Source of the DNA: a virus
Lineage: Duplodnaviria > Caudoviricetes
Length of the DNA stretch: 64,000 bases
Virus record (IMG/VR): IMGVR_UViG_3300009159_000072
Coordinates: 276 to 64,275 of that record
Strand: one strand, 5' to 3'
The notes under the pieces were generated by a model. It was not told where the DNA came from. It saw only the letters and a list, made by a program, of their open reading frames with translations, and did no database searches. Position 1 is the first letter of the stretch. The number at the start of each line of letters is the position of its first letter. Made by a program: the position numbers and the translations under genes. Shown here piece by piece: positions 1 to 64,000 of the stretch.

Positions 1-1088
1 TTACTTCTGCATATCAAGCTAACGTTGGTGCTGGTCGTATTGCTGACCAAGCCTCTGCACAAGCTAACGTTGGTACTGGACTTATTGCAGTCACTTCTGC
101 ATATCAAGCTAACTCTGGTGCTGGACTTATATCTTTAAATTCTAGTTTAACATCAGCTTACCAAGCAAACGTAGGTGCCGGTTTAATTGCCACAACCAAT
201 GCGGCTCAAGCAAACGTAGGCGCAGGACTAATTTCTCTAAACTCAACATTGACTTCAGCTTACCAAGCTAACGTAGGTGCTGGTTTAATTACACTGAATT
301 CAAATTTAACTTCTGCATATCAAGCTAACGTAGGTGCAGGACGTATTGTTGACCAAGCCTCTGCACAGGCTAATACAGGCGCTGGTCTTATTGCAGTTAC
401 TTCAGCTTATCAAGTTAACGTAGGTTCTGGTTTAATTGCCACAGCTAATGCGGCTCAGGCTAACGTTGGTGCAGGTTTAATCAGTTTAAATTCTTCACTT
501 ACATCTGCATACCAAGCTAACTCTGGTGCTGGATTAATTTCGTTAAACTCTAGCTTAACATCCGCATATCAAGCAAACGTAGGTGCTGGTCGTATTACCG
601 ACCAAGCCTCCGCACAAGCTAACACGGGTGCTGGTTTAATCACTGCTAAAGCTAACTGGGAAGCAAACACTGGTGCTGGATTAATCACGAAAGTATCCAA
701 AGCTGGTGATAACATGACTGGTGGCTTGTATGCACCATCATTAGCGGCTAATACAACAGTCACAATCAATACTGCATTGACACAAGGTGCTACAGTAGTT
801 ACAACTGCAAGCACATCACAAATTACATTAGATTCATTCTCAACAAGTACATATCGTTCTGCAAAATACTTTGTCCAGATGACTAGTGGTTCTGCATATC
901 ATATCATTGAACTAAGCGTTCTGCATGATGGTACAACCGCATACTTAACACAGTATGGTGAAATTAAGACTGGTGCTACATTAGGTGTATTCGACTCAAC
1001 AATCTCAACAGGTACATTGAGTCTACTATTTACACCAAATAACTCAATAACTACCGTTAAGGCAAGTATTAACAAAATAGCGGTATAA
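1..1088 (+). CDS. Virion structural/tail fibre-like protein with SAYQANVGAGLI repeats (5'-truncated by the window)
   Basis: The frame is open from position 3 (TSAYQANVGAGRI...) through the 249..1088 ORF. It has many 15-22 aa repeats and a C-terminal beta domain (DSFSTSTYRSAKYFVQ) typical of T4-like structural proteins. Confidence 0.75.
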   Translation, partial: TSAYQANVGAGRIADQASAQANVGTGLIAVTSAYQANSGAGLISLNSSLTSAYQANVGAGLIATTNAAQANVGAGLISLNSTLTSAYQANVGAGLITLNSNLTSAYQANVGAGRIVDQASAQANTGAGLIAVTSAYQVNVGSGLIATANAAQANVGAGLISLNSSLTSAYQANSGAGLISLNSSLTSAYQANVGAGRITDQASAQANTGAGLITAKANWEANTGAGLITKVSKAGDNMTGGLYAPSLAANTTVTINTALTQGATVVTTASTSQITLDSFSTSTYRSAKYFVQMTSGSAYHIIELSVLHDGTTAYLTQYGEIKTGATLGVFDSTISTGTLSLLFTPNNSITTVKASINKIAV

Positions 1089-1091
1089 ATA
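1084..1091 (+). promoter_or_regulatory. T4-type late promoter TATAAATA
   Basis: Exact T4 late consensus upstream of ORF 1120. Confidence 0.7.
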
Positions 1092-1119
1092 AAATAACAG
1101 ACTAAGTGGAGAATGAAAC

Positions 1120-1542
1120 TTGTCAAATCAAAATTTTATAGTTAAGAATGGCTTAACCGTTGGTATAACTGACGTAGTAGCCGCAAACGGTGCATGGACA
1201 GGATTACCAATTGGTTTTGCAACCAACTCAGGTAACACCAGCAATATCAGCATCACAAACGATGCAACAACAAGTGCAGTCGTTTTCCCTGTTTGGTCAA
1301 CCGCAAACACAGGCAATCTCTCCCTCAAAGTAACCTCAACAAAATTGACATATAACCCAAGTACGGGTGAAATGAGAACTACAGCATTTGTTGATAATAA
1401 TGCTATCATGGTTGTTAATACTACAGTCACAGAAAATTATACAATCGCCACAGGAACAAATGGACTATCAGTTGGTCCAGTTACTGTTGCTAATGGCGCA
1501 ACTCTTACACTGTCCTCTGGACAGAGATATATTGTCTTATGA
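1120..1542 (+). CDS. Small virion structural protein (tail-fibre associated)
   Basis: TTG start after GGAG; T/N/G-rich beta sequence; NFIVKNGL N-terminus; located in the fibre cluster. Confidence 0.65.
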   Translation: MSNQNFIVKNGLTVGITDVVAANGAWTGLPIGFATNSGNTSNISITNDATTSAVVFPVWSTANTGNLSLKVTSTKLTYNPSTGEMRTTAFVDNNAIMVVNTTVTENYTIATGTNGLSVGPVTVANGATLTLSSGQRYIVL

Positions 1543-3194
1543 GTAGCATATCTTCAGGCACACTAGTTAATACCGGTTTAGTTGTTGCATCAGATACATC
1601 CGGTAATTTGGTTGTAAAAACTGGAGCCACAGGTAATACTGCGGCAGTTTTTGATGCTAATGGTAGTGTCAACTTTGGTTACTCAGTTACTCATGGTGTT
1701 GGTACAGCCAACGGCGTTGCCTACCTGAACGGTAGCAAAGTCGTAACCACAGGGTCTGCGCTGACGTTTGATGGTACGAACTTGGGTATTGGGACAAGTT
1801 TACCATCGGCTCCACTAGATATTTCTGGTTCTGGCGCTACTTCTGTTATTACATCCACAAGTGCATCAAGCTATTCGGTTTTGCGATTGAGAAACACAGG
1901 CGCTTCTGGTAAAACGTATGAGATTGCTGTTGGTGGCTCTGGTACTGGTGCTGTGGCTAACAGTTGGTATGTGTACGATGGTTCAGCGTCTACTGTTCGT
2001 ATGCTTCTTGATGCTAATGGTAATTTTGGTATTGGTACAAGTTCGCCAGTAAACCTTGGTACAGGCCGCACAAGTTTGACACTTAACGGATCAACTGATT
2101 CACTTATTTGGATGTATTCAAATGGTGTAGCTTCTGGATATATTCAAGGAACCAGTACCGATATGAACTTTGTAAGTTCATCTAATAAAAACGTAACTAT
2201 TACCGCCCAAGGTACTGGAACTCAAAATTTTTCAACGAATTCAGTATCTCGAATGGTGATTGATGCTTCTGGTAACATTTTGGTCGGAACTGGAGCAGGC
2301 ATAGATGCTCGCCTTACAGTTTATGGCGCTGGAACAACATCAGCAAACTACACAAACGGTGATGCTACAGGAGCCACTATATATTTACGAGACAGTGGAG
2401 GATTAAGTGGAAACGGTGGCCAAATTTTATTTGGTTCTACATTTGGTGTTCATGCAGGTATTAAAGGACTTGTTACAAACGGTACTGGCCCTGCGGGAGA
2501 ATTGGTATTCCAAACCCGAACTACCAGTGGCAACGTAGTTGAACGGGCACGTATTGACTACCTTGGCAAATTTATGGTTGGCACTACGGGTTCCATTGGA
2601 AGTGCAACAGGCACTTTTGTAGCCGCAAATGATGTTGCGGGTCTATATATTGGAACTTCTACACCCCAAGGTCTCTATATTTCTGCTAATTCAACAAGTA
2701 GATATGTAACTTTTGCTTCAAGCGGAGCATTCAGTGGTGGTTACATTTTTAATGTCGGTAATACTGAAGCCGCTCGTATTACTCTTAGTGGAGGAATGTC
2801 TGTTGGTACAAGCGCAGACCCTGGTTTTGGAGGAATTTATTCTACAGGTAACATGACTGCATATTACTCCGATAAACGACTGAAGACTGTCCGTGGTAAG
2901 ATTAAGAATGCCTTAGATAAAGTTGATGCACTATCAGGAGTTTATTATACTAATAATGATATTGCCAAGTTGTATGGGTATACTGGAGATGAAGTTCAAG
3001 TTGGTGTCTTGGCTCAAGATGTCGAGACTGTTTTACCGGAAATTGTCAAAGCGGCACCATTTGACTTGGATGAAAATGGAAACAGTAAGTCTGGAGAAGA
3101 CTATAAAACAGTTCAATATGAACGCATAGTACCCCTGTTGATTGAAGCTATCAAGGAACTACGTGCAGAAATTAAATTGTTGAAGGGAGAGTAA
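1539..3194 (+). CDS. Tail fibre protein with C-terminal intramolecular chaperone (peptidase S74-like) domain
   Basis: GN(F/V)GIGTSSP fibre repeats; C-terminal YYSDKRLK...GVLAQDVE...YERIVPLLIEAIKEL. Confidence 0.85.
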   Translation: MSSISSGTLVNTGLVVASDTSGNLVVKTGATGNTAAVFDANGSVNFGYSVTHGVGTANGVAYLNGSKVVTTGSALTFDGTNLGIGTSLPSAPLDISGSGATSVITSTSASSYSVLRLRNTGASGKTYEIAVGGSGTGAVANSWYVYDGSASTVRMLLDANGNFGIGTSSPVNLGTGRTSLTLNGSTDSLIWMYSNGVASGYIQGTSTDMNFVSSSNKNVTITAQGTGTQNFSTNSVSRMVIDASGNILVGTGAGIDARLTVYGAGTTSANYTNGDATGATIYLRDSGGLSGNGGQILFGSTFGVHAGIKGLVTNGTGPAGELVFQTRTTSGNVVERARIDYLGKFMVGTTGSIGSATGTFVAANDVAGLYIGTSTPQGLYISANSTSRYVTFASSGAFSGGYIFNVGNTEAARITLSGGMSVGTSADPGFGGIYSTGNMTAYYSDKRLKTVRGKIKNALDKVDALSGVYYTNNDIAKLYGYTGDEVQVGVLAQDVETVLPEIVKAAPFDLDENGNSKSGEDYKTVQYERIVPLLIEAIKELRAEIKLLKGE

Positions 3195-3195
3195 T

Positions 3196-3999
3196 TTGAC
3201 AATTACAAACACAAATGTTAGTTTGGCTGATGTTAATTCAAACCTTAATAGAGTATCATCTTCACAGGCAACTTTTACCGCACATGTTGCTCAATTGAGA
3301 TCAACTTTTGCTGGCACACCTGTTAGTGCTAGTGAAACCCGTGGCAGAGTTAAAGATAGTGGTTACGTATGTTTAATTAAATGTGATGGTGCAAATAACT
3401 CAACTTCTGTAAGTGATATTACAAATACTTTCGCTCTTACTTCTATTGGTACTGCAACTATTTCAACTGCACAGAGTAAGTTTGGTAGCGCATCTCTTTA
3501 TACAAATACTACTGCCACGAGTTTTGCATTAACAAATAATCCATCAAATACCAATTTGACATCTTATAGCGGTGATTGGACTATCGAGATGTTCGTTTAC
3601 TATCAAAACGGTGGATCAAGTGTTATGCGTTTCATTAGCGGATTTGCAGGTTCATATGATTCTTCAATTCGTTTTTATGCTACCGGTTTACATGCTTATT
3701 ATTTTGAACCACCAAGTAACACATTTAGGTCAATTACATATAATCTTGCTTCATTACCAACTAACACATGGATTCATTGTGCTTTCGTAAAATCAGGAAC
3801 AAATTTGTATTTGTACTATAATGGTAGTCAAGTCGGCACAACAACATGTGCAAGTGTTGCTATGCCAATGAGTGGTTTTTATGTTGGCAACTCAGGTAGT
3901 GAATTCTTTACTGGCTATTTGGATGAAATTCGGTTTTCAAATTATGCCAGATACACTGCTTCAACATATACTGTACCGACAGCATCATATGATGCGTAA
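3196..3999 (+). CDS. Concanavalin A-like lectin/LamG domain virion protein
   Basis: AQSKFGSASL...DWTIEMFVY...WIHCAFVK...LYYNG...GYLDEIRFSNYARY pattern of a LamG domain. Confidence 0.8.
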   Translation: MTITNTNVSLADVNSNLNRVSSSQATFTAHVAQLRSTFAGTPVSASETRGRVKDSGYVCLIKCDGANNSTSVSDITNTFALTSIGTATISTAQSKFGSASLYTNTTATSFALTNNPSNTNLTSYSGDWTIEMFVYYQNGGSSVMRFISGFAGSYDSSIRFYATGLHAYYFEPPSNTFRSITYNLASLPTNTWIHCAFVKSGTNLYLYYNGSQVGTTTCASVAMPMSGFYVGNSGSEFFTGYLDEIRFSNYARYTASTYTVPTASYDA

Positions 4000-4013
4000 A
4001 ATATTAGGAGATA

Positions 4014-4373
4014 TTGATGTCAAATTATAAACAAACTTCAGTTGTAGGCGAATCATGGGTTCGTGCATACAGCATTATTATTAACAATTTAATTAATCAA
4101 CCCAAGACTATTCATTTTCAAGAAGAAAAAGCAATTGTCACGGATGATGGTGATGTATTAACTAAACGAGTTGGTGAAGTTTCTGAAAAATTTAATGATG
4201 AAAATGCAAACACCGAATTCGATTTACTAAATCCAGAAACTGGTGAAGTCATAAGAACAACTACGTATAGCGAAGTATATGCAATTCTTCATAGCCTTTA
4301 TATGCACTTGGCAGTTGAACGTGATGTTCGATTAGCTACTCCTGTAACTATTGCTGAACCATTGCCGATGTAA
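4014..4373 (+). CDS. Hypothetical protein (tail-fibre accessory)
   Basis: 119-aa ORF with AGGAG SD, between fibre genes. Confidence 0.65.
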   Translation: MMSNYKQTSVVGESWVRAYSIIINNLINQPKTIHFQEEKAIVTDDGDVLTKRVGEVSEKFNDENANTEFDLLNPETGEVIRTTTYSEVYAILHSLYMHLAVERDVRLATPVTIAEPLPM

Positions 4374-4398
4374 ATTAATATAGAATAAATAAAAATCT

Positions 4399-6351
4399 AT
4401 GAGCAATATAATCTCCGCCGATAACGGTTCATTTACAGGCACCGCAGGTTTCAAATTAAGTAGTGATACTTCTGGTGCATTAGCGTTTCAAACAGGTAAT
4501 AACGTTACTGCGTTAACGGTGGATTCTAGTCAAAACTTATCTCTGGTTGGTGGTTTAACAGTAAGTGGTTCAGTTACTCATAGTGCCGGTACAGCTAACG
4601 GAGTAGCGTATCTCAACGGTAGCAAAGTATTGACTACGGGGTCTGCGCTGACGTTTGATGGGACGGATTTTACTGTTAGCGGAGGCAATGCAAGAATTAA
4701 TAAAAGTTCTAACGCTTCTATTCTTACGCTTGGCGGCTCACCATCCAACAATTGGGAAGGTGATATTCAATTTCTGACGAGCAATGCTGTAACTAATTGG
4801 CGACTTGCTTCAAATAGATTAGTTAGTGGTGCCTTCACAATTACACCATCTACTGCGGGTGGCGGTTCTACGTTTACAACCCCTGCTGTAACAATTGACT
4901 CCTCCGGTAACGTAGGTATTGGGACAAGTTCACCATCATCAAGACTTTCATTTGGTGCAAACATTGGGCGTGATTTTGCTGTATATGAAGGGGCAGGCGG
5001 TGCTAACAAATATGGCATTGGCATGGGTGGTGCTGGAACTGGCGGTGATCCATATAGAACAAAATTGTACGCCAACGGCACTGAGTATTTATGTATTGAT
5101 TCCAATGGCAACGTGGGCATTGGGACAAGTTCGCCAACTACTTATGGTGGATTTTCATCGATTGCACTTAATAATACCACTGGAGGTTTATTAGATTTTT
5201 CTGCTGCTGGAACAGTACAAGGACAAGTCTTTTCTTCTGCGACTGAAATGCGTTTTACAAAAGTAGGCGCAAATTTCATGGCATTTTATACTAACGCAGC
5301 AGAACGGATGCGTATCGACTCCTCCGGTAACGTAGGTATTGGGACTGTTCCATCCAACAGACTTGATGTAACCGCAGCATTAGGCGTAGTTAACGTATCG
5401 TCAAGCACAGGTACAAACTACGTTAAATTACAAGTCAATAACACAGGCGGCTCTTTCCAGTTTGCAATAGAGAATTCAGCAGGCAGTAACTTTGGTGCTC
5501 CAGCTTATTCGCGAGTACTTTGGAATGACGGCGCATACCCTACCGTTTTCTTTGTTAACGCAACGCAACGAATGACGCTTTTTCCAAGCGGTAATTTTGG
5601 TGTTGGAAACACAGGCGATGCTTACAAATTTACAGTATATGGATCAACGCCAGATATAGTGACTTTTCACAACGGGGCGAATGGTACTCGTGGGTATATT
5701 ACGTCAGATAATTCTGCGGTGTATTTGGGTACAACATATTCAGGTGGCGGTGTTCCAATTATTTTTGCACAAGGCGGATTGGGTTCAAGTGGTGCAGAAC
5801 GTGCCCGTATAGACTCCAGTGGGAATTTGCTGGTGGGGACTACGAATTCGGCAGGTTTTTCTACAGCCACTGGCGCTCAGACCACTCCAAGTGGGAGATT
5901 TTTGGCTACTTGCTCGGGGGACACGGCTTTTGCTGGAAGTCGTTTGGGTTCTGATGGAAACGTTGCGTCTTGGTATAGAAACACAGCTCTTGTTGGTAGC
6001 ATTTCTGTTACCGCAAGTGCAACAGCTTACAACACATCATCAGATTACAGGTTGAAGGATGATATTGCACCAATGAACAATGCGCTTTCCAAGGTCGCTG
6101 CGCTTAAGCCTGTTACCTACAAATGGAAATCCACTGGCGAATTTTCTCAGGGGTTCATTGCTCACGAACTTCAAACTGTTGTGCCTGAATGCGTAAGTGG
6201 CGAAAAAGATGCAGTGGATGCTGAAGGCAAGCCACAGTACCAAGGCATCGACACCAGCTTCTTGGTGGCTACATTAACAGCCGCCATTCAAGAACAACAA
6301 GCCCTTATCGAATCACTCACAACCCGCCTCACGGCACTGGAGCAAGCATGA
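4399..6351 (+). CDS. Tail fibre protein with C-terminal intramolecular chaperone (peptidase S74-like) domain
   Basis: Repeated RIDSSGNVGIGT motifs; C-terminal SSDYRLK...GFIAHELQ...LTAAIQE; late-promoter-like AATAAATA at 4384-4391. Confidence 0.85.
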   Translation: MSNIISADNGSFTGTAGFKLSSDTSGALAFQTGNNVTALTVDSSQNLSLVGGLTVSGSVTHSAGTANGVAYLNGSKVLTTGSALTFDGTDFTVSGGNARINKSSNASILTLGGSPSNNWEGDIQFLTSNAVTNWRLASNRLVSGAFTITPSTAGGGSTFTTPAVTIDSSGNVGIGTSSPSSRLSFGANIGRDFAVYEGAGGANKYGIGMGGAGTGGDPYRTKLYANGTEYLCIDSNGNVGIGTSSPTTYGGFSSIALNNTTGGLLDFSAAGTVQGQVFSSATEMRFTKVGANFMAFYTNAAERMRIDSSGNVGIGTVPSNRLDVTAALGVVNVSSSTGTNYVKLQVNNTGGSFQFAIENSAGSNFGAPAYSRVLWNDGAYPTVFFVNATQRMTLFPSGNFGVGNTGDAYKFTVYGSTPDIVTFHNGANGTRGYITSDNSAVYLGTTYSGGGVPIIFAQGGLGSSGAERARIDSSGNLLVGTTNSAGFSTATGAQTTPSGRFLATCSGDTAFAGSRLGSDGNVASWYRNTALVGSISVTASATAYNTSSDYRLKDDIAPMNNALSKVAALKPVTYKWKSTGEFSQGFIAHELQTVVPECVSGEKDAVDAEGKPQYQGIDTSFLVATLTAAIQEQQALIESLTTRLTALEQA

Positions 6352-7025
6352 GTATTATCTTTGACGGCACACTAGGTCAAATTACACAAACTGGAGCGCA
6401 AACATTTTCGACAGATGTTTCTGTTGCGGGTATACTAACTGTACGTGGAATGGATCCTCTCGGTACTGCTAATAGTGCATTTGGTCAAGCTAATCTGGCT
6501 TATACTGCGTCTAATACCGCAGTCACTACTGGTCAAGCTAACGTTGGTGCTGGACTTATTACTACGACAAGTGCATATCAAGCTAACTCTGGTGCCGGTC
6601 TAATCTCATTAAGTTCCAGTTTAACTTCTGCTTACCAAGCTAACGTTGGTGCTGGTTTAATTGCTACGGCTTCTGCGGCTCAAACATTAACTAATAAACG
6701 AATTGACCCACGGGTATTAAGCACAACATCTTCCGCTTCTGCCGTCACTCCCGACATTAGCGCATATGACATTTACGCATGGACAGCACAAGCGGCTACA
6801 TTGACAATCAACGCACCCATTGGAACGCCATTAAATGGCGACAAATTGATTTTCCGCATCTTAGATAACGGAACTTCTCAAACGCTTTCTTGGAACGCAA
6901 CATTTACAGCAATGTCTGCCACATTGCCTACTGTAACAACTCCCAATAAAATGACGTATGTTGGGTGTATTTACAATGCAGCCAACACTCGGTGGGATGT
7001 TATTGCACTAACAACACAGGCATAA
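6348..7025 (+). CDS. Virion structural protein (fibre-associated, QANVGAG repeats)
   Basis: Shares the QANVGAG repeats; contains QTLTNK and a C-terminal beta domain (GDKLIFRILDNGT...YVGCIYN...WDVIA). Confidence 0.7.
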   Translation: MSIIFDGTLGQITQTGAQTFSTDVSVAGILTVRGMDPLGTANSAFGQANLAYTASNTAVTTGQANVGAGLITTTSAYQANSGAGLISLSSSLTSAYQANVGAGLIATASAAQTLTNKRIDPRVLSTTSSASAVTPDISAYDIYAWTAQAATLTINAPIGTPLNGDKLIFRILDNGTSQTLSWNATFTAMSATLPTVTTPNKMTYVGCIYNAANTRWDVIALTTQA

Positions 7026-7027
7026 AA

Positions 7028-7249
7028 ATGATTAAATTTGATTTTGAACGTGATACCCAATACGGTGTGTACCGTGATGCCATTACCCTGCCAGATGACC
7101 ACGGTTTATCTGATGCTGACATTGAAGCAATGATGCAACAGCGCGTTGACAATTGGGTTGCGTATGTAAGCAACCCGCCGCAGCCAGAGCCAGAGCCAGA
7201 ACCTGAGTTTGTGGAAATTGATGGCGTGAAATACCAAAAGGTGCAGTAA
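7028..7249 (+). CDS. Small hypothetical protein
   Basis: ATG at 7028 just after the previous stop; its stop overlaps the next ATG. Confidence 0.6.
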   Translation: MIKFDFERDTQYGVYRDAITLPDDHGLSDADIEAMMQQRVDNWVAYVSNPPQPEPEPEPEFVEIDGVKYQKVQ

Positions 7250-10200
7250 TGGCAACGCTTTATTGGGGCGGCGGCACAGGAACTTGGGCAGGATTTACCA
7301 CTGGGAATTGGTACACCGATCTTGGGCGTACAGTGCTCTCAACGCGTGCGCCTTCCGCAGAAGATGATGTTATTTTTGACGCTACCTCAAATGCAACAGC
7401 ATACACAGTCACGGTTGGTGCGCTTGCGGTTTGTCGCAATATTACTGTTGCTGGCCCCGCTTCTGGCAACATCACTCTTGATGGCTTCGATGATATATAT
7501 ATTTATGGCGGTTTAACATTCCCGGCAACTGGTTTAACCCTCACTTATAGTGGTGCAATTCAATTTTATGGCACAGGAAATCACACCATTACAACTAACG
7601 GCATAGCATTGGTTTCTAGTATTACATTTGCTGGAACAGGCACTTACACTCTGCAAGACGCTTTTAACAATTCAGGATATGCCATTAACGTCAATGCTGG
7701 AACATTTAATACAAACGGTCAAACTTTAACAGCTTTTAGTATTTCCACTTCTAGTGGCGCAACAACTGCCGGAATTTTAAATCTTGGCGCATCAACAGTA
7801 AACATCACTAGTTTTGCTCCTAACGGACCATTAATAGTAAATGGCGGCACATCTAATATTACATTGTCATCCACTGGTATGGGATTTTCAGCCAATTTTA
7901 TTGGAGGCACGTTTTATAACGTCACATATACTTCCGCTGGATTATCCAATTTTTACGGTACAAACACATTTAATAATTTAACATTTGCAACCGCATCAAC
8001 AGCTACTGTTAACTCAATTGTTTTATACGGCAATTTAACTGTAAATGGGACATTAACTATTGCGGGTCAATTATCTGTGCGCCGATTTATGATTCGCTCA
8101 TCTGTTATTGGCACTTCTCGCACAATTACAGCTAATGCTGTTGCAACGTTAACCGATGTTGATTTTCGTGACATTGTTGTAGCGGGGACATCCGCACCGT
8201 GGTCAGGCACTCGTTTGGGCGATTGCGGAGGCAATACAAACATTACTTTTCCTGCTGCTAAAACAGTTTACTGGAATAGTTTAACTGGTGGCGCTTGGTC
8301 AGGGACATTTTGGGCGGCTTCTTCTGGTGGAGCAGTTAGCGCTGATAATTTTCCGCTGGCTCAAGATACGGCAATTATTAATGACACAGGTCTTAATTCA
8401 GGCGCTTCGATTACTGGTTTTTCTTCATACAACCTTAAAACTTTAACATCCACAAAAACAAACGCATTTACGTTGACTGGTTCACAGCCATTTATTTATG
8501 GCGATTTAACTGCAACTGCATCAATGACAATGAGTAGTTTTCAGCCACATTTTGCGGGGAGAGTCACACAAAATTTGACTAGCGCAGCAAACTCACTGCA
8601 AGTAATTTACATTGGCAATTATGGCGTTTCTTTAAGATTGGTAGACAATTTAACAGTTACCACTATGGTATGGAATTCTGGTGGTTTAGATACAAATTCC
8701 AGATCAATAACATTTACATCTGGTATTACAATTGGTCAGACAGGATTACCTTTTGCTTTAACACTTGGTTCAAGCGCACTAACATTAGCAAGCGGAGGAA
8801 TTAGCAGCAGCAGCGCTAGCCCATTAATAATGACTGTTAGCGCAGGTACATCTACTATCACATGCAACAATGCTTCGGTATCTTTTGGCATACTTGGGCA
8901 AAATATTACTTGGTACAATGTAATTTGTCCTACGGCTCTTACACAAGCCATACTTTTCGGAACAAACACTTTTAATAATTTGACGTATACTGCGCCAAGC
9001 GCAGGCACTGGTCTTATCCTTTTTAGATTGTATGGAAATTTAACCGTAACTGGAACATTGGCATTTGGAGGAGGGCCTTCGGTTCTCAAACGATTAAACG
9101 TAGTTAGCGATACCCCCGGAATTCAAAGAACTATTACCGCTGCTACTGTAACCGGATTGTCTGATATTGACTTCCGTGACATTGCGGCGGCGGGAGCATC
9201 TGCGCCGTGGTCTGGAACTCGTTTGGGAAATTGTGCTGGAAATAGTGGCATTACTTTTGCGACTGGCGTAAACAAATATTGGAACCTTACGGGCGCTCAA
9301 AATTGGAACGCAACAGGATGGGCAACCACCAGCGGTGGAACACCAGCGGCAAATAATTTTCCGCTTGCTCAAGATACTGCGGTTTTTGATAACACCGGAG
9401 CAGCCACCTCTGTTGCGTTTTCTGTTGCATACAATGTTGGTTCTATTAACGCTTCTGCTCGTACAACAGCATTAACAATATCAAGTACCGCTGGTGCTAC
9501 AATTTTTGGGGATGTAAATATTTCTGGGTCTGGTATAACATTTACTTTTAATTTTACACTTACATTTTCAGGCTCATCTACACAAACTTTTACAACAGGG
9601 GGAAAATCCCTTGTTTGCGGTATTATAGTTAACAATTTATCATGTATTTTTCAACATGGTGATGCTTTAACTACAACAAGCTCTATAAATGTTACTAGTG
9701 GAAGTTACACAACACAAAATTACAACGTGAGTCTTCAAAGTCTTGTAAGCGGCGGAAATCTTTCCAGAAGTATTACCTTGGGAACAAGCACATTAACGTG
9801 TAGTTACAGCGCTGCATTTTCTGGAACAAATTTAACATTTAGCGGATTATCATCCACCATTATTTTGGCGGGGGCTGTAACTAGAAGTTTTGATGTCACA
9901 AATGTTGCTTTTGGCACTTTGTCAATTACCGGAGGAACCACTGCCAATGCTATAACTTTTTCTGGCAACCCTTCTTTTAAAACAATTTCTAATGCATCTG
10001 TTTATCCATATTTAATTTTTACGTCAGGGTCAACAGTAACCGTCAACAATTTTACTTATACAGGTGCAGTGAGTAACGTAGTGCGTATGTACACCACCAT
10101 CCCCGGACAGCGCGTATATTTTAAAAAAGGGAATAGCAACGCAATTGGGGCCAACACTGTCAACGGTGGCAACAACAGCAACTTGGCGTTTACAGGAACA

Positions 10201-10266
10201 TCGCAAGATTACTTTTACGCAAAAGACATTGTGTATTCTTTAGATAATTTTATTGCAATGTTTTAA
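7249..10266 (+). CDS. Large beta-helix/adhesin-like virion protein (1005 aa) with three internal repeats
   Basis: G/T/S/N-rich sequence; repeated YW...W motifs, FPLAQDTA and D(V/I)DFRDI...SAPWSGTRLG.C.GN units. Confidence 0.7.
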   Translation: MATLYWGGGTGTWAGFTTGNWYTDLGRTVLSTRAPSAEDDVIFDATSNATAYTVTVGALAVCRNITVAGPASGNITLDGFDDIYIYGGLTFPATGLTLTYSGAIQFYGTGNHTITTNGIALVSSITFAGTGTYTLQDAFNNSGYAINVNAGTFNTNGQTLTAFSISTSSGATTAGILNLGASTVNITSFAPNGPLIVNGGTSNITLSSTGMGFSANFIGGTFYNVTYTSAGLSNFYGTNTFNNLTFATASTATVNSIVLYGNLTVNGTLTIAGQLSVRRFMIRSSVIGTSRTITANAVATLTDVDFRDIVVAGTSAPWSGTRLGDCGGNTNITFPAAKTVYWNSLTGGAWSGTFWAASSGGAVSADNFPLAQDTAIINDTGLNSGASITGFSSYNLKTLTSTKTNAFTLTGSQPFIYGDLTATASMTMSSFQPHFAGRVTQNLTSAANSLQVIYIGNYGVSLRLVDNLTVTTMVWNSGGLDTNSRSITFTSGITIGQTGLPFALTLGSSALTLASGGISSSSASPLIMTVSAGTSTITCNNASVSFGILGQNITWYNVICPTALTQAILFGTNTFNNLTYTAPSAGTGLILFRLYGNLTVTGTLAFGGGPSVLKRLNVVSDTPGIQRTITAATVTGLSDIDFRDIAAAGASAPWSGTRLGNCAGNSGITFATGVNKYWNLTGAQNWNATGWATTSGGTPAANNFPLAQDTAVFDNTGAATSVAFSVAYNVGSINASARTTALTISSTAGATIFGDVNISGSGITFTFNFTLTFSGSSTQTFTTGGKSLVCGIIVNNLSCIFQHGDALTTTSSINVTSGSYTTQNYNVSLQSLVSGGNLSRSITLGTSTLTCSYSAAFSGTNLTFSGLSSTIILAGAVTRSFDVTNVAFGTLSITGGTTANAITFSGNPSFKTISNASVYPYLIFTSGSTVTVNNFTYTGAVSNVVRMYTTIPGQRVYFKKGNSNAIGANTVNGGNNSNLAFTGTSQDYFYAKDIVYSLDNFIAMF

Positions 10267-10348
10267 CATTAACAACACATAAAAATTGAAGAATTAAAAG
10301 AATTAGTATTATTACGACAATAAATAGCCAATAACAGAGGAAATTTAA

Positions 10349-12817
10349 ATGAGTTCTATCATCAATGCTGATGACGGCAGTGTTTCAGGTCGTGCAGGTC
10401 TAAAAACAATATCTGGAAATAACGGTACACTAGAGATACAATCTAAAGGTGTAGCCGCTATTACGGTTAATGATACACAATCCGTTACATTTGCAAATAC
10501 TATTTACGCACCATCAATTGTAAGTGCAAGTATTAACGTACTGACTAGTTCATCAACATCAGCATTTGGCCAAGCTAACTTAGCTTATAGTGCGGCTAAT
10601 ACCGCAGTTACATCAGGACAAGCAAACGTTGGGTCCGCGGTTATTGCAGTTACTTCTGCATATCAAGCTAACGTTGGTGCGGTCAATATTTCATTAAACT
10701 CTGAGATTAGTACTCGTCAAGCTAACGTTGGTGATGCAGTAATTTCTACCACCAATGCTTACCAAGCTAACGTAGGTGCTGGTCGTATTGCTGACCAATT
10801 ATCTGCTCAAGCTAATACTGGTGCAGTTAACATCGGATTGAATAGTGAGATTACTAACCGTCAAGCAAACGTTGGTGATGCGGTAATTTCCACAACAAAT
10901 GCTTACCAAGCTAACGTAGGCTCAGCTAGAATTGCATTACAAGGTCGTGCAGACTCCGCATTTCAACAAGCTAACTTAGCATACATTCAAGCTAACACAG
11001 CTTTTGATACCGCCAATACAAAACTAGCCTTGACTGGTGGAACAATTTCTGGCAACTTAACTATTTCCGGTAACCTAACAATTATTGGAAATACAACTAC
11101 AGTTTCTGCAAATAATCTCGTTGTTAAAGATAATATGATTTATCTTAATGATGAAGATTACACATCAAATATTGACGTAGGTATTGTATCAAATTATTTT
11201 GATACTTCTTACAGACATACAGGTATATTCAGAGATGCATCGGATGGTATTTGGAAGTTCTTTGATAACTACCAACCAGAACCTGATGCCGCAGTCAACA
11301 TTGATACTTCAAATGCAACATTCAGAATTGCTACTATTTTTGCAAACGTAAAGACTGATGTTATCAGTGTTCGCGGAATGGATCCACTTGGTGTTGCTAA
11401 TAGTGGTTTTGCACAAGCTAACTTGGCTTATACTACAGCCAATTCTGGAAGTGGTGTAGCCGCTTCTGCATTTGGTCAAGCTAACCTTGCTTATACTGCC
11501 GCAAACTCTGGTGTTGGTATTGCCACATCAGCTTTTGGTCAGGCTAACTTAGCATATAACACAGCCAATTCTGGAAGTGGTGTGGCCGCTTCTGCATTTG
11601 GTCAGGCTAACCTTGCTTATACTGCCGCTAATACCGCAGTTACAACAGGACAAGCTAACGTTGGTGCTGGACTTATTGCCACAACAAGTGCATATCAGGC
11701 CAACTCTGGTGCAGGTCTAATCTCATTAAGTTCTACTTTAACATCAGCATATCAGGCTAACGTTGGTGCAGGACTTATCAGTACCACTTCTGCATATCAG
11801 GCAAACGTTGGTGCTGGTTTATTAACCAAAGCTGGGACAACAGGTTCTGGAGCATCTGGCACTTGGGGTATCAACGTTACAGGTAGTGCAGGTTCAGCAA
11901 CAACAGCTACCAACGTGTCTGGCGGTACAGTATCGGCAACTACAGGTACTTTTAGTGGCCTTATTAAGGCTGATGGTGGGACAACGCAAGTTGGATCTAG
12001 CGCAGGCACGTATCGTCAGTTTCGATATGACGGAACCATATCGTCCGATGGCACAAATTTTTATACCCTACTCAATTCTAACAACTATACCAGCTACAGT
12101 CCATCATTGACAGGTTCTGGAGCATCTGGCACTTGGGGTATCAACGTTACAGGTAGTGCAGGTTCAGCAACAACAGCTACCAGTGCAACATCTTTAAACA
12201 GCAGTAACTTCATAACTCAAAAGGGTAGTACCGGCTCTTGGAATGCAGACTTCCAAGCTACACCGGCAGGTACAACAGCATATAATGGCGATTTAGGCGC
12301 TAACGGTACAAACGGACCTGGAGGTTCGTGGTGGATTCAACAAAACTTTCGACATACTAACGCATCTAACTATTGGGGAATCCAAGTTGCTTGGGGTTGG
12401 GAAGATAACGCCAATAGATTAGCAACACGAAATGTTACTTCCGGTACTTTTGGAAGCTGGGTTTATTATGTAAATTCATCTAACTATAACGCTGTCATTA
12501 ACCGTGGATTATGTCTCCGTGAAACTAACGGTGGCACTATGACCGCCGGCTACATTTACAGTATCTACACGGGCGGTGGTGCAGTTGGTATGTATCTTCC
12601 AACTGTTGCAAACACGGTTGCTGGTGACACAATCCGAATTTTAAACTTGCTAAATACATGGTCAGCGACAAATCCATTTTATGTGTACATGAACGGTTCA
12701 ACTCAAATTATGGGTGATGCCAGCACAATGACTTGTGCCATCAATGTTGGTGGTTTTACGCTTGTGTGTAACTACAATGATGGTACTACCGCTCGTTGGT
12801 CTGTGACTGCGGGTTAA
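10349..12817 (+). CDS. Long tail fibre-like protein with QANVG and SAFGQANLAY repeats
   Basis: Coiled-coil-like repeats; GNLTIIGNTTTV...VKDNMIYLN domain; GTWGINVTG motifs; late-promoter-like AATAAATA at 10319-10326. Confidence 0.75.
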   Translation: MSSIINADDGSVSGRAGLKTISGNNGTLEIQSKGVAAITVNDTQSVTFANTIYAPSIVSASINVLTSSSTSAFGQANLAYSAANTAVTSGQANVGSAVIAVTSAYQANVGAVNISLNSEISTRQANVGDAVISTTNAYQANVGAGRIADQLSAQANTGAVNIGLNSEITNRQANVGDAVISTTNAYQANVGSARIALQGRADSAFQQANLAYIQANTAFDTANTKLALTGGTISGNLTISGNLTIIGNTTTVSANNLVVKDNMIYLNDEDYTSNIDVGIVSNYFDTSYRHTGIFRDASDGIWKFFDNYQPEPDAAVNIDTSNATFRIATIFANVKTDVISVRGMDPLGVANSGFAQANLAYTTANSGSGVAASAFGQANLAYTAANSGVGIATSAFGQANLAYNTANSGSGVAASAFGQANLAYTAANTAVTTGQANVGAGLIATTSAYQANSGAGLISLSSTLTSAYQANVGAGLISTTSAYQANVGAGLLTKAGTTGSGASGTWGINVTGSAGSATTATNVSGGTVSATTGTFSGLIKADGGTTQVGSSAGTYRQFRYDGTISSDGTNFYTLLNSNNYTSYSPSLTGSGASGTWGINVTGSAGSATTATSATSLNSSNFITQKGSTGSWNADFQATPAGTTAYNGDLGANGTNGPGGSWWIQQNFRHTNASNYWGIQVAWGWEDNANRLATRNVTSGTFGSWVYYVNSSNYNAVINRGLCLRETNGGTMTAGYIYSIYTGGGAVGMYLPTVANTVAGDTIRILNLLNTWSATNPFYVYMNGSTQIMGDASTMTCAINVGGFTLVCNYNDGTTARWSVTAG
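11840..12182 (+). repeat. Perfect 73-nt direct repeat pair (11840-11912 and 12110-12182)
   Basis: ACAGGTTCTGGAGCATCTGGCACTTGGGG...CAACAGCTACCA occurs twice, 270 nt apart and in frame. Confidence 0.9.
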
Positions 12818-12850
12818 TTTAAATTTAAAAAATTTTAAAGAAGGTTTATT

Positions 12851-13297
12851 ATGATTATTACACCGGATGATTTTGAAGTTCAAACTCTCGAAAAAACACT
12901 CCAATATGCTTCAAAAAATCAACCATGGCTTGTTTATCGGGACGAAAATAAATTTTATGTTAACTCCGGTGATGAATATGCTTATGAGTATGTAGAGCAT
13001 GAACAAAGTTACTATGTTGATACCAACATGCAAAAAGGTATGTTGGTTTTACCACCAAATCCAAGAGATGGATTTAAAATTATTGTTAGTGATTATTTTG
13101 GTAGTTGGATTTATCATCCATTAATTATTCATCGTAATGGAAAACCAATTATGGGAATAGATGAAAATATGACATGTGATGCACCAAATTCTATTTTTGC
13201 TTTGATATATACTAATACATCATCTGGTTGGGTTGTAACACAGAATCTTACTACAACCGAACTTTTAAACAAGGTCAAGAAAGGACCATTTCAATGA
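12851..13297 (+). CDS. Hypothetical fibre/baseplate-associated protein
   Basis: The LPPNP..G..I.VSD..GSW...PLII.RNG..IMG...TCD...GW domain resembles the C-terminus of the upstream fibre. Confidence 0.65.
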   Translation: MIITPDDFEVQTLEKTLQYASKNQPWLVYRDENKFYVNSGDEYAYEYVEHEQSYYVDTNMQKGMLVLPPNPRDGFKIIVSDYFGSWIYHPLIIHRNGKPIMGIDENMTCDAPNSIFALIYTNTSSGWVVTQNLTTTELLNKVKKGPFQ

Positions 13298-14064
13298 GTA
13301 GCTTATCTACATTTATTGCCGCCGCAGGTGGGGGTGGCGGTAAATTAAAATATCAAGAATTCACCTCAGGAGGAACATTTACTCCTTCTGCAACTCTAGT
13401 TACCAACGGCGGTCAAGTTTGGGTAATGGTTGTTGGAGGTGGCGGCGGTGGCGGCGGAGGAACTAATACGGGCAAATACGGAAACTCCACCGGTGGCGGT
13501 GGCGGTGGTGGAGGTTTAAAAATGAGTCCCTTTACCGCGACTACAGCACAAACAGTGACCATCGGCGCTGCCGGTGCTGCCGGTAGTAATTACTCTGGTA
13601 GTGATGGTGGTACCACATCTATTGGATCTTTATCTGTTGTTGGTGGTGGTGGTGGTGGGGCATACTACACCGGTGGTAGTTTGAACGGCCGAACAGGTGG
13701 CTGCGGCGGCGGCGCTTGGGGCTCACCGGGTGGCTCCACCAGCGGCGGCGGCGGCGGTATGGGCGGAACGGCTTACACGTGGGCAACTTCCGGCCAGGGT
13801 AAAGGAACTATTGGAAGCGCAGGAAATTCTCCTCATCCAACGACTGGATATTGGCTTGGTGGTCATACCGGCGGTACTGTGGGAATTATGGGATTTTGTG
13901 GCGGCGGCGGTGGTTACACTGGAGTGGGTTCTTCTGGTGGTGGCAATGGTGTCGGCTACAGCGGCAGCGCCGGAGACGCAAATACCGGCGGCGGCGGCGG
14001 CGGGGGCATCACCGCAGGCACCGCCGGTGGCACAGGATTCTGCCGTGTTTGGTGGTTTGAATAA
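13294..14064 (+). CDS. Glycine-rich virion protein
   Basis: ATG at 13294 overlaps the previous TGA; FTSGGTFTP...V.VVGGGGGGG...ANTGGGGGG...G.CRVWW family pattern. Confidence 0.75.
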   Translation: MSSLSTFIAAAGGGGGKLKYQEFTSGGTFTPSATLVTNGGQVWVMVVGGGGGGGGGTNTGKYGNSTGGGGGGGGLKMSPFTATTAQTVTIGAAGAAGSNYSGSDGGTTSIGSLSVVGGGGGGAYYTGGSLNGRTGGCGGGAWGSPGGSTSGGGGGMGGTAYTWATSGQGKGTIGSAGNSPHPTTGYWLGGHTGGTVGIMGFCGGGGGYTGVGSSGGGNGVGYSGSAGDANTGGGGGGGITAGTAGGTGFCRVWWFE

Positions 14065-14073
14065 GGAAATAAA

Positions 14074-14574
14074 ATGATATTTGCATTAATTAAAAACAAT
14101 ATTGTCGAAAACATAGCCGTAGCTGACCAGGAATGGGCTGATACTATTTTAACAGATTGGCAATACGTCATCGATATTACAGACGTAACTCCACAACCTG
14201 GTCCACTTTGGTCATATGACGGCCATGCATTTGAGCCGGACCCTCCACCTCCTGCGTTACCTCCAGAGCCGATAAATTGGAAAATTACACGACTTGCGTT
14301 CCGCAACCGGTTTACATCTTCTGAAAAAGTAGCGGTGGAACTAGGTTGTTTGGATAATCCAGAAGGAACATTACAACAACGTCAACAAGCCGCGTTGCTT
14401 AGAACGATGCAAAAAGATTTAGATGCCGCAAGTTATATCGATTTAAAGAACCAAGACACACGTAATGGTGTTCAAGCATTAGAAACGGCAGGTCTTTTGG
14501 CATCAGGCCGCGCATCACAAATTCTTAATATTAATCCTACTCGTATAGAAGTTTACACTGGACCAACAACATGA
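14074..14574 (+). CDS. Hypothetical protein (fibre-associated)
   Basis: FALIKNNIVENIAVAD N-terminus and ITRLAFRNRFT motif; AAGGA SD. Confidence 0.65.
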   Translation: MIFALIKNNIVENIAVADQEWADTILTDWQYVIDITDVTPQPGPLWSYDGHAFEPDPPPPALPPEPINWKITRLAFRNRFTSSEKVAVELGCLDNPEGTLQQRQQAALLRTMQKDLDAASYIDLKNQDTRNGVQALETAGLLASGRASQILNINPTRIEVYTGPTT

Positions 14575-14939
14575 CAAATACTCCTGAAAGCAAAATTATA
14601 ATGACAGGGAGTGTATATACTCGGCTTATGTCATTTCATAAAAAAGGCGATAAAAATATAGGCCATTCACATCAATATGACCATGCAACTCTTGTAGCAT
14701 CAGGGTCTGTTGTTGTTCGAACAAAAGGACAAGAAACAATCTACAAAGCTCCAGATTTAATTTGGATATCAAAAGGTATAGAACATGAGCTAGAAGCATT
14801 GGAAGACAATACAATATGTGCATGTATTCATGCATTGCGAGATGATAATTCCGAAATTATTGATCCTGCTATGATTCCTGCTGGCACTGTAAACGATTAC
14901 AGTCTTTTTGAAAGTTTTGAGCCCCTTATTCACAAATAA
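14571..14939 (+). CDS. Cupin-domain protein
   Basis: GHSHQYDH...G.V...I.KG.EH.LEALED...CIH cupin motifs. Confidence 0.75.
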   Translation: MTNTPESKIIMTGSVYTRLMSFHKKGDKNIGHSHQYDHATLVASGSVVVRTKGQETIYKAPDLIWISKGIEHELEALEDNTICACIHALRDDNSEIIDPAMIPAGTVNDYSLFESFEPLIHK

Positions 14940-15023
14940 AATTTATTAAAATAAAATTGGTTTGGTATACTCCATCCTCTTAACTAAATAACTAATTATC
15001 ATTTATACATAAGGAGAATTGAA

Positions 15024-15197
15024 ATGAATGAACAACAAGAACCAACAGTAACTTTGGAACTTAAAGCATCCCAAGTAAATGCAATTATTGCAGGTTTAGA
15101 AGAACTTCCACATAAAGTAAGCCGTGCTATCATTGATGAGATTATTCGTCAAGGACAACCACAATTGCAAGCGCAACCTTCAGAAGCGGTATTGTAA
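15024..15197 (+). CDS. Small hypothetical protein (57 aa, not in the ORF track)
   Basis: Translates as MNEQQEPTVTLELKASQVNAIIAGLEELPHK...; AAGGAG SD; ACTAAATA late-type promoter at 14983-14990; followed by a terminator. Confidence 0.7.
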   Translation: MNEQQEPTVTLELKASQVNAIIAGLEELPHKVSRAIIDEIIRQGQPQLQAQPSEAVL

Positions 15198-15228
15198 TAG
15201 GACCTCGTTAAAAGTATTAGACTCTATT

Positions 15229-15258
15229 AATAACCTCACTTTGGTGGGGTTATTTTTT
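15229..15258 (+). terminator. Rho-independent terminator
   Basis: AATAACCTCAC-TTTG-GTGGGGTTATT stem followed by a T-run. Confidence 0.75.
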
Positions 15259-15263
15259 ATCTT

Positions 15264-15271
15264 TATAAATA
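15264..15271 (+). promoter_or_regulatory. T4-type late promoter TATAAATA
   Basis: Exact consensus upstream of gp13. Confidence 0.75.
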
Positions 15272-15297
15272 GGTAATAAACTATAGGTATATTACAC

Positions 15298-16251
15298 ATG
15301 GCTAAACCTACAACAAGAACCGAATTTAAAGACTACTGTTTACGTAGATTAGGTCATCCAGTTATTCAAATTAATGTTGATGATGACCAAGTTGAAGATC
15401 GTATTGATGATGCTTTATCATTTTTTCACGATTACCATTTTGATGGTTGTGAAAAAATGTTTATGAAACATCAAATGACACAAGTTGATATTGACAGAAA
15501 GTGGATTTATTGCCCGGATGCCGTATTATTTGTGACTGGTGTTATGCCTTTCGACTCTTCTTCATCATCAGTCAATATGTTTGACTTACGTTATCAATTG
15601 CGTTTACATGATTTGTATGATTTTACATCAGTTTCTTATGTCTCATATGAGATTACCATGCAACACATCCAGACATTGAATCTGTTATTCTCTGGTACAC
15701 CTCAATTTAGATTTAATCGCAAACAAAATAAAGTATTCCTAGACATTAATTGGAGTTCCGATTTGCAAGTGGGTGAGTATGTTATACTTGATTGTTACCG
15801 TAAAGTTAGTCCAGACATATTTACAATTTCTGGAACAGTTACAACTTCAAATACCACTAACCTTGTTACTGGTACAGGAACAGTATTCTCCAGAGATGTT
15901 ACTATTGGCGATGATATGACTTTTGGTAGCGAATCTAAACGTATTGTATCTATTATCAGTGACACACAATTAGTTGTGGATTCAACATTTAGCACAATAC
16001 AAACAAATGTGACTGCGTTTAAAGCTGGTGAATCTGATGTATGGGATGATAAATTCTTAAAATCGTATGCAACTGCTAAAATTAAATATCAATGGGGAAC
16101 AAATTTATCTAAGTTTGCAGGCATTCAAATGCCCGGTGGTGTAACATTAGATGGTCCACGTATTATGCAAGAAGCACAAACTGAGATTGATAAACTAGAA
16201 GAAGAAATGTTCAGCTCCAATAGTTTGCCAAGTGAGATTTTTACTGGATAA
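15298..16251 (+). CDS. gp13: Neck protein gp13
   Basis: KDYCLRRLGHPVIQINVDDDQVEDRIDDAL and QWGTNLSKFAGIQMPGGVTLDG motifs; T4 gene order. Confidence 0.92.
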   Translation: MAKPTTRTEFKDYCLRRLGHPVIQINVDDDQVEDRIDDALSFFHDYHFDGCEKMFMKHQMTQVDIDRKWIYCPDAVLFVTGVMPFDSSSSSVNMFDLRYQLRLHDLYDFTSVSYVSYEITMQHIQTLNLLFSGTPQFRFNRKQNKVFLDINWSSDLQVGEYVILDCYRKVSPDIFTISGTVTTSNTTNLVTGTGTVFSRDVTIGDDMTFGSESKRIVSIISDTQLVVDSTFSTIQTNVTAFKAGESDVWDDKFLKSYATAKIKYQWGTNLSKFAGIQMPGGVTLDGPRIMQEAQTEIDKLEEEMFSSNSLPSEIFTG

Positions 16252-16263
16252 TTGGAGCATAAA

Positions 16264-17157
16264 ATTTCTACCAACTTTTATTTCAATAATTTTCCACAAC
16301 ATCAAATTACCAGTGAGCAATTACTGGTTGAAGATTTGGTGATAGAAGCTATGCAAATTCATGGTATGGATGTATTCTATCTTCCTCGCATGACTGGAGA
16401 TAGTGTAGATTATATTTATGGTGAAGATACATTGAAACAATATCGTCAAGCATTACCTATAGAAATGTATCTAGAAAACGTTACAGGTATGGATGGTGAA
16501 GGCGATTTTATCTCTAAGTTTGGTCTTGAAATTCGAGATGAAGTTACTTTATTAGTATCTCGCCGTAGATTTGCGGCAACAGTAAACCAAATTAGACCTA
16601 ATGAAGGTGACTTGGTTTACATTCCATTGTTACAGAACTTTTTTGAAATTACATTTGTTGAACATGAAAACAATCAAGCAATGTTCTATACACTTGGTCG
16701 TGGTCGTGGCGGCAACGTTTATGTTTACGCTTTGCGTATGAAACAATTTGTCTTCTCTGAAGAAATTATTTCTACCGGTATTGAAGAGATTGATGGTCAG
16801 ATATTTGATTCATATAAACGCACTAAATTGATACTTGCAAACACTGGTTCAGGTTCATTCTTGCCAACAGAAAGTGTGTACCAAGGAACATCATTGGCAA
16901 CATCAACAGCGCAAGCTGTGGTGTATTCTTATTCACCACATTCTGAAATTATGGTTATTCAACTTCAAGGAACATTTGCTAATGGAAACAATGTGATTGG
17001 TGCTACAAGCGGTGCTTCACGACCAATTATTCAAGAAGATACTTGGACTCAAGTGGGCAATACTATGTTTGAAGAACTTGCAGATAACACAAGATTAGAG
17101 AATGAGGGTAAAGACATTATTGATTTTACAGAACATAATCCATTTGGTGAAGCCTGA
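16264..17157 (+). CDS. gp14: Neck protein gp14 (probable ATT start at 16264; ORF open from TTG 16252)
   Basis: EQLLVEDLVIEA...YLPR, SKFGLEIRDE, PNEGDLVY and C-terminal DFTEHNPFG motifs. Confidence 0.9.
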   Translation: MSTNFYFNNFPQHQITSEQLLVEDLVIEAMQIHGMDVFYLPRMTGDSVDYIYGEDTLKQYRQALPIEMYLENVTGMDGEGDFISKFGLEIRDEVTLLVSRRRFAATVNQIRPNEGDLVYIPLLQNFFEITFVEHENNQAMFYTLGRGRGGNVYVYALRMKQFVFSEEIISTGIEEIDGQIFDSYKRTKLILANTGSGSFLPTESVYQGTSLATSTAQAVVYSYSPHSEIMVIQLQGTFANGNNVIGATSGASRPIIQEDTWTQVGNTMFEELADNTRLENEGKDIIDFTEHNPFGEA

Positions 17158-18155
17158 TGTTAAATAACGATCACTTTTACAACCGAACAATAAGAAAAGT
17201 TATTGTTGCATTTGGTAGTGTGTTTAATGATATTGAAATTATTCGTTATAATAAAGCACAAACTACAGAGTATGAAAGAATTCGTGTTCCATTGTCCTAT
17301 GGACCAAAAGAAAAATATTTAACTCGCATTACTACTGATCCAAATTTGACAAAATCTATTGCTACTGTGGTTCCGCGTATTGGATTTGACTTATCTAGTT
17401 TATCGTATGACGTTAATAGAAAATTAAATACTATGTCCAGAAATACAGCCATTCAAAACAATGGTTCCATTGCTGGACAATACAATCCAGTTCCATACGA
17501 TTTTGATTTTGACATGGCAATTTATGTCAGAAACATTGAAGATGGTACTCAAATTCTTGAACAAATTCTTCCATTTTTTACCCCAGATTTTACAGTCACT
17601 GTGAATCTAAATGAAGCGATGGGTAGAAAATATGATATGCCTATTATTTTAAATTCAGTTTCTTCTGAAATTGATTATGAGAGTGATATGACTACAACAA
17701 GATTGATCATATGGAATCTTTCATTTACAGCTAAAGGTTATATTTTTCCTGCTGTAAAAACGGATGCCAAAATAATTAATCAAGCTAACACCAATTTTTA
17801 TATTGATAGTAGAAATACACAAAGTCAACAAGTGTATGTTGATAAAGCAAACAGTTCTGGGGTGTTTACAACAAACGAAACTTATCGAGAAATTACTACA
17901 GGCAAAACTGGAACAATTGTTTATTATGCAAATAATACAACAGGATCATTAGTAGTTACAAATGTATCAGATTTATTGGATGAGGGTGATGAAATTATTG
18001 GTGATTATTCTCACTCTAGAGCAATCATAAATACAGTAGATGTTAATCCATTAAAAACAGTTTCTGTAGTTATTACAACAAATCCTTATGGTAAATTACC
18101 CAATAGTGATTTTGGTTATACAACAACAAGAAAAGAGTTTCCAAAAACAATATGA
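17157..18155 (+). CDS. gp15: Tail sheath stabilizer/terminator gp15
   Basis: HFYNRTIRK...FGSVFNDI, VPLSYGPKEK and QILEQILPFFTP motifs. Confidence 0.92.
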   Translation: MLNNDHFYNRTIRKVIVAFGSVFNDIEIIRYNKAQTTEYERIRVPLSYGPKEKYLTRITTDPNLTKSIATVVPRIGFDLSSLSYDVNRKLNTMSRNTAIQNNGSIAGQYNPVPYDFDFDMAIYVRNIEDGTQILEQILPFFTPDFTVTVNLNEAMGRKYDMPIILNSVSSEIDYESDMTTTRLIIWNLSFTAKGYIFPAVKTDAKIINQANTNFYIDSRNTQSQQVYVDKANSSGVFTTNETYREITTGKTGTIVYYANNTTGSLVVTNVSDLLDEGDEIIGDYSHSRAIINTVDVNPLKTVSVVITTNPYGKLPNSDFGYTTTRKEFPKTI

Positions 18156-18538
18156 AAAATAGTGACCAAAAATTATCGGATATTTTTGATATTGCGCCTG
18201 CAATAAATGTAACACCTGCGCTTGTGCCTATTGTGGATGAGGGGGTTGAATCTGATTTTGCTTTTGCTAGAAAAAATATTAGAGATTTGGTAGAAAAAGG
18301 AAATACAGCGGTTGATAATATACTTCAAGTTGCATCAGCCACAGATCATCCAAGAGCATATGAAGTTGCATCTAATATGATTAAACAACTTGGTGATTTA
18401 AACCGAGATTTACTTTCCCTACAAAAAATGCGTAAAGAATTGTCTCCGCAAACATCACAAACAACAGTTAATGTTGATAAAGCAGTATTTGTAGGATCAA
18501 CAGCAGAATTAATTAAACAAATCAAAGGAATCCAATAA
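18152..18538 (+). CDS. gp16: Terminase small subunit gp16
   Basis: DF..AR.N....., HPRAYEV and VFVGST.EL motifs. Confidence 0.9.
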   Translation: MKNSDQKLSDIFDIAPAINVTPALVPIVDEGVESDFAFARKNIRDLVEKGNTAVDNILQVASATDHPRAYEVASNMIKQLGDLNRDLLSLQKMRKELSPQTSQTTVNVDKAVFVGSTAELIKQIKGIQ

Positions 18539-18972
18539 TGGATACACTCATTCAACAACTAAAAGTTATTCTTGGTACAAATTTTGCACTGTATTTTAAG
18601 TCTCATGGATATCACTGGAACATTGAGGGTTCAAATTTTCCACAGTATCACGATTTCTTAAATAATTTTTATACTGCTGTATTTGCACAAACTGATACTA
18701 TTTCAGAACATATTCGTTATCTTGGTTCATATTCACCAGGATCGTTAGCTAGAATGTTAGAGCTTGCAGACATTCAAGAATCAACCAATATTCCAGATGC
18801 ACTAAGCATGATGACAGAATTGAAAGCAGATAATGATAGATTCATTTATCATTTGAGAGCAGGCATTCAAGCAGCGGAAAATGCACAAGAACCTGGGGTG
18901 TCAAATTTTCTACAAGACTTATTAGGTAACCATCAAAAACAAGCATGGATGTTAAGAAGCATTATTAAGTAA
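18538..18972 (+). CDS. dps: Dps/ferritin-like DNA-protecting protein
   Basis: YFKSHGYHWNIEG.NF.QYH, D.ISEHIR and HQKQAWMLRS motifs (Dps ferroxidase signature). Confidence 0.88.
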   Translation: MDTLIQQLKVILGTNFALYFKSHGYHWNIEGSNFPQYHDFLNNFYTAVFAQTDTISEHIRYLGSYSPGSLARMLELADIQESTNIPDALSMMTELKADNDRFIYHLRAGIQAAENAQEPGVSNFLQDLLGNHQKQAWMLRSIIK

Positions 18973-18973
18973 T

Positions 18974-20608
18974 ATGGAATTAGGTGGATATCAAGGTAAC
19001 TCAAAACTCAAACGTGGTGGTATTGAAATTGAATACACACATGAACAGTTAATTGAAATTACAAAGTGCATTAAAGATCCAGTATATTTTATTAAAAATT
19101 ACATGAAAATTGTGAACGTAGATCACGGTCTTGTTCCTTTTAATATGTGGCCATTTCAAGAAGAAATGGTTAAAAGTTTTCATGTAAATAGATTTACTAT
19201 TGCAAAAATGCCGCGGCAGGTTGGTAAAACAACCACAACAGCAGGATATATGCTTTGGTCCATATTATTCCAAGATGATTATAAGATTGCTATTCTAGCC
19301 AACAAAGGCGATTTGGCACGTGATATTCTTGGTCGGATTAAGTATGCTTACGAATATCTTCCTTTGTGGATGCAACAGGGCATCATGGAGTGGAACAAAG
19401 GTAATATTGTACTAGAAAATGGTTCTGAAATTTCAGCATATGCTACTAGCGCAAGTGGTGTTCGTGGTGGATCATACAACTTAATCTTTTTGGATGAGTT
19501 TGCATTCGTTCCACATAATATGGCAGAAGAGTTCTTTACTTCTACATATCCGGTTATTTCATCTGGTAAAACAACAAAGGTTATTATTGTTTCAACACCA
19601 CATGGACTGAATCAATTCTATCGTATGTGGACTGATGCAGTTGAGAAACGTTCAACTTATATTCCATTAGAAGTACATTGGTCTATGGTTCCAGGTAGAG
19701 ATGCCGATTGGAGAGAAGAGACAATTAGAAACACAAGTGAAGAACAATTTAGGCAAGAATTTGAAACAGAATTTATTGGCTCATCCGCTACATTGATTCC
19801 TGGTGCTAAATTGAAGATGTTGACTTTCTTTTCCCCACAAAGCTCACACGAAAATCATGACATTTATGAAGAACCAAAAACTGGTCACACATATGTTTCT
19901 GTAGTTGATTGTGCTGAAGGTGTAAACAGAGACTATTCTGTGGTTTCTGTATTTGATGTTACCGAGATTCCATATAGACATGTAGCTAAGTTTAGGGATA
20001 ATAAATTATCTCCATTGATTTTTCCAACATATGTTTATAATATTGCAATGCGATATAATCGAGCATACGTTTTAGTAGAAACTAATAGTGTTGGTCAACA
20101 AGTTGTAGACATTTTACATTATGATTTGGAATATGAGAACATTTTTCGTATCGAAAGTCATGAAATTAAAGGTCAACATATCGCTTCAGGCTTTAAAAAA
20201 GGTGCAGCTTATGGAGTAAAAACTTCAAAAACTGTAAAAAAGATTGGTTGTGCAAACTTAAAAACTTTAATTGAAACTGATAAATTAATTACTAATGATT
20301 TTGACACCATTGCAGAACTAAATACATTTGTACGAAATAAAGACTCCTACGAAGCTGAAGAAGGTAACAATGACGATATTGTTATGACTTTGGTGCTTTT
20401 TTCTTGGTTAACTGCACAAAGTTACTTCAGAGAAATTACAGACTCTGATGTTAGACAGAGATTGTTGGATGAAAGAAATCTTCAACTTGAAGATGAAATG
20501 CTTCCAGTTGGAATGCTTGATGATGGTTTGGAAGAACAAAAAGAATTTGATGGACAAGATTTATGGTCTTCTGTTAAAGACCGTGGCTACCTAACGTCAA
20601 GTTTATAA
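18974..20608 (+). CDS. gp17: Terminase large subunit gp17
   Basis: PRQVGKTT Walker A, LIFLDEFAF Walker B, and nuclease motifs VDCAEG and DDIVM. Confidence 0.96.
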   Translation: MELGGYQGNSKLKRGGIEIEYTHEQLIEITKCIKDPVYFIKNYMKIVNVDHGLVPFNMWPFQEEMVKSFHVNRFTIAKMPRQVGKTTTTAGYMLWSILFQDDYKIAILANKGDLARDILGRIKYAYEYLPLWMQQGIMEWNKGNIVLENGSEISAYATSASGVRGGSYNLIFLDEFAFVPHNMAEEFFTSTYPVISSGKTTKVIIVSTPHGLNQFYRMWTDAVEKRSTYIPLEVHWSMVPGRDADWREETIRNTSEEQFRQEFETEFIGSSATLIPGAKLKMLTFFSPQSSHENHDIYEEPKTGHTYVSVVDCAEGVNRDYSVVSVFDVTEIPYRHVAKFRDNKLSPLIFPTYVYNIAMRYNRAYVLVETNSVGQQVVDILHYDLEYENIFRIESHEIKGQHIASGFKKGAAYGVKTSKTVKKIGCANLKTLIETDKLITNDFDTIAELNTFVRNKDSYEAEEGNNDDIVMTLVLFSWLTAQSYFREITDSDVRQRLLDERNLQLEDEMLPVGMLDDGLEEQKEFDGQDLWSSVKDRGYLTSSL

Positions 20609-20664
20609 AAACATAAATAGAATAATGAAACTAGTTCTATAAAATAAATAAAAGGAGAACATAA

Positions 20665-22329
20665 ATGGCTTTTCAATTATCACCTGGTGTTCAAGTATCC
20701 GAAGTAGATTTGACAACAGTTGTCCCTTCAGTAGCTACTACTGTTGGAGCTATTGTTGGTGGATTTTCTTGGGGACCTGCAAAAGAAATCACCACTATTA
20801 GTAATGAGATTCAACTTGTTGATAGATTTGGTAAACCTGATGCGAATACATACGAAACTTTCTTTACTGCGGCTAATTTCTTGTCATATGGACAAGACTT
20901 GAGAGTTATTCGGGTGGTTGGTGCAGCCGCAAAAAACGCTGTAGCAAACGCTAATGCAAGCACAGTTTTGATTGAAAATCGTACTTCTTACGAACAATCT
21001 TACAGTTCAAATACTTCATCTATATTTAATGCTAAATATGCCGGTGCATTAGGCAACTCTATCAAAATTTCTATTGCAGATTCTAATACATTCAACTCAT
21101 GGACATATTCATCTAATTTCGACTCTACTCCAGCGACTACAGTGTGGGCGTCAGATCGCAGTTCTTCAAATGATGAAATGCACATTATTGTTATTGATAC
21201 TAATGGTAGAATCAGCGGTATTGCTGGTACAATTTTAGAAAAATATCCTTTTGTTTCTAAAGCATCCGATGCTAAAAATCCAGATGGTTCTAGCAACTAT
21301 TACAAAGAGGTTATTAATTCTAAATCTAAATACCTATGGTGGGCTGGCCACATGAAAGCTAACTGGGGTACAGATTCTAGTGGTGCGGTTTCATATTCAG
21401 TTATGACAACACCATTTACTGCTACTCTATCTGGTGGGGTTGACGCTACTCCTTCTACAGGTAACACAAACATTGGTTATGGTACTCTTGCTAATCCTGA
21501 TTCTATTGATGTTTCTCTAATCATGGCAGGCAATGGTGGCGCAACTACAGTTAACTATCTAATTTCTATTGCAGAAAGTCGTAAAGATTGTTTAGTGTTT
21601 GCTTCTCCATTGAAAACAGATTGTGTAGATAGTGTTGGTTCTGAATCTGCCGATATTATTGCAACAGCAGGAACTTATACAAAATCTAGTTATGCAGTTA
21701 TGGATTCCGGTTGGAAATATCAATACGACAAATACAATGACGTATATCGTTGGGTACCATTGAATGGTGACATTGCTGGGTTGTGTGTACGTACTGACAT
21801 TGAACGTGATCCTTGGTTCTCACCAGCAGGTTTGAATCGTGGTATTATTAAGAACGTTGTTCGCTTGGCTTGGAATCCAACTAAAGCTGAACGTGATGAC
21901 TTGTATAAAAACGGCGTTAACCCAGTTGTTTCTTTCCCAGGTGAAGGCACAATCCTTTACGGTGATAAGACTCTTCTGAACCGTCCTTCTGCATTTGACC
22001 GTATCAACGTTCGTAGACTTTTCATTGTACTTGAAAAATCAATTGCAAAAGCGGCTCGCTCTTCTATGTTCGAATTTAATGATGAATTTACTCGTGCAGC
22101 ATTCGTTAACTTGGTAGAACCATATCTACGTAACGTACAAGGTCGCCGTGGCATTTATGACTTTAAAGTTGTATGTGACACTACAAACAATACTGGTGAA
22201 GTTATTGACCAGAATCAATTTATTGGTGATATTTACATTAAACCAGCTCGTTCAATTAACTACATTCAATTGAATTTCACTGCGGTACGTACCGGCGTGA
22301 ACTTCTATGAGATTGTTGGACAAGCCTAA
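20665..22329 (+). CDS. gp18: Tail sheath protein gp18
   Basis: LSPGV...EVDLT, WFSPAG.NRG and SAFDRINVRRLF motifs; late-type promoters at 20612 and 20643. Confidence 0.96.
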   Translation: MAFQLSPGVQVSEVDLTTVVPSVATTVGAIVGGFSWGPAKEITTISNEIQLVDRFGKPDANTYETFFTAANFLSYGQDLRVIRVVGAAAKNAVANANASTVLIENRTSYEQSYSSNTSSIFNAKYAGALGNSIKISIADSNTFNSWTYSSNFDSTPATTVWASDRSSSNDEMHIIVIDTNGRISGIAGTILEKYPFVSKASDAKNPDGSSNYYKEVINSKSKYLWWAGHMKANWGTDSSGAVSYSVMTTPFTATLSGGVDATPSTGNTNIGYGTLANPDSIDVSLIMAGNGGATTVNYLISIAESRKDCLVFASPLKTDCVDSVGSESADIIATAGTYTKSSYAVMDSGWKYQYDKYNDVYRWVPLNGDIAGLCVRTDIERDPWFSPAGLNRGIIKNVVRLAWNPTKAERDDLYKNGVNPVVSFPGEGTILYGDKTLLNRPSAFDRINVRRLFIVLEKSIAKAARSSMFEFNDEFTRAAFVNLVEPYLRNVQGRRGIYDFKVVCDTTNNTGEVIDQNQFIGDIYIKPARSINYIQLNFTAVRTGVNFYEIVGQA

Positions 22330-22356
22330 TAAATAAGAGAGAACAGGAGAAACTAA

Positions 22357-22902
22357 ATGGCTTTCAATATCAACCAATTTCGCTCTCAAATGCAGGGAGA
22401 CGGTGCTCGTCCAAATTTATTTGAGGTGACAGTACCATTCCCACCATTCGCATTGCCTGGTACTGCACTAACTAAATTAACTTTTATGTGCAAAACTGCT
22501 CAGTTACCTGGTTCTACAGTTAACACAGTTCCTGTCCAATATTTTGGACGTGAATTAAAGTTTGCTGGTAATAGAACTTTTCAAGACTGGAATATCACAA
22601 TTATCAATGATGAAGATTTTATTATCCGTAATGCTTTTGAGCGTTGGATGAACGGTCTAAATAGTCATTCATTGAACGTTCGTAATCCAGCGGCCGCTAC
22701 ACCAAATAGTTACACCGTTGATTCTGAAGTACGTCAATACAGTAAAGGCGGAGATATTCTGAAGAAGTACAAATTCATTGGAATGTTTCCTACGGATGTT
22801 GCACCAATTGATGTTGATTGGGGTTCTAATGATACTATCGAAGAATTCTCTGTTACATTAGCTTTCCAATGGTGGGAATCCGCAGAGGACTTAGTAGCCT
22901 AA
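22357..22902 (+). CDS. gp19: Tail tube protein gp19
   Basis: GARPNLFEV, GRELKFAGNRTF..W and IEEF.VT motifs. Confidence 0.95.
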   Translation: MAFNINQFRSQMQGDGARPNLFEVTVPFPPFALPGTALTKLTFMCKTAQLPGSTVNTVPVQYFGRELKFAGNRTFQDWNITIINDEDFIIRNAFERWMNGLNSHSLNVRNPAAATPNSYTVDSEVRQYSKGGDILKKYKFIGMFPTDVAPIDVDWGSNDTIEEFSVTLAFQWWESAEDLVA

Positions 22903-22907
22903 TTTGA

Positions 22908-22932
22908 GAGGGGGTATATCTCCCTTATTTTT
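22908..22932 (+). terminator. Probable terminator after gp19
   Basis: GAGGGGG-TATAT-CTCCCTT stem followed by ATTTTT. Confidence 0.55.
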
Positions 22933-22955
22933 GTAATGAAAAGGAAATAAATCGG

Positions 22956-24629
22956 ATGGCAATCAAACTTTTTGGTTTCAACATCGGCGGTAAGGATATT
23001 ATCCAGAAAGAAGTCCCTGAACAGGCTTCGTTTGCCTTGCCGACTGATGCTTTGGATGATGGTGCAGTTACCATTACTCAAAATGCACACTATGGAACAT
23101 ATGTTGATTTAGAAGGCTCCGTACGAAATGAGTTAGAATTAATTTCACGTTATCGTGAAATGGCTAATCATCCAGAATGTGACCAAGCAGTAACTGAGAT
23201 TGTTGATGAAGCAATTACTCATGATGATTCTGGTAAAGTTGTTGATATTATTCTCGACAAACTTAAACAACCAGAATCTATCAAAAAGAAAATCAAAGAT
23301 GAATTTGACATTATTTTGAAAATGTTAAATTTCTCTAACCTAGCAGATGATATCTTCAGACGTTGGTATATTGATGGTAGGATTTACTACCACGTTGTAG
23401 TTAATGAAAAGAACCCTAAAGAGGGTATTCAAGAATTACGGTATATTGATCCACGTAAAATCCGTAAGGTTCGTGAAGTTCAAAAAGGTCGTGATCTAAA
23501 AACTGGCGCAGACATTATTAAATCTACTGCTGAATATTATATGTATAATGATAAAGGTAGTGCTACTCAGTCATTTACAGCTTCAGCTAACCAAGGTTTG
23601 AGAATTGCACCTGATTCAATTATCAATGTTAACTCTGGTTTGATGGATGCAAAAAACACTTTTGTTATTTCGTTCTTACACAAAGCAATCAAACCACTTA
23701 ACCAGTTGCGTATGATTGAAGATGCTGTTGTTATTTACCGTATTTCAAGAGCACCTGAACGCCGTATTTTTTACATTGACGTTGGTAACTTACCAAAAGG
23801 CAAGGCAGAACAATATCTGCGTGACGTTATGGTCAAGTATAAAAACAAGATGGTCTATGATGCACAGACTGGTGAATTGCGTGATGACCGTAAACACATG
23901 TCAATGCTTGAAGATTTTTGGTTGCCGCGCCGTGAAGGTGGTAAAGGTACTGAAATTACAACTTTACCAGCAGGTCAGAATTTAGGTCAAATTGAAGACG
24001 TACAATATTTTCAAAAGAAACTATTGCAATCCATGAATGTTCCTTACTCACGTATGGAACCACAGGGTGGAGGTATGGTTGGTCTAGGTCGTAGTACTGA
24101 AGTAACAAGAGATGAATTGAAGTTCAATAAGTTTGTTACCAAAGTTCGTAATAAATTTTCACAGTTATTTGACCACGCTTTAAAAATTCAATTAGTTTTG
24201 AAGGGTATTTGCACTCAAGAGGAATGGGAAGAATTTAGAGAAAATATTTTTTACGATTACAAAAAAGATAACAATTTCACCGAATTAAAAGAAGCCGAAA
24301 TATGGCAAAATAGATTACAGATGTTAGGTCAAGTTGATCCGTATGTTGGTCGTTACTTCTCACAAGAATGGGTAAAAAGAAATATTCTTCATTTGTCGGA
24401 TGAAGACCTTGAAGAAATGCAAAAACAAATTGATTCTGAACCCGAACCTGTACAAATGGGACAAGATGATAACTCAATACAACAAAGTCAAGAACAAGAA
24501 CAACCTCAAGTTGATCCTAGCCAATATCCTCCCGAGGATAATGTTAATGATAAAAATTCTACTGAATCTGAAACACCAGAACTTGATAGTGTAACGGGTA
24601 GATTTAGTAGAGTACTAAATAAAAAATAA
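22956..24629 (+). CDS. gp20: Portal vertex protein gp20
   Basis: YRISRAPERRIFYIDVGNLPK.KAEQY and EDFWLPRREGGKGTEITTLP motifs. Confidence 0.97.
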   Translation: MAIKLFGFNIGGKDIIQKEVPEQASFALPTDALDDGAVTITQNAHYGTYVDLEGSVRNELELISRYREMANHPECDQAVTEIVDEAITHDDSGKVVDIILDKLKQPESIKKKIKDEFDIILKMLNFSNLADDIFRRWYIDGRIYYHVVVNEKNPKEGIQELRYIDPRKIRKVREVQKGRDLKTGADIIKSTAEYYMYNDKGSATQSFTASANQGLRIAPDSIINVNSGLMDAKNTFVISFLHKAIKPLNQLRMIEDAVVIYRISRAPERRIFYIDVGNLPKGKAEQYLRDVMVKYKNKMVYDAQTGELRDDRKHMSMLEDFWLPRREGGKGTEITTLPAGQNLGQIEDVQYFQKKLLQSMNVPYSRMEPQGGGMVGLGRSTEVTRDELKFNKFVTKVRNKFSQLFDHALKIQLVLKGICTQEEWEEFRENIFYDYKKDNNFTELKEAEIWQNRLQMLGQVDPYVGRYFSQEWVKRNILHLSDEDLEEMQKQIDSEPEPVQMGQDDNSIQQSQEQEQPQVDPSQYPPEDNVNDKNSTESETPELDSVTGRFSRVLNKK

Positions 24630-24639
24630 GGAGTAGATT

Positions 24640-24795
24640 ATGGAAACAAGAGATTTTATTGATTTATTAGGAGCTGGTGAAGCATCTGAAGCTAAAAATG
24701 CTTTAGAAGAATTGCTCTCAGCTAAAGCATTTGATGCATTAGAAACAAAAAAACAAGAAATTGCATCCACACTTTTCACTACACAAGAAACATAA
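24640..24795 (+). CDS. Small prohead core protein, gp67-like (51 aa, not in the ORF track)
   Basis: Translates as METRDFIDLLGAGEASEAKNALEELLSAKAFDALETKKQEIA...; AAGGAG SD; sits directly after gp20; ACTAAATA at 24614. Confidence 0.7.
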   Translation: METRDFIDLLGAGEASEAKNALEELLSAKAFDALETKKQEIASTLFTTQET

Positions 24796-25490
24796 TGAAA
24801 TCTTTACAAGAATTTAAATTAATTTCTGAGGAAGAAAAACAAGACTTCACTAAGTTTGATGCGCTTGTTCGTGCAGGTTTAGCCAATAAAGCACAACTTC
24901 AAAGATTGCATAAAATTCTCAGTAAAATGTCGGAAGAAAAACCTAATTTTTCACCAGCAGATAGAGCTATTATACAAAATGTATTTTCGAAAATGGTTGA
25001 TTTGATTACTAATAATCCTCAAATTAATCGCCAAGTACGTAAGGCGGTTAATGAGAATGTTCATGATACTTCAGATTTCAAACTTGATGCTACAGGCAGA
25101 AAAGTCAAGGCACACAGGTTTAAAATAGGCAAAGATGAAACAATTGAAGAATCGATTAGTAATCAACCTCCCTACGTTATTGTTCTTAAAAGAACAGCAA
25201 TTCGTTTGTATCCTAATGGAACAAAAGTTGCAACTTATTATAGTCAACGTTTAAATAAAGAATTTGCTATACCTTTTAGTGAAGATTCACTAAATATACA
25301 ATCAGAAGGTTACGTTGTAGATTTTGATGACGGTGAATTTGTATTGGTAGATTTTGATACGGCATCAATAATGAATCAAGTATATGAATCCTTGAATAAT
25401 GTAAACAAAGATAAATTTGCTAATATGATGCATGAATCTTTAGAACAATTTGAAAAGGCAAAATCTTTTGCTCTGAGTAAAACTAAATGA
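24795..25490 (+). CDS. Hypothetical head-morphogenesis protein
   Basis: 231-aa ORF between gp20 and gp21, coupled to its neighbours by overlapping start/stop codons. Confidence 0.65.
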   Translation: MKSLQEFKLISEEEKQDFTKFDALVRAGLANKAQLQRLHKILSKMSEEKPNFSPADRAIIQNVFSKMVDLITNNPQINRQVRKAVNENVHDTSDFKLDATGRKVKAHRFKIGKDETIEESISNQPPYVIVLKRTAIRLYPNGTKVATYYSQRLNKEFAIPFSEDSLNIQSEGYVVDFDDGEFVLVDFDTASIMNQVYESLNNVNKDKFANMMHESLEQFEKAKSFALSKTK

Positions 25491-25927
25491 GATTAATTGA
25501 CTTCATATTTGAAGGTAAAGCTGTAGAAGCAAGAGAAGAAATTTTTTCTCGCTTAAATAATATTGTAGCTAAACGTTTAGAAGAAGCAAAGCAAATTATT
25601 GCAACACATATATATGAAGAGATAGAGATTCTTGATGAAGCTCCTTCACGTAATATTATTAGACAAGGTAGAGTTGAGAAGATTCGCCGTAGAATTAGAC
25701 GTAATACACAAGGACGAATTGTTGTCCAACGTAACGTTAAACGTTCTGCATTAAAAGGATTTAGAATTTCTGGAAATACTGTAAAGAGAATACCCGCTAT
25801 GCAACGTATTCAAAAGACCAGAAAGTTGAAAAGATATTGGAAAACAAAAGGTAGGGCTAAAATGAATAGAACATTATTAAAAAGAAAAATGTCAATTCGC
25901 CGCCGCACATCAATGGGAATAAAATAA
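25487..25927 (+). CDS. Prohead core protein, gp68-like (Arg/Lys-rich)
   Basis: Highly basic C-terminus ending KRKMSIRRRTSMGI; located before gp21. Confidence 0.7.
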   Translation: MRLIDFIFEGKAVEAREEIFSRLNNIVAKRLEEAKQIIATHIYEEIEILDEAPSRNIIRQGRVEKIRRRIRRNTQGRIVVQRNVKRSALKGFRISGNTVKRIPAMQRIQKTRKLKRYWKTKGRAKMNRTLLKRKMSIRRRTSMGIK

Positions 25928-25928
25928 A

Positions 25929-26288
25929 ATGTCATATGAAGTAAACAATACTCTGAGAGGCACAAGTGTAATTCGTGTAGTTGATCCTGGCACGTATACA
26001 ATTACTTTAGCAAACCTTTCTTCTAATACACAATTAGAGACGGTTAGTGCAGCAAACATTAAACGTATTCAATGGTCATCAAATGGTTACATCAATATCG
26101 GTCGGGGTGCTACACCAACTCCAATGTTGGCATTATCTCAATCTGGTGAAATGTATTTTGATACATTAGGGTATTCATTAGCAAACACCAATACGGGTAA
26201 CGTTGTTGTTACCGTTGTAACGGGTGGCACTGTTGTTATGGAAGTATCTAAGATTGCAACTTATTCAACCAACTTGGATAATACGTAA
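25929..26288 (+). CDS. Hypothetical virion protein
   Basis: 119-aa beta-rich ORF in the head operon. Confidence 0.65.
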   Translation: MSYEVNNTLRGTSVIRVVDPGTYTITLANLSSNTQLETVSAANIKRIQWSSNGYINIGRGATPTPMLALSQSGEMYFDTLGYSLANTNTGNVVVTVVTGGTVVMEVSKIATYSTNLDNT

Positions 26289-26289
26289 C

Positions 26290-26943
26290 ATGAAACTAAT
26301 TACAGAAACAGTTGAAGACGTAAGATATTTAACTGAAAAAACGGAAGATGGAAAGAAAAATCTTTTTATTGAAGGTATCTTTCTAGTAGGCGAACAAGCT
26401 AATCGTAACCGTAGAATGTATAAAATTGATACTCTACGTGAAGAAGTTGGTCGCTATACAGACGAATACATCAAGACAAATCGTGCGCTTGGTGAACTCG
26501 GACATCCTGATACACCATCAATTAATTTAGAGCGTGTGTGTATCAAAATTGAATCTTTGAAAGAAGATGGCGGTAATAGATTCATCGGTAAAGCGAGAGT
26601 TTTAGAAACACCATATGGTAATATTGTTAAAAATTTTATTGAGTCTGGTGTTTCTTTGGGTGTTTCTTCTAGAGGTATGGGTTCATTAGTTCCTGGGCGT
26701 GATGGTATTAACATTGTAGGCGATGACTTTAGATTAGCTACGGCTGCGGATGTTGTTGCTGATCCATCAGCACCAGGAGCATTCGTGAATGGTATTATGG
26801 AAAACAAAGAATGGGTATTTGTTGAGGGACGTTTTGTGGAAATGCACATAGATAACGCAAAACGTCAAATACAACAAGCATCCAGAAAAGATATTGAACA
26901 AGTGGCTTATCGCCTCTTTGAAAACTTTATTTCAAAACTTTAA
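26290..26943 (+). CDS. gp21: Prohead core protease gp21
   Basis: MKLITE start at 26290; ALGELGHP, GVSSRGMGS and D.VADPSAP.AFV.GIME motifs. Confidence 0.95.
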   Translation: MKLITETVEDVRYLTEKTEDGKKNLFIEGIFLVGEQANRNRRMYKIDTLREEVGRYTDEYIKTNRALGELGHPDTPSINLERVCIKIESLKEDGGNRFIGKARVLETPYGNIVKNFIESGVSLGVSSRGMGSLVPGRDGINIVGDDFRLATAADVVADPSAPGAFVNGIMENKEWVFVEGRFVEMHIDNAKRQIQQASRKDIEQVAYRLFENFISKL

Positions 26944-26946
26944 AAT

Positions 26947-26954
26947 TATAAATA
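26947..26954 (+). promoter_or_regulatory. T4-type late promoter TATAAATA
   Basis: Exact consensus upstream of gp22. Confidence 0.75.
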
Positions 26955-26978
26955 GATAAACACAAAAGGAGATTCCTA

Positions 26979-27971
26979 ATGGCTACTAATAAACTTTTTG
27001 AGGCTGCGGCTGAAATTCTTGCTTCTGGCAAGGGTAAGAACGCTATGCCTCCACAAAAGCTGGACGGCGAAATTGTAGATGCTGGTGGGCCAACACCAGA
27101 AAATTATAAACAAGATGATGATTCTGCAAAGATCACACCCGCAACAAAGAGCGCAACTCCAGCAACAACAAAAGCATCAGATGCTTCTGCCGAAATGGCT
27201 AAGAAGACTCTTTCTAAAGAAGAAACCGAAGCTGAAGAATTTATGGATCTTTCTGATGATATTGATGCTATGTTTGCAGATGACAATACCATTTCTGAAG
27301 AATTTAAAACTAAAGTTTCCACAATTTTTGAAGCACGTGTTTTAGATCGTATTTCACAAATTGAAGAAAATATTGAATCACATTATTCTTCTTTGTTAGA
27401 AGAAGCAGTTGAGTCCGTTAAAACAGACTTAACAGAAAAAGTTAATGATTACCTTGCTTACGTTGTTGAGCAATGGATGGCAGATAATGAAATCGCTATT
27501 GAAAAAGGCATTCGTGCTGAATTAACAGAAGATTTTATTTCTGGCCTACGTAATTTATTTGCAGAACATTATATTGATGTTCCTGCCGAAAAAGTTGACC
27601 TAGTCGATGAAATGGCTTCAAAGATTGATGATCTTGAAGTTAAACTCGATGAAGAAGTTGAGCGCAATGTAGAGTACCGTAAGGCTCTTATTGAAGCTCA
27701 CAAAGTTGAAGCTACCCGTGAAGTTTGTGAAGGTTTGACCGACACTCAAGTTGAAAAGATTAAATCGCTTGCAGAGAGCGTAGAGTTTTCCACAGAAGAA
27801 GAATATAAATCTAAACTTGAAACCATTCGTGAAAACTATTTTCCTTCCGGAGTTAAGAAGGCTGATGAAGGCCAACTTAATGAGCAAGTAGAGCAAGTTG
27901 GTGATGTTAAAATTACTGATGCTTACATGAACTCAATCGTACAATCAATTTCAAAAACAACAAGAATTTAA
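26979..27971 (+). CDS. gp22: Prohead core scaffold protein gp22
   Basis: Acidic coiled coil; SEEFK.K..TIFEA, YL.YVVEQW and LFAEHYIDVP motifs. Confidence 0.93.
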   Translation: MATNKLFEAAAEILASGKGKNAMPPQKLDGEIVDAGGPTPENYKQDDDSAKITPATKSATPATTKASDASAEMAKKTLSKEETEAEEFMDLSDDIDAMFADDNTISEEFKTKVSTIFEARVLDRISQIEENIESHYSSLLEEAVESVKTDLTEKVNDYLAYVVEQWMADNEIAIEKGIRAELTEDFISGLRNLFAEHYIDVPAEKVDLVDEMASKIDDLEVKLDEEVERNVEYRKALIEAHKVEATREVCEGLTDTQVEKIKSLAESVEFSTEEEYKSKLETIRENYFPSGVKKADEGQLNEQVEQVGDVKITDAYMNSIVQSISKTTRI

Positions 27972-27993
27972 TTTAAATCAAGGAGTATCCTAA

Positions 27994-29328
27994 ATGTTTC
28001 TTTCCGAAAATCTACAAAAAAAGTGGGCACCTGTTCTAGAACATGCTGACCTACCAAAAATTACTGATCCATATAAACGTGCTGTTACAGCCGTTATTTT
28101 GGAAAATCAGATCCAAGCAATGCAAAAAGATGCTGGTTATTTAACAGAAGCTGTACCTACAAACGCTTCTGGTACCGGTGGTTTTGGTGGTGCTGACGCT
28201 CAAAACAGCGGTCCAGTAGCCGGTTTCGATCCAATCCTTATTAGCTTGGTTCGCCGTTCATTGCCTAATTTGATTGCTTATGACGTTTGCGGTGTACAAC
28301 CAATGACTGGTCCTACAGGCATGATCTTTGCAATGCGTTCAATGTATGCAACTGACCGTACTACAGCTACTGGTACAGAAGCATTCTACAACGAAGCTAA
28401 TACTGCTCATTCTGGTGCTTCCGCTACTGTTCAACAAACATTGGCAATGAAAAGTTCTACTTCTGACCGTGCATATGGTATCTTTGATGCTAACACGGCC
28501 GCTGGTATGGCTACAGCTACTGCTGAAAACTTGACACCACTTGAAATGGGTTTCAGCATTGAGAAAGTTACAGTTACTGCAAAGACACGTGCTTTGAAGG
28601 CTGAATACTCAATGGAACTTGCACAAGATTTGAAAGCAGTTCACGGTCTAGACGCTGAAACAGAATTGTCTAACATTCTGTCTTCTGAAATTCTTGCTGA
28701 AATTAACCGTGAAGTTCTGCGTACAATCTACACAGTTTCTAAAGTTGGTTGCAAAGTTGGTACAACTACTGTTGGTACATTCGACTTGGACACTGACTCT
28801 AACGGTCGTTGGATGGTTGAAAAAGTTAAAGGTTTGGCTTTCCAAATCGAACGTGAAGCTAACCAAATTGCTAAATTGACTCGTAGAGGTAAAGGCAATA
28901 CATTGATCTGTTCTTCTGACGTAGCTTCTGCTTTGGCAATGGCTGGTTTGTTGGACTATCAATCTGCATTGCAGAGCCAAGTTAACTTGACAGTTGACGA
29001 TACAGGTAACACATTTGCTGGTACATTGTTCGGTCGTATCAAAGTGTATATTGATCCATATTTCCCAACAGGCTCAACTTCCGAGTTCGCAGTTGTTGGT
29101 TTCAAAGGTTCTAATGCATATGATGCTGGTCTGTTCTATTGCCCATACGTTCCTTTGCAAATGGTTCGCGCAGTTGACACTAACACCTTCCAACCAAAAA
29201 TTGGTTTCAAGACACGTTACGGTCTAGTTGCTAATCCATTCGCTGAAGGTACTGCTGCTGGTCTTGGTGCGTTGAATGCTACTGCAAACAACTACTATCG
29301 CGCATTTAAGATTACAAACATTATGTAA
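27994..29328 (+). CDS. gp23: Major capsid protein gp23
   Basis: GVQPMTGPTG.IFAMR, RALKAEYS.ELAQDLKAVHGLDAE.EL and FQPKIGFKTRYG motifs. Confidence 0.98.
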   Translation: MFLSENLQKKWAPVLEHADLPKITDPYKRAVTAVILENQIQAMQKDAGYLTEAVPTNASGTGGFGGADAQNSGPVAGFDPILISLVRRSLPNLIAYDVCGVQPMTGPTGMIFAMRSMYATDRTTATGTEAFYNEANTAHSGASATVQQTLAMKSSTSDRAYGIFDANTAAGMATATAENLTPLEMGFSIEKVTVTAKTRALKAEYSMELAQDLKAVHGLDAETELSNILSSEILAEINREVLRTIYTVSKVGCKVGTTTVGTFDLDTDSNGRWMVEKVKGLAFQIEREANQIAKLTRRGKGNTLICSSDVASALAMAGLLDYQSALQSQVNLTVDDTGNTFAGTLFGRIKVYIDPYFPTGSTSEFAVVGFKGSNAYDAGLFYCPYVPLQMVRAVDTNTFQPKIGFKTRYGLVANPFAEGTAAGLGALNATANNYYRAFKITNIM

Positions 29329-29357
29329 TTAAAACCTCCGTTAAGAGAGGTACTTTT

Positions 29358-29387
29358 AAAGGGAGACTGAAAGGTCTCCCTTTTTTT
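29358..29387 (+). terminator. Rho-independent terminator after gp23
   Basis: AAAGGGAGAC-TGAAAG-GTCTCCCTTT stem followed by a T-run. Confidence 0.85.
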
Positions 29388-29390
29388 GTA

Positions 29391-29398
29391 TATAAATA
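29391..29398 (+). promoter_or_regulatory. T4-type late promoter TATAAATA
   Basis: Exact consensus just upstream of gp3. Confidence 0.75.
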
Positions 29399-29403
29399 TA
29401 CAC

Positions 29404-29937
29404 ATGATTACAGCAATATCAACAACACCAATTAACCAGAATTTTCTTCACCCAAATAAGTTCCAGATGAACTTTGCTCGGTTGCCAGATATGCAATTCT
29501 TTTGTCAGTCTGTAAACGTACCTGGTATTTCATTAGGTGAAATTTCCGTACCTACTCCTTTCGTTGAAATGTATTCTCCGGGAGAAAAAGCAATTTATGA
29601 TATATTAAATGTAACTTTTGCTATTGATGAAGATATGCAATCATGGTTAAAAATACATGATTGGATTCGTGCTATGACGTTTCCAGAAGACTTTGACCAG
29701 TACAAACAACTGGGTAGATTATCTAGCAAAATAAGTAATCCAGCGGCGCCACAATTCTCAGATGCAACTTTAACGATACTTTCTTCAGCTTACACGCCCA
29801 ATATAAGATTCAAATTTACCAATTTGTTTCCTACTTCTCTTTCTTCTTTTGTACTAGCTACGGCAGATAGCCCACAATCAATATTAACTGCCGATGTATC
29901 GTTCAGATTTACCTACTATACTATTGACAAATTTTGA
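29404..29937 (+). CDS. gp3: Tail completion/tube terminator protein gp3
   Basis: NFL.PNKF, FFCQSVNVPGISLG, F.IDEDM..W..I.DW, SDATL.IL and FPTSLS motifs. Confidence 0.85.
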   Translation: MITAISTTPINQNFLHPNKFQMNFARLPDMQFFCQSVNVPGISLGEISVPTPFVEMYSPGEKAIYDILNVTFAIDEDMQSWLKIHDWIRAMTFPEDFDQYKQLGRLSSKISNPAAPQFSDATLTILSSAYTPNIRFKFTNLFPTSLSSFVLATADSPQSILTADVSFRFTYYTIDKF

Positions 29938-29952
29938 TAAATGATGTAAACT
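29924..29952 (+). promoter_or_regulatory. Sigma70-type promoter for uvsY
   Basis: TTGACA-17 nt-TAAACT. Confidence 0.6.
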
Positions 29953-29971
29953 CCTAAAAGGAGATTTCGTA

Positions 29972-30406
29972 ATGACTAAACTTGATGAACTAATGACAGA
30001 ATGGAGTAAAGACTCCCAGATTGACCGTACCGAACCAGGTAAGGCTCTAATTGACATATCCAAACTACACTCAAAATACTTGAATATTCTTTCTAGGCAT
30101 AAGTTATTGTCTAAAGAAGCTGAGTTCCGATTTAATAAAATGAAGAAAATTAAATGGGAATATTATACAGGTAAAATGGGAGATGATGACCTAAAGAAAT
30201 ATGGTTGGACTCCTTTTCCTTTTGTACTCAAATCTGACATTGCTACATATATGGATGCTGATGATGATTTGAATAAACATCTAGCAAATAAAATGATGCA
30301 TGAAGAAGTTGTGGATAGTTGTGAGCTTATAATGAAAGAATTACATAGCAGAACTTTTCAATTAAAATCATTCATAGATTGGGAGAGGTTCATTCAGGGT
30401 GTATGA
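29972..30406 (+). CDS. uvsY: Recombination mediator UvsY
   Basis: W..DS.ID, LHSKYL, KWEYYTGK and R.FQLK..IDW..F motifs; lies next to uvsW. Confidence 0.88.
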   Translation: MTKLDELMTEWSKDSQIDRTEPGKALIDISKLHSKYLNILSRHKLLSKEAEFRFNKMKKIKWEYYTGKMGDDDLKKYGWTPFPFVLKSDIATYMDADDDLNKHLANKMMHEEVVDSCELIMKELHSRTFQLKSFIDWERFIQGV

Positions 30407-31868
30407 TGTAATAGTACATAAAGTAAATGAAGCGTTTGTTAGTATAGAATGTGAAAGAAGTTTAGCTCAAGAAGTTTCCGACCATTTTACATTTTACGTA
30501 CCAAATCACCAATTTACTCCAGCGTTCCGTAATCGATTATGGGATGGTAAAATTAGACTTCTAGATTTAAGGTCAAATCAAATATATTATGGTTTGTTGC
30601 CTTACCTAGAAAAGTTTTGTATTGATAGAGAATATAAAATTCACTTTGACCGTGATGTGGATGTTACAGAAAACATTTCACTCAAAGAAGCAAAAGACTT
30701 TATTGCTACTTTAAATTTACCAACTAACTTGGAACAAAGAGATTATCAAATTGAATCTTTTGTTCATGCGATTCGTAATAAGAGAGTTTTATTGTTGTCA
30801 CCAACTTCTTCAGGTAAATCTCTTATTCAATACCTGATTATTAGACATATACAAACGCAATGTAAGAAAGGCTTGATGATTGTTCCACGTACATCATTAG
30901 CTGAACAAATGTATACCGATTTTGCTTCTTATGGATACGATTCAGAAAAATATTGTCACAGACAGTATGCAGGTAAGGATAAATTTACCGACAAGTTTCT
31001 GACAATAACAACTTGGCAATCAATCTACACATTACCTAAAGAATATTTTGAACAATTTGATTTTGTTCTTGGTGATGAAGCACATGAATTCAAAGCAAAG
31101 TCTTTGACCACAATCATGTCTGGTTTAGAAAATACAAAATATCGTATTGGTTGCACTGGAACTTTAGATGGTACTCAAACACACAAACTGGTGCTTGAAG
31201 GTTTGTTTGGTCCTGTATTGAAAGTTATTACCACCAAAGAATTGATGGATAAAAATTATGTTGCAGATTTCGAAATTAAATGTTTGATTTTAAAATATCC
31301 AAAAGAAATATGTTCAGAAATAAAAAAACTAGACTATCATGGAGAGATTGACTACATAGTTAAGAACACTGCTAGAAATAACTTCATTAAAAATTTATCA
31401 CTATCACTCAAAGGCAATAGTCTTATTTTGTTTCAGTTGGTAGAAAAACATGGTAAAGAGTTACATAAAATAATTGATGCGGAAAAAGGCAGTAGAAAAG
31501 TATTTTTCGTATATGGTGCAACAGATGTTCAAGTTAGAGAAGATGTCCGTAGAATTGTGGAAAAAGAAAATGATGCCATCATTGTTGCGTCTTATGGTAC
31601 CTTTTCTACTGGGGTTAATATTAGGAATCTTCACAATGTTATTTTTGCAAGTCCTTCTAAATCAAGAATTAGAAACTTGCAGTCTATCGGAAGAGGTTTA
31701 CGAAAAGGCGATAATAAAACACAAGCAATACTATTCGATATAGCTGATGATTTCAGAATAGGTAAACATAAAAATTTTACCTTGAATCATTTCGTTGAGA
31801 GAGTTAAGATTTATGAAGAAGAGAAATTCACCTACAAATTTTACCCTATAGAGTTAAAAAATGGATAA
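30399..31868 (+). CDS. uvsW: SF2 DNA helicase UvsW
   Basis: WDGKIRL, SPTSSGKS, DEAH and QSIGRGLR motifs. Confidence 0.95.
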   Translation: MYDVIVHKVNEAFVSIECERSLAQEVSDHFTFYVPNHQFTPAFRNRLWDGKIRLLDLRSNQIYYGLLPYLEKFCIDREYKIHFDRDVDVTENISLKEAKDFIATLNLPTNLEQRDYQIESFVHAIRNKRVLLLSPTSSGKSLIQYLIIRHIQTQCKKGLMIVPRTSLAEQMYTDFASYGYDSEKYCHRQYAGKDKFTDKFLTITTWQSIYTLPKEYFEQFDFVLGDEAHEFKAKSLTTIMSGLENTKYRIGCTGTLDGTQTHKLVLEGLFGPVLKVITTKELMDKNYVADFEIKCLILKYPKEICSEIKKLDYHGEIDYIVKNTARNNFIKNLSLSLKGNSLILFQLVEKHGKELHKIIDAEKGSRKVFFVYGATDVQVREDVRRIVEKENDAIIVASYGTFSTGVNIRNLHNVIFASPSKSRIRNLQSIGRGLRKGDNKTQAILFDIADDFRIGKHKNFTLNHFVERVKIYEEEKFTYKFYPIELKNG

Positions 31869-32259
31869 CATACAAATTATCAGATTACGTGACGGTGAAG
31901 ATATTATTGCTAACATAGCAAAGTCAGACCATAGTATATTTCATCTTACAAACCCAATGACACTTTTTCATAAAAGAATGTCTGAAGGTAAAATGGTAGT
32001 CTTTATGACACCTTGGTTGCCTATTGAAATCATTCAATTAAATGAAGCTAAGATATTCTGCAATGAAGTTCTTACTATTGTTGAACCTAAGAAATCTATG
32101 ATGGAATATTATGTAAAAGCAGTGACTGAGATGAATGAAAACCTTAAACATCTAGAAGAAAATATCTCTGTGTATGATGGAGATGAGATAGAAGAAGAGG
32201 AAGAACCAACAGAACAACTACAGGTTCAGGAAGATATAACCAATAAGGTAATACATTAA
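31861..32259 (+). CDS. Conserved hypothetical T4-like protein (Sm-like fold likely)
   Basis: IIRL..GEDIIA and PWLP motifs; located between uvsW and gp55. Confidence 0.7.
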   Translation: MDNIQIIRLRDGEDIIANIAKSDHSIFHLTNPMTLFHKRMSEGKMVVFMTPWLPIEIIQLNEAKIFCNEVLTIVEPKKSMMEYYVKAVTEMNENLKHLEENISVYDGDEIEEEEEPTEQLQVQEDITNKVIH

Positions 32260-32334
32260 GATGGAACACCAACGATTGTACAGAGATTTCCATCCTTTGT
32301 CAACCATTATTTAAGGCAATAGTAAAAATAATAT

Positions 32335-32363
32335 TTGATTTAACTTGAGAAACGTGATATACT
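32335..32363 (+). promoter_or_regulatory. Sigma70-type promoter for gp55
   Basis: TTGATT-17 nt-TATACT with an extended TG. Confidence 0.6.
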
Positions 32364-32369
32364 ACCTTT

Positions 32370-32978
32370 ATGAATGAAACCCTCGCCACTGGAAATCCAG
32401 TAATGTCCAAATCCAAACATTATGTCAATAATGCAGACTTTTTAATTGCATTAAACGAATACAACCAAACTTGTGAAAATTGTAGGGCTTCAGGTAAAAC
32501 TGAACCTAATATTCCAAATTATATTGGTGAGTGTTTTCTAAAAATTGCTACACACTTATCCCGCAAACCAAATTTTATATCATATTCATTCCGTGAAGAA
32601 ATGATTGGTGATGGTATCGAAAACTGCATGATGTATTTCAGAAATTTTGATCCATCCAAATCATCCAATCCGTTTGCATACTTTACTCAAATTATTTACT
32701 TTGCTTTTCTCCGAAGAATTCAAAAAGAAAAGAAACAACTGTATGTAAAATACAAAGCTACTGAACAATTTGGTCTTCTAGATGAAGGTGAAATGTATGA
32801 GGACGCTGAAGGTAACATGAAACAGTTTGTACTTTATGATAACATTTCCGAATTCATTCATACATTTGAAGATAAGAAAGCGGCAAAAAAGAAAACAAAA
32901 ACCAAGGGGCTTGACAAATTCATAGAACCTGATATAATCGAAGACATGCTATTGCCTAATGATGGAGAATTTGAATGA
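32370..32978 (+). CDS. gp55: Late-transcription sigma factor gp55
   Basis: HYVNN..F, YIGECFLKIA..LS.KPNF..Y and NPFAYFTQIIYFAFLRRIQKEKKQ motifs. Confidence 0.95.
   Translation: MNETLATGNPVMSKSKHYVNNADFLIALNEYNQTCENCRASGKTEPNIPNYIGECFLKIATHLSRKPNFISYSFREEMIGDGIENCMMYFRNFDPSKSSNPFAYFTQIIYFAFLRRIQKEKKQLYVKYKATEQFGLLDEGEMYEDAEGNMKQFVLYDNISEFIHTFEDKKAAKKKTKTKGLDKFIEPDIIEDMLLPNDGEFE
32911..32938 (+). promoter_or_regulatory. Sigma70-type promoter inside the 3' end of gp55
   Basis: TTGACA-16 nt-TATAAT with an extended TG. Confidence 0.65.
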
Positions 32979-33403
32979 AAGTTGGATTTACTTGCTCAAC
33001 GTTTGACCTGTTTCATGCAGGTCATATTATGATGTTAAAAGATGCCAGAGAAAAATGTTCATACCTGATTGTTGGGTTGCAAACCGATCCAACGATTGAC
33101 CGAGTAGAAAAGAACAAACCTGTACAGTCGGTATTTGAAAGATTCATTCAACTAGATGCTTGTAAATATGTTGATGAAATTATTGTTTATGCTACCGAAA
33201 AAGAACTGCTAGATATTCTTCAGTCATATGCAATTGATGTTCGTATTGTTGGTGAAGAATACCAAGATATGTCATTCACCGGTAAAGAACTTCCTATTGA
33301 AATTTACTACAACAAACGCAGACATAGTTTTTCTACTACAGAATTACGCAAACGGGTACAAGAAGCCGAGTCATTGAAATCTGCTAAAAACGATAAGTGG
33401 TAA
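32975..33403 (+). CDS. Cytidylyltransferase (TagD/glycerol-3-phosphate cytidylyltransferase-like)
   Basis: TFDLFHAGH (HxGH), VGLQTD, YVDEI and FSTTELR motifs. Confidence 0.88.
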   Translation: MKVGFTCSTFDLFHAGHIMMLKDAREKCSYLIVGLQTDPTIDRVEKNKPVQSVFERFIQLDACKYVDEIIVYATEKELLDILQSYAIDVRIVGEEYQDMSFTGKELPIEIYYNKRRHSFSTTELRKRVQEAESLKSAKNDKW

Positions 33404-33404
33404 T

Positions 33405-34478
33405 ATGCGTATTGCTTTAATAAATGATACACATGCCGGCGCCCGTGGTGATAGTCTACTGTTTAATGAATTCTTTTTTAAATTCTGGGAAAAAACTTTC
33501 TTTCCTTATCTAAAAGAAAATAATATCAAACACATCATACACTTAGGTGATGTTGTTGACCGTAGGAAATTCATTAACTACGTCATCCTCAATCAATGGA
33601 GAACTAGATTCTTTGATATACTTAAAACTGAAGGCATCACCATGGATGTTATCGTAGGTAACCATGATGTATCTTATAAGAACACGAATGAGATTAATGC
33701 TATCGATGAGTTGTTTGCTCACTATGAAAATATCAATGTTTACATTAATCCAAAAGAAGTTACATTTGATGGAACAACCGTATCTTTGGTTCCTTGGATT
33801 AACTCAAGTAATTATGAAGAATCGTTGGAGTTTTTGAAGACTACAAAGACAGAAATTGTTTTTGGTCATTTTGAAATTGCTGGTTTTGAAATGGACCGCG
33901 GTAACGTTTGTCACTCTGGTCTGAATCGTGACATGTTTGACCGTTTTGATATTGTCATGTCTGGTCACTTTCACCATAAATCTTCTGATGGAACAATCTT
34001 CTATCTTGGTAATCAATATGAAATTACTTGGGCAGATTATGGTGATACTCGTGGATTTCATGTGTTTGATACATCAACCCGTGAGATTGAATTTGTTGCC
34101 AATCCTAATAGAATGTTCTACAAAGTTTCTTATGATGATACTACACAAGACTTTGAATATTGGAAAACATATGACTTTAGCCAGCACAAAAATACTTATG
34201 TAAAAGTCGTTGTAGTCAATAAGAACAATGCATACCTGTTCGATTATGTTGTTGACCAAATGTATAAGTCTGCTGTTGCTGATGTTGCTATCGTTGAAGA
34301 CTTCAGTGAAATTTCGGTAGATGAAGATGATGAGATTGTCAATCAGGCAGAAGATACAATGACAATACTTTCTAAGTACATTGATGGCTTGACAGTCAAT
34401 GTGGAACCTGCTAAACTGAAGAACTTAATGCGAGAACTATATGTTGAGTCGCTGAATGTTGAAGTAACTACAGAATGA
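33405..34478 (+). CDS. gp47: Recombination endonuclease subunit gp47 (Mre11/SbcD-like)
   Basis: DTH.G.R, HLGD..DRRK, GNHD and SGHFH motifs. Confidence 0.95.
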   Translation: MRIALINDTHAGARGDSLLFNEFFFKFWEKTFFPYLKENNIKHIIHLGDVVDRRKFINYVILNQWRTRFFDILKTEGITMDVIVGNHDVSYKNTNEINAIDELFAHYENINVYINPKEVTFDGTTVSLVPWINSSNYEESLEFLKTTKTEIVFGHFEIAGFEMDRGNVCHSGLNRDMFDRFDIVMSGHFHHKSSDGTIFYLGNQYEITWADYGDTRGFHVFDTSTREIEFVANPNRMFYKVSYDDTTQDFEYWKTYDFSQHKNTYVKVVVVNKNNAYLFDYVVDQMYKSAVADVAIVEDFSEISVDEDDEIVNQAEDTMTILSKYIDGLTVNVEPAKLKNLMRELYVESLNVEVTTE

Positions 34479-36187
34479 TTTTTTTCAAGTCTATTAAATT
34501 TAAAAACTTTATCTCAACTGGAAATTATTGGACACAAATTAATTTTGATAGGTCTAACAATACTTTGGTTGTAGGTACAAATGGTGCAGGCAAATCCACT
34601 ATGTTGGATGCTTTGTGCTTTGTGCTTTTCGGTAAAGCATTTCGTAATATCAATAAACCACAGTTGGTCAATAGTATCAATCAAAAAGATTGTGTGGTTG
34701 AAATTGAACTTTCCATAGGTACAAAACAGTATAGAGTTGTACGTGGGATAAAACCAAATATTTTTGAAATTTATTTGGATGGTGAACTCTTGAATCAAGA
34801 TGCGGCTAATAAAGATTATCAGGAACATCTTGAAAAATTTATACTGAAACTTAATTACAAGTCATTTACACAAATTGTAATTCTTGGTTCAGCCTCTTTC
34901 ACACCCTTTATGCAATTGTCTACCTCAGACCGAAGAGCTATCATTGAGGACTTATTAGACATTCAGATTTTTTCTACAATGAATAGTGTTCTTCGAGATA
35001 AATTAATGTTGAACAAAGAATCTATTGTATCCAATAAGACTCAATATGAGTTGGTGGAAACAAAACATGGAATGCAGGACAATCATATCACTACATTAAA
35101 ACAGAATAATGATGATATGATTTTAGTTAAACAGAATGAGATTACCAACACACTTACTCATATTGAAACTACACAAAAGAATATTGATGCACTAAATGAA
35201 GAAGTTGCAACTTTACAATCATCTATTGATGACACTGGTTTGGTTGATGGTAAAATTAAAAAGTTAAATCAACTTGAAACTCAAATTGAAAGCAATCTAT
35301 CCAAGTATAAAAAAGACTTGAAATTCTTTCAACACAGTGATGATTGTCCTACTTGCCATCAAAGTATACCTCAAGATTTTAAGCAACAACAAATTACCGA
35401 CCTGAATGGAAAGATTACAGATAGAGAAACCGGACTAACCAATATTGAAAAACTGATTTTAGAACAAAATTCTCGAATCAATGAAATTCAATCCATTACC
35501 AAAAAAATTCAATTGAGACAGGTCAACGTTGCTTCAAACAACATGTCTATTGTTGAATCAAACAAGTATATTGGAAAATTACAACAAGACATAAAACAAT
35601 TGTCAGAAACCAAGGAAGACTTGTTTCTGGAAACTGGTAAACTTCTCGCATTGAAAACACAATTACAAGAGTTAGAAGCCAGTAAAAAAGAATTGATAGA
35701 AGAGAAGACATATTTGGATGCGGCCTCGTTGTTACTAAAAGATACAGGCATCAAAACAAAAATCATCAAACAATATTTGCCAATTATCAATAAGTTGGTA
35801 AATAAGTATCTAGCCTCTTTGGATTTCTTTGTTAACTTTAACCTTGATGAATCATTTAAAGAAACTATCAAGTCTCGTCACCGTGATGAGTTTAGCTATG
35901 CATCTTTCAGTGAAGGTGAAAAGCAACGTATTGATATGGCTCTGATGTTAACTTGGCGTGCTGTTGCTAAACTGAAGAACTCCACAAATACAAACCTTCT
36001 TATTTTGGATGAGGTGTTTGATTCGTCACTAGATAATAATGGTACAGAATATTTAATGAGCATTTTACAGATGCTAGAAGATGTTAACTTGTTTGTCATT
36101 TCACACAAAGGTGATATTTTACAAGATAAATTTAGGTCTGTATTACGTTTTGAAAAAGTTAATAATTTTAGTAGGATAGCAACATGA
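34475..36187 (+). CDS. gp46: Recombination ATPase subunit gp46 (Rad50/SbcC-like)
   Basis: GTNGAGKST, CPTC zinc hook, FSEGEKQRID and LILDEVFDSSLD motifs. Confidence 0.96.
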   Translation: MIFFKSIKFKNFISTGNYWTQINFDRSNNTLVVGTNGAGKSTMLDALCFVLFGKAFRNINKPQLVNSINQKDCVVEIELSIGTKQYRVVRGIKPNIFEIYLDGELLNQDAANKDYQEHLEKFILKLNYKSFTQIVILGSASFTPFMQLSTSDRRAIIEDLLDIQIFSTMNSVLRDKLMLNKESIVSNKTQYELVETKHGMQDNHITTLKQNNDDMILVKQNEITNTLTHIETTQKNIDALNEEVATLQSSIDDTGLVDGKIKKLNQLETQIESNLSKYKKDLKFFQHSDDCPTCHQSIPQDFKQQQITDLNGKITDRETGLTNIEKLILEQNSRINEIQSITKKIQLRQVNVASNNMSIVESNKYIGKLQQDIKQLSETKEDLFLETGKLLALKTQLQELEASKKELIEEKTYLDAASLLLKDTGIKTKIIKQYLPIINKLVNKYLASLDFFVNFNLDESFKETIKSRHRDEFSYASFSEGEKQRIDMALMLTWRAVAKLKNSTNTNLLILDEVFDSSLDNNGTEYLMSILQMLEDVNLFVISHKGDILQDKFRSVLRFEKVNNFSRIAT

Positions 36188-36384
36188 CACAAAAATATGA
36201 TGAAGACCTAATTCCATTGCAGTCTCATTTTGAAGGTAGTAAAATGGCAACTGTTTACCTCAAGGGTGATGAAGAGTATATTGTTTTGTTATCAGATGAA
36301 GACACTGGTTTTAGAGACAAACAATTTTTTGAAACTGAAGTTAAGGCGGAAGATTACGCTGAAAATTGGGTACTAGGAGTATAA
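36184..36384 (+). CDS. Small hypothetical protein
   Basis: 66-aa ORF coupled to gp46, ending AEDYAENWVLG. Confidence 0.65.
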   Translation: MTQKYDEDLIPLQSHFEGSKMATVYLKGDEEYIVLLSDEDTGFRDKQFFETEVKAEDYAENWVLGV

Positions 36385-36385
36385 T

Positions 36386-36955
36386 ATGAGTGAATATTTA
36401 ACAATCAACACCTCGCCTGAGAAGGTCAAAAAAGAATTGGTGCCATATGAAGTATATGCTGATGGTAGTCCATCACTGTCTTTTAAGCCTGCCGAAATTC
36501 CAATGGAAGACATTAAGAATCCGCAGATGCAGGAGATGATTGAACGATTGAAATTGACAATGAAAGTCTATAATGGTTTAGGACTATCTGCTACACAGTG
36601 TGGTATGAATGCACGTTTATTCGTTATGGGTTCTGATGTATTTCAAATGGTCTGTATCAATCCAAAAATTGTAAAAACATTTGGTGATATGGAACGATTG
36701 AAAGAAGGTTGCTTGTCTTTTCCAGGTATGTACTTGTCGATTCCACGATTCAAAAAGATTGCCGTAGAATTCCAGAACCAAGAAGGCAAGACTATTACTA
36801 CCGAACTTGAAGGCATTTCTGCTCAAGTTTACCAGCATGAGCTTGACCATATGAACGGCGTGTGTTATACTAAGCATGTTGGACCTTTAGCTATAAAGAT
36901 GGCTAAACAGAAACGAGCAAAACTGATTAAGAAAATTAACGGAGCTACACGATGA
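36386..36955 (+). CDS. def: Peptide deformylase
   Basis: GLGLSATQ, EGCLSFP and QHELDH motifs. Confidence 0.93.
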   Translation: MSEYLTINTSPEKVKKELVPYEVYADGSPSLSFKPAEIPMEDIKNPQMQEMIERLKLTMKVYNGLGLSATQCGMNARLFVMGSDVFQMVCINPKIVKTFGDMERLKEGCLSFPGMYLSIPRFKKIAVEFQNQEGKTITTELEGISAQVYQHELDHMNGVCYTKHVGPLAIKMAKQKRAKLIKKINGATR

Positions 36956-38295
36956 CTATAGATGATTCAAATTGGACAGATGATATTAAAAAACAATGGA
37001 GTGATTGGTCAGACGCCAATCCAGTAGATTCGTTTCGTGATGTAGATTATGATGAATTGAAATCTCGTGTCATTACCGAACTCAGTTATGTTTCACAGAT
37101 GGATGTCAAAGAGTATACTTTGTATCAGAAGTGGTGTGAAGTGCATGAGAAGTTTCCTACACAAAAAATCTCAACTCTTTTCGGTGATGAAGTCAGTCTA
37201 CTTGATCCAGAACAAGGTGAATTGATTGACTCTATCAAAAATAATATCTGGATTCCAGAAAAACCTGAAGACTACCTAAAACTTGAACCTGTACTAGAGT
37301 ACACTGATGATTCTGGTGAGTTTTTCACAACAGGGGTTGACGGTACACAAATCACCAATTTGAAGAAACGTAGTAAGTCTTTACCTAAGACTTGTAACAC
37401 CGCACGTACATTCATCTCCTCAATGAAGAACAATTCAAATATTGGTCGCAATCTTAACTTCATGATAAAAGATTCGGTGACAAATAAATATCTCGGTATA
37501 ATTTGTATCTCTTCTGACTTTCTTGACTTAACACCACGTGATAGTTACATTGGCTGGCCACGTGATGTTAAGACACAGGGTAGAATGATTAATCACACCG
37601 CAATCGGCTCAACGATTGTTCCTTTCCAACCCCTTGGTTTCAACTATGTTGGTGGTAAGTTGCTTTCTCTACTTTGTCTATCTGATGATGTGCAAAATCT
37701 TTGGAAAAAATTATATGGTGATACCCTCGTTGCTGTGACTACAACTTCACTTTATGGTAAAACAAAAGCTGGCGGGTTATCTCAGTATGATAATTTGGAT
37801 CACTGGAAACCAATGGGGTTTACTTCTGGTTCGGTTTCGTTTGAACCAGCTAAAAGAACTCGTAAAGACATTGAAGCATGGTTGAAAAAGAATCATACTC
37901 AAAAATATTTTGAATGGTACGTTGCAACGAATCCTGCTGGTCAACCATTCAAACGTGACCACAAGAATCGTTCATTGAACTTCACGTATGGCAAGATGGC
38001 TGTACCAAAAGAGTTGATTCGTTCCGAACATGCCCGTGGTATCTATTTCAGTCCTTTGTATGATAACTCTCGTGAATTCTTGAGGAAAGAAATTGGTGAG
38101 GACCAACTGGTCAAATCATTTGATACTAGTACTGAAGCATTAGTAAAAATCTGGAAAGAAAAACATGCCAAAGGTCGTATCAAACAACTAATGAAAAAGA
38201 ATACAGTTTCCTATGAAACTCTTTTCTATGATGATTTGATATACATGAACTGGGAAGAAACTAAAACTAAATACCTCAGTCAGGTTGGTCGGTAA
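36952..38295 (+). CDS. DruA/DUF4338-like protein (putative GNAT/Mom-like modification enzyme)
   Basis: GRNL.F.IKD....KYLG.I, RD.YIGW, P.G.NY.GGKL and TTTSLYG...SQYD.L motifs, recognised from memory as the DUF4338 family. Confidence 0.7.
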   Translation: MTIDDSNWTDDIKKQWSDWSDANPVDSFRDVDYDELKSRVITELSYVSQMDVKEYTLYQKWCEVHEKFPTQKISTLFGDEVSLLDPEQGELIDSIKNNIWIPEKPEDYLKLEPVLEYTDDSGEFFTTGVDGTQITNLKKRSKSLPKTCNTARTFISSMKNNSNIGRNLNFMIKDSVTNKYLGIICISSDFLDLTPRDSYIGWPRDVKTQGRMINHTAIGSTIVPFQPLGFNYVGGKLLSLLCLSDDVQNLWKKLYGDTLVAVTTTSLYGKTKAGGLSQYDNLDHWKPMGFTSGSVSFEPAKRTRKDIEAWLKKNHTQKYFEWYVATNPAGQPFKRDHKNRSLNFTYGKMAVPKELIRSEHARGIYFSPLYDNSREFLRKEIGEDQLVKSFDTSTEALVKIWKEKHAKGRIKQLMKKNTVSYETLFYDDLIYMNWEETKTKYLSQVGR

Positions 38296-38320
38296 ACAAC
38301 CAGTTTTCTGGTTGTTTTTT
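38294..38320 (+). terminator. Hairpin/terminator after the DruA-like gene
   Basis: Perfect 10-bp stem AAACAACCAG-TTTT-CTGGTTGTTT followed by T residues. Confidence 0.65.
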
Positions 38321-38349
38321 ACAAAAAAAGCCTATATAATAGTATCACT

Positions 38350-38412
38350 GCGGTTTTCCGTGAAACGTGTCTCCCAAGACAAAAGTTGGTTAAACTCCAT
38401 AAAGCCGCTCCA
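38350..38412 (+). ncRNA. Miniature non-canonical tRNA-Gly(CCC)-like RNA, 63 nt
   Basis: Acceptor stem GCGGTTT/AAGCCGC plus discriminator T and encoded CCA; mini D-arm CGT-GAA-ACG; anticodon arm TGTC-TCCCAA-GACA; T-arm GTTGG-TTAAACT-CCATA. TATAAT at 38335-38340 upstream and a terminator downstream. Confidence 0.72.
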
Positions 38413-38419
38413 AATTTGA

Positions 38420-38453
38420 AGCCTGTTGTATTTTTACGACAGGCTATTTTTTT
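38420..38453 (+). terminator. Terminator after the tRNA-like gene
   Basis: AGCCTGTTGT-ATTTTT-ACGACAGGCT stem followed by A and a T-run. Confidence 0.7.
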
Positions 38454-38455
38454 GC

Positions 38456-38483
38456 TTGACATAAGTTATGGACCGTGTATAAT
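38456..38483 (+). promoter_or_regulatory. Consensus sigma70 (early) promoter
   Basis: TTGACA-16 nt-TATAAT upstream of the CobT-like gene. Confidence 0.75.
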
Positions 38484-38507
38484 TCATCCATACGTTAAGG
38501 AATTCAG

Positions 38508-40778
38508 ATGCAATTCACTCAAGAATCTAAGTCACAATTAGCCAAACTAATGGCTACCGAAAATCTCCGTGTTGAACATGCCAACGTTCAAACGGCTATG
38601 TTTAATCTCAAAACCCGGACACTGATCTTGCCAATTTGGAAAGATATGTCAGGCGAACTTTATGACCTTTTAACAGGACATGAGGTTGGTCACGCATTGG
38701 AAACTCCAGAAGAAGGCTGGCACAATGCTGTTATTGGTTCTGGAAAATACAATAAAAACTTCAAGCACTTTTTAAATGTGGTAGAAGACTGCCGTATTGA
38801 AAAGAAAATGAAACGCCGTTATCCAGGTCTACGTCCTTCTTTTGTGAAGGCTTATGGACAATTAATTGAACGTGATTTTTTTGGTATAAAAAACCGTAAT
38901 ATTAATTCAATGTCATTTATTGACCGTTTAAATCTTCATACAAAAGGCGGTGTTGCTTTGAATATAAGTTTCACTGATGAAGAACAGAAAATGGTTTCTG
39001 ATGTAGAAACTTGTGAAACATGGGATGACGTTTTGCGAGTAACAGAAACTGTTTATGGTTATTCTAAACAAGAACAAGAAGAACAATTCAAACTAGCCAA
39101 TCTCAATTCTATTGATGAAGATGATTCTGAATATGAATATGAGGATAGTGATTACGATGAAACCGATGGTTCAGATTCAAACTCCGATGAAACTGGTGAT
39201 TCAGATTCAGATTCAAACTCCGATGAAACCGATGGTCCAGATTCAAACTCCGATGAAACCGATGGTCCAGATTCAAACTCCGATGAAACTGGTAATCGTT
39301 TAGAACGGTTTAAAGATTCTAAACCAATGAATTCTGTTAGTGATTTTGAACCAATATGCGAAACTGATGAAACATTCCGCAGAAATGAAAATAAATTATT
39401 GGATGAAAAAAGTCGCCCATATGTTTATGTTACTCTACCAAAACCAATTATGTCCGAAATTCTGACACCATATAAACGTGTACATGAATTGATGGAAGAA
39501 TACTGGTTCGGTCAAGCATTCATTTCAAAAGAATTGCAACAAAGACTGTATAATGAATTCAAACAAAAGAATGACCGTTATATTGGCTTACTGGCTAAAG
39601 AATTTGAAATGCGTAAAGCCGCTTCTAAATTCTCAAAACAAAAAATTTCTGAAACTGGTGATATTGATGTTTCTCGCATCTACAAATACCAAGTTGATGA
39701 CAATATTTTCCGTAAGATTAACCGTGTTCCAAAAGGTAAATCTCATGGACTAGTTTTATTGTTTGATCGTTCAGGTTCAATGCATTATAATATGGAAAGT
39801 ACGATTGAGCAATTCTTGATTCTTTCTTTGTTTTGCCGTAAAGTAAATATTCCTTTCGTGGTGTATGGTTTTGGTAATAATACTGATGGATTTGCTCTTG
39901 ACCATGGCCGTCCTAGTGGAAATTGCTTTGATGAGAAAATTGGTTCATTGAATATGCCAAGCGTTTATTTGCGTGAATATCTTAATTCTAAAATGTCTGT
40001 GAGTGAATTCACTCGTTGCGTTAAAAATTTGGTATGTCTTGGAGAATCATTTGCTCCAAAAGGTCATCGCAAATTATTTCCTCCTCGTTCAGAGAATTTG
40101 TCATGTACACCAATGATTGAATCAATCGTTGCATTGAAACCTCTCACAGAAGAATTCCGTAAAAATAATAATCTTGATATTGTTAATATGGTACTATTAC
40201 ATGATGGTGATGCTGACAATATAAGTTCTTATTACAATCATAAAGGAAGTATTTCGAGTTTTTATCTAGAAACCAGTAATGTAATTTTGCGTGATGAAAA
40301 AACCAAATTTGAAACTAAGTTGAATTATCTAGATGGTGATTCTGGTGTACGTGAAGGTGTTTTTAATTGGTACCAGAAAACAACAGGTGCTAAAATTATT
40401 GGCTTCTTCATTAATGGTGGAACAAGTGGTCAAGTGAAGAATAGCATACTTCGCCGATACCACGATAAAAATGGTAAAACTATTTTTGAAAATACTGAAA
40501 AACTTGAGAAGTACCGTCAAAGTTACGAACAAGAAATAATTGTAAAAAATTTAGTTAAAACTATGAAAGAAGAACGATTCTTAGAATCAAATAACCGTGG
40601 TTATAAAAAGTTCTTTTTGATACCTGGTGGTTCTGACCTTGATACGGTGAACGATAACCTTCAAATTGAAGGTAATGTTACAGCTTTAAAGCTAAAGAAT
40701 GCATTTATCAAAATGAATAAGAAACGTCAAGTTTCTCGTGTTTTGGTAAACCGCTTCATTGGCGAAATCGCTGTATGA
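38508..40778 (+). CDS. CobT-like protein: N-terminal HExxH metallopeptidase-like domain, acidic linker, VWA domain
   Basis: LAKLMATENL, GHEVGHAL, NVVED.RIE and MIDAS DRSGSM motifs; paired with the downstream AAA ATPase. Confidence 0.85.
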   Translation: MQFTQESKSQLAKLMATENLRVEHANVQTAMFNLKTRTLILPIWKDMSGELYDLLTGHEVGHALETPEEGWHNAVIGSGKYNKNFKHFLNVVEDCRIEKKMKRRYPGLRPSFVKAYGQLIERDFFGIKNRNINSMSFIDRLNLHTKGGVALNISFTDEEQKMVSDVETCETWDDVLRVTETVYGYSKQEQEEQFKLANLNSIDEDDSEYEYEDSDYDETDGSDSNSDETGDSDSDSNSDETDGPDSNSDETDGPDSNSDETGNRLERFKDSKPMNSVSDFEPICETDETFRRNENKLLDEKSRPYVYVTLPKPIMSEILTPYKRVHELMEEYWFGQAFISKELQQRLYNEFKQKNDRYIGLLAKEFEMRKAASKFSKQKISETGDIDVSRIYKYQVDDNIFRKINRVPKGKSHGLVLLFDRSGSMHYNMESTIEQFLILSLFCRKVNIPFVVYGFGNNTDGFALDHGRPSGNCFDEKIGSLNMPSVYLREYLNSKMSVSEFTRCVKNLVCLGESFAPKGHRKLFPPRSENLSCTPMIESIVALKPLTEEFRKNNNLDIVNMVLLHDGDADNISSYYNHKGSISSFYLETSNVILRDEKTKFETKLNYLDGDSGVREGVFNWYQKTTGAKIIGFFINGGTSGQVKNSILRRYHDKNGKTIFENTEKLEKYRQSYEQEIIVKNLVKTMKEERFLESNNRGYKKFFLIPGGSDLDTVNDNLQIEGNVTALKLKNAFIKMNKKRQVSRVLVNRFIGEIAV
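39155..39293 (+). repeat. In-frame ~30-nt tandem repeat encoding DETDG(S/P)DSNS
   Basis: About 4.5 copies of CGATGAAACCGATGGT(T/C)CAGATTCAAACTC, one of them 36 nt. Confidence 0.9.
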
Positions 40779-40795
40779 TTTTTACAACACCATGC

Positions 40796-40824
40796 TTGAC
40801 AGTGTGGTGCATTTGATGTATAAT
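40796..40824 (+). promoter_or_regulatory. Consensus sigma70 (early) promoter
   Basis: TTGACA-17 nt-TATAAT upstream of the CobS-like gene. Confidence 0.8.
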
Positions 40825-40859
40825 TGGTTTTATTGATTTGATTAATTGGAGTTTTTATT

Positions 40860-42026
40860 ATGCGTACAGTTCAGACTGACAAGCGTGAGAAGTTTTTGTC
40901 CCTTGCCGCCGCTACCGGTAAAACCGTTTTAACATTGCAGGATATTGAAAATATTTGCAGTGAAAATGATGTTAAGAAACCACAATGGTTTATGAAAGAC
41001 TTGGCTAATCGTGCTGGTCGAGGTTTGTATAAAGTTCCCAATGCTACAATTTCCATGGCTACTGTTATTTCTATGAAAAAACCAGAACCAGAATTTGATT
41101 CTAAAAAACGAATTACTAATATCGTTACTGATCTTGAAACTGAAAATTTGGTTCCACAAGTTTATAAGAATTATGTTCCTTTCGGTAACTATGATGACTT
41201 AGTTGCTATTGTTCAAAGTAACCAATTCTTTCCTATTTTTATTACAGGTCAATCTGGCAACGGCAAAACAATGTCTATTGAACAAGCCTGTGCAAAAACA
41301 AAACGTAAATTTATTTGCGTTTCAATGACACCTGATACCGATGAATCTGATTTGCTCGGTAATTATGTACTTATCAACGGTCAAATGGAATGGCGTGATG
41401 GTCCAGTTACTGTTGCGGCTCGCCAAGGTGCAGTTTTGTGTATTGATGAGATTGATTATGGTGCTCAAAACTTAGCTTGTTTGCAACGTGTACTTGAAGG
41501 CAAACCATTCTTGTTGAAAAAGAAAAACGAATTGGTATCACCGGCTGAAGGTTTTACCATTGTAGCCACTGCCAATACAAAAGGTAAAGGTTCAGAAGAT
41601 GGTCGATTTATGTTCACCAATGTTTTGAATGAAGCCTTCTTGGAACGTTTCTTGAATACATATGAACAAGAATATCCTCCTGTTGCGATTGAAAAGAAAA
41701 TTATTCGTAAAGAAATGAAATCTTTTGGTCGTGAAGATGATTCGTTTGCCGATAAACTTGTTATCTGGGCAGATACAATTCGTAAAACTTTTGAAGAAGG
41801 TGGTGTGGATGAAATCATCTCTACTCGCCGTCTGGTTCACATTTGTAAAACCTATGGCATCTATGGTGATCGAATGAAGGCAATTTCACTTTGTTTGAAT
41901 CGTTTTGATACCGATACCAAAATTTCGTTCCTTGACTTGTATTCTAAACTAGATGCTGATGTTAAGAAAGAAGAAATCCCAGTGAGTACTGTAACTAATC
42001 CTTACATGGAAGAAGTTCCCTTTTAA
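40860..42026 (+). CDS. cobS: CobS-like MoxR-family AAA+ ATPase
   Basis: GQSGNGKT, LCIDEID, ATANTKGKGS.DGRF and LNEAFLERF motifs. Confidence 0.88.
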   Translation: MRTVQTDKREKFLSLAAATGKTVLTLQDIENICSENDVKKPQWFMKDLANRAGRGLYKVPNATISMATVISMKKPEPEFDSKKRITNIVTDLETENLVPQVYKNYVPFGNYDDLVAIVQSNQFFPIFITGQSGNGKTMSIEQACAKTKRKFICVSMTPDTDESDLLGNYVLINGQMEWRDGPVTVAARQGAVLCIDEIDYGAQNLACLQRVLEGKPFLLKKKNELVSPAEGFTIVATANTKGKGSEDGRFMFTNVLNEAFLERFLNTYEQEYPPVAIEKKIIRKEMKSFGREDDSFADKLVIWADTIRKTFEEGGVDEIISTRRLVHICKTYGIYGDRMKAISLCLNRFDTDTKISFLDLYSKLDADVKKEEIPVSTVTNPYMEEVPF

Positions 42027-42050
42027 ACGTCATCTTTGCCTACAGGATGG

Positions 42051-42079
42051 TTGCTAATCATCCTGTATTCTGTTATACT
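42051..42079 (+). promoter_or_regulatory. Sigma70-type promoter overlapped by an inverted repeat
   Basis: TTGCTA-17 nt-TATACT with an extended TG; the palindrome TACAGGATG...CATCCTGTA flanks the -35 box. Confidence 0.6.
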
Positions 42080-42145
42080 CCGAATATGAGAAATGAATCA
42101 CCTCTCATATATTTTTTCAAGTGTGATTTTTATTATGGAGCTATT

Positions 42146-42403
42146 ATGGCTAAACTGACTGCTAAACAAAAAATGCTTGCTACTTTGAGCAAGAAAACAG
42201 GATACAACACCTTTACTGTTGCTCAAGGACGTGTTCGATTTGGTGTTACCAATGTTGCCGCACGTATTAATGAGTTGCGTAATGACGGTTATTCCATCTA
42301 CACCAACACCCGCAAACTGGCTGATGGTCGTAAAATTTCCTTCTATCGCATGGGCAAACCAACAAAGACCATGGCGAAACAAGGTTATCGCACATTCGCC
42401 TAA
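42146..42403 (+). CDS. Small winged helix-turn-helix DNA-binding protein
   Basis: ATG at 42146 after GGAG; basic protein; TVAQ...RFGV.NVAARINELR..GY.I pattern. Confidence 0.7.
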   Translation: MAKLTAKQKMLATLSKKTGYNTFTVAQGRVRFGVTNVAARINELRNDGYSIYTNTRKLADGRKISFYRMGKPTKTMAKQGYRTFA

Positions 42404-42422
42404 AATTTAGGTGAATCCTAAT

Positions 42423-42460
42423 GAGGGTGTGATATATACTTGTATCACTCCCTCTTTTTT
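42423..42460 (+). terminator. Rho-independent terminator
   Basis: GAGGG.GTGATA...TATCAC.CCCTC stem followed by T6. Confidence 0.75.
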
Positions 42461-42471
42461 ATGGATACATT

Positions 42472-43287
42472 ATGGAAATTAAAGTTAAAATTGAAGACTT
42501 GAAGAAGCACAAACTTTTTGTTGCGACTCCAATGTATGGCGGCATGAATCATGGCATGTACATGAAATCTTGTCTTGACCTACAGTCTATGTTGACCAAA
42601 TATGAAATAGAAGTCCGGTTCTCTTTCTTGTTCAATGAATCACTAATTACACGGGCTCGAAATTATCTAGTAGATGAATTCTTACGTTCTGAATGTACGC
42701 ACATGATGTTCATTGATTCTGATGTACATTTTAATCCACAAGACGTTATTGCTTTGCTTGCACTTGATAAAGATGTTATTGGTGGTCCTTACCCCAAAAA
42801 ATCTATTAACTGGGGTAACATTGCAGAAGCTGCACGTAAACATCCAGAGTTGGCTGCCGCTGACTTAGAAAACTTGGTTGGAGATTATGTTTTCAACGTT
42901 GTTGCTGGAACAAAACAATTCTCTGTAACTGAACCTCTAAAAGTTATGGAAATTGGTACTGGTTACATGATGATTAAACGTGAAGTCTTTGATAAGATGA
43001 AAGAGGCTTATCCACAATTGCGTTACAAACCTGACCATGTTGGACAAGCCAACTTTGATGGCTCACGTTACATTCATGCATATTTTGATACAATTATTGA
43101 CACTGTTGATAGTGCAACAGGTGGTGGTTCAGACCGTTACCTATCTGAAGACTATATGTTCTGTCAATTGTGGCGTAAAATCGGTGGCGAAATTTACTTG
43201 TGTCCTTGGATGAAGACTCAACATATTGGTACATATGCCTTCACTGGTAATATGGCTAAGATCGCAGAGTTAACAGGGAAACTGTAA
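42472..43287 (+). CDS. Glycosyltransferase-like protein (GT-A fold)
   Basis: VATPMYGG, ESLITRARN, MFIDSD (DxD), GTG.M.IKR and YLSEDY.FC motifs. Confidence 0.7.
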   Translation: MEIKVKIEDLKKHKLFVATPMYGGMNHGMYMKSCLDLQSMLTKYEIEVRFSFLFNESLITRARNYLVDEFLRSECTHMMFIDSDVHFNPQDVIALLALDKDVIGGPYPKKSINWGNIAEAARKHPELAAADLENLVGDYVFNVVAGTKQFSVTEPLKVMEIGTGYMMIKREVFDKMKEAYPQLRYKPDHVGQANFDGSRYIHAYFDTIIDTVDSATGGGSDRYLSEDYMFCQLWRKIGGEIYLCPWMKTQHIGTYAFTGNMAKIAELTGKL

Positions 43288-43592
43288 TGACTTCGGTTGA
43301 AGGTCGTAAGTTTGATGGTGGTAAACTAGAATATGGTTTACTGCCACCATTAGCACTAGAAGAGACTGTTAAAGTCCTCACGTTTGGTGCTCAAAAGTAT
43401 GAACGTGATAATTGGCAAAAAGTACCAGACTCAAAACGTAGGTACTTTGATGCTTTACAGAGACATATGTGGTCATGGAAACAAGGTGAGCAACTTGATC
43501 CTGAATCTGGCATTCATCACCTTGCTCATGCTATGTGTTGCCTAATGTTTCTGTATGAACATGATGTGAAATATTCTCTTGACAACAAGTGA
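43287..43592 (+). CDS. DUF5664 dATP/dGTP diphosphohydrolase-like protein
   Basis: KFDGGK..Y.LLP, GA.KY...NW and RH...W..GE..DPESG..HLAHA.CC motifs. Confidence 0.85.
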   Translation: MTSVEGRKFDGGKLEYGLLPPLALEETVKVLTFGAQKYERDNWQKVPDSKRRYFDALQRHMWSWKQGEQLDPESGIHHLAHAMCCLMFLYEHDVKYSLDNK

Positions 43593-43607
43593 ATTAAACT
43601 GTATAAT
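43579..43607 (+). promoter_or_regulatory. Consensus sigma70 promoter for gp45
   Basis: TTGACA-17 nt-TATAAT. Confidence 0.8.
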
Positions 43608-43628
43608 GAATTTTTTTTGGAGTATATA

Positions 43629-44306
43629 ATGAAGCTATCTAAAAGCACTTTGGTCGTATTGAAAAACTTTGCATCTATCAATGATGGTATCGTTTTCCGT
43701 TCTGGTAATTTGTTGCGTACCTGTGACGCACAGAAACAGGTCCTTGCTGAGGCAACAATCGAGGAAACAATTCCTTCCGAATTTGGTATTCACGATTTAA
43801 ATAAATTTCTTTCCGTTTTGTCGCTGTATGGTGATAATCCTAACATCGAGTTGGCTGAAAATAATAAGTCTGCATACTTGATGACTTCTCGCCGTAAAAC
43901 AGACTATCGCCTGTGTGATGCATCTATGGTAAAAAATGCACCTGAAAAATCCATTACTATGCCAAGCGTAGATGTTTCTTTCACCTTGTCTCAAGAAGAT
44001 TTGGAATCAACCTTGAAGGCTTCTTCTGTTTTGGGTACACCACATATTGCTATCAATTCTGATGGTTCGAAAGTGTATGTTTCTGTTCTTGATAGCAAAG
44101 ATAATTCAACACACACAAGTAAATTAGAACTCTGTGATGGTAAAGGTACGAAATATAATATGTTATTCAGGACTGAAAACTTGAAGATGATTCCTGGTGA
44201 ATATGAAGTTTCTATCTCATTCAAAGGTATCGCAAACTTCAAGAATAAAAATTCACCAATCCAATATTGGGTAGCAACTGAACTCGGTTCTTCTGGAGAA
44301 GCATGA
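43629..44306 (+). CDS. gp45: Sliding clamp gp45
   Basis: MKLSK.TL..LKNFASIN, FGI.DLN.FL and ENLKMIPG.Y...YWVA.E motifs. Confidence 0.93.
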   Translation: MKLSKSTLVVLKNFASINDGIVFRSGNLLRTCDAQKQVLAEATIEETIPSEFGIHDLNKFLSVLSLYGDNPNIELAENNKSAYLMTSRRKTDYRLCDASMVKNAPEKSITMPSVDVSFTLSQEDLESTLKASSVLGTPHIAINSDGSKVYVSVLDSKDNSTHTSKLELCDGKGTKYNMLFRTENLKMIPGEYEVSISFKGIANFKNKNSPIQYWVATELGSSGEA

Positions 44307-44479
44307 TGTTCGTATACATTACGGATGTTTTCCAAACAACTTGGGCTATCAATGTCAATAAAATAATTAAGTTGGTCGAAAATCAAAAAATAACCTTGAT
44401 TTATCTTGATGATGGTGTTATAATTAAAACAACCAGACCAATGGCTGAATTGGTAGCACAACTGAACTTGGTTCAGTGA
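44303..44479 (+). CDS. Small hypothetical protein (58 aa, not in the ORF track)
   Basis: Translates as MMFVYITDVFQTTWAINVNKIIKLVE...; GGAG SD; ATG overlaps the gp45 stop. Confidence 0.6.
   Translation: MMFVYITDVFQTTWAINVNKIIKLVENQKITLIYLDDGVIIKTTRPMAELVAQLNLVQ
44396..44424 (+). promoter_or_regulatory. Sigma70-type promoter for gp44
   Basis: TTGATT-17 nt-TATAAT with an extended TG. Confidence 0.6.
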
Positions 44480-44505
44480 TTTGAATTTTATATTATGGAG
44501 TTGTT

Positions 44506-45438
44506 ATGGAACATATGCTTTGGACAGAAAAACACCGTCCAAAAACGATTGAGGAATGTATTCTTCCAGTAAGGCTCAAAACGCCTTTCCAAGAGTATGT
44601 AAACTCTGAAAAGATTCCGCACCTGTTGCTATCTGGTGGCGCAGGTGTTGGTAAGACTACCGTTGCTAAAGCAATGTGTAATGAGATTGATGCCGACTAC
44701 ATTATGATTAACGGTTCTGACGAATCTGGTATTGATGTTTTTCGTACCAAGATTAAGAACTTTGCATCTTCAATGTCTTTCACTGGCGGTCGTAAAGTCA
44801 TTATTATTGATGAGGCAGACTATTTGAATCCTAATTCAACACAGCCTGCTTTACGTAATGCGATGGAAGAATTTGCAAGTAATTGTTCATTCATTTTCAC
44901 CTGTAACTTTAAGAATCGTATTATTGATCCACTGCATTCACGTTGTGCAGTGGTTGATTTTACCTTGAAGAACGATGAGAAGACTGCCATGGCTGGTCAA
45001 TTCTTCAAACGTATCCAATCAATCTTAAATGTTGAATCTGTTGAGTATGAACCTAAAGTAATTGCAGAACTGGTAAAGAAACACTTTCCAGATTTTCGCC
45101 GCATTCTAAATGAGCTACAGCGTTATTCTCAGTTTGGTAAGATTGATACTGGAGTTTTATCCCAAATTGCAGATGTTTCGATTGGTGAAATTGTGAAGCA
45201 CTTGAAAGGTAAAGACTTTGGCGCAATTCGTAAATGGGTTGCGGTATCTGATGTTGATCCTGCTACACTGTATCGCAAATTATATGATAATATGTATGAA
45301 GTTTTACAACCACAAACTATTCCTCAAGCAGTAATTATTCTTGCAGACTATCAGTACAAACAAGCATTTGTTGCTGATGCTGAAATCAATACTGTTGCTT
45401 GTTTGACAGAGTTGATGGTGAGTGTGGAATTCAAATGA
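44506..45438 (+). CDS. gp44: Clamp loader large subunit gp44
   Basis: W.EK.RP..I.ECILP, GGAGVGKTT, IIDEAD, PLHSRC and FPDFRR motifs. Confidence 0.96.
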   Translation: MEHMLWTEKHRPKTIEECILPVRLKTPFQEYVNSEKIPHLLLSGGAGVGKTTVAKAMCNEIDADYIMINGSDESGIDVFRTKIKNFASSMSFTGGRKVIIIDEADYLNPNSTQPALRNAMEEFASNCSFIFTCNFKNRIIDPLHSRCAVVDFTLKNDEKTAMAGQFFKRIQSILNVESVEYEPKVIAELVKKHFPDFRRILNELQRYSQFGKIDTGVLSQIADVSIGEIVKHLKGKDFGAIRKWVAVSDVDPATLYRKLYDNMYEVLQPQTIPQAVIILADYQYKQAFVADAEINTVACLTELMVSVEFK

Positions 45439-45920
45439 AAAGAGATATTTTTGGAGATTTTGTAGTTACTGCAAGTGACTATGGTGATAAAATTCGGCAA
45501 GAATTGAATTATACAAACTTTATTTCCGTGAAGCCAAAACTTCATACGAATAAAGGAGTGATTGCAGATGACTTTATTGATGGTGCAGGAATATATTTGC
45601 TGTATAGAAACGATGAGTTAATTTACATTGGGTATAGTAATAGCAGTGTAAGAAATCGCATTGGTCGCCTTTTCGCTGGCGTTAGAGGGACAGAGCGCCA
45701 TGATGAGTCGCATCCTGGAGCATACAAGTACATAAAATTGTATGGAACAGTATGTGATAATTTGCAAGTAAAAATTGTGCCTCTTCAACAACATACACTG
45801 TTATGTGGTATTACGATGGAACAAATAGAACATGAATTGATTTATAATATGAAGCCTATATTGAATAATGAAATATATCGTAATCGGGATATTATTTCCC
45901 ATGTGATGGAACTTAAATAA
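45435..45920 (+). CDS. GIY-YIG-like nuclease domain protein
   Basis: GIYLLY...LIYIGYS...R.R and E.ELI....P..N motifs. Confidence 0.65.
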   Translation: MKRDIFGDFVVTASDYGDKIRQELNYTNFISVKPKLHTNKGVIADDFIDGAGIYLLYRNDELIYIGYSNSSVRNRIGRLFAGVRGTERHDESHPGAYKYIKLYGTVCDNLQVKIVPLQQHTLLCGITMEQIEHELIYNMKPILNNEIYRNRDIISHVMELK

Positions 45921-46210
45921 TGTTAGACCTTTTCAAGCCCACATTAACATGGATCGAAGATGACTTTAATTCTCATCCTTTTCGTTTTTTCATTGAGTTG
46001 CTTGCTTGGGGCATTAGTATCGGGTGTTCAATTACCATGGCTATTACAGTCCCGAATCCGCCCCTACTTACTCTTTATCCTATATGGATCTTCGGTTGTA
46101 GTCTCTATGCTTGGGCTGCTTTTAGTCGGAAATCTTTTGGGATGTTGGCTAATTATATCTTGCTGACAACTATTGATTCTATTGGCTTAATTAGGATGAT
46201 TATTGCATGA
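45920..46210 (+). CDS. Small membrane protein
   Basis: Three hydrophobic segments; start overlaps the upstream stop. Confidence 0.65.
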   Translation: MLDLFKPTLTWIEDDFNSHPFRFFIELLAWGISIGCSITMAITVPNPPLLTLYPIWIFGCSLYAWAAFSRKSFGMLANYILLTTIDSIGLIRMIIA

Positions 46211-46491
46211 CAGATACTGCAACTACACTAACCACCACCAGTATTGTTACAAACGTGCCAGTTGCATCATCGTACTGTTCTTCAGGATTGTCTGCTACAA
46301 TATCAGGATCTTTTTCCACCATCTTAGCTAAACCATTATCTTATCAATTTAGAGTTGTAGAATGGGTCAAAGATAACCATGTTGCTGGTGTTGAACTACA
46401 GGTTAAAACAACAGAACATGACCAGTATGGAACTATAGTTGAAGAAGGACCTTGGAACAAAGTTCCTCGTATTAAGATGGATATGTCATGA
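46207..46491 (+). CDS. Hypothetical protein
   Basis: 94-aa ORF with overlapping start/stop codons on both sides. Confidence 0.6.
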   Translation: MTDTATTLTTTSIVTNVPVASSYCSSGLSATISGSFSTILAKPLSYQFRVVEWVKDNHVAGVELQVKTTEHDQYGTIVEEGPWNKVPRIKMDMS

Positions 46492-46874
46492 GTAATCCAT
46501 TCGACTATGTAAATGAGATTCTTCAAGGTAAGAAACAACTTATTGTTGATGACTATACTGAAAAATCCTATGAGCCTTTTTTGACTAATCGTTCTCTATC
46601 ATACCACAAAGATTGTATCATGTATGCAAATGAGATGAATCGCCGACACTTCCTCGATAAAAAAATGCAGAATGATTTTTTGCTAAATACTATTAGGTCA
46701 AGAAAACGACCTTTTAGTAAGTGGGCTAAAGCTGAGAAAAGTGAAGATATGTCATGCGTAAAAACATATTTTAATCTTTCCGATGCTAAAGCACGTGAAG
46801 CTCTACGCCTACTTTCTGATGAACAAATTCGAGAGTTGAAAGAGAAAACTGACCCCGGTGGTTTGAGAAAATAA
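46488..46874 (+). CDS. gp62: Clamp loader small subunit gp62
   Basis: PFDYVN.I, Y.PF..NR.LS, ANEMN, RKR.FSKW.K and S..KAREAL..L...GG motifs. Confidence 0.9.
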   Translation: MSNPFDYVNEILQGKKQLIVDDYTEKSYEPFLTNRSLSYHKDCIMYANEMNRRHFLDKKMQNDFLLNTIRSRKRPFSKWAKAEKSEDMSCVKTYFNLSDAKAREALRLLSDEQIRELKEKTDPGGLRK

Positions 46875-46944
46875 CACTTCCAAATGAAGGTTCTTAAACG
46901 CTGAATAGTTAGTTACAATAAGAACCTTCAAAAGGCAAAGTGAT

Positions 46945-47361
46945 ATGATTGATACGAATGATATTTTTCGTGGTGTAGGAGTTGAGATTCTACTGAATGA
47001 ACAAGATGATTTCCTTAAAGTCCGAGAGACCCTAACTAGAATTGGTGTCTCTTCTAGTAAAGAAAAAATTCTATACCAATCTTGCCACATCTTACACAAA
47101 CAAGCTAGATACACAATACTACATTTTAAAGAATTGTTTGAGTTGGACGGAAAACCATCCAATATTTCTGATAATGACATTGAAAGACGGAATACAATTG
47201 CTAAACTTCTTGAAGAATGGGGTTTAGTGAAGATAATTAACCCAGAACTCATAGGTGAAAAAATAACACCTCTGCACCAGATTAAGATTATTTCATATCG
47301 TGAAAAAGATCAATGGCAGTTGGTAAGTAAATACAATATTGGAAAGAAATCTCAGGAATGA
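46945..47361 (+). CDS. regA: Translational repressor RegA
   Basis: DDFLKVRETLTRIG, LYQSCHILHKQ..Y.I.HFKELF.LDG and RRNTIA.LL.EWGL motifs. Confidence 0.96.
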   Translation: MIDTNDIFRGVGVEILLNEQDDFLKVRETLTRIGVSSSKEKILYQSCHILHKQARYTILHFKELFELDGKPSNISDNDIERRNTIAKLLEEWGLVKIINPELIGEKITPLHQIKIISYREKDQWQLVSKYNIGKKSQE

Positions 47362-47367
47362 TATATT

Positions 47368-47553
47368 ATGAAAAAAGTAAAAGAGAAAGTGACCAGACTA
47401 AAGAACATTTACACTGGTGAAATCGTTATAACTAGTAACTTGTTTGAGAAAAGAGTTGATAGTACCATGACATTCATTCAGGTATATACCGAGACCAATC
47501 CACAAAGAATTTTCTTTGTTAACGGCGCGGCTTTTGTTCCGGCGACTAAATAA
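47368..47553 (+). CDS. Small hypothetical protein
   Basis: 61-aa ORF directly after regA. Confidence 0.6.
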   Translation: MKKVKEKVTRLKNIYTGEIVITSNLFEKRVDSTMTFIQVYTETNPQRIFFVNGAAFVPATK

Positions 47554-47559
47554 TAGTAT

Positions 47560-47735
47560 CTCAGGGATGGGAACATGGCGATAGTAACCATGTAAATAAC
47601 TATCACTAATTTAAGAACCCACCTTAGGGCTGTTTGATGCTACGGTAAAAGGCGTCCGGGCAATTGCACTGTCACCCGTTAGTTGTCCCTGTATTAAGTA
47701 AGCAGGACCCAGCTACGCTTTCGAGGTAGCTTTTT
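47560..47735 (+). ncRNA. Candidate structured RNA (multi-stem, two pseudoknots) upstream of hsp20
   Basis: Starts just after the late-type promoter ACTAAATA (47545-47552). At least five stems and two loop pairings can be drawn, ending in an AGCTAC/GTAGCT hairpin plus T-run. Confidence 0.55.
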
Positions 47736-47737
47736 AA

Positions 47738-47762
47738 CTTGCTTTTAAAGGAGAAATTTATG
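47738..47762 (+). promoter_or_regulatory. ROSE-like RNA thermometer hairpin sequestering the hsp20 SD
   Basis: CTTGCTT-TTA-AAGGAG: the UUGCU motif pairs with the SD leaving a bulged G, directly before a small heat-shock gene. Confidence 0.6.
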
Positions 47763-48248
47763 ACTAATCTAGGTCGTATTAATTTTGGACCATTGAGTCC
47801 AAGTACCGTTGGCTTTGAACGTTTTTTTGATGCGTTTGACCAACTCACCGTGGATAAAATTCCAACAAACACTTTTCCACCACATAACATTGTCAAAATT
47901 GATGACTATAATTACCAGATAGAACTGGCAGTTGCAGGCTTCAAGATTAGTGATATTGATATTGAGGTTTTAAAGGGTGAATTGACAATTTCAGGTAAAA
48001 GAACTGAATTAAGTGATAAGTATACTTATTTGCATCGTGGCATTGGTGCTCGATCATTTAAGAAGATTGTAAGACTCTCAGATTCTGTAAAAGTTGATGG
48101 AGCGACTTTGGAAGACGGAATTCTGACGGTCAAGCTACATAACATCATTCCAGAAGAAAATCAGCCAAAACGCATTCCAATCGTTTCCAGTGGTAATACT
48201 CAAGTATTCAATTCTGAATCCGGCAATAAAAAACTATTGCAAGAATAA
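47760..48248 (+). CDS. hsp20: Small heat shock protein Hsp20 (IbpA-like)
   Basis: VGF.RFFD, FPPHNIVK, IELAVAGF, YLHRGI..RSF and A.LEDGIL.V.L motifs. Confidence 0.93.
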   Translation: MTNLGRINFGPLSPSTVGFERFFDAFDQLTVDKIPTNTFPPHNIVKIDDYNYQIELAVAGFKISDIDIEVLKGELTISGKRTELSDKYTYLHRGIGARSFKKIVRLSDSVKVDGATLEDGILTVKLHNIIPEENQPKRIPIVSSGNTQVFNSESGNKKLLQE

Positions 48249-48251
48249 TTG

Positions 48252-48280
48252 TTGACTTTTCTGCCTTTCCGTGTTATAAT
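48252..48280 (+). promoter_or_regulatory. Sigma70-type promoter
   Basis: TTGACT-17 nt-TATAAT with an extended TG. Confidence 0.7.
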
Positions 48281-48299
48281 AAACATAGAAAGGTAGATT

Positions 48300-48542
48300 A
48301 TGAACAATGCTTTTTTGAGAAAATTGGCGTCAGATGACTTGCGTGAGACTTTGATGTTTTGTGGATTGGTGGATTCTCCAAACTGTAAAACAAAATCAGT
48401 TGACAGTAAAGGGAAAACACGATACGTTTTCAATACGTATATTGGTGATATTATCGTTTATGGACATAATTCAATCTATATAAAGGGTAAGAGATTCCCC
48501 TCCATGAATCAAGTGAAATATGAATTGATCAAATATTTATGA
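48300..48542 (+). CDS. Hypothetical protein
   Basis: 80-aa ORF following a promoter and SD. Confidence 0.6.
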   Translation: MNNAFLRKLASDDLRETLMFCGLVDSPNCKTKSVDSKGKTRYVFNTYIGDIIVYGHNSIYIKGKRFPSMNQVKYELIKYL

Positions 48543-49459
48543 AAATCGCTCTAGCATCGGACGTCCATTTGGAATTTGGACGCCTCGAATTATTTAATGA
48601 TGAGAACGCGGACGTTCTAGTTTTGTCTGGTGATATTTGCACAGCAAATGATCTAAATGACCGTGATATCCATGGCATTATGGGTGAAAATACACGTAGC
48701 AATATGTACCATACATTTTTCCAAGAATGTTCAGAACGTTTTCCTCATGTTGTTTATGTTGCAGGTAACCATGAACACTATAATGGTGACTACGCAATAA
48801 CTTTGCCAAGATTAAAAGAGAAACTTGGCTACCTAAAAAATCTACACATCCTCGATAAAGAACATATCGAGTTGGATGATTACGTTTTTGTTGGTGGTAC
48901 TTTGTGGACAGATATGAATAAAGAAGATGCTTTAACTTTATATAATATCAAGGATATGATGAACGACTTTCGAATTGTAAAAAATTCGAATTCAACTGGA
49001 TCACATAAAGTTCCTATCTACAAAAAAGATTCTGATGGAAATTATTTTAAAAATGAAAATGGTTTTAACGTTATTGACCATTACGAATTTGAAACATTTA
49101 TTCCTAGATTTAATCCAGAAGATGCTGTTAAAGATCATTATAAAATGATGGATTATCTAAAAATAATCATTGATACTTTGGGCAAAGAACGTAAATATAT
49201 TGTGTGTGGTCATCATTCTCCATCTAAAGTATCTACTAAACCTCAATATGAAAAAGAGGTTCTGATGAATGGTGCATATTCTTCCGACTTGTCTGAATTT
49301 ATTTTGGATCGTCCTTGTATCAAACTGTGGACGCACGGACACACACATCATATTTTTGATTATATGATTGGTTCAACTAGAATCGTATGTAATCCTCGTG
49401 GTTATGTTGGTTATGAAGTTAATCCTGGCGATTTCAATTTAACATATCTTGAAGTATGA
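48539..49459 (+). CDS. Calcineurin-like metallophosphoesterase
   Basis: SDVHLE, LSGDI, AGNHEHY, HHSP, HGHTH and NPRGY motifs. Confidence 0.9.
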   Translation: MKIALASDVHLEFGRLELFNDENADVLVLSGDICTANDLNDRDIHGIMGENTRSNMYHTFFQECSERFPHVVYVAGNHEHYNGDYAITLPRLKEKLGYLKNLHILDKEHIELDDYVFVGGTLWTDMNKEDALTLYNIKDMMNDFRIVKNSNSTGSHKVPIYKKDSDGNYFKNENGFNVIDHYEFETFIPRFNPEDAVKDHYKMMDYLKIIIDTLGKERKYIVCGHHSPSKVSTKPQYEKEVLMNGAYSSDLSEFILDRPCIKLWTHGHTHHIFDYMIGSTRIVCNPRGYVGYEVNPGDFNLTYLEV

Positions 49460-49851
49460 TTGATTGTTTAATTATGGGTGATAGTATTGCTGTTGGTGTT
49501 TCACAACAACGACCTGAATGTATTGTTCAGGCTGTTGTTGGCATTACCAGCAAAAAATGGAATATTACATATAACGGACAAAAACATGAGGCTAAGACTG
49601 CAATTATTAGTCTTAGTACCAATGATTTTTCTGGTATTGACACACGAAGAGAACTTACTGATTTGCGTAAACAGGTTATTGCTGAGAAAGTTTTTTGGGT
49701 GATGCCTGCAAGATTCAATAGTGTTTTTCATATTGTACAAAAAATTGCTAGTGAGAATGGCGATAAATTCTTAATTTCCGCACATCTTTCTCCTGATGGT
49801 ATACATCCAACAACTAAAGGATATCGCCTTCTTGCGGAACAAACCAAATGA
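49456..49851 (+). CDS. SGNH/GDSL hydrolase-like protein
   Basis: GDSIA, SLSTND and DGIHP...GY motifs. Confidence 0.8.
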   Translation: MIDCLIMGDSIAVGVSQQRPECIVQAVVGITSKKWNITYNGQKHEAKTAIISLSTNDFSGIDTRRELTDLRKQVIAEKVFWVMPARFNSVFHIVQKIASENGDKFLISAHLSPDGIHPTTKGYRLLAEQTK

Positions 49852-50279
49852 AAGAAAAGTTTATTGAAGCATACATGCAAACAGCAGAGACATTTGCAAA
49901 GCTTAGTTCCGCACGTAGATTACATGTTGGTGCAATTGTGGTCAAAGATGACCGCATCATCTCTATTGGTTATAATGGTATGCCAAGCGGTTGGGACAAC
50001 AACTGTGAAGAAGAACTTAAATGGCCCAATGGTGAAATTAGATATTTAAAATCCAAACCAGAAGTACTCCATGCTGAAACGAATGCAATTGCTAAATTGG
50101 CTAGGTCTACAGAATCTGGATTGGGAGCTAGTCTTTTTGTTACTCATGCGCCGTGTTTAGACTGTGCTAAGTTGGTGTATCAGTCTGGCATCAATTCTGT
50201 GTATTACCGAGAATCTTATCGTTCCGATGATGGGATTAATTTTTTATTGAAAGCTGGAGTTGAGGTAAATAAATTATGA
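49848..50279 (+). CDS. cd: dCMP deaminase
   Basis: VGA.VVKD.RIIS.GYNG, HAETNAI and PCLDC motifs. Confidence 0.92.
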   Translation: MKEKFIEAYMQTAETFAKLSSARRLHVGAIVVKDDRIISIGYNGMPSGWDNNCEEELKWPNGEIRYLKSKPEVLHAETNAIAKLARSTESGLGASLFVTHAPCLDCAKLVYQSGINSVYYRESYRSDDGINFLLKAGVEVNKL

Positions 50280-50623
50280 AAGACCGTAGAAATTTTTTAA
50301 AGGGTGCAGGTATTATCTCTGCATTTGTTGTGGGTGCAGCATCTTATAAACAAGTGAAGGAAATGGCTGAATCGAACCAAGATATTAGTCACTTAGCACC
50401 ACCTGAAGGTGCAACAACACTACAGATTACTGGTAGCTATGGTAAACCTGTGACGCCATGGCGGATAACGCCACCTATTACTGCAACAAATGAATATGGA
50501 ATGTATTCATTTGCGCCCATGTATTCTACACCAACAAACTCTGTTACTATGACTGTTGGTAAAGATGATCGTCTATGGATTAAAATTAATGAGGAGTGGA
50601 AACGTGTCGCAATTGAAGGATAA
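50276..50623 (+). CDS. Hypothetical protein with a twin-arginine (Tat)-like N-terminus
   Basis: MKDRRNFLKGAGIISAFVVGAAS. Confidence 0.65.
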   Translation: MKDRRNFLKGAGIISAFVVGAASYKQVKEMAESNQDISHLAPPEGATTLQITGSYGKPVTPWRITPPITATNEYGMYSFAPMYSTPTNSVTMTVGKDDRLWIKINEEWKRVAIEG

Positions 50624-51131
50624 AAACTATATTGGTAATGTTGTTGAAATTTGTGAAAATGGCGATGCCATTTTAGAACTTCCTGACGATTTATTATCTG
50701 AAATGGGCTGGGGTGAAGGCACCAGATTAAACATTGAAAATAAAAATGGAGGAATAATTTTGTCTGAGTTGAAAACTGAAATGAATAAAGACGTAAATAC
50801 TTTTATTGAAGCGTGTGACCAAGTTTCTTCACCCGAGAACGTTAGTCTCTACAGAAATCTTATTAATGAAGAGTACTGGGAATTTCAAAATGCATTGAAA
50901 GCCAAAGATGATGTGGAACAACTTGATGCATGTATGGACATGATTTGGGTTATTCTGGGTTATTGTAAAATGAAAGGTTTTGATGTTGATGGAGCATGGG
51001 CAGAAGTTGCACGAAGTAACTTAGCCAAAATTAATTCTGAAACAGGCAAAGTTATCAAGCGCAATGACGGCAAAGTTTTAAAACCTGAAGGATGGACGCC
51101 TCCAGTACTTGACACTTTCGTTCAAAAGTGA
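50604..51131 (+). CDS. AbrB/SpoVT-like domain fused to a MazG-like/PRA-PH-like NTP pyrophosphohydrolase
   Basis: GTG start after GAGGAG; N-terminal D.IL.LP...L..MGW.EG..L; C-terminal LI.EEY.E, D.VE.LDA..D..WV, W.EV.RSN..K and DGKVLKP.GW. Confidence 0.75.
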   Translation: MSQLKDKNYIGNVVEICENGDAILELPDDLLSEMGWGEGTRLNIENKNGGIILSELKTEMNKDVNTFIEACDQVSSPENVSLYRNLINEEYWEFQNALKAKDDVEQLDACMDMIWVILGYCKMKGFDVDGAWAEVARSNLAKINSETGKVIKRNDGKVLKPEGWTPPVLDTFVQK

Positions 51132-51137
51132 TACAAT
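51109..51137 (+). promoter_or_regulatory. Sigma70-type promoter
   Basis: TTGACA-17 nt-TACAAT with an extended TG; an ATG follows 5 nt after the -10 box. Confidence 0.65.
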
Positions 51138-51142
51138 ACATT

Positions 51143-51418
51143 ATGAACGATGATACACGGGAAATACTTTTAATACTCCAAGAAGAATGTGCTGAAGTTA
51201 GTCAAGCCATCAGCAAATGTTTCCGATTTGGACCTGATCAAATTAAACCTGGCAAAGAACAAACTAACATTCAACACCTTCAAGAAGAACTTGGTGATGT
51301 ACTAGCCATGATTGACTTGTTGGTAAAGAAAAATGTTGGTGTAGAAACCGTTGGCCTCTTAAATGCCAAAGTACAAAAAATTGAAAAACTTAAACAATGG
51401 AGCAATATCGCACTATGA
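51143..51418 (+). CDS. MazG-like NTP pyrophosphohydrolase
   Basis: LQEECAEV.QA.SK..RFG and L.EELGDVLAMI motifs. Confidence 0.8.
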   Translation: MNDDTREILLILQEECAEVSQAISKCFRFGPDQIKPGKEQTNIQHLQEELGDVLAMIDLLVKKNVGVETVGLLNAKVQKIEKLKQWSNIAL

Positions 51419-51645
51419 ATCCTTCTAAAATTGCATTCCTGTTGGCTCAGAAAATGAACCTGCGGGCCTATAAATATGACTTGTTCCTACGCGAGTATGA
51501 TAACATGGTCGAGTTGGTCGGTTTGGTAAACGACCCAACACAAAACATGGAAGATTTCCGTGGTCGTGAAATGCTTTTCCCTAAGAAATGGGTAACGCTT
51601 AAAACCTTCTTTGCGGAAGAAAAAGTTGAAAGGTTGCTGGCATGA
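51415..51645 (+). CDS. Hypothetical protein
   Basis: ATG overlaps the upstream TGA and its stop overlaps the next start. Confidence 0.6.
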   Translation: MNPSKIAFLLAQKMNLRAYKYDLFLREYDNMVELVGLVNDPTQNMEDFRGREMLFPKKWVTLKTFFAEEKVERLLA

Positions 51646-51941
51646 AGCTAAGACTCATCACATTTAAAACTAACCAGACAGTTCTGGGTACTGTATCTGA
51701 AGAGAGTCCTGAATTTATTATTATGGAAAAACCTGTACAGGTTATTGTACAGCCGACCAAAGATGGTCCAATGATGGGATTCTCCCCTTTCTTAGAATAC
51801 TCTGAAGAATTCAATACGGGTATTAACTTTAAATCTGAAGACATTCTATGTGTTACGACTCCCGTTACTGAACTTCAAAATCAGTACAGCCAAATGTTTG
51901 GATCAGGCATTCAAATCGCATCATCTATTCCAAAATATTAA
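51642..51941 (+). CDS. Conserved hypothetical T4-like protein preceding DNA polymerase
   Basis: GFSPFL.Y and L.NQY..MFGSGI motifs; located just before gp43. Confidence 0.7.
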   Translation: MKLRLITFKTNQTVLGTVSEESPEFIIMEKPVQVIVQPTKDGPMMGFSPFLEYSEEFNTGINFKSEDILCVTTPVTELQNQYSQMFGSGIQIASSIPKY

Positions 51942-54487
51942 TGAATAACTTTTACACAAGTGTAATTTGTGTAGGTAACAACATCCTTTATCGGGGTGTT
52001 GAAAATGGTCGGCGTGTTAAGCTAAAGATTGGCTACACGCCGACTATGTTTTTGCCTTCTCAAAAAGTTACATCATGGAAGAACCTTCAAGGTGAATCAC
52101 TTGAAGAGATTAAACTCGGTTCGATCCGTGAATGTAGAGATTTTATTAAACGTTACGAGGAAGTAGACAACTTTAAAATCTATGGAAATACACGCTACGA
52201 ATATGCCTATATTGCTGATGAGTTCAAAGGAATGGTCGAATGGGACCAAAGCAAAATCCGAATCGGTATCATTGATATTGAGGTCGGTTCAGAAAATGGC
52301 TTTCCTGACCCATACAAAGCAAATGAGCCAATCACCGCAATTGCCCTCAAAATCTTAGATGGCAGTATGTTTGTTTATGGTTGCGGTGAATTCAACAACT
52401 ATGATGACAACGTAACATATTTTAAATGCCGTGATGAATATGACCTGTGTAAAAAGTTCATTGCAGATTGGTATGAAAATCCACCAGATATTCTAACTGG
52501 CTGGAACACCAAGTTTTTCGATATTCCATATTTGGTTAATCGTTTTGAAAAGATTGTCGGCTCCGATGTGATGAAGAAGTTATCTCCTTGGGGCATTATC
52601 AATGAACGTAAGACAAACATTCGTGGTCGTGAAATGATTGCTTATGAAATTTATGGTATTGCATCATTAGACTATATTGAACTGTATAAATGGTATGCGC
52701 CAGGTGGTAAATCACAAGAATCATACCGATTGGATAACATTGCTAACGTTGAGTTGGGCGAAAGTAAACTATCTTATGATGAGTTTGATAACCTACACCA
52801 GTTGTATCGCCTGAATTACCAAAAGTTTATTGAATACAACATCAAAGACGTTGAGTTGATTGTTAAACTTGAAGGTAAGTTGAAGTTGATTGAATTGGCT
52901 TTGACTCTTGCATATGATACAAAATCCAATTATGAAGATGTGTTTGCACAGACCCGAATGTGGGATGCTATCATTTATGGTTACTTGTTAGAAAGAAACA
53001 TCGTTGTTCCTCCACGAGAAATCAGCGATAAAGATGGTCGTTTCGAAGGTGCTTATGTTAAAGAACCACAAGTTGGTCTACATGATTGGGTTGCCTCGTT
53101 TGACTTGAATTCGCTGTACCCGCATTTGATGATGCAATACAATATTTCTCCTGAGACATTGATTGATCCGAGCATGTACACTTCAGAGATGCGTCAGATT
53201 ATATCTGATGGAGTAACCGTTGATAAATTGTTGTTTAAGTCACTTAATCTATCAAATATGAGTGGTGTGACTTTAACTCCTAATGGTCAATTCTTTCGAA
53301 CTGATGTACATGGCTTTGTGCCTAAAATGCTGGAAGAGATGTACAATGACCGTAAGAAATTTAAGAAGATAATGCTTGTCGCCAAACAAGACTATGAGAA
53401 TGAAAAAAATTCAGTCAAACGAATCGAACTTGAAAATAGAATTGCTAGGTATGACAACTTGCAGTTAGCTAAGAAAGTTTCTTTGAATTCTGCATATGGT
53501 GCCATGGGTTCACAATACTTCCGATTTTATGACTTACGTATTGCCCTTGCTGTTACTTCTGCTGGTCAATTATCTATTCGTTGGATTGAAAATAAATTGA
53601 ACGGCTATATGAACAAGTTACTTGGTTCATCCGATATTGATTATGTGATTGCATCAGATACAGATTCTATTTACTTACGTTTATCTGAATTGGTGAACAA
53701 AGTTTATGGCGTAGATGGTGTCGTAAAAATGCCAACTCAAAAGGTTATAGAATTTATGGACAGAGTTTGTGAAGACAAATTACAACCATTTATTGATAGG
53801 TCTTATGAAGAATTGGCTAATTATGTGAATGCATTTGACCAGAAGATGCAAATGAAACGTGAAGGTCTTTCTAATAAAGGTATCTGGACAGCTAAGAAAA
53901 GGTACATTCTAAACGTTTATAATAATGAAGGAGTTCAGTATAATGAGCCTCACTTGAAAGTTATGGGTTTAGAGATGGTTAAATCTTCTACTCCTTCCGC
54001 TATTCGCATTAAGATGAAAGAAGCCATTCGTCTTATGGTGACAGGTACTGAAGATGATGTTCAGAAATTTATCTTTGATTTCCGTGAACAGTTTAAGAAA
54101 TTACCTCCTGAAGAAATTTCTTTCCCACGTTCAGTTAATGGATTGAAGACTTATTCTAATTCGTCTAGCATTTATATTAAGGGTAGCCCTATACATGTGA
54201 AGGGTGCTTTGCTATATAATTATTTACTGAAGAAACATAATTTGGATAAAAAATATCCAATTATTCAAGAAGGTGAGAAGCTAAAATTCACTTACCTGAA
54301 ACAACCTAATCCTTTGAGTGATACGGTAATTTCGTATCCTTCTCGCTTACCCACTGAGTTTGGGCTTGACAATTACATAGATTATGATTTACAATTCGAT
54401 AAGGCTTTCCTTGAACCAATCAAAATCATCCTTGATTGTATGAACTGGCAAGCTGAAAAAACAAACTCCTTAGATGATTTCTTCTAA
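51941..54487 (+). CDS. gp43: Family B DNA polymerase gp43
   Basis: DIEV exonuclease motif, SFDLNSLYP, K..LNS.YG, DTDS and KKRY motifs. Confidence 0.98.
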   Translation: MNNFYTSVICVGNNILYRGVENGRRVKLKIGYTPTMFLPSQKVTSWKNLQGESLEEIKLGSIRECRDFIKRYEEVDNFKIYGNTRYEYAYIADEFKGMVEWDQSKIRIGIIDIEVGSENGFPDPYKANEPITAIALKILDGSMFVYGCGEFNNYDDNVTYFKCRDEYDLCKKFIADWYENPPDILTGWNTKFFDIPYLVNRFEKIVGSDVMKKLSPWGIINERKTNIRGREMIAYEIYGIASLDYIELYKWYAPGGKSQESYRLDNIANVELGESKLSYDEFDNLHQLYRLNYQKFIEYNIKDVELIVKLEGKLKLIELALTLAYDTKSNYEDVFAQTRMWDAIIYGYLLERNIVVPPREISDKDGRFEGAYVKEPQVGLHDWVASFDLNSLYPHLMMQYNISPETLIDPSMYTSEMRQIISDGVTVDKLLFKSLNLSNMSGVTLTPNGQFFRTDVHGFVPKMLEEMYNDRKKFKKIMLVAKQDYENEKNSVKRIELENRIARYDNLQLAKKVSLNSAYGAMGSQYFRFYDLRIALAVTSAGQLSIRWIENKLNGYMNKLLGSSDIDYVIASDTDSIYLRLSELVNKVYGVDGVVKMPTQKVIEFMDRVCEDKLQPFIDRSYEELANYVNAFDQKMQMKREGLSNKGIWTAKKRYILNVYNNEGVQYNEPHLKVMGLEMVKSSTPSAIRIKMKEAIRLMVTGTEDDVQKFIFDFREQFKKLPPEEISFPRSVNGLKTYSNSSSIYIKGSPIHVKGALLYNYLLKKHNLDKKYPIIQEGEKLKFTYLKQPNPLSDTVISYPSRLPTEFGLDNYIDYDLQFDKAFLEPIKIILDCMNWQAEKTNSLDDFF

Positions 54488-54521
54488 TATGACACACATA
54501 CAATATACATGAAAGGTTATT

Positions 54522-55574
54522 ATGAGCTTACTGGACAAAATTAAAAAGAACTCTACAATTAAAGATTCCGCAATTCTTTCAAAGTCTAAGTTTTTCAATG
54601 AGAAGGATATGATTTCAACATCTATTCCTATGATTAACGTAGCATTATCAGGAAGACTTGATGGTGGTCTAACACCAGGACTTACCATGTGGGCAGGTCC
54701 TTCTAAACACTTTAAGACTGCGTTTAGCTTGTTGATGGCTAAATCTTACATGGAGAAATATCCAGAATCTGTATTGTTGTTTTATGATTCTGAATTTGGT
54801 ACTCCAAAATCATACTTTGAGACTTTCAACATTGATATGGAGAGAGTTTTACATACTCCATTAACCGATATTGAACAGTTGAAGTTTGATATTATGAAAC
54901 AACTAGAAGGTATTGACCGTAGCGACCGAGTAATGATTTTGGTTGATTCTATTGGTAACTTGGCTTCTAAGAAAGAAGTAGAAGATGCACTTGAAGGTAA
55001 GTCTGTTGCTGATATGTCACGTGCAAAACAAGTAAAGAGTTTATTCCGTATGGTTACTCCACATCTATCACTTAAAGATATTCCAATGGTGGTTGTTAAC
55101 CATACATATAAAACAATGGAATTATATTCAAAAGATGTTGTTGGTGGTGGAACAGGTTCTTATTACTCTGCTGATAATATTTTCATCTTGGGTCGCCAAC
55201 AAGAAAAAGAAGGTACCGAAATTATTGGTTATAACTTTATTATCAACGTTGAGAAATCTCGTTATGTTAAAGAGAAATCTAAGATTCCTGTTAATGTATT
55301 GTTTGATGGCGGCATTAGCAAATATTCTGGTTTGATGGATGTAGCACTCGAAGGTAAATTTGTTACTAAGCCTAGCAATGGTTGGTATGCTAAAGTTGAT
55401 CAATCAACTGGTGAAGTTGGTGAAAAATATCGCCTTACTGATACACTGAGTCCTGAATTCTGGAACGATTTGCTGGCTGATAATGGATTTAAAGAATATG
55501 TGAGAAAAAAATATGAAATCGCTTATGGAAACATTATGGGAACTTCTGAAGTTTTGGAAGAAATCGAAGAATAA
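54522..55574 (+). CDS. uvsX: RecA-like recombinase UvsX
   Basis: AGPSKHFKT, FYDSEFG, DSIGNLASKKE and GGTG.YYSAD motifs. Confidence 0.96.
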   Translation: MSLLDKIKKNSTIKDSAILSKSKFFNEKDMISTSIPMINVALSGRLDGGLTPGLTMWAGPSKHFKTAFSLLMAKSYMEKYPESVLLFYDSEFGTPKSYFETFNIDMERVLHTPLTDIEQLKFDIMKQLEGIDRSDRVMILVDSIGNLASKKEVEDALEGKSVADMSRAKQVKSLFRMVTPHLSLKDIPMVVVNHTYKTMELYSKDVVGGGTGSYYSADNIFILGRQQEKEGTEIIGYNFIINVEKSRYVKEKSKIPVNVLFDGGISKYSGLMDVALEGKFVTKPSNGWYAKVDQSTGEVGEKYRLTDTLSPEFWNDLLADNGFKEYVRKKYEIAYGNIMGTSEVLEEIEE

Positions 55575-55884
55575 ACTTAAAGAAGGTATCGATTTTAAGT
55601 TCTACGATTTTGCTGATTCGGACTTGAGGGGTATAGTTCTTCTAACAGGAGAATATGCCGATGTTCTATTTTATTATACGAACGCAAGTATTGCTGAAGA
55701 AGGCATGGGTGCTAGACTGAAATTCGGTTATCAAGTTGTGAATTCAGGCAAATACACCAGAGAAGCATTGCAAACAGATGATAATTTTGTTACAATGCTA
55801 GGTGATTTGTTAACAAATATTATTTTAATGGATGGTAAATTTGAATCGCCTAGAACTTTCTATTCTGAAGAATCTAATCTATAA
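55513..55884 (+). CDS. Hypothetical protein at the position of T4 gp40 (between uvsX and gp41); start uncertain
   Basis: Gene order only; overlaps the neighbouring genes. Confidence 0.55.
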   Translation: MKSLMETLWELLKFWKKSKNKLKEGIDFKFYDFADSDLRGIVLLTGEYADVLFYYTNASIAEEGMGARLKFGYQVVNSGKYTREALQTDDNFVTMLGDLLTNIILMDGKFESPRTFYSEESNL

Positions 55885-57241
55885 TGAAGACTATACCCGT
55901 AAGGTATTACCCTTCATTCAATCAGAGTATTTTTCAGACAACACCGAAAAAAATGTATTCAGTGAAATTAAAAACTTCATTGAGACCTACAACAATGTAC
56001 CAACTTATGAATCATTGACAATTAATTTCACAGAGAGTAAATCTCACACCGAAGAACAAGTTCGTGGTGCGATTGAAATTTTGAAAGATATTCGTGCAAA
56101 CAAAGATGAACCAACTGATGAGAATTGGTTGGTAACACAAACAGAAAAGTTTTGTCAAGATAAAGCAATTTACAATGCCATCATGGAATCAGTTTCGATT
56201 CTTGATGACAAGAAGAGTGCCAAAGGCAAAGGTGAAATTCCTAAGATTTTATCTGATGCACTTGGTGTATCCTTTGACAATAATATTGGTCACGATTACA
56301 TCGCAGATTTTGAAAGCCGTTATGAATTCTACCACAGAAAAGAAGAACGTGTCCCTTTTGACTTGGATTACTTTAACAGAATCACAAAAGGTGGTTTACC
56401 TAATAAAACACTCAATATTGCTCTTGCCGGTACTGGTGTGGGAAAAAGTTTGTTTATGTGCCACGTGGCCGCTGGCTGTATTGCACAAGGTACTGATGTT
56501 CTTTACATTACCATGGAAATGGCTGAAGAAAAAATTGCAGAACGTATAGATGCAAATATGTTGAATATTGCAATCAATGACCTGCACCTTATTGGTAAAG
56601 AAGATTATGTTCGTAGGTTTGAAGCCTTACAAAACAAGACTCATGGTAAATTGATTATCAAAGAATATCCAACTGCGGCCGCATCAGCGATGCATTTTAG
56701 AGCATTGTTGAATGAACTTCAATTGAAGAAGAACTTCCGTCCAAAGATTATCTTTATTGATTACCTGAATATCTGTTCATCTTCTCGTATGAAAATGGGT
56801 GCAAGTGTTAACTCATACACCTATGTCAAGTCGATTGCTGAAGAGTTGAGAGGTCTGGCTGTTGAGTTTAATGTTCCGATTGTATCAGCTACACAAACTA
56901 CACGGTCTGGCTTCAGTAACTCTGATGTTGGTCTGGAAGATACCAGTGAGTCTTTTGGTTTGCCAGCAACGGCTGACTTTATGTTTGCTTTGATTACTAC
57001 TGAAGAATTACAACAATTGAACCAGATTATGGTCAAACAGTTGAAAAATAGATACAGTGACCCTTCAATGAATAAGAAATTCGTTATTGGGGTTGACAAA
57101 TCTAAGATGAGGTTGTATGATGTAGAAGACATAGCACAGAACTTGGTTGATTCTGGTCAAGTTGCAGAAGACAAACCTGTGAACACTTTTGGTAATCGTG
57201 AGCGTAAATTTAGTTCAAAGTTTGAGAATGTGCGTGTATAA
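55832..57241 (+). CDS. gp41: Replicative DNA helicase gp41 (DnaB-like)
   Basis: LAGTGVGKS, ITMEMAEE.IAERIDAN, IDYLNI, SATQTTR and SESFGLPATAD motifs. Confidence 0.96.
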   Translation: MVNLNRLELSILKNLIYNEDYTRKVLPFIQSEYFSDNTEKNVFSEIKNFIETYNNVPTYESLTINFTESKSHTEEQVRGAIEILKDIRANKDEPTDENWLVTQTEKFCQDKAIYNAIMESVSILDDKKSAKGKGEIPKILSDALGVSFDNNIGHDYIADFESRYEFYHRKEERVPFDLDYFNRITKGGLPNKTLNIALAGTGVGKSLFMCHVAAGCIAQGTDVLYITMEMAEEKIAERIDANMLNIAINDLHLIGKEDYVRRFEALQNKTHGKLIIKEYPTAAASAMHFRALLNELQLKKNFRPKIIFIDYLNICSSSRMKMGASVNSYTYVKSIAEELRGLAVEFNVPIVSATQTTRSGFSNSDVGLEDTSESFGLPATADFMFALITTEELQQLNQIMVKQLKNRYSDPSMNKKFVIGVDKSKMRLYDVEDIAQNLVDSGQVAEDKPVNTFGNRERKFSSKFENVRV

Positions 57242-57244
57242 ATA
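57237..57244 (+). promoter_or_regulatory. T4-type late promoter TATAAATA
   Basis: Exact consensus upstream of ORF 57265. Confidence 0.75.
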
Positions 57245-57264
57245 TCCAATAAACGGAGATTTTT

Positions 57265-58002
57265 ATGGCAGGCGCATCAGCAGAACGACAAGAATCAGGT
57301 GTGGTCAAAAAGATTAATGACGCATTCAAAGCAAACGGCAAAAATCCAATTACCTTAATTGCAGGTAAAACTACAATTCCTGGGGTAATTGGTGCTGAAA
57401 AATATACTGGTAGACAACTTGGTGGTTCTGAACCATATACCGATGTTGTTATTTGTGTCATGGTCAAAGGTAAAAAAGTCGATATTAATTGCTCACTGAA
57501 AGGTGAATCTGCACCATCTTTAGCTGGTGGTGGTTTAAAAGGTTTGGAACTTGCTGTGCCTGGTATTGCAAAAAAGTTTATGCAGGCCGCATTCAAAGAA
57601 TTAACAGGTAGAAAAAAGTTGAAAGCTGGAGACAAAGTACCTGATGTATTTGGTAAAATTTCAGATAATGATAAAGTAAAAATTGTCGTTGGAAATAAAG
57701 CAATGGGTGGTCCTATTGATTATATGTACATTGGTCCTATGGATGTTAATGGTAAATATGATAAAAATAGCAATACATTAAGTTTAAATGGATCGTTAAC
57801 AGAGGCAGTTAAATATGCTAAAACGCATAATTTATATTTCCGACTGAGAGCTAGAAGAGAAGACCAAAAATTTGACCCAGAAGCAAAAGATAGAGATGGA
57901 ACACCAAAAATTTACGGTGTTTCTCCTTCCCGTGGCGATAGTGCCGGTCGTATTGTTGTTACTGACAAAGTGGCTTCAACAGGCGTAATTGTAAAAATAT
58001 GA
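57265..58002 (+). CDS. Late-expressed hypothetical protein, possible PD-(D/E)xK nuclease-like fold
   Basis: E.QE, EPYTDV.I and CSLK motifs; basic protein; GGAG SD. Confidence 0.55.
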   Translation: MAGASAERQESGVVKKINDAFKANGKNPITLIAGKTTIPGVIGAEKYTGRQLGGSEPYTDVVICVMVKGKKVDINCSLKGESAPSLAGGGLKGLELAVPGIAKKFMQAAFKELTGRKKLKAGDKVPDVFGKISDNDKVKIVVGNKAMGGPIDYMYIGPMDVNGKYDKNSNTLSLNGSLTEAVKYAKTHNLYFRLRARREDQKFDPEAKDRDGTPKIYGVSPSRGDSAGRIVVTDKVASTGVIVKI

Positions 58003-59234
58003 AATTTACCGAATTTTTAACCGAAGGTGTCAAAAAAGAAGGTGCAAATCTTCACCTAGAACACATTGAGGACGAAGTATTAAACCGTGGTGTTTCTGGT
58101 GCTAGAGATGCTATTAACTTTTTGCGGTCCCTTAGAGATATGTTAGCTGGCCATGCCGATGCTAAAGTAGCCACAACAACTAAATGGGATGGCGCACCTG
58201 CTGTCTTCTGCGGTATCAATCCTGACAATGGTAAGTTCTTTGTCGGTACCAAGGGAGTCTTTAACGTTAATCCGAAGCTGAATTATACAGATGCGGATAT
58301 TGATACTAATCATCCAAGTGAAGGTCTAAATGCAAAATTGAAAGTTGCTTTGCGCTATTTGCCTAAACTTGGCATTGATGGTATTCTTCAGGGCGATATG
58401 ATGTTTACTAAAGGTGATGTGCAGAAAAAAACAATTGATGGCGTTAAGTACATTATCTTTCAACCAAACACTATTGTTTATGCTGTGCCCGAAGATTCTG
58501 CACTTGCCAAAACGATGCTATCTGCACAAATGGGTATAGTATTTCATACTTCATACACAGGTAAGACCTTCTCTGATATGAAGGCTTCTTTTAATATTGA
58601 TATTAATCACTTAAAGACAACAAAAGATGTTTGGTTCCGAGATGCTTACTTTATTGATGCATCAGGCACAGCATCGTTTACTGAGAAAGAGACAAAAGAA
58701 GTTACTTATGCACTTTCTGATGCAGGTACACTATTTCAAAAAATCAATTCTATGACACTGAATAGAATCAGCACTAACGAAACTTTACTAGTTCAAATTA
58801 AGACTTTCAATAATACAAAAGTCCGTGAAGGAAAAGCTATCACTGACACAGTTAAACATACACAAGAATTGATTAAATGGGTTGAAGAGAAGCTGAATAA
58901 AGAAATCTTAGCTGCTAAAAAAGAAGATACTAAACTAAAACGTCAAGCTGAGAAGAATGAAATCATGCGTTTCTACCGAAACAATAATGGTGAACTCATT
59001 AAGATTTTCAATTTGATGAATGACTTAGTGATTGTTAAAAATATGATTGTGAATAAATTGCAACAAATGAAGCAAGTAACACATACTTTCTTACAAACTG
59101 ATGATGGATATAAAATTACCAATCCAGAAGGTTTTGTTGCAGTAGATAAATTATCTGGTGGTGCAGTTAAATTGATTGACCGTTTAGAATTTGCTCATGC
59201 TAACTTTACTGCGGCAAAGAATTGGAGTAAATGA
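57999..59234 (+). CDS. Conserved T4-like protein (DUF6267-like) with a KxDG nucleotidyltransferase-type motif
   Basis: HLEH.ED, TKWDGAPA, QGD.MF, PEGFVA and KLIDRLEF motifs. Confidence 0.7.
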   Translation: MKFTEFLTEGVKKEGANLHLEHIEDEVLNRGVSGARDAINFLRSLRDMLAGHADAKVATTTKWDGAPAVFCGINPDNGKFFVGTKGVFNVNPKLNYTDADIDTNHPSEGLNAKLKVALRYLPKLGIDGILQGDMMFTKGDVQKKTIDGVKYIIFQPNTIVYAVPEDSALAKTMLSAQMGIVFHTSYTGKTFSDMKASFNIDINHLKTTKDVWFRDAYFIDASGTASFTEKETKEVTYALSDAGTLFQKINSMTLNRISTNETLLVQIKTFNNTKVREGKAITDTVKHTQELIKWVEEKLNKEILAAKKEDTKLKRQAEKNEIMRFYRNNNGELIKIFNLMNDLVIVKNMIVNKLQQMKQVTHTFLQTDDGYKITNPEGFVAVDKLSGGAVKLIDRLEFAHANFTAAKNWSK

Positions 59235-59518
59235 TGGCTTCTAAGAAGTATGACTTAACTGAGATTATGAAAGAGTATGGTGATGACGATTTCGGATTCA
59301 CCGCTACTGATGAAGAAGAGTATAATGCTGTCATCGCTGAAAAAGATGGCACTGTAAAAGAATACAAGAACCGTTTACATGAAGTTGAGAAATTAATTTT
59401 GCCATTTTTGACGAACTTATTAAAGACTGCGGATCAGCCAATCATCAAATGGCCTAACCGTAAACCTATTATTGAACAACAGATTCAGAAAATCTTAAAC
59501 GTAACAAGGGGCGAATGA
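59231..59518 (+). CDS. Hypothetical protein
   Basis: DFGFTA, ILPFL.NL.K and I.WPNR motifs. Confidence 0.65.
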   Translation: MMASKKYDLTEIMKEYGDDDFGFTATDEEEYNAVIAEKDGTVKEYKNRLHEVEKLILPFLTNLLKTADQPIIKWPNRKPIIEQQIQKILNVTRGE

Positions 59519-59817
59519 TGAAAAAGATAATAGCTATTTCTCTTTTGCTATGTGTAAATCTTGCACATGCTCAACATTGGCATCATGGGCACCATGGCCA
59601 TCACGGAGGTGGTTATGGTGGTGGTTGGAATTGGGTAGTGCCTGCTATTATTGGTGGTGCTGTTGTTTATGGTGTCACACGACCACCAGAAAGACCAGTT
59701 GTAATTGAGCAACAAACTGTTATTGCACCATATGCACCGCCTGCTGGTTTCCACTGGGAACAAATTATTGATGCAAACTGTAATTGCAAAAGACTTGTAC
59801 TGGTACAGAATCAATGA
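59515..59817 (+). CDS. Secreted His/Gly-rich small protein
   Basis: Sec signal MKKIIAISLLLCVNLAHA, then HWHHGHHGHHGGG and a hydrophobic WVVPAIIGGAVVYG segment. Confidence 0.65.
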   Translation: MMKKIIAISLLLCVNLAHAQHWHHGHHGHHGGGYGGGWNWVVPAIIGGAVVYGVTRPPERPVVIEQQTVIAPYAPPAGFHWEQIIDANCNCKRLVLVQNQ

Positions 59818-59972
59818 TAAAATTCAGAAAATTTAAAGCACTACATAATAGTGTGAAAGAAGAAAAAGAGAAGAAGTCTCCCAATCCAGATATTCTTCCT
59901 GTCGCTGGTGCTGGACAATGGGGCACAAACAAATTGACCAACAAGTATAAGAAAGATACGCCAGGTCAGTAA
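59814..59972 (+). CDS. Small hypothetical protein
   Basis: GAGQWGT.KL..KYKKDTPGQ motif; ATG overlaps the upstream stop. Confidence 0.6.
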   Translation: MIKFRKFKALHNSVKEEKEKKSPNPDILPVAGAGQWGTNKLTNKYKKDTPGQ

Positions 59973-59996
59973 TTTATAATTTTTTTGGAGTATATT

Positions 59997-60836
59997 ATGA
60001 AAGATTTGATTATAGGATGTTCCACTGGATATTCGTGGGATATATTAAAGTATTGGGTTAATTCTATTAACCAATCAGGATTTGAGGGTGAGAAAGCTCT
60101 CATTCTTATGAACTGTGATATTGCAACCGCACAGAAAGTTGCTGAAGCTGGTTTTAGTATCATTGGTTTCAGTCAAGACGAAAAGGGAAACTTAGTCTAC
60201 GAACACGGTAAGATTCCTGTTCACGTAGAGAGATTTCTACACATCTACAATCATCTAAATGATAACGAATATCGGTATGTTATTACTACGGATGTGAAAG
60301 ATGTTATCTTCCAGAAAAATCCTATTGAGTATATTGAAAGCAATCTACGTGATTGGGATAACTTACTGTTTGCTTCTGAAAGTATCAAGTACAAAGATGA
60401 AGCATGGGGTAATCAGAATCTCTTGGAGACTTACGGTCCTTATATCCACGAACGTTTTAATAACAACGAAATTTATAACGTAGGGGTTTTAGCTGGTCAC
60501 GGTAAAGCCATGCGTGATTTGTGTATTAACATTTTCACTGCGGCTATCAATCGTCCTATTCCAATTTGTGACCAATCAACATTCAACTTTATGATTTCAA
60601 TGTCTCCTTACTTGGAGACCAGTAAATATGCTAAGTCTGAAGACGGATGGGCAGCACAACTCGGTACAACTGGTGACCCAAGCAAGATGAATATTCATTT
60701 ACCTTATTTGCTAGAAGCGATTCCAAAAATGGAAGGCGATAAAGTACTAACCTCTACTGGTAAAGAGTTCACAATCGTACATCAATATGATAGAGTACCA
60801 GAATGGCGCAAGATTATTGAGGCAAAATATGGTTGA
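59997..60836 (+). CDS. Putative glycosyltransferase (GT-A-like)
   Basis: RF......L, TTDVKDVIFQ.NP, N.GV..G, DQ...N and HQYDR motifs. Confidence 0.7.
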   Translation: MKDLIIGCSTGYSWDILKYWVNSINQSGFEGEKALILMNCDIATAQKVAEAGFSIIGFSQDEKGNLVYEHGKIPVHVERFLHIYNHLNDNEYRYVITTDVKDVIFQKNPIEYIESNLRDWDNLLFASESIKYKDEAWGNQNLLETYGPYIHERFNNNEIYNVGVLAGHGKAMRDLCINIFTAAINRPIPICDQSTFNFMISMSPYLETSKYAKSEDGWAAQLGTTGDPSKMNIHLPYLLEAIPKMEGDKVLTSTGKEFTIVHQYDRVPEWRKIIEAKYG

Positions 60837-61515
60837 TGGTATATTTTTTATTAGTTCTGCTTTAAACGTTAAGCAGTTGTCGGTATTTAATAATAAAGAA
60901 CGTTATTTGCAGACGGTAGAAACGATTAAAAGTATTGACAAGTACTGTCCAAATAATGTAAAATACATGTTCGACACCTCATATGAAGAACCTAATCCTG
61001 AGTATGTTGATGGTATGCAGAAGATGGGTGTAGAGTTCTTCTATACTGGTATACATCCCAGTGTTAAAGAGTTTTCTGATAAAGGTCAACGTAGTCTTGC
61101 TGAGACTCTTGGCTTTGCAATGATACTCCAACACTTTAAGTATAACAAGATTGATTGTAAAAGAATTTACAAAATGTCAGGTAGATATAAATTGAATGAT
61201 AACTTTGTTCTCAATAAAGAAGAGTTCAAAGATTCGTTTGTATTTTTACCTACAGTAGATTCTTGGATGTCAAAAGATATTCAAGAGATGGCAGGTGTCG
61301 ATAAGATTTTTGAATTGAGGCTCTGGCATATGGATGCTAGTTTGTTTGATACCTTTTTTGCAGAGTTGCCCAACATCTTTCAGTGTATGGCACAAAACAA
61401 TATTGACGTTGAACATTCATATTACAAATATCTGAATAAGTATAAGTGGACTACAGTAGACCCGATTGGATTGGAAGGTGTAATTGCACCAACAGGAGAA
61501 ATTATTAATGAGTAA
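60829..61515 (+). CDS. Hypothetical protein in the sugar cluster (possible glycosyltransferase-like)
   Basis: ER..QT..TI.SI, KMSGRY.L and D.EH motifs; coupled to its neighbours. Confidence 0.55.
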   Translation: MVDGIFFISSALNVKQLSVFNNKERYLQTVETIKSIDKYCPNNVKYMFDTSYEEPNPEYVDGMQKMGVEFFYTGIHPSVKEFSDKGQRSLAETLGFAMILQHFKYNKIDCKRIYKMSGRYKLNDNFVLNKEEFKDSFVFLPTVDSWMSKDIQEMAGVDKIFELRLWHMDASLFDTFFAELPNIFQCMAQNNIDVEHSYYKYLNKYKWTTVDPIGLEGVIAPTGEIINE

Positions 61516-62542
61516 AAATGTTTTGATTACTGGTGGCGCTGGATTTATTGCTCATCATGCTATAGATAAAATGCTGAAAGAAACTGATTGGAATATTATC
61601 TGCCTTGACAGGCTTGATATTTCAGGCAACTTAAATAGGCTACATGATATGTTACAAGACCATGATCCTGCAACTGTATCTAAGAGGTTGCGGATCATTT
61701 TCCATGACCTTCGTGCAGAATTGAATAGTCAAATTGTTGCTGATATTGGTCACGTTGATATTATTTTGCACCTAGCCGCGGCAAGCCACGTTGACCGTTC
61801 TATCACCTACCCTATGGAGTTTGTGCAAGATAACGTTATTGGTACAGTCAATATGCTAGACTATGCACGTAAGAACTTTCCGACTTTGGATCGTTTCGTT
61901 TATTTCTCGACTGATGAAATCTTTGGTGTAGCACCTCCCGGTGTTAGCTACAAAGAATATGACCGTTACAACAGCACTAATCCATATTCTGCAAGTAAGG
62001 CGGCCGCTGAAGAATTCTGTGTTGCTTATGAGAATACATATAAACTACCAATCGTAGTTACTCATACGATGAATGTATTTGGTGAACGTCAACATCCAGA
62101 GAAGTTTATTCCTGCAACCATTCAGAAAGTGCGTGATGGTCAAAAAGTTATCATTCATGCTGATCCTACTCGAACACAAGCTGGTACTCGTATGTACATT
62201 CATGCTAAAGATGTTGCAGAAGGATTGCTGTTCATTCTAAATCTAAAAGATTATAAACACACAGGCGATTATGGTCATGCACATTGTCCTAAGTTCAACT
62301 TAGTTGGTACTGAAGAGATTGATAACCTGACACTCGCACAATTGATTGCTGGTGGTGTTGGTAAAGAACTCATTTATGAAATGACTGATTTTCACACTAG
62401 CAGACCAGGACACGATTTGCGTTATGCACTAGATGGTGGTTTATTAAAGAGTCTTGGATGGGAACCTAAAATTAAATTGAGTGAACGAATTAACGAAATG
62501 GTTAAATGGTCATTAGAGAACAATCGCTGGTTAAACAAGTGA
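61508..62542 (+). CDS. rmlB: dTDP-glucose 4,6-dehydratase (RmlB-like SDR)
   Basis: TGGAGFI, HLAA.SHVDRSI, STDE, PYSASKA and RPGHD.RY motifs. Confidence 0.88.
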   Translation: MSKNVLITGGAGFIAHHAIDKMLKETDWNIICLDRLDISGNLNRLHDMLQDHDPATVSKRLRIIFHDLRAELNSQIVADIGHVDIILHLAAASHVDRSITYPMEFVQDNVIGTVNMLDYARKNFPTLDRFVYFSTDEIFGVAPPGVSYKEYDRYNSTNPYSASKAAAEEFCVAYENTYKLPIVVTHTMNVFGERQHPEKFIPATIQKVRDGQKVIIHADPTRTQAGTRMYIHAKDVAEGLLFILNLKDYKHTGDYGHAHCPKFNLVGTEEIDNLTLAQLIAGGVGKELIYEMTDFHTSRPGHDLRYALDGGLLKSLGWEPKIKLSERINEMVKWSLENNRWLNK

Positions 62543-62549
62543 GATTATT

Positions 62550-63776
62550 ATGAACTGTGAAATTATTGAATCCTGTATTGCTTGTGGTAGCAATGACCTT
62601 GTTCCTGTATTGGACTTAGGTAATCAACCACTCGCAAACTCTTACAAGAAAACTGCTGATGAAGTTGAAGAATATTATCCTTTAGCTATCAATCGATGTG
62701 AACATTGTTATCATGTACAACTAACTCATCGTGTCAATCCTGATTTGATGTTTAAAGACTATGCTTATGTTTCAGGTACAGCAAAAACTCAGCTAGACTA
62801 CTTTGAGTGGTTTGCAGATTTTGTATCTGAAAAATATGGTACTCGTCCAATAAATGCGCTCGATATTGGTTGTAACGATGGCAGTATGTTGAATGCATTT
62901 CAAGATAGAGGTACAGAAACATATGGTGTTGATCCTGCTGAGAATTTGTATGCAACTTCATCGGAAAGACATAAAGTTCATTGTGGCTATTTTACTGGCG
63001 ATGAGTGGTCTGATAAATTTGATATAATTACTTGTATGAATGCATTTGCACATAATTTTGACCAACTTGAATTATTAAGGAATATCTCCAAGAGAATGCA
63101 CAAAGACAGTTTATTGTTTGCTACAACTTCTCAGTGTGATATGATTATTAATGGTGAATTTGACACAATCTACCACGAACATTTATCTTTTTACAATATC
63201 AAGTCAATTGATGCATTATGCAAGAGAGCAGGACTAAACTTGATTGATGTTGAAAAACATCCAATTCACGGTAATAGTTATATTTTTATTATCAGCAAAT
63301 TCAAGAAAGCTCCTGCTACAATCAGTAATCTAATTGCACAAGAGCAAGCACTTGGTCTTTATTCTGAATCGACATATTCTACTTATGCAAAAGATTGCTA
63401 TAAAAACGTGAAGTTATTCAAAACTGTTATTGAAAATGCAAGTGAGCAAGGAAAAGTTATTGTTGGTTATGGTGCACCTGCCAAAGGTAATACATTAATG
63501 AACTTTGCTGGTATTGGTCCAGATTTTATTATTGATGACAATCCATTGAAGCAAGGTTTGTTTGCCCCTGGTGTAAACGTTCCAATCTATGGTTCCAATT
63601 ATCTCGACAAATATGTAAACGATAAAGGTTTAGTTTTTATTCCTCTAGCTTGGAATTTCTTCAATGAAATTAAAAGTAAGATTAAATCTAAAAGACCTAA
63701 TGGTGAAGACTATTTTATAAAATATTTTCCAACCTTTGTAGTCGAAAATCCTGAAGTAGCGCATCATCCTGTATGA
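62550..63776 (+). CDS. NDP-hexose C-methyltransferase (SAM-dependent, Zn-binding)
   Basis: CIAC...LDLG.QPLAN...C..C, DIG.NDG, FDTIYHEH and GYGAPAKGNT motifs. Confidence 0.88.
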   Translation: MNCEIIESCIACGSNDLVPVLDLGNQPLANSYKKTADEVEEYYPLAINRCEHCYHVQLTHRVNPDLMFKDYAYVSGTAKTQLDYFEWFADFVSEKYGTRPINALDIGCNDGSMLNAFQDRGTETYGVDPAENLYATSSERHKVHCGYFTGDEWSDKFDIITCMNAFAHNFDQLELLRNISKRMHKDSLLFATTSQCDMIINGEFDTIYHEHLSFYNIKSIDALCKRAGLNLIDVEKHPIHGNSYIFIISKFKKAPATISNLIAQEQALGLYSESTYSTYAKDCYKNVKLFKTVIENASEQGKVIVGYGAPAKGNTLMNFAGIGPDFIIDDNPLKQGLFAPGVNVPIYGSNYLDKYVNDKGLVFIPLAWNFFNEIKSKIKSKRPNGEDYFIKYFPTFVVENPEVAHHPV

Positions 63777-64000
63777 AAATAGGTTTTGCTTTTTACGGTA
63801 TCACTCATGGTACCGATAAGAAAACTGGTTACACAAGAGACTTTCGAGAGTGTTGGGATAACATCCAAACGCTTCTGATTGATCCTTTCAAAGAACTTGG
63901 ACATGAAACTATAAATTATGCTTCCACATATCCGTTTGGAGATTTGGAAGTACGTGATGAATTTTATCGATTAGTTGCACCAAAGAAGGTAATCTATCCA
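63773..64000 (+). CDS. Partial CDS running off the window, probably a further sugar-modifying enzyme
   Basis: MKIGFAFYG... is open to the window end; its ATG overlaps the previous TGA. Confidence 0.55.
   Translation, partial: MKIGFAFYGITHGTDKKTGYTRDFRECWDNIQTLLIDPFKELGHETINYASTYPFGDLEVRDEFYRLVAPKKVIYP

What the first reader, a model, noticed from the sequence alone, without database searches (positions are those of the whole stretch)
38335..38453. 63-nt tRNA-Gly mimic keeps GlyRS identity elements but loses translation elements
Seen in sequence: acceptor stem GCGGTTT (38350-56)/AAGCCGC (38402-08) with G1-C72, C2-G71, G3-C70, discriminator U73 and encoded CCA (38410-12). The CCC anticodon lies in TGTC-TCCCAA-GACA, a 4-bp stem with a 6-nt loop instead of 5 bp/7 nt. 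The D-arm is shrunk to CGT-GAA-ACG with no GG. The T-loop TTAAACT lacks TTC, and T-stem pairs 49-65 and 50-64 are G.A and U.U mismatches. Established: U73, the first acceptor pairs and C35/C36 are the bacterial GlyRS determinants, and T-stem pairs 49-65/50-64/51-63 tune EF-Tu binding. Losing only the translation features while keeping promoter, CCA and terminator argues against random decay. Alternatives are a decoy for anticodon nucleases or tRNA-sensing defences, or a pseudogene. Standard tRNA finders would probably miss it.
Basis: partly seen in the sequence, partly recalled or inferred. Interest (0 to 1): 0.85.

Follow-up and report, generated by a model that had tools for sequence, protein, structure and literature searches.

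The report
Phage D-armless glycine tRNA-like RNA
A large freshwater phage carries a small, conserved RNA gene that is a glycine tRNA stripped of its D-arm and normal anticodon loop, almost always placed right behind an acyltransferase-type gene, so it probably carries glycine for that enzyme and not for protein synthesis.

Summary
Window 38350-38412 (+) encodes a 63-nt RNA with a 7-bp acceptor stem, a T arm, U73 and an encoded CCA. It has no D arm, and a 5-bp hairpin capped by a CCCA loop stands where the anticodon arm would be. ARAGORN and Rfam miss it.

It is not a pseudogene. It belongs to a family of about 100 copies in uncultured phage contigs, and all three helices covary strongly. G1-C72, C2-G71, G3-C70, G4-C69, U73, CCA and a CC in the hairpin loop are invariant. 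A model of the family cross-hits only the tRNA-Gly genes among the 34 tRNAs of a complete relative.

In 84 of 100 copies found by a context-blind pattern scan, a DruA-family (DUF4338, GNAT-fold) gene ends within 100 nt upstream. Other copies sit in phage tRNA clusters, usually directly after tRNA-Gly(UCC), on contigs that also carry a DruA-family gene.

The solved structure that superposes best on the neighbour's model is phage Mu Mom, which uses Gly-tRNAGly to modify DNA. There is no sequence homology to Mom.

Best reading (about 0.5): a translation-incompetent glycine acceptor RNA that serves the adjacent GNAT enzyme. Transcription, charging and the enzyme's chemistry are untested.

The parts
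38296..38322 (+). Terminator-like hairpin and T run that close the upstream DruA-like gene
   Evidence: Read by eye (inverted repeat around TTTT, then a T run). The consensus scan did not list it.
38312..38340 (+). Putative sigma-70 promoter of the small RNA: TTGTTT, 17-nt spacer, TATAAT. The -10 ends 9 nt before G1.
   Evidence: Sequence; inferred. The scan listed only an overlapping weaker site (38318-45). Relatives have perfect TTGACA-17-TATAAT sites 10 nt before G1 (promoter-like site in 44 of 86 contexts).
38350..38412 (+). 63-nt D-armless tRNA-Gly-derived RNA (whole mature form, ending in CCA)
   Evidence: R1 79.9 bits (seed member). R2 gives 16.1 bits, E 0.044, the sole hit in the window, from an independent model. 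Covariation.
38350..38356 (+). Acceptor stem, 5' strand (pairs with 38402-38408)
   Evidence: The first four pairs are invariant in 29 of 29 and 11 of 11 copies; pairs 5-7 covary.
38357..38367 (+). Single-stranded connector that replaces the D arm
   Evidence: no conserved pairing. In relatives it reads like the 3' half of a tRNA-Gly D stem (TAGAAC). Derivation by deletion is inferred.
38368..38381 (+). Anticodon-arm remnant: 5-bp stem with a CCCA tetraloop
   Evidence: fold. In one search, 5 of the 6 pairs of this helix show changes on both sides, including the loop-closing pair. CCC is invariant in 29 of 29 copies.
38385..38401 (+). T arm: 5-position stem (3 pairs formed here, G.A and U.U at the outer two) and 7-nt loop TTAAACT. 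It keeps U at loop position 1 and A at position 5.
   Evidence: T stem covaries in the family (3 of 5 pairs; 4 of 5 pairs). U1 and A5 of the loop are invariant in A5 and A6.
38402..38412 (+). Acceptor 3' strand (38402-08), discriminator U (38409), encoded CCA (38410-12)
   Evidence: GCTCCA is invariant in all copies listed.
38420..38453 (+). Intrinsic terminator of the small RNA (11-bp stem, 4-nt loop, T run)
   Evidence: The terminator dominates the fold of 38346-38455 (z -4.5).
36952..38295 (+). 447-aa DruA-family (DUF4338) GNAT-fold protein, the proposed protein partner. Its start overlaps the stop of the peptide deformylase gene by 4 nt.
   Evidence: PF14236 E 3.4e-20. AF2 model pLDDT 81. 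Foldseek top hits are GNAT enzymes, with the best TM to phage Mu Mom 8bv8. DUF4338 is called a GNAT domain in PMC10853773 (passage).

Best explanation
The locus is a small independent gene for a translation-incompetent glycine acceptor RNA, derived from a phage tRNA-Gly by loss of the 5' D-stem strand and D loop and by shrinkage of the anticodon loop.

Proposed course of events, all inferred unless marked:
- It is transcribed from its own promoter with a leader of a few nucleotides. RNase P cuts the leader at G1. The 3' end is trimmed back to the encoded CCA.
- The host GlyRS charges it with glycine. It keeps G1-C72, C2-G71, G3-C70, U73 and a CC in the hairpin loop; that it keeps them is shown.
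- It cannot decode, because it has no D arm or elbow and no 7-nt anticodon loop. Its glycine is therefore kept out of translation.
- The Gly-RNA is the dedicated (co)substrate of the DruA-family GNAT enzyme encoded immediately upstream. Most likely it is a glycyl donor, by analogy with phage Mu Mom (Gly-tRNAGly to adenine N6 of DNA) and the Fem transferases.
- The acceptor of the glycine (phage DNA, a protein or something else) is unknown.
For: 1. Real, selected structure.
- Type A alignment: 29 distinct 63-nt copies, 91% of cells paired, 11 of 18 pairs changed on both sides, covariation 0.415 against 0.159 in shuffles (0 of 500 reach it), and 0.04-0.11 when the partner is slid.
- Type B alignment: 11 copies, 95.5% paired, 12 of 20 pairs changed on both sides, 0.623 against 0.209 (0 of 500).

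2. Glycine identity.
- G1-C72, C2-G71, G3-C70, G4-C69, U73 and CCA are invariant, and CC sits in every hairpin loop.
- These match the bacterial Gly identity set: U73, G1-C72, C2-G71, C35, C36 (PMC9976931, passages read).
- R2 cross-hits only the two tRNA-Gly genes among the 34 tRNAs of complete relative G001, and the single tRNA-Gly among the 22 of G002.

3. Not a decoder.
- There is no D arm. The loop-closing pair covaries, leaving 4-nt (type A) or 5-nt (type B) loops.
- Complete relatives already carry canonical tRNA-Gly(UCC), with or without GCC, elsewhere in the genome.

4. Linkage to the GNAT gene.
- A context-blind pattern scan of viral contigs gave 104 held loci (of 106 stretches), of which 100 are real copies. 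In 84 of these a DruA-like gene ends within 100 nt upstream on the same strand, and in 2 more it ends 546 or 763 nt upstream.
- In 505 kb around 80 DruA-like genes, every R1/R2 hit (36 loci) lies just downstream of the gene.
- In the L053 group the RNA starts 2 nt after the stop codon and shares the gene's terminator.
- Copies that lie in tRNA clusters are on contigs that also carry a PF14236 gene in 3 of 5 records. The other two are 6-8 kb fragments.
- In Pelagibacter phage HTVC008M the only tRNA is an atypical tRNA-Gly(ACC) about 4 kb downstream of its DUF4338 gene. Phage Mosig has a homologous 74-nt copy that annotation missed.

5. The neighbour is a GNAT.
- Foldseek top hits are GNAT acyltransferases. 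The best TM among solved structures is Mom (TMt 0.53, prob 1.0), and a phage Mom ranks 13th in BFVD.
- A literature passage calls DUF4338 a GNAT domain.
- Mom transfers glycine from Gly-tRNAGly, accepts all three isoacceptors, rejects Gly-tRNAAla, and is thought to read the acceptor end (PMC13219725, sections 9, 10, 13 and 14 read).

6. Expression signals. A promoter-like site lies 3-60 nt upstream in 44 of 86 contexts, several of them perfect 12 of 12 matches. A terminator-like site lies downstream in 59 of 86.
Against: - No transcription, processing, aminoacylation or enzyme activity was tested.
- 44 of 80 DruA-like loci have no element downstream. These include the closest relatives of the window by the DruA-like protein (L018-L023, 79% aa). 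Loci with a 92-94% identical peptidase (L002, L015) also lack it. The enzyme therefore does not need this RNA.
- Six cultured cyanophages with DruA-like genes have no D-armless copy.
- The neighbour has no detectable sequence homology to Mom: hhalign probability 0.2 and 0.1, Pfam finds only DruA, and a profile search of PDB finds nothing.
- Foldseek E-values are marginal (about 5e-3), and CoA-dependent GNATs score alike. Dependence on aminoacyl-tRNA is therefore inferred from the linkage, not from the structure.
- Whether GlyRS reads CC in a 4-nt loop is unknown.
- Most family members have a well-paired T stem, so exclusion from EF-Tu is not established.
- Tandem copies carry different first loop bases (UCC-like and CCC-like). 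That hints that codon reading might matter.
Confidence: 0.5

Rival explanations
1. It is a working minimal tRNA-Gly. Like D-armless mitochondrial tRNA-Ser, it is charged, delivered to the ribosome and reads GGG/GGA, supplying a third glycine isoacceptor for the phage.
For: - In 9 loci the type B form lies inside phage tRNA clusters. In 7 of them it follows canonical tRNA-Gly(UCC) by 5-8 nt, and in G004 the order is Gly(GCC), Gly(UCC), D-armless copy.
- Tandem pairs carry UCC-like and CCC-like loops.
- Type B has a 7-8 bp stem, like the extended anticodon stems recalled for D-armless mitochondrial tRNAs. It also has five nucleotides between the covarying closing pair, the same count as between positions 32 and 38.
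Against: - The closing pair covaries as Watson-Crick (U-A to G-C), leaving 5-nt loops in type B and 4-nt loops in type A, the window's type.
- Position 33 is G in most type B copies.
- No D arm or elbow, and no phage EF-Tu was seen in the window. Only 9 of its ORFs were scanned in all, 5 of them against Pfam.
- Canonical tRNA-Gly(UCC), which already reads GGA/GGG, is present in complete relatives.
- This reading does not explain why 84 of 100 copies sit behind one particular enzyme gene.
Confidence: 0.15
2. It is a decoy or sponge. An abundant acceptor-end mimic of tRNA-Gly soaks up host defence enzymes that attack tRNA-Gly, independently of the neighbouring gene. Candidate enzymes are GNAT toxins such as TacT and AtaT2 that acetylate Gly-tRNAGly, toxSAS FaRel2 that pyrophosphorylates the CCA end, and acceptor or anticodon nucleases.
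For: - The parts conserved are exactly those such enzymes read. TacT specificity rests on U73 and G71 (PMC9976931 passage). FaRel2 inspects the acceptor stem of tRNA-Gly and tRNA-Thr and is linked to phage defence (abstract in the listing).
- Strong consensus promoters suggest high copy number.
- The element comes and goes between close relatives, as counter-defence genes do.
Against: - It does not explain the tight, same-strand, sometimes co-transcribed linkage to the DruA-family gene.
- It does not explain conservation of the CC loop and the connector.
- No target defence system is identified.
- A variant remains possible in which the phage GNAT itself is the enzyme that the RNA regulates.
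Confidence: 0.15
3. It is a cis-acting tRNA-like processing or stability element for the DruA-like and peptidase transcripts (an RNase P punctuation site) or a regulatory sRNA, and it is never aminoacylated.
For: - In some relatives it starts 2 nt after the stop codon with no promoter of its own.
- tRNA-like punctuation is a known principle (recalled).
- C-rich loops occur in sRNAs that pair with G-rich sites. The weak RsaE and Qrr hits are below threshold and probably chance.
Against: - In the window and in at least 44 of 86 contexts it has its own promoter, and it often has its own terminator.
- A processing signal would not need an invariant U73-CCA, G1-G4 and CC loop.
- Copies inside tRNA clusters have no mRNA to punctuate.
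Confidence: 0.1

Closest known systems
Non-proteinogenic tRNA-Gly isoacceptors of Staphylococcus aureus (donors for FemXAB peptidoglycan bridges; PMC7826273, abstract seen in the listing; details recalled)
   Same: Glycine acceptors that keep GlyRS identity, lose features needed for efficient translation (D-loop GG, T-loop consensus) and feed a GNAT-fold aminoacyl transferase.
   Different: The staphylococcal RNAs are full cloverleaves with normal anticodon loops, are chromosomal, and serve Fem-family enzymes. Here the D arm is gone, the loop is 4-5 nt, the gene is viral, and the linked enzyme is of the DruA/DUF4338 family with an unknown acceptor.
Phage Mu Mom with host Gly-tRNAGly (PMC13219725, sections read)
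   Same: A phage GNAT-fold enzyme that takes glycine from a tRNA-Gly acceptor end. Mom is the solved structure that superposes best on the neighbour's model.
   Different: Mom (PF25680) uses host tRNAs and has no dedicated RNA. The neighbour here is PF14236, with no sequence similarity to Mom, is twice as long, and has untested chemistry.
D-armless mitochondrial tRNAs of animals, such as tRNA-Ser(AGY) (PMC4013460, abstract in the listing)
   Same: The D arm is replaced by a short connector while the acceptor and T arms are intact. Type B copies have a lengthened stem.
   Different: The mitochondrial RNAs decode with 7-nt anticodon loops, in some cases with adapted EF-Tu. Here the loops are closed to 4-5 nt and the setting is a bacteriophage.
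Atypical tRNA-Gly(ACC) of Pelagibacter myophages HTVC008M and Mosig
   Same: The same phage lineage and gene neighbourhood (DUF4338, peptidase, CobS), the same GCGG...CCGC-UCCA acceptor end, and non-canonical D and T loops. They are probably the full-length cousins of the family.
   Different: They are 74 nt with a D arm and a normal 7-nt loop (UUACCAA). ARAGORN and Rfam call the HTVC008M copy a tRNA.
Plant-virus tRNA-like structures and the tmRNA tRNA-like domain (recalled)
   Same: Aminoacylatable acceptor/T-arm mimics that do not decode.
   Different: Those are parts of much larger RNAs with other identities (Val, His, Tyr, Ala). No Rfam family matched here.

Membership tests
Canonical tRNA (Rfam RF00005 / ARAGORN cloverleaf) | Detected by the family model or finder | tested here: not met
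   ARAGORN found 0 genes in the window. There was no RF00005 hit at gathering score or at E<=10. D-armless copies in G004 and G005 were also skipped.
Canonical tRNA (Rfam RF00005 / ARAGORN cloverleaf) | 7-bp acceptor stem, discriminator and CCA; T arm with loop U54 and A58 | tested here: met
   Loop positions 1 (U) and 5 (A) are invariant.
Canonical tRNA (Rfam RF00005 / ARAGORN cloverleaf) | D arm with G18 G19; 5-bp anticodon stem with a 7-nt loop and U33 | tested here: not met
   An 11-nt connector replaces the D arm. The hairpin loop is 4 nt and is closed by a covarying pair.
tRNA-Gly (bacterial GlyRS substrates) | U73, G1-C72, C2-G71 (and G3-C70) | tested here: met
   Invariant in 29 of 29 and 11 of 11 aligned copies. 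Identity set taken from PMC9976931.
tRNA-Gly (bacterial GlyRS substrates) | C35 and C36 presented in an anticodon loop | tested here: inconclusive
   CC is invariant in the loop, but the loop is 4-5 nt, so equivalence to positions 35 and 36 is uncertain.
tRNA-Gly (bacterial GlyRS substrates) | Glycylation by GlyRS | not testable with these tools
   Needs an aminoacylation assay.
tRNA-Gly (bacterial GlyRS substrates) | Specific sequence kinship to tRNA-Gly as against other tRNAs | tested here: met
   In G001, G002 and three cyanophages, model R2 cross-hits only genes that ARAGORN calls tRNA-Gly.
Non-proteinogenic tRNA-Gly of the staphylococcal kind | Full cloverleaf tRNA used by a Fem-family transferase | tested here: not met
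   No D arm. The neighbour is PF14236, not FemAB.
D-armless decoding tRNA (mitochondrial type) | D-replacement connector together with a functional 7-nt anticodon loop | tested here: not met
   The connector is present but the loop is closed to 4 nt in the window's type. Type B is borderline.
DruA / DUF4338 (PF14236), neighbour protein | Match to the Pfam model above its cut-off | tested here: met
   72.8 bits against a cut-off of 27, E 3.4e-20. Also phrog_19197.
Mom family (PF25680), neighbour protein | Sequence or profile similarity to Mom | tested here: not met
   No PF25680 hit at E<=10. hhalign probability 0.2 and 0.1.
Mom family (PF25680), neighbour protein | GNAT fold | tested here: met
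   The Foldseek PDB top list is GNAT enzymes, with Mom 8bv8 at TMt 0.53, prob 1.0, E 5e-3. BFVD agrees.
Mom family (PF25680), neighbour protein | Use of Gly-tRNAGly as donor; modification of adenine in dsDNA | not testable with these tools
   Needs biochemistry or nucleoside mass spectrometry.

The most novel reading that the evidence does not exclude
Phages of the pelagimyophage and cyanomyophage lineage have evolved a private aminoacyl-carrier RNA: a tRNA-Gly cut down to the parts that GlyRS, RNase P and a GNAT enzyme need. It channels glycine to a DruA-family transferase without competing with translation. That would make DruA/DUF4338 proteins, including DruA of the Druantia type I defence system, aminoacyl-tRNA-dependent transferases that may modify DNA as Mom does. 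It would also be the first virus-encoded, non-decoding, D-armless tRNA with a dedicated enzyme partner.
Probability: 0.35. Interest if true: 0.9.

Novelty: new variant of a known kind. Interest (0 to 1): 0.8.

Why it matters
- It adds a class of viral RNA genes that annotation pipelines miss. In the cultured phage Mosig a related atypical tRNA-Gly is annotated as a hypothetical protein.
- It would be the first D-armless tRNA derivative outside organelles known to me. Literature searches found none, but subscription journals and supplements were not searchable.
- It gives a concrete, testable biochemical hypothesis for the uncharacterised DruA/DUF4338 family, which is a component of the Druantia defence system and is widespread in abundant ocean and lake phages: use of glycyl-tRNA-like donors.
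- If the acceptor is DNA, these very abundant SAR11-type and cyanobacterial phages would carry a Mom-like hypermodification. That would bear on restriction evasion and on sequencing of environmental viromes.

Tried and rejected
- Phage database blastn with the 801-bp region: no match.
- blastn with a type B copy: one irrelevant short hit.
- RNA evidence: no RNA holder listed among 20 runs, so read laying was not used and expression is untested.
- Domain-only AlphaFold model of residues 150-395: pLDDT 40.7, unusable, and not searched further.
- ESM Atlas on the N-terminal 150 residues: only DruA-type viral clusters, no named fold.
- PDB sequence and profile searches with the neighbour: nothing. 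NCBIfam: nothing.
- Profile-profile comparison with Mom: negative.
None is a family member by stem or loop criteria or by eye, and R2 hits among the first 100 loci were at most 26 bits. Presence in cells is not excluded.
- Marine isolates HTVC008M, Mosig and S-SCSM2R: no R1 hit at the syntenic site.
- Pseudogene reading: rejected on covariation.
- attP or tRNA-fragment reading: rejected because both acceptor strands are present and covary, and the lineage is T4-like lytic (taxonomy of relatives).
- Short ORFs over the element (44 aa on +, 47 aa on -): rejected because the substitution pattern preserves base pairs.
Full report
**The observation.**
- Window 38350-38412 on the + strand reads as a 7-bp acceptor stem (38350-56 with 38402-08), an unpaired T at 38409 and an encoded CCA at 38410-12.
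- A hairpin at 38368-81 carries CCC in its loop, and a T arm has the 7-nt loop TTAAACT at 38390-96.
- A TATAAT lies at 38335-40, with TTGTTT 17 nt upstream. A strong intrinsic terminator (38420-45 plus a T run) follows.
- The unit sits between a terminator-like hairpin that closes the upstream gene and the perfect TTGACA-16-TATAAT promoter of the downstream gene (38456-83).
- ARAGORN finds no tRNA in the 64 kb. Rfam finds nothing at gathering scores, and the tRNA model does not appear even at E<=10 on the 171-nt region.

**It is a family, not a relic.** The window is an IMG/VR virus record estimated to be 36% complete.
- Fetching loci by the two flanking proteins showed the 63-nt unit about 80% identical in phages whose flanking protein is only about 70% identical. 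More distant versions of 62-69 nt also appeared, some in tandem.
- Model R1, built from eight ungapped 63-nt copies, finds exactly one copy in the window and 37 in 96 loci.
- A degenerate pattern for the 5' third plus the 3' end, run over all viral contigs with no regard to context, gave 106 stretches.
- Two types emerge. Type A, the window's type, has a CCCA or CCCC loop and the T-loop TTTAACT or TTAAACT. Type B has a 7-8 bp stem, a five-base loop of the form NNCCN, and the T-loop TGCGAAT or TGCAATT.
- Model R2, built from 11 type B copies only, recovers the window's element as its sole hit on both strands of the window, with exact ends (E 0.044).

**Covariation.** Ungapped alignments make the test clean.
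- For 29 distinct 63-nt copies, 91% of cells pair and 11 of 18 pairs have changes on both sides. The covariation score is 0.415, against 0.159 in shuffles (0 of 500 reach it) and 0.04-0.11 when the partner is slid by 1-3 columns.
- For 11 type B copies the figures are 95.5%, 12 of 20 pairs, and 0.623 against 0.209 (0 of 500).
- All three helices covary.

- The pair closing the loop switches between U-A and C-G (type A) or U-A and G-C (type B). The loops are therefore 4 and 5 nt, not a relaxed anticodon loop.
- The CGT-GAA-ACG mini D arm is broken in 2 of the 4 window-type variants and absent from the main type.
- The G.A and U.U mismatches at T-stem positions 49-65 and 50-64 are confined to the window's subgroup (4 and 3 of 29 copies). 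Most copies have five good T-stem pairs.

**What is kept and what is lost.**
- Invariant in every aligned copy: G1-C72, C2-G71, G3-C70, G4-C69, U73, CCA, CC in the hairpin loop, and U at position 1 and A at position 5 of the T loop.
- These are the bacterial glycine identity elements, U73, G1-C72, C2-G71, C35 and C36 (PMC9976931, passages), plus the T-loop core.
- Lost: the 5' strand of the D stem, the D loop with G18 G19, the TTC of the T loop, and a 7-nt anticodon loop.
- The connector of type B (TAGAAC) looks like the 3' half of a tRNA-Gly D stem. That suggests origin by an internal deletion (inference).
- Kinship to tRNA-Gly is also shown objectively. In the complete relative G001 (168,911 bp, 34 tRNA-model matches, 33 of them ARAGORN-called in the two stretches fetched), R2 hits the D-armless copy and, weakly, only the two tRNA-Gly genes. 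In G002 it hits only the single tRNA-Gly. In three cyanophages it hits only tRNA-Gly(UCC).

**Context.** The window's gene order is SMC-like ATPase, peptide deformylase, a 447-aa DruA-family protein (PF14236), the RNA, a 756-aa peptidase-like protein (phrog_459) and an AAA_5/CobS-like ATPase.
- The same order occurs in Pelagibacter myophages Mosig (59.7% aa identity for the DruA-like protein) and HTVC008M (53%), both Kyanoviridae.

Of the 104 held loci from the context-blind scan:
- 4 are chance matches in high-GC coding DNA.
- My stem filter also dropped two real members, L103 and L177, which I put back by eye.
- Of the 100 real copies, 84 have the C-terminus of a DruA-like gene within 100 nt upstream on the same strand.
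- 2 have it 546 or 763 nt upstream.
- 4 lie at a contig start and cannot be judged.
- 10 have no adjacent DruA-like gene.

Conversely, in 505 kb around 80 DruA-like genes every model hit (36 loci) lies just downstream of the gene. In the L053 group the RNA begins 2 nt after the stop codon and the pair share one terminator. In many others a consensus promoter sits 8-24 nt before G1.

**Copies in tRNA clusters, and full-length cousins.**
- Eight of the ten copies without an adjacent DruA-like gene, plus one of the four that cannot be judged, lie inside phage tRNA gene clusters. In seven of these nine the copy follows a canonical tRNA-Gly(UCC) by 5-8 nt. In G004 the order is Gly(GCC), Gly(UCC), D-armless copy.
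- A PF14236 gene is present elsewhere on 3 of 5 such contigs. The two without it are fragments of 6.0 and 7.9 kb.
- The cultured marine relatives have no 63-nt element at the syntenic site.
- However, the only tRNA-model hit in the 147-kb HTVC008M genome is an atypical tRNA-Gly(ACC) just after CobS, about 4 kb from its DUF4338 gene.
- Mosig has a homologous 74-nt gene with its own promoter. ARAGORN and RF00005 both miss it, and the record annotates it as a 31-aa hypothetical protein.
- Both have D loops without GG and aberrant T loops.
- Association of an odd tRNA-Gly with a DruA-family gene is therefore a lineage-wide theme, and the window's RNA is its most reduced form.

**The neighbour.**
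- An AlphaFold2 model built from 21 homologues is confident (pLDDT 81, pTM 0.78).
- Foldseek against PDB returns GNAT acyltransferases. The highest TM-score is to phage Mu Mom (8bv8; TMq 0.27, TMt 0.53, prob 1.0, E 5e-3).
- In BFVD, apart from uncharacterised relatives in giant viruses and phages, a phage Mom and GNAT enzymes appear.
- A published analysis calls DUF4338 a GNAT domain (PMC10853773, passage). One GenBank record labels a cyanophage homologue 'methylcarbamoylase mom'.
- Mom was recently shown to transfer glycine from Gly-tRNAGly to N6 of adenine in dsDNA. It accepts all three E. coli isoacceptors, rejects Gly-tRNAAla, and probably reads the acceptor end (PMC13219725, sections 9, 10, 13 and 14).
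- Against over-reading this: there is no sequence-level link to Mom, the Foldseek E-values are marginal, and CoA-using GNATs score similarly.
- The protein is a member of the DruA family. It is not a member of the Mom family.

**Mechanism.** The reading I commit to, at about 0.5, is a private glycine carrier.
- The RNA is made from its own promoter or cut out of the enzyme's mRNA, matured by RNase P and 3' trimming, and charged by host GlyRS through the conserved acceptor end and CC loop.
- It cannot decode, because it has no elbow and no anticodon loop.
- It is used by the DruA-family GNAT, most likely as a glycyl donor.
- Retaining U73 would also protect the Gly ester from D-aminoacyl-tRNA deacylase when EF-Tu does not shield it (PMC9976931 passage; abstracts of PMC6097841 and PMC4880308 in the listing).
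- Shown: structure, conservation, identity elements, linkage, and the GNAT fold.
- Inferred: transcription, processing, charging, exclusion from translation, and donor role. The acceptor is unknown. In cyanophages the DruA-like gene lies between clamp-loader genes, which mildly favours DNA. In pelagiphages it follows peptide deformylase, which leaves a protein target open.

**Rivals.**
- A working minimal tRNA (0.15).
- A free-standing decoy for tRNA-Gly-targeting defences such as TacT/AtaT2-type GNAT toxins or FaRel2 (0.15).
- A processing or regulatory element (0.1).
- The main facts against the best reading are that 44 of 80 DruA-like loci lack the element, including the window's nearest relatives, and that cultured phages with DruA-like genes manage without it.

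**Novelty and limits.**
- Searches of the held literature found nothing that describes D-armless or non-decoding tRNA-Gly derivatives in phages or links DruA to tRNA. The searches covered phage, tRNA-like, D-arm and glycine terms; phage-encoded, truncated and armless tRNA; DUF4338 and DruA; and tRNAGly, non-proteinogenic, EF-Tu and tRNA mimic.
- The Mom paper does not mention DruA or a dedicated RNA. Its supplements could not be read and may list homologue neighbourhoods.
- No RNA data set holds the locus. A truncated scan of cellular genomes found no member.
- Facts marked as recalled come from no call. These are microhelix charging by GlyRS, extended stems in mitochondrial D-armless tRNAs, and details of the staphylococcal tRNAs.

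Noticed in passing
L215 775-870 (MT647606.1 7779-7852, - strand): In Pelagibacter phage Mosig, a 74-nt atypical tRNA-Gly(ACC) with its own TTGACA promoter is annotated as the 31-aa hypothetical protein Mosig_000011. ARAGORN and RF00005 both miss it. Only my models R1 and R2 flagged it.
   Followed up: partly
L212 1501-1574 (KC465899.1 91140-91213): The only tRNA-model hit in the 147-kb HTVC008M genome is a tRNA-Gly with the very unusual anticodon ACC, no GG in the D loop and the T loop AGCGTTA. It lies directly after cobS, about 4 kb from the DUF4338 gene.
   Followed up: partly
L209 4117-4252 and L208 4673-4807: At the site where the window has the RNA, the marine pelagiphages share a conserved intergenic motif: GTAGAACA, then a GC-rich hairpin around TGCGA...TGACGCA. 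Its first part resembles the type B connector. It may be a remnant or another small RNA.
   Followed up: no
L210 2204-3325; L219, L221, L223: In T4-like cyanophages the DruA-like gene sits inside the replication module, between or beside the clamp-loader genes (between gp44 and gp62 in Sf-CH8, upstream of gp62 in S-SSM7 and S-SCSM2R, downstream of a clamp-loader gene in S-PRM1). One record (PQ898602.1) already labels it 'methylcarbamoylase mom'.
   Followed up: partly
window 36952-36955: The peptide deformylase gene and the DruA-like gene overlap by 4 nt (ATGA), which suggests translational coupling. The same adjacency is present in Mosig.
   Followed up: no
window 38456-38483 and 40796-40824: Two perfect 12-of-12 sigma-70 consensus promoters precede the peptidase-like and CobS-like genes. 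Relatives place equally perfect promoters 10 nt before the small RNA.
   Followed up: no
L104 4585-5346 and L150 2080-2624: In two relatives, a 0.5-0.8 kb insertion with a shared conserved 3' sequence separates the DruA-like gene from the RNA. It was not identified.
   Followed up: no
Foldseek BFVD hits to model m348004a7b506: The closest structural relatives of the DruA-like protein outside phages are uncharacterised proteins of Klosneuvirus-type giant viruses (Faunusvirus, Yasminevirus, Dasosvirus).
   Followed up: no
L011 847-986, L086 4375-4512, L114 1955-2094, L160 412-550: Some phages carry two D-armless copies in tandem, 2-4 nt apart, under one promoter and one terminator. One has a CCC-type loop and the other a UCC-type loop.
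   Followed up: partly
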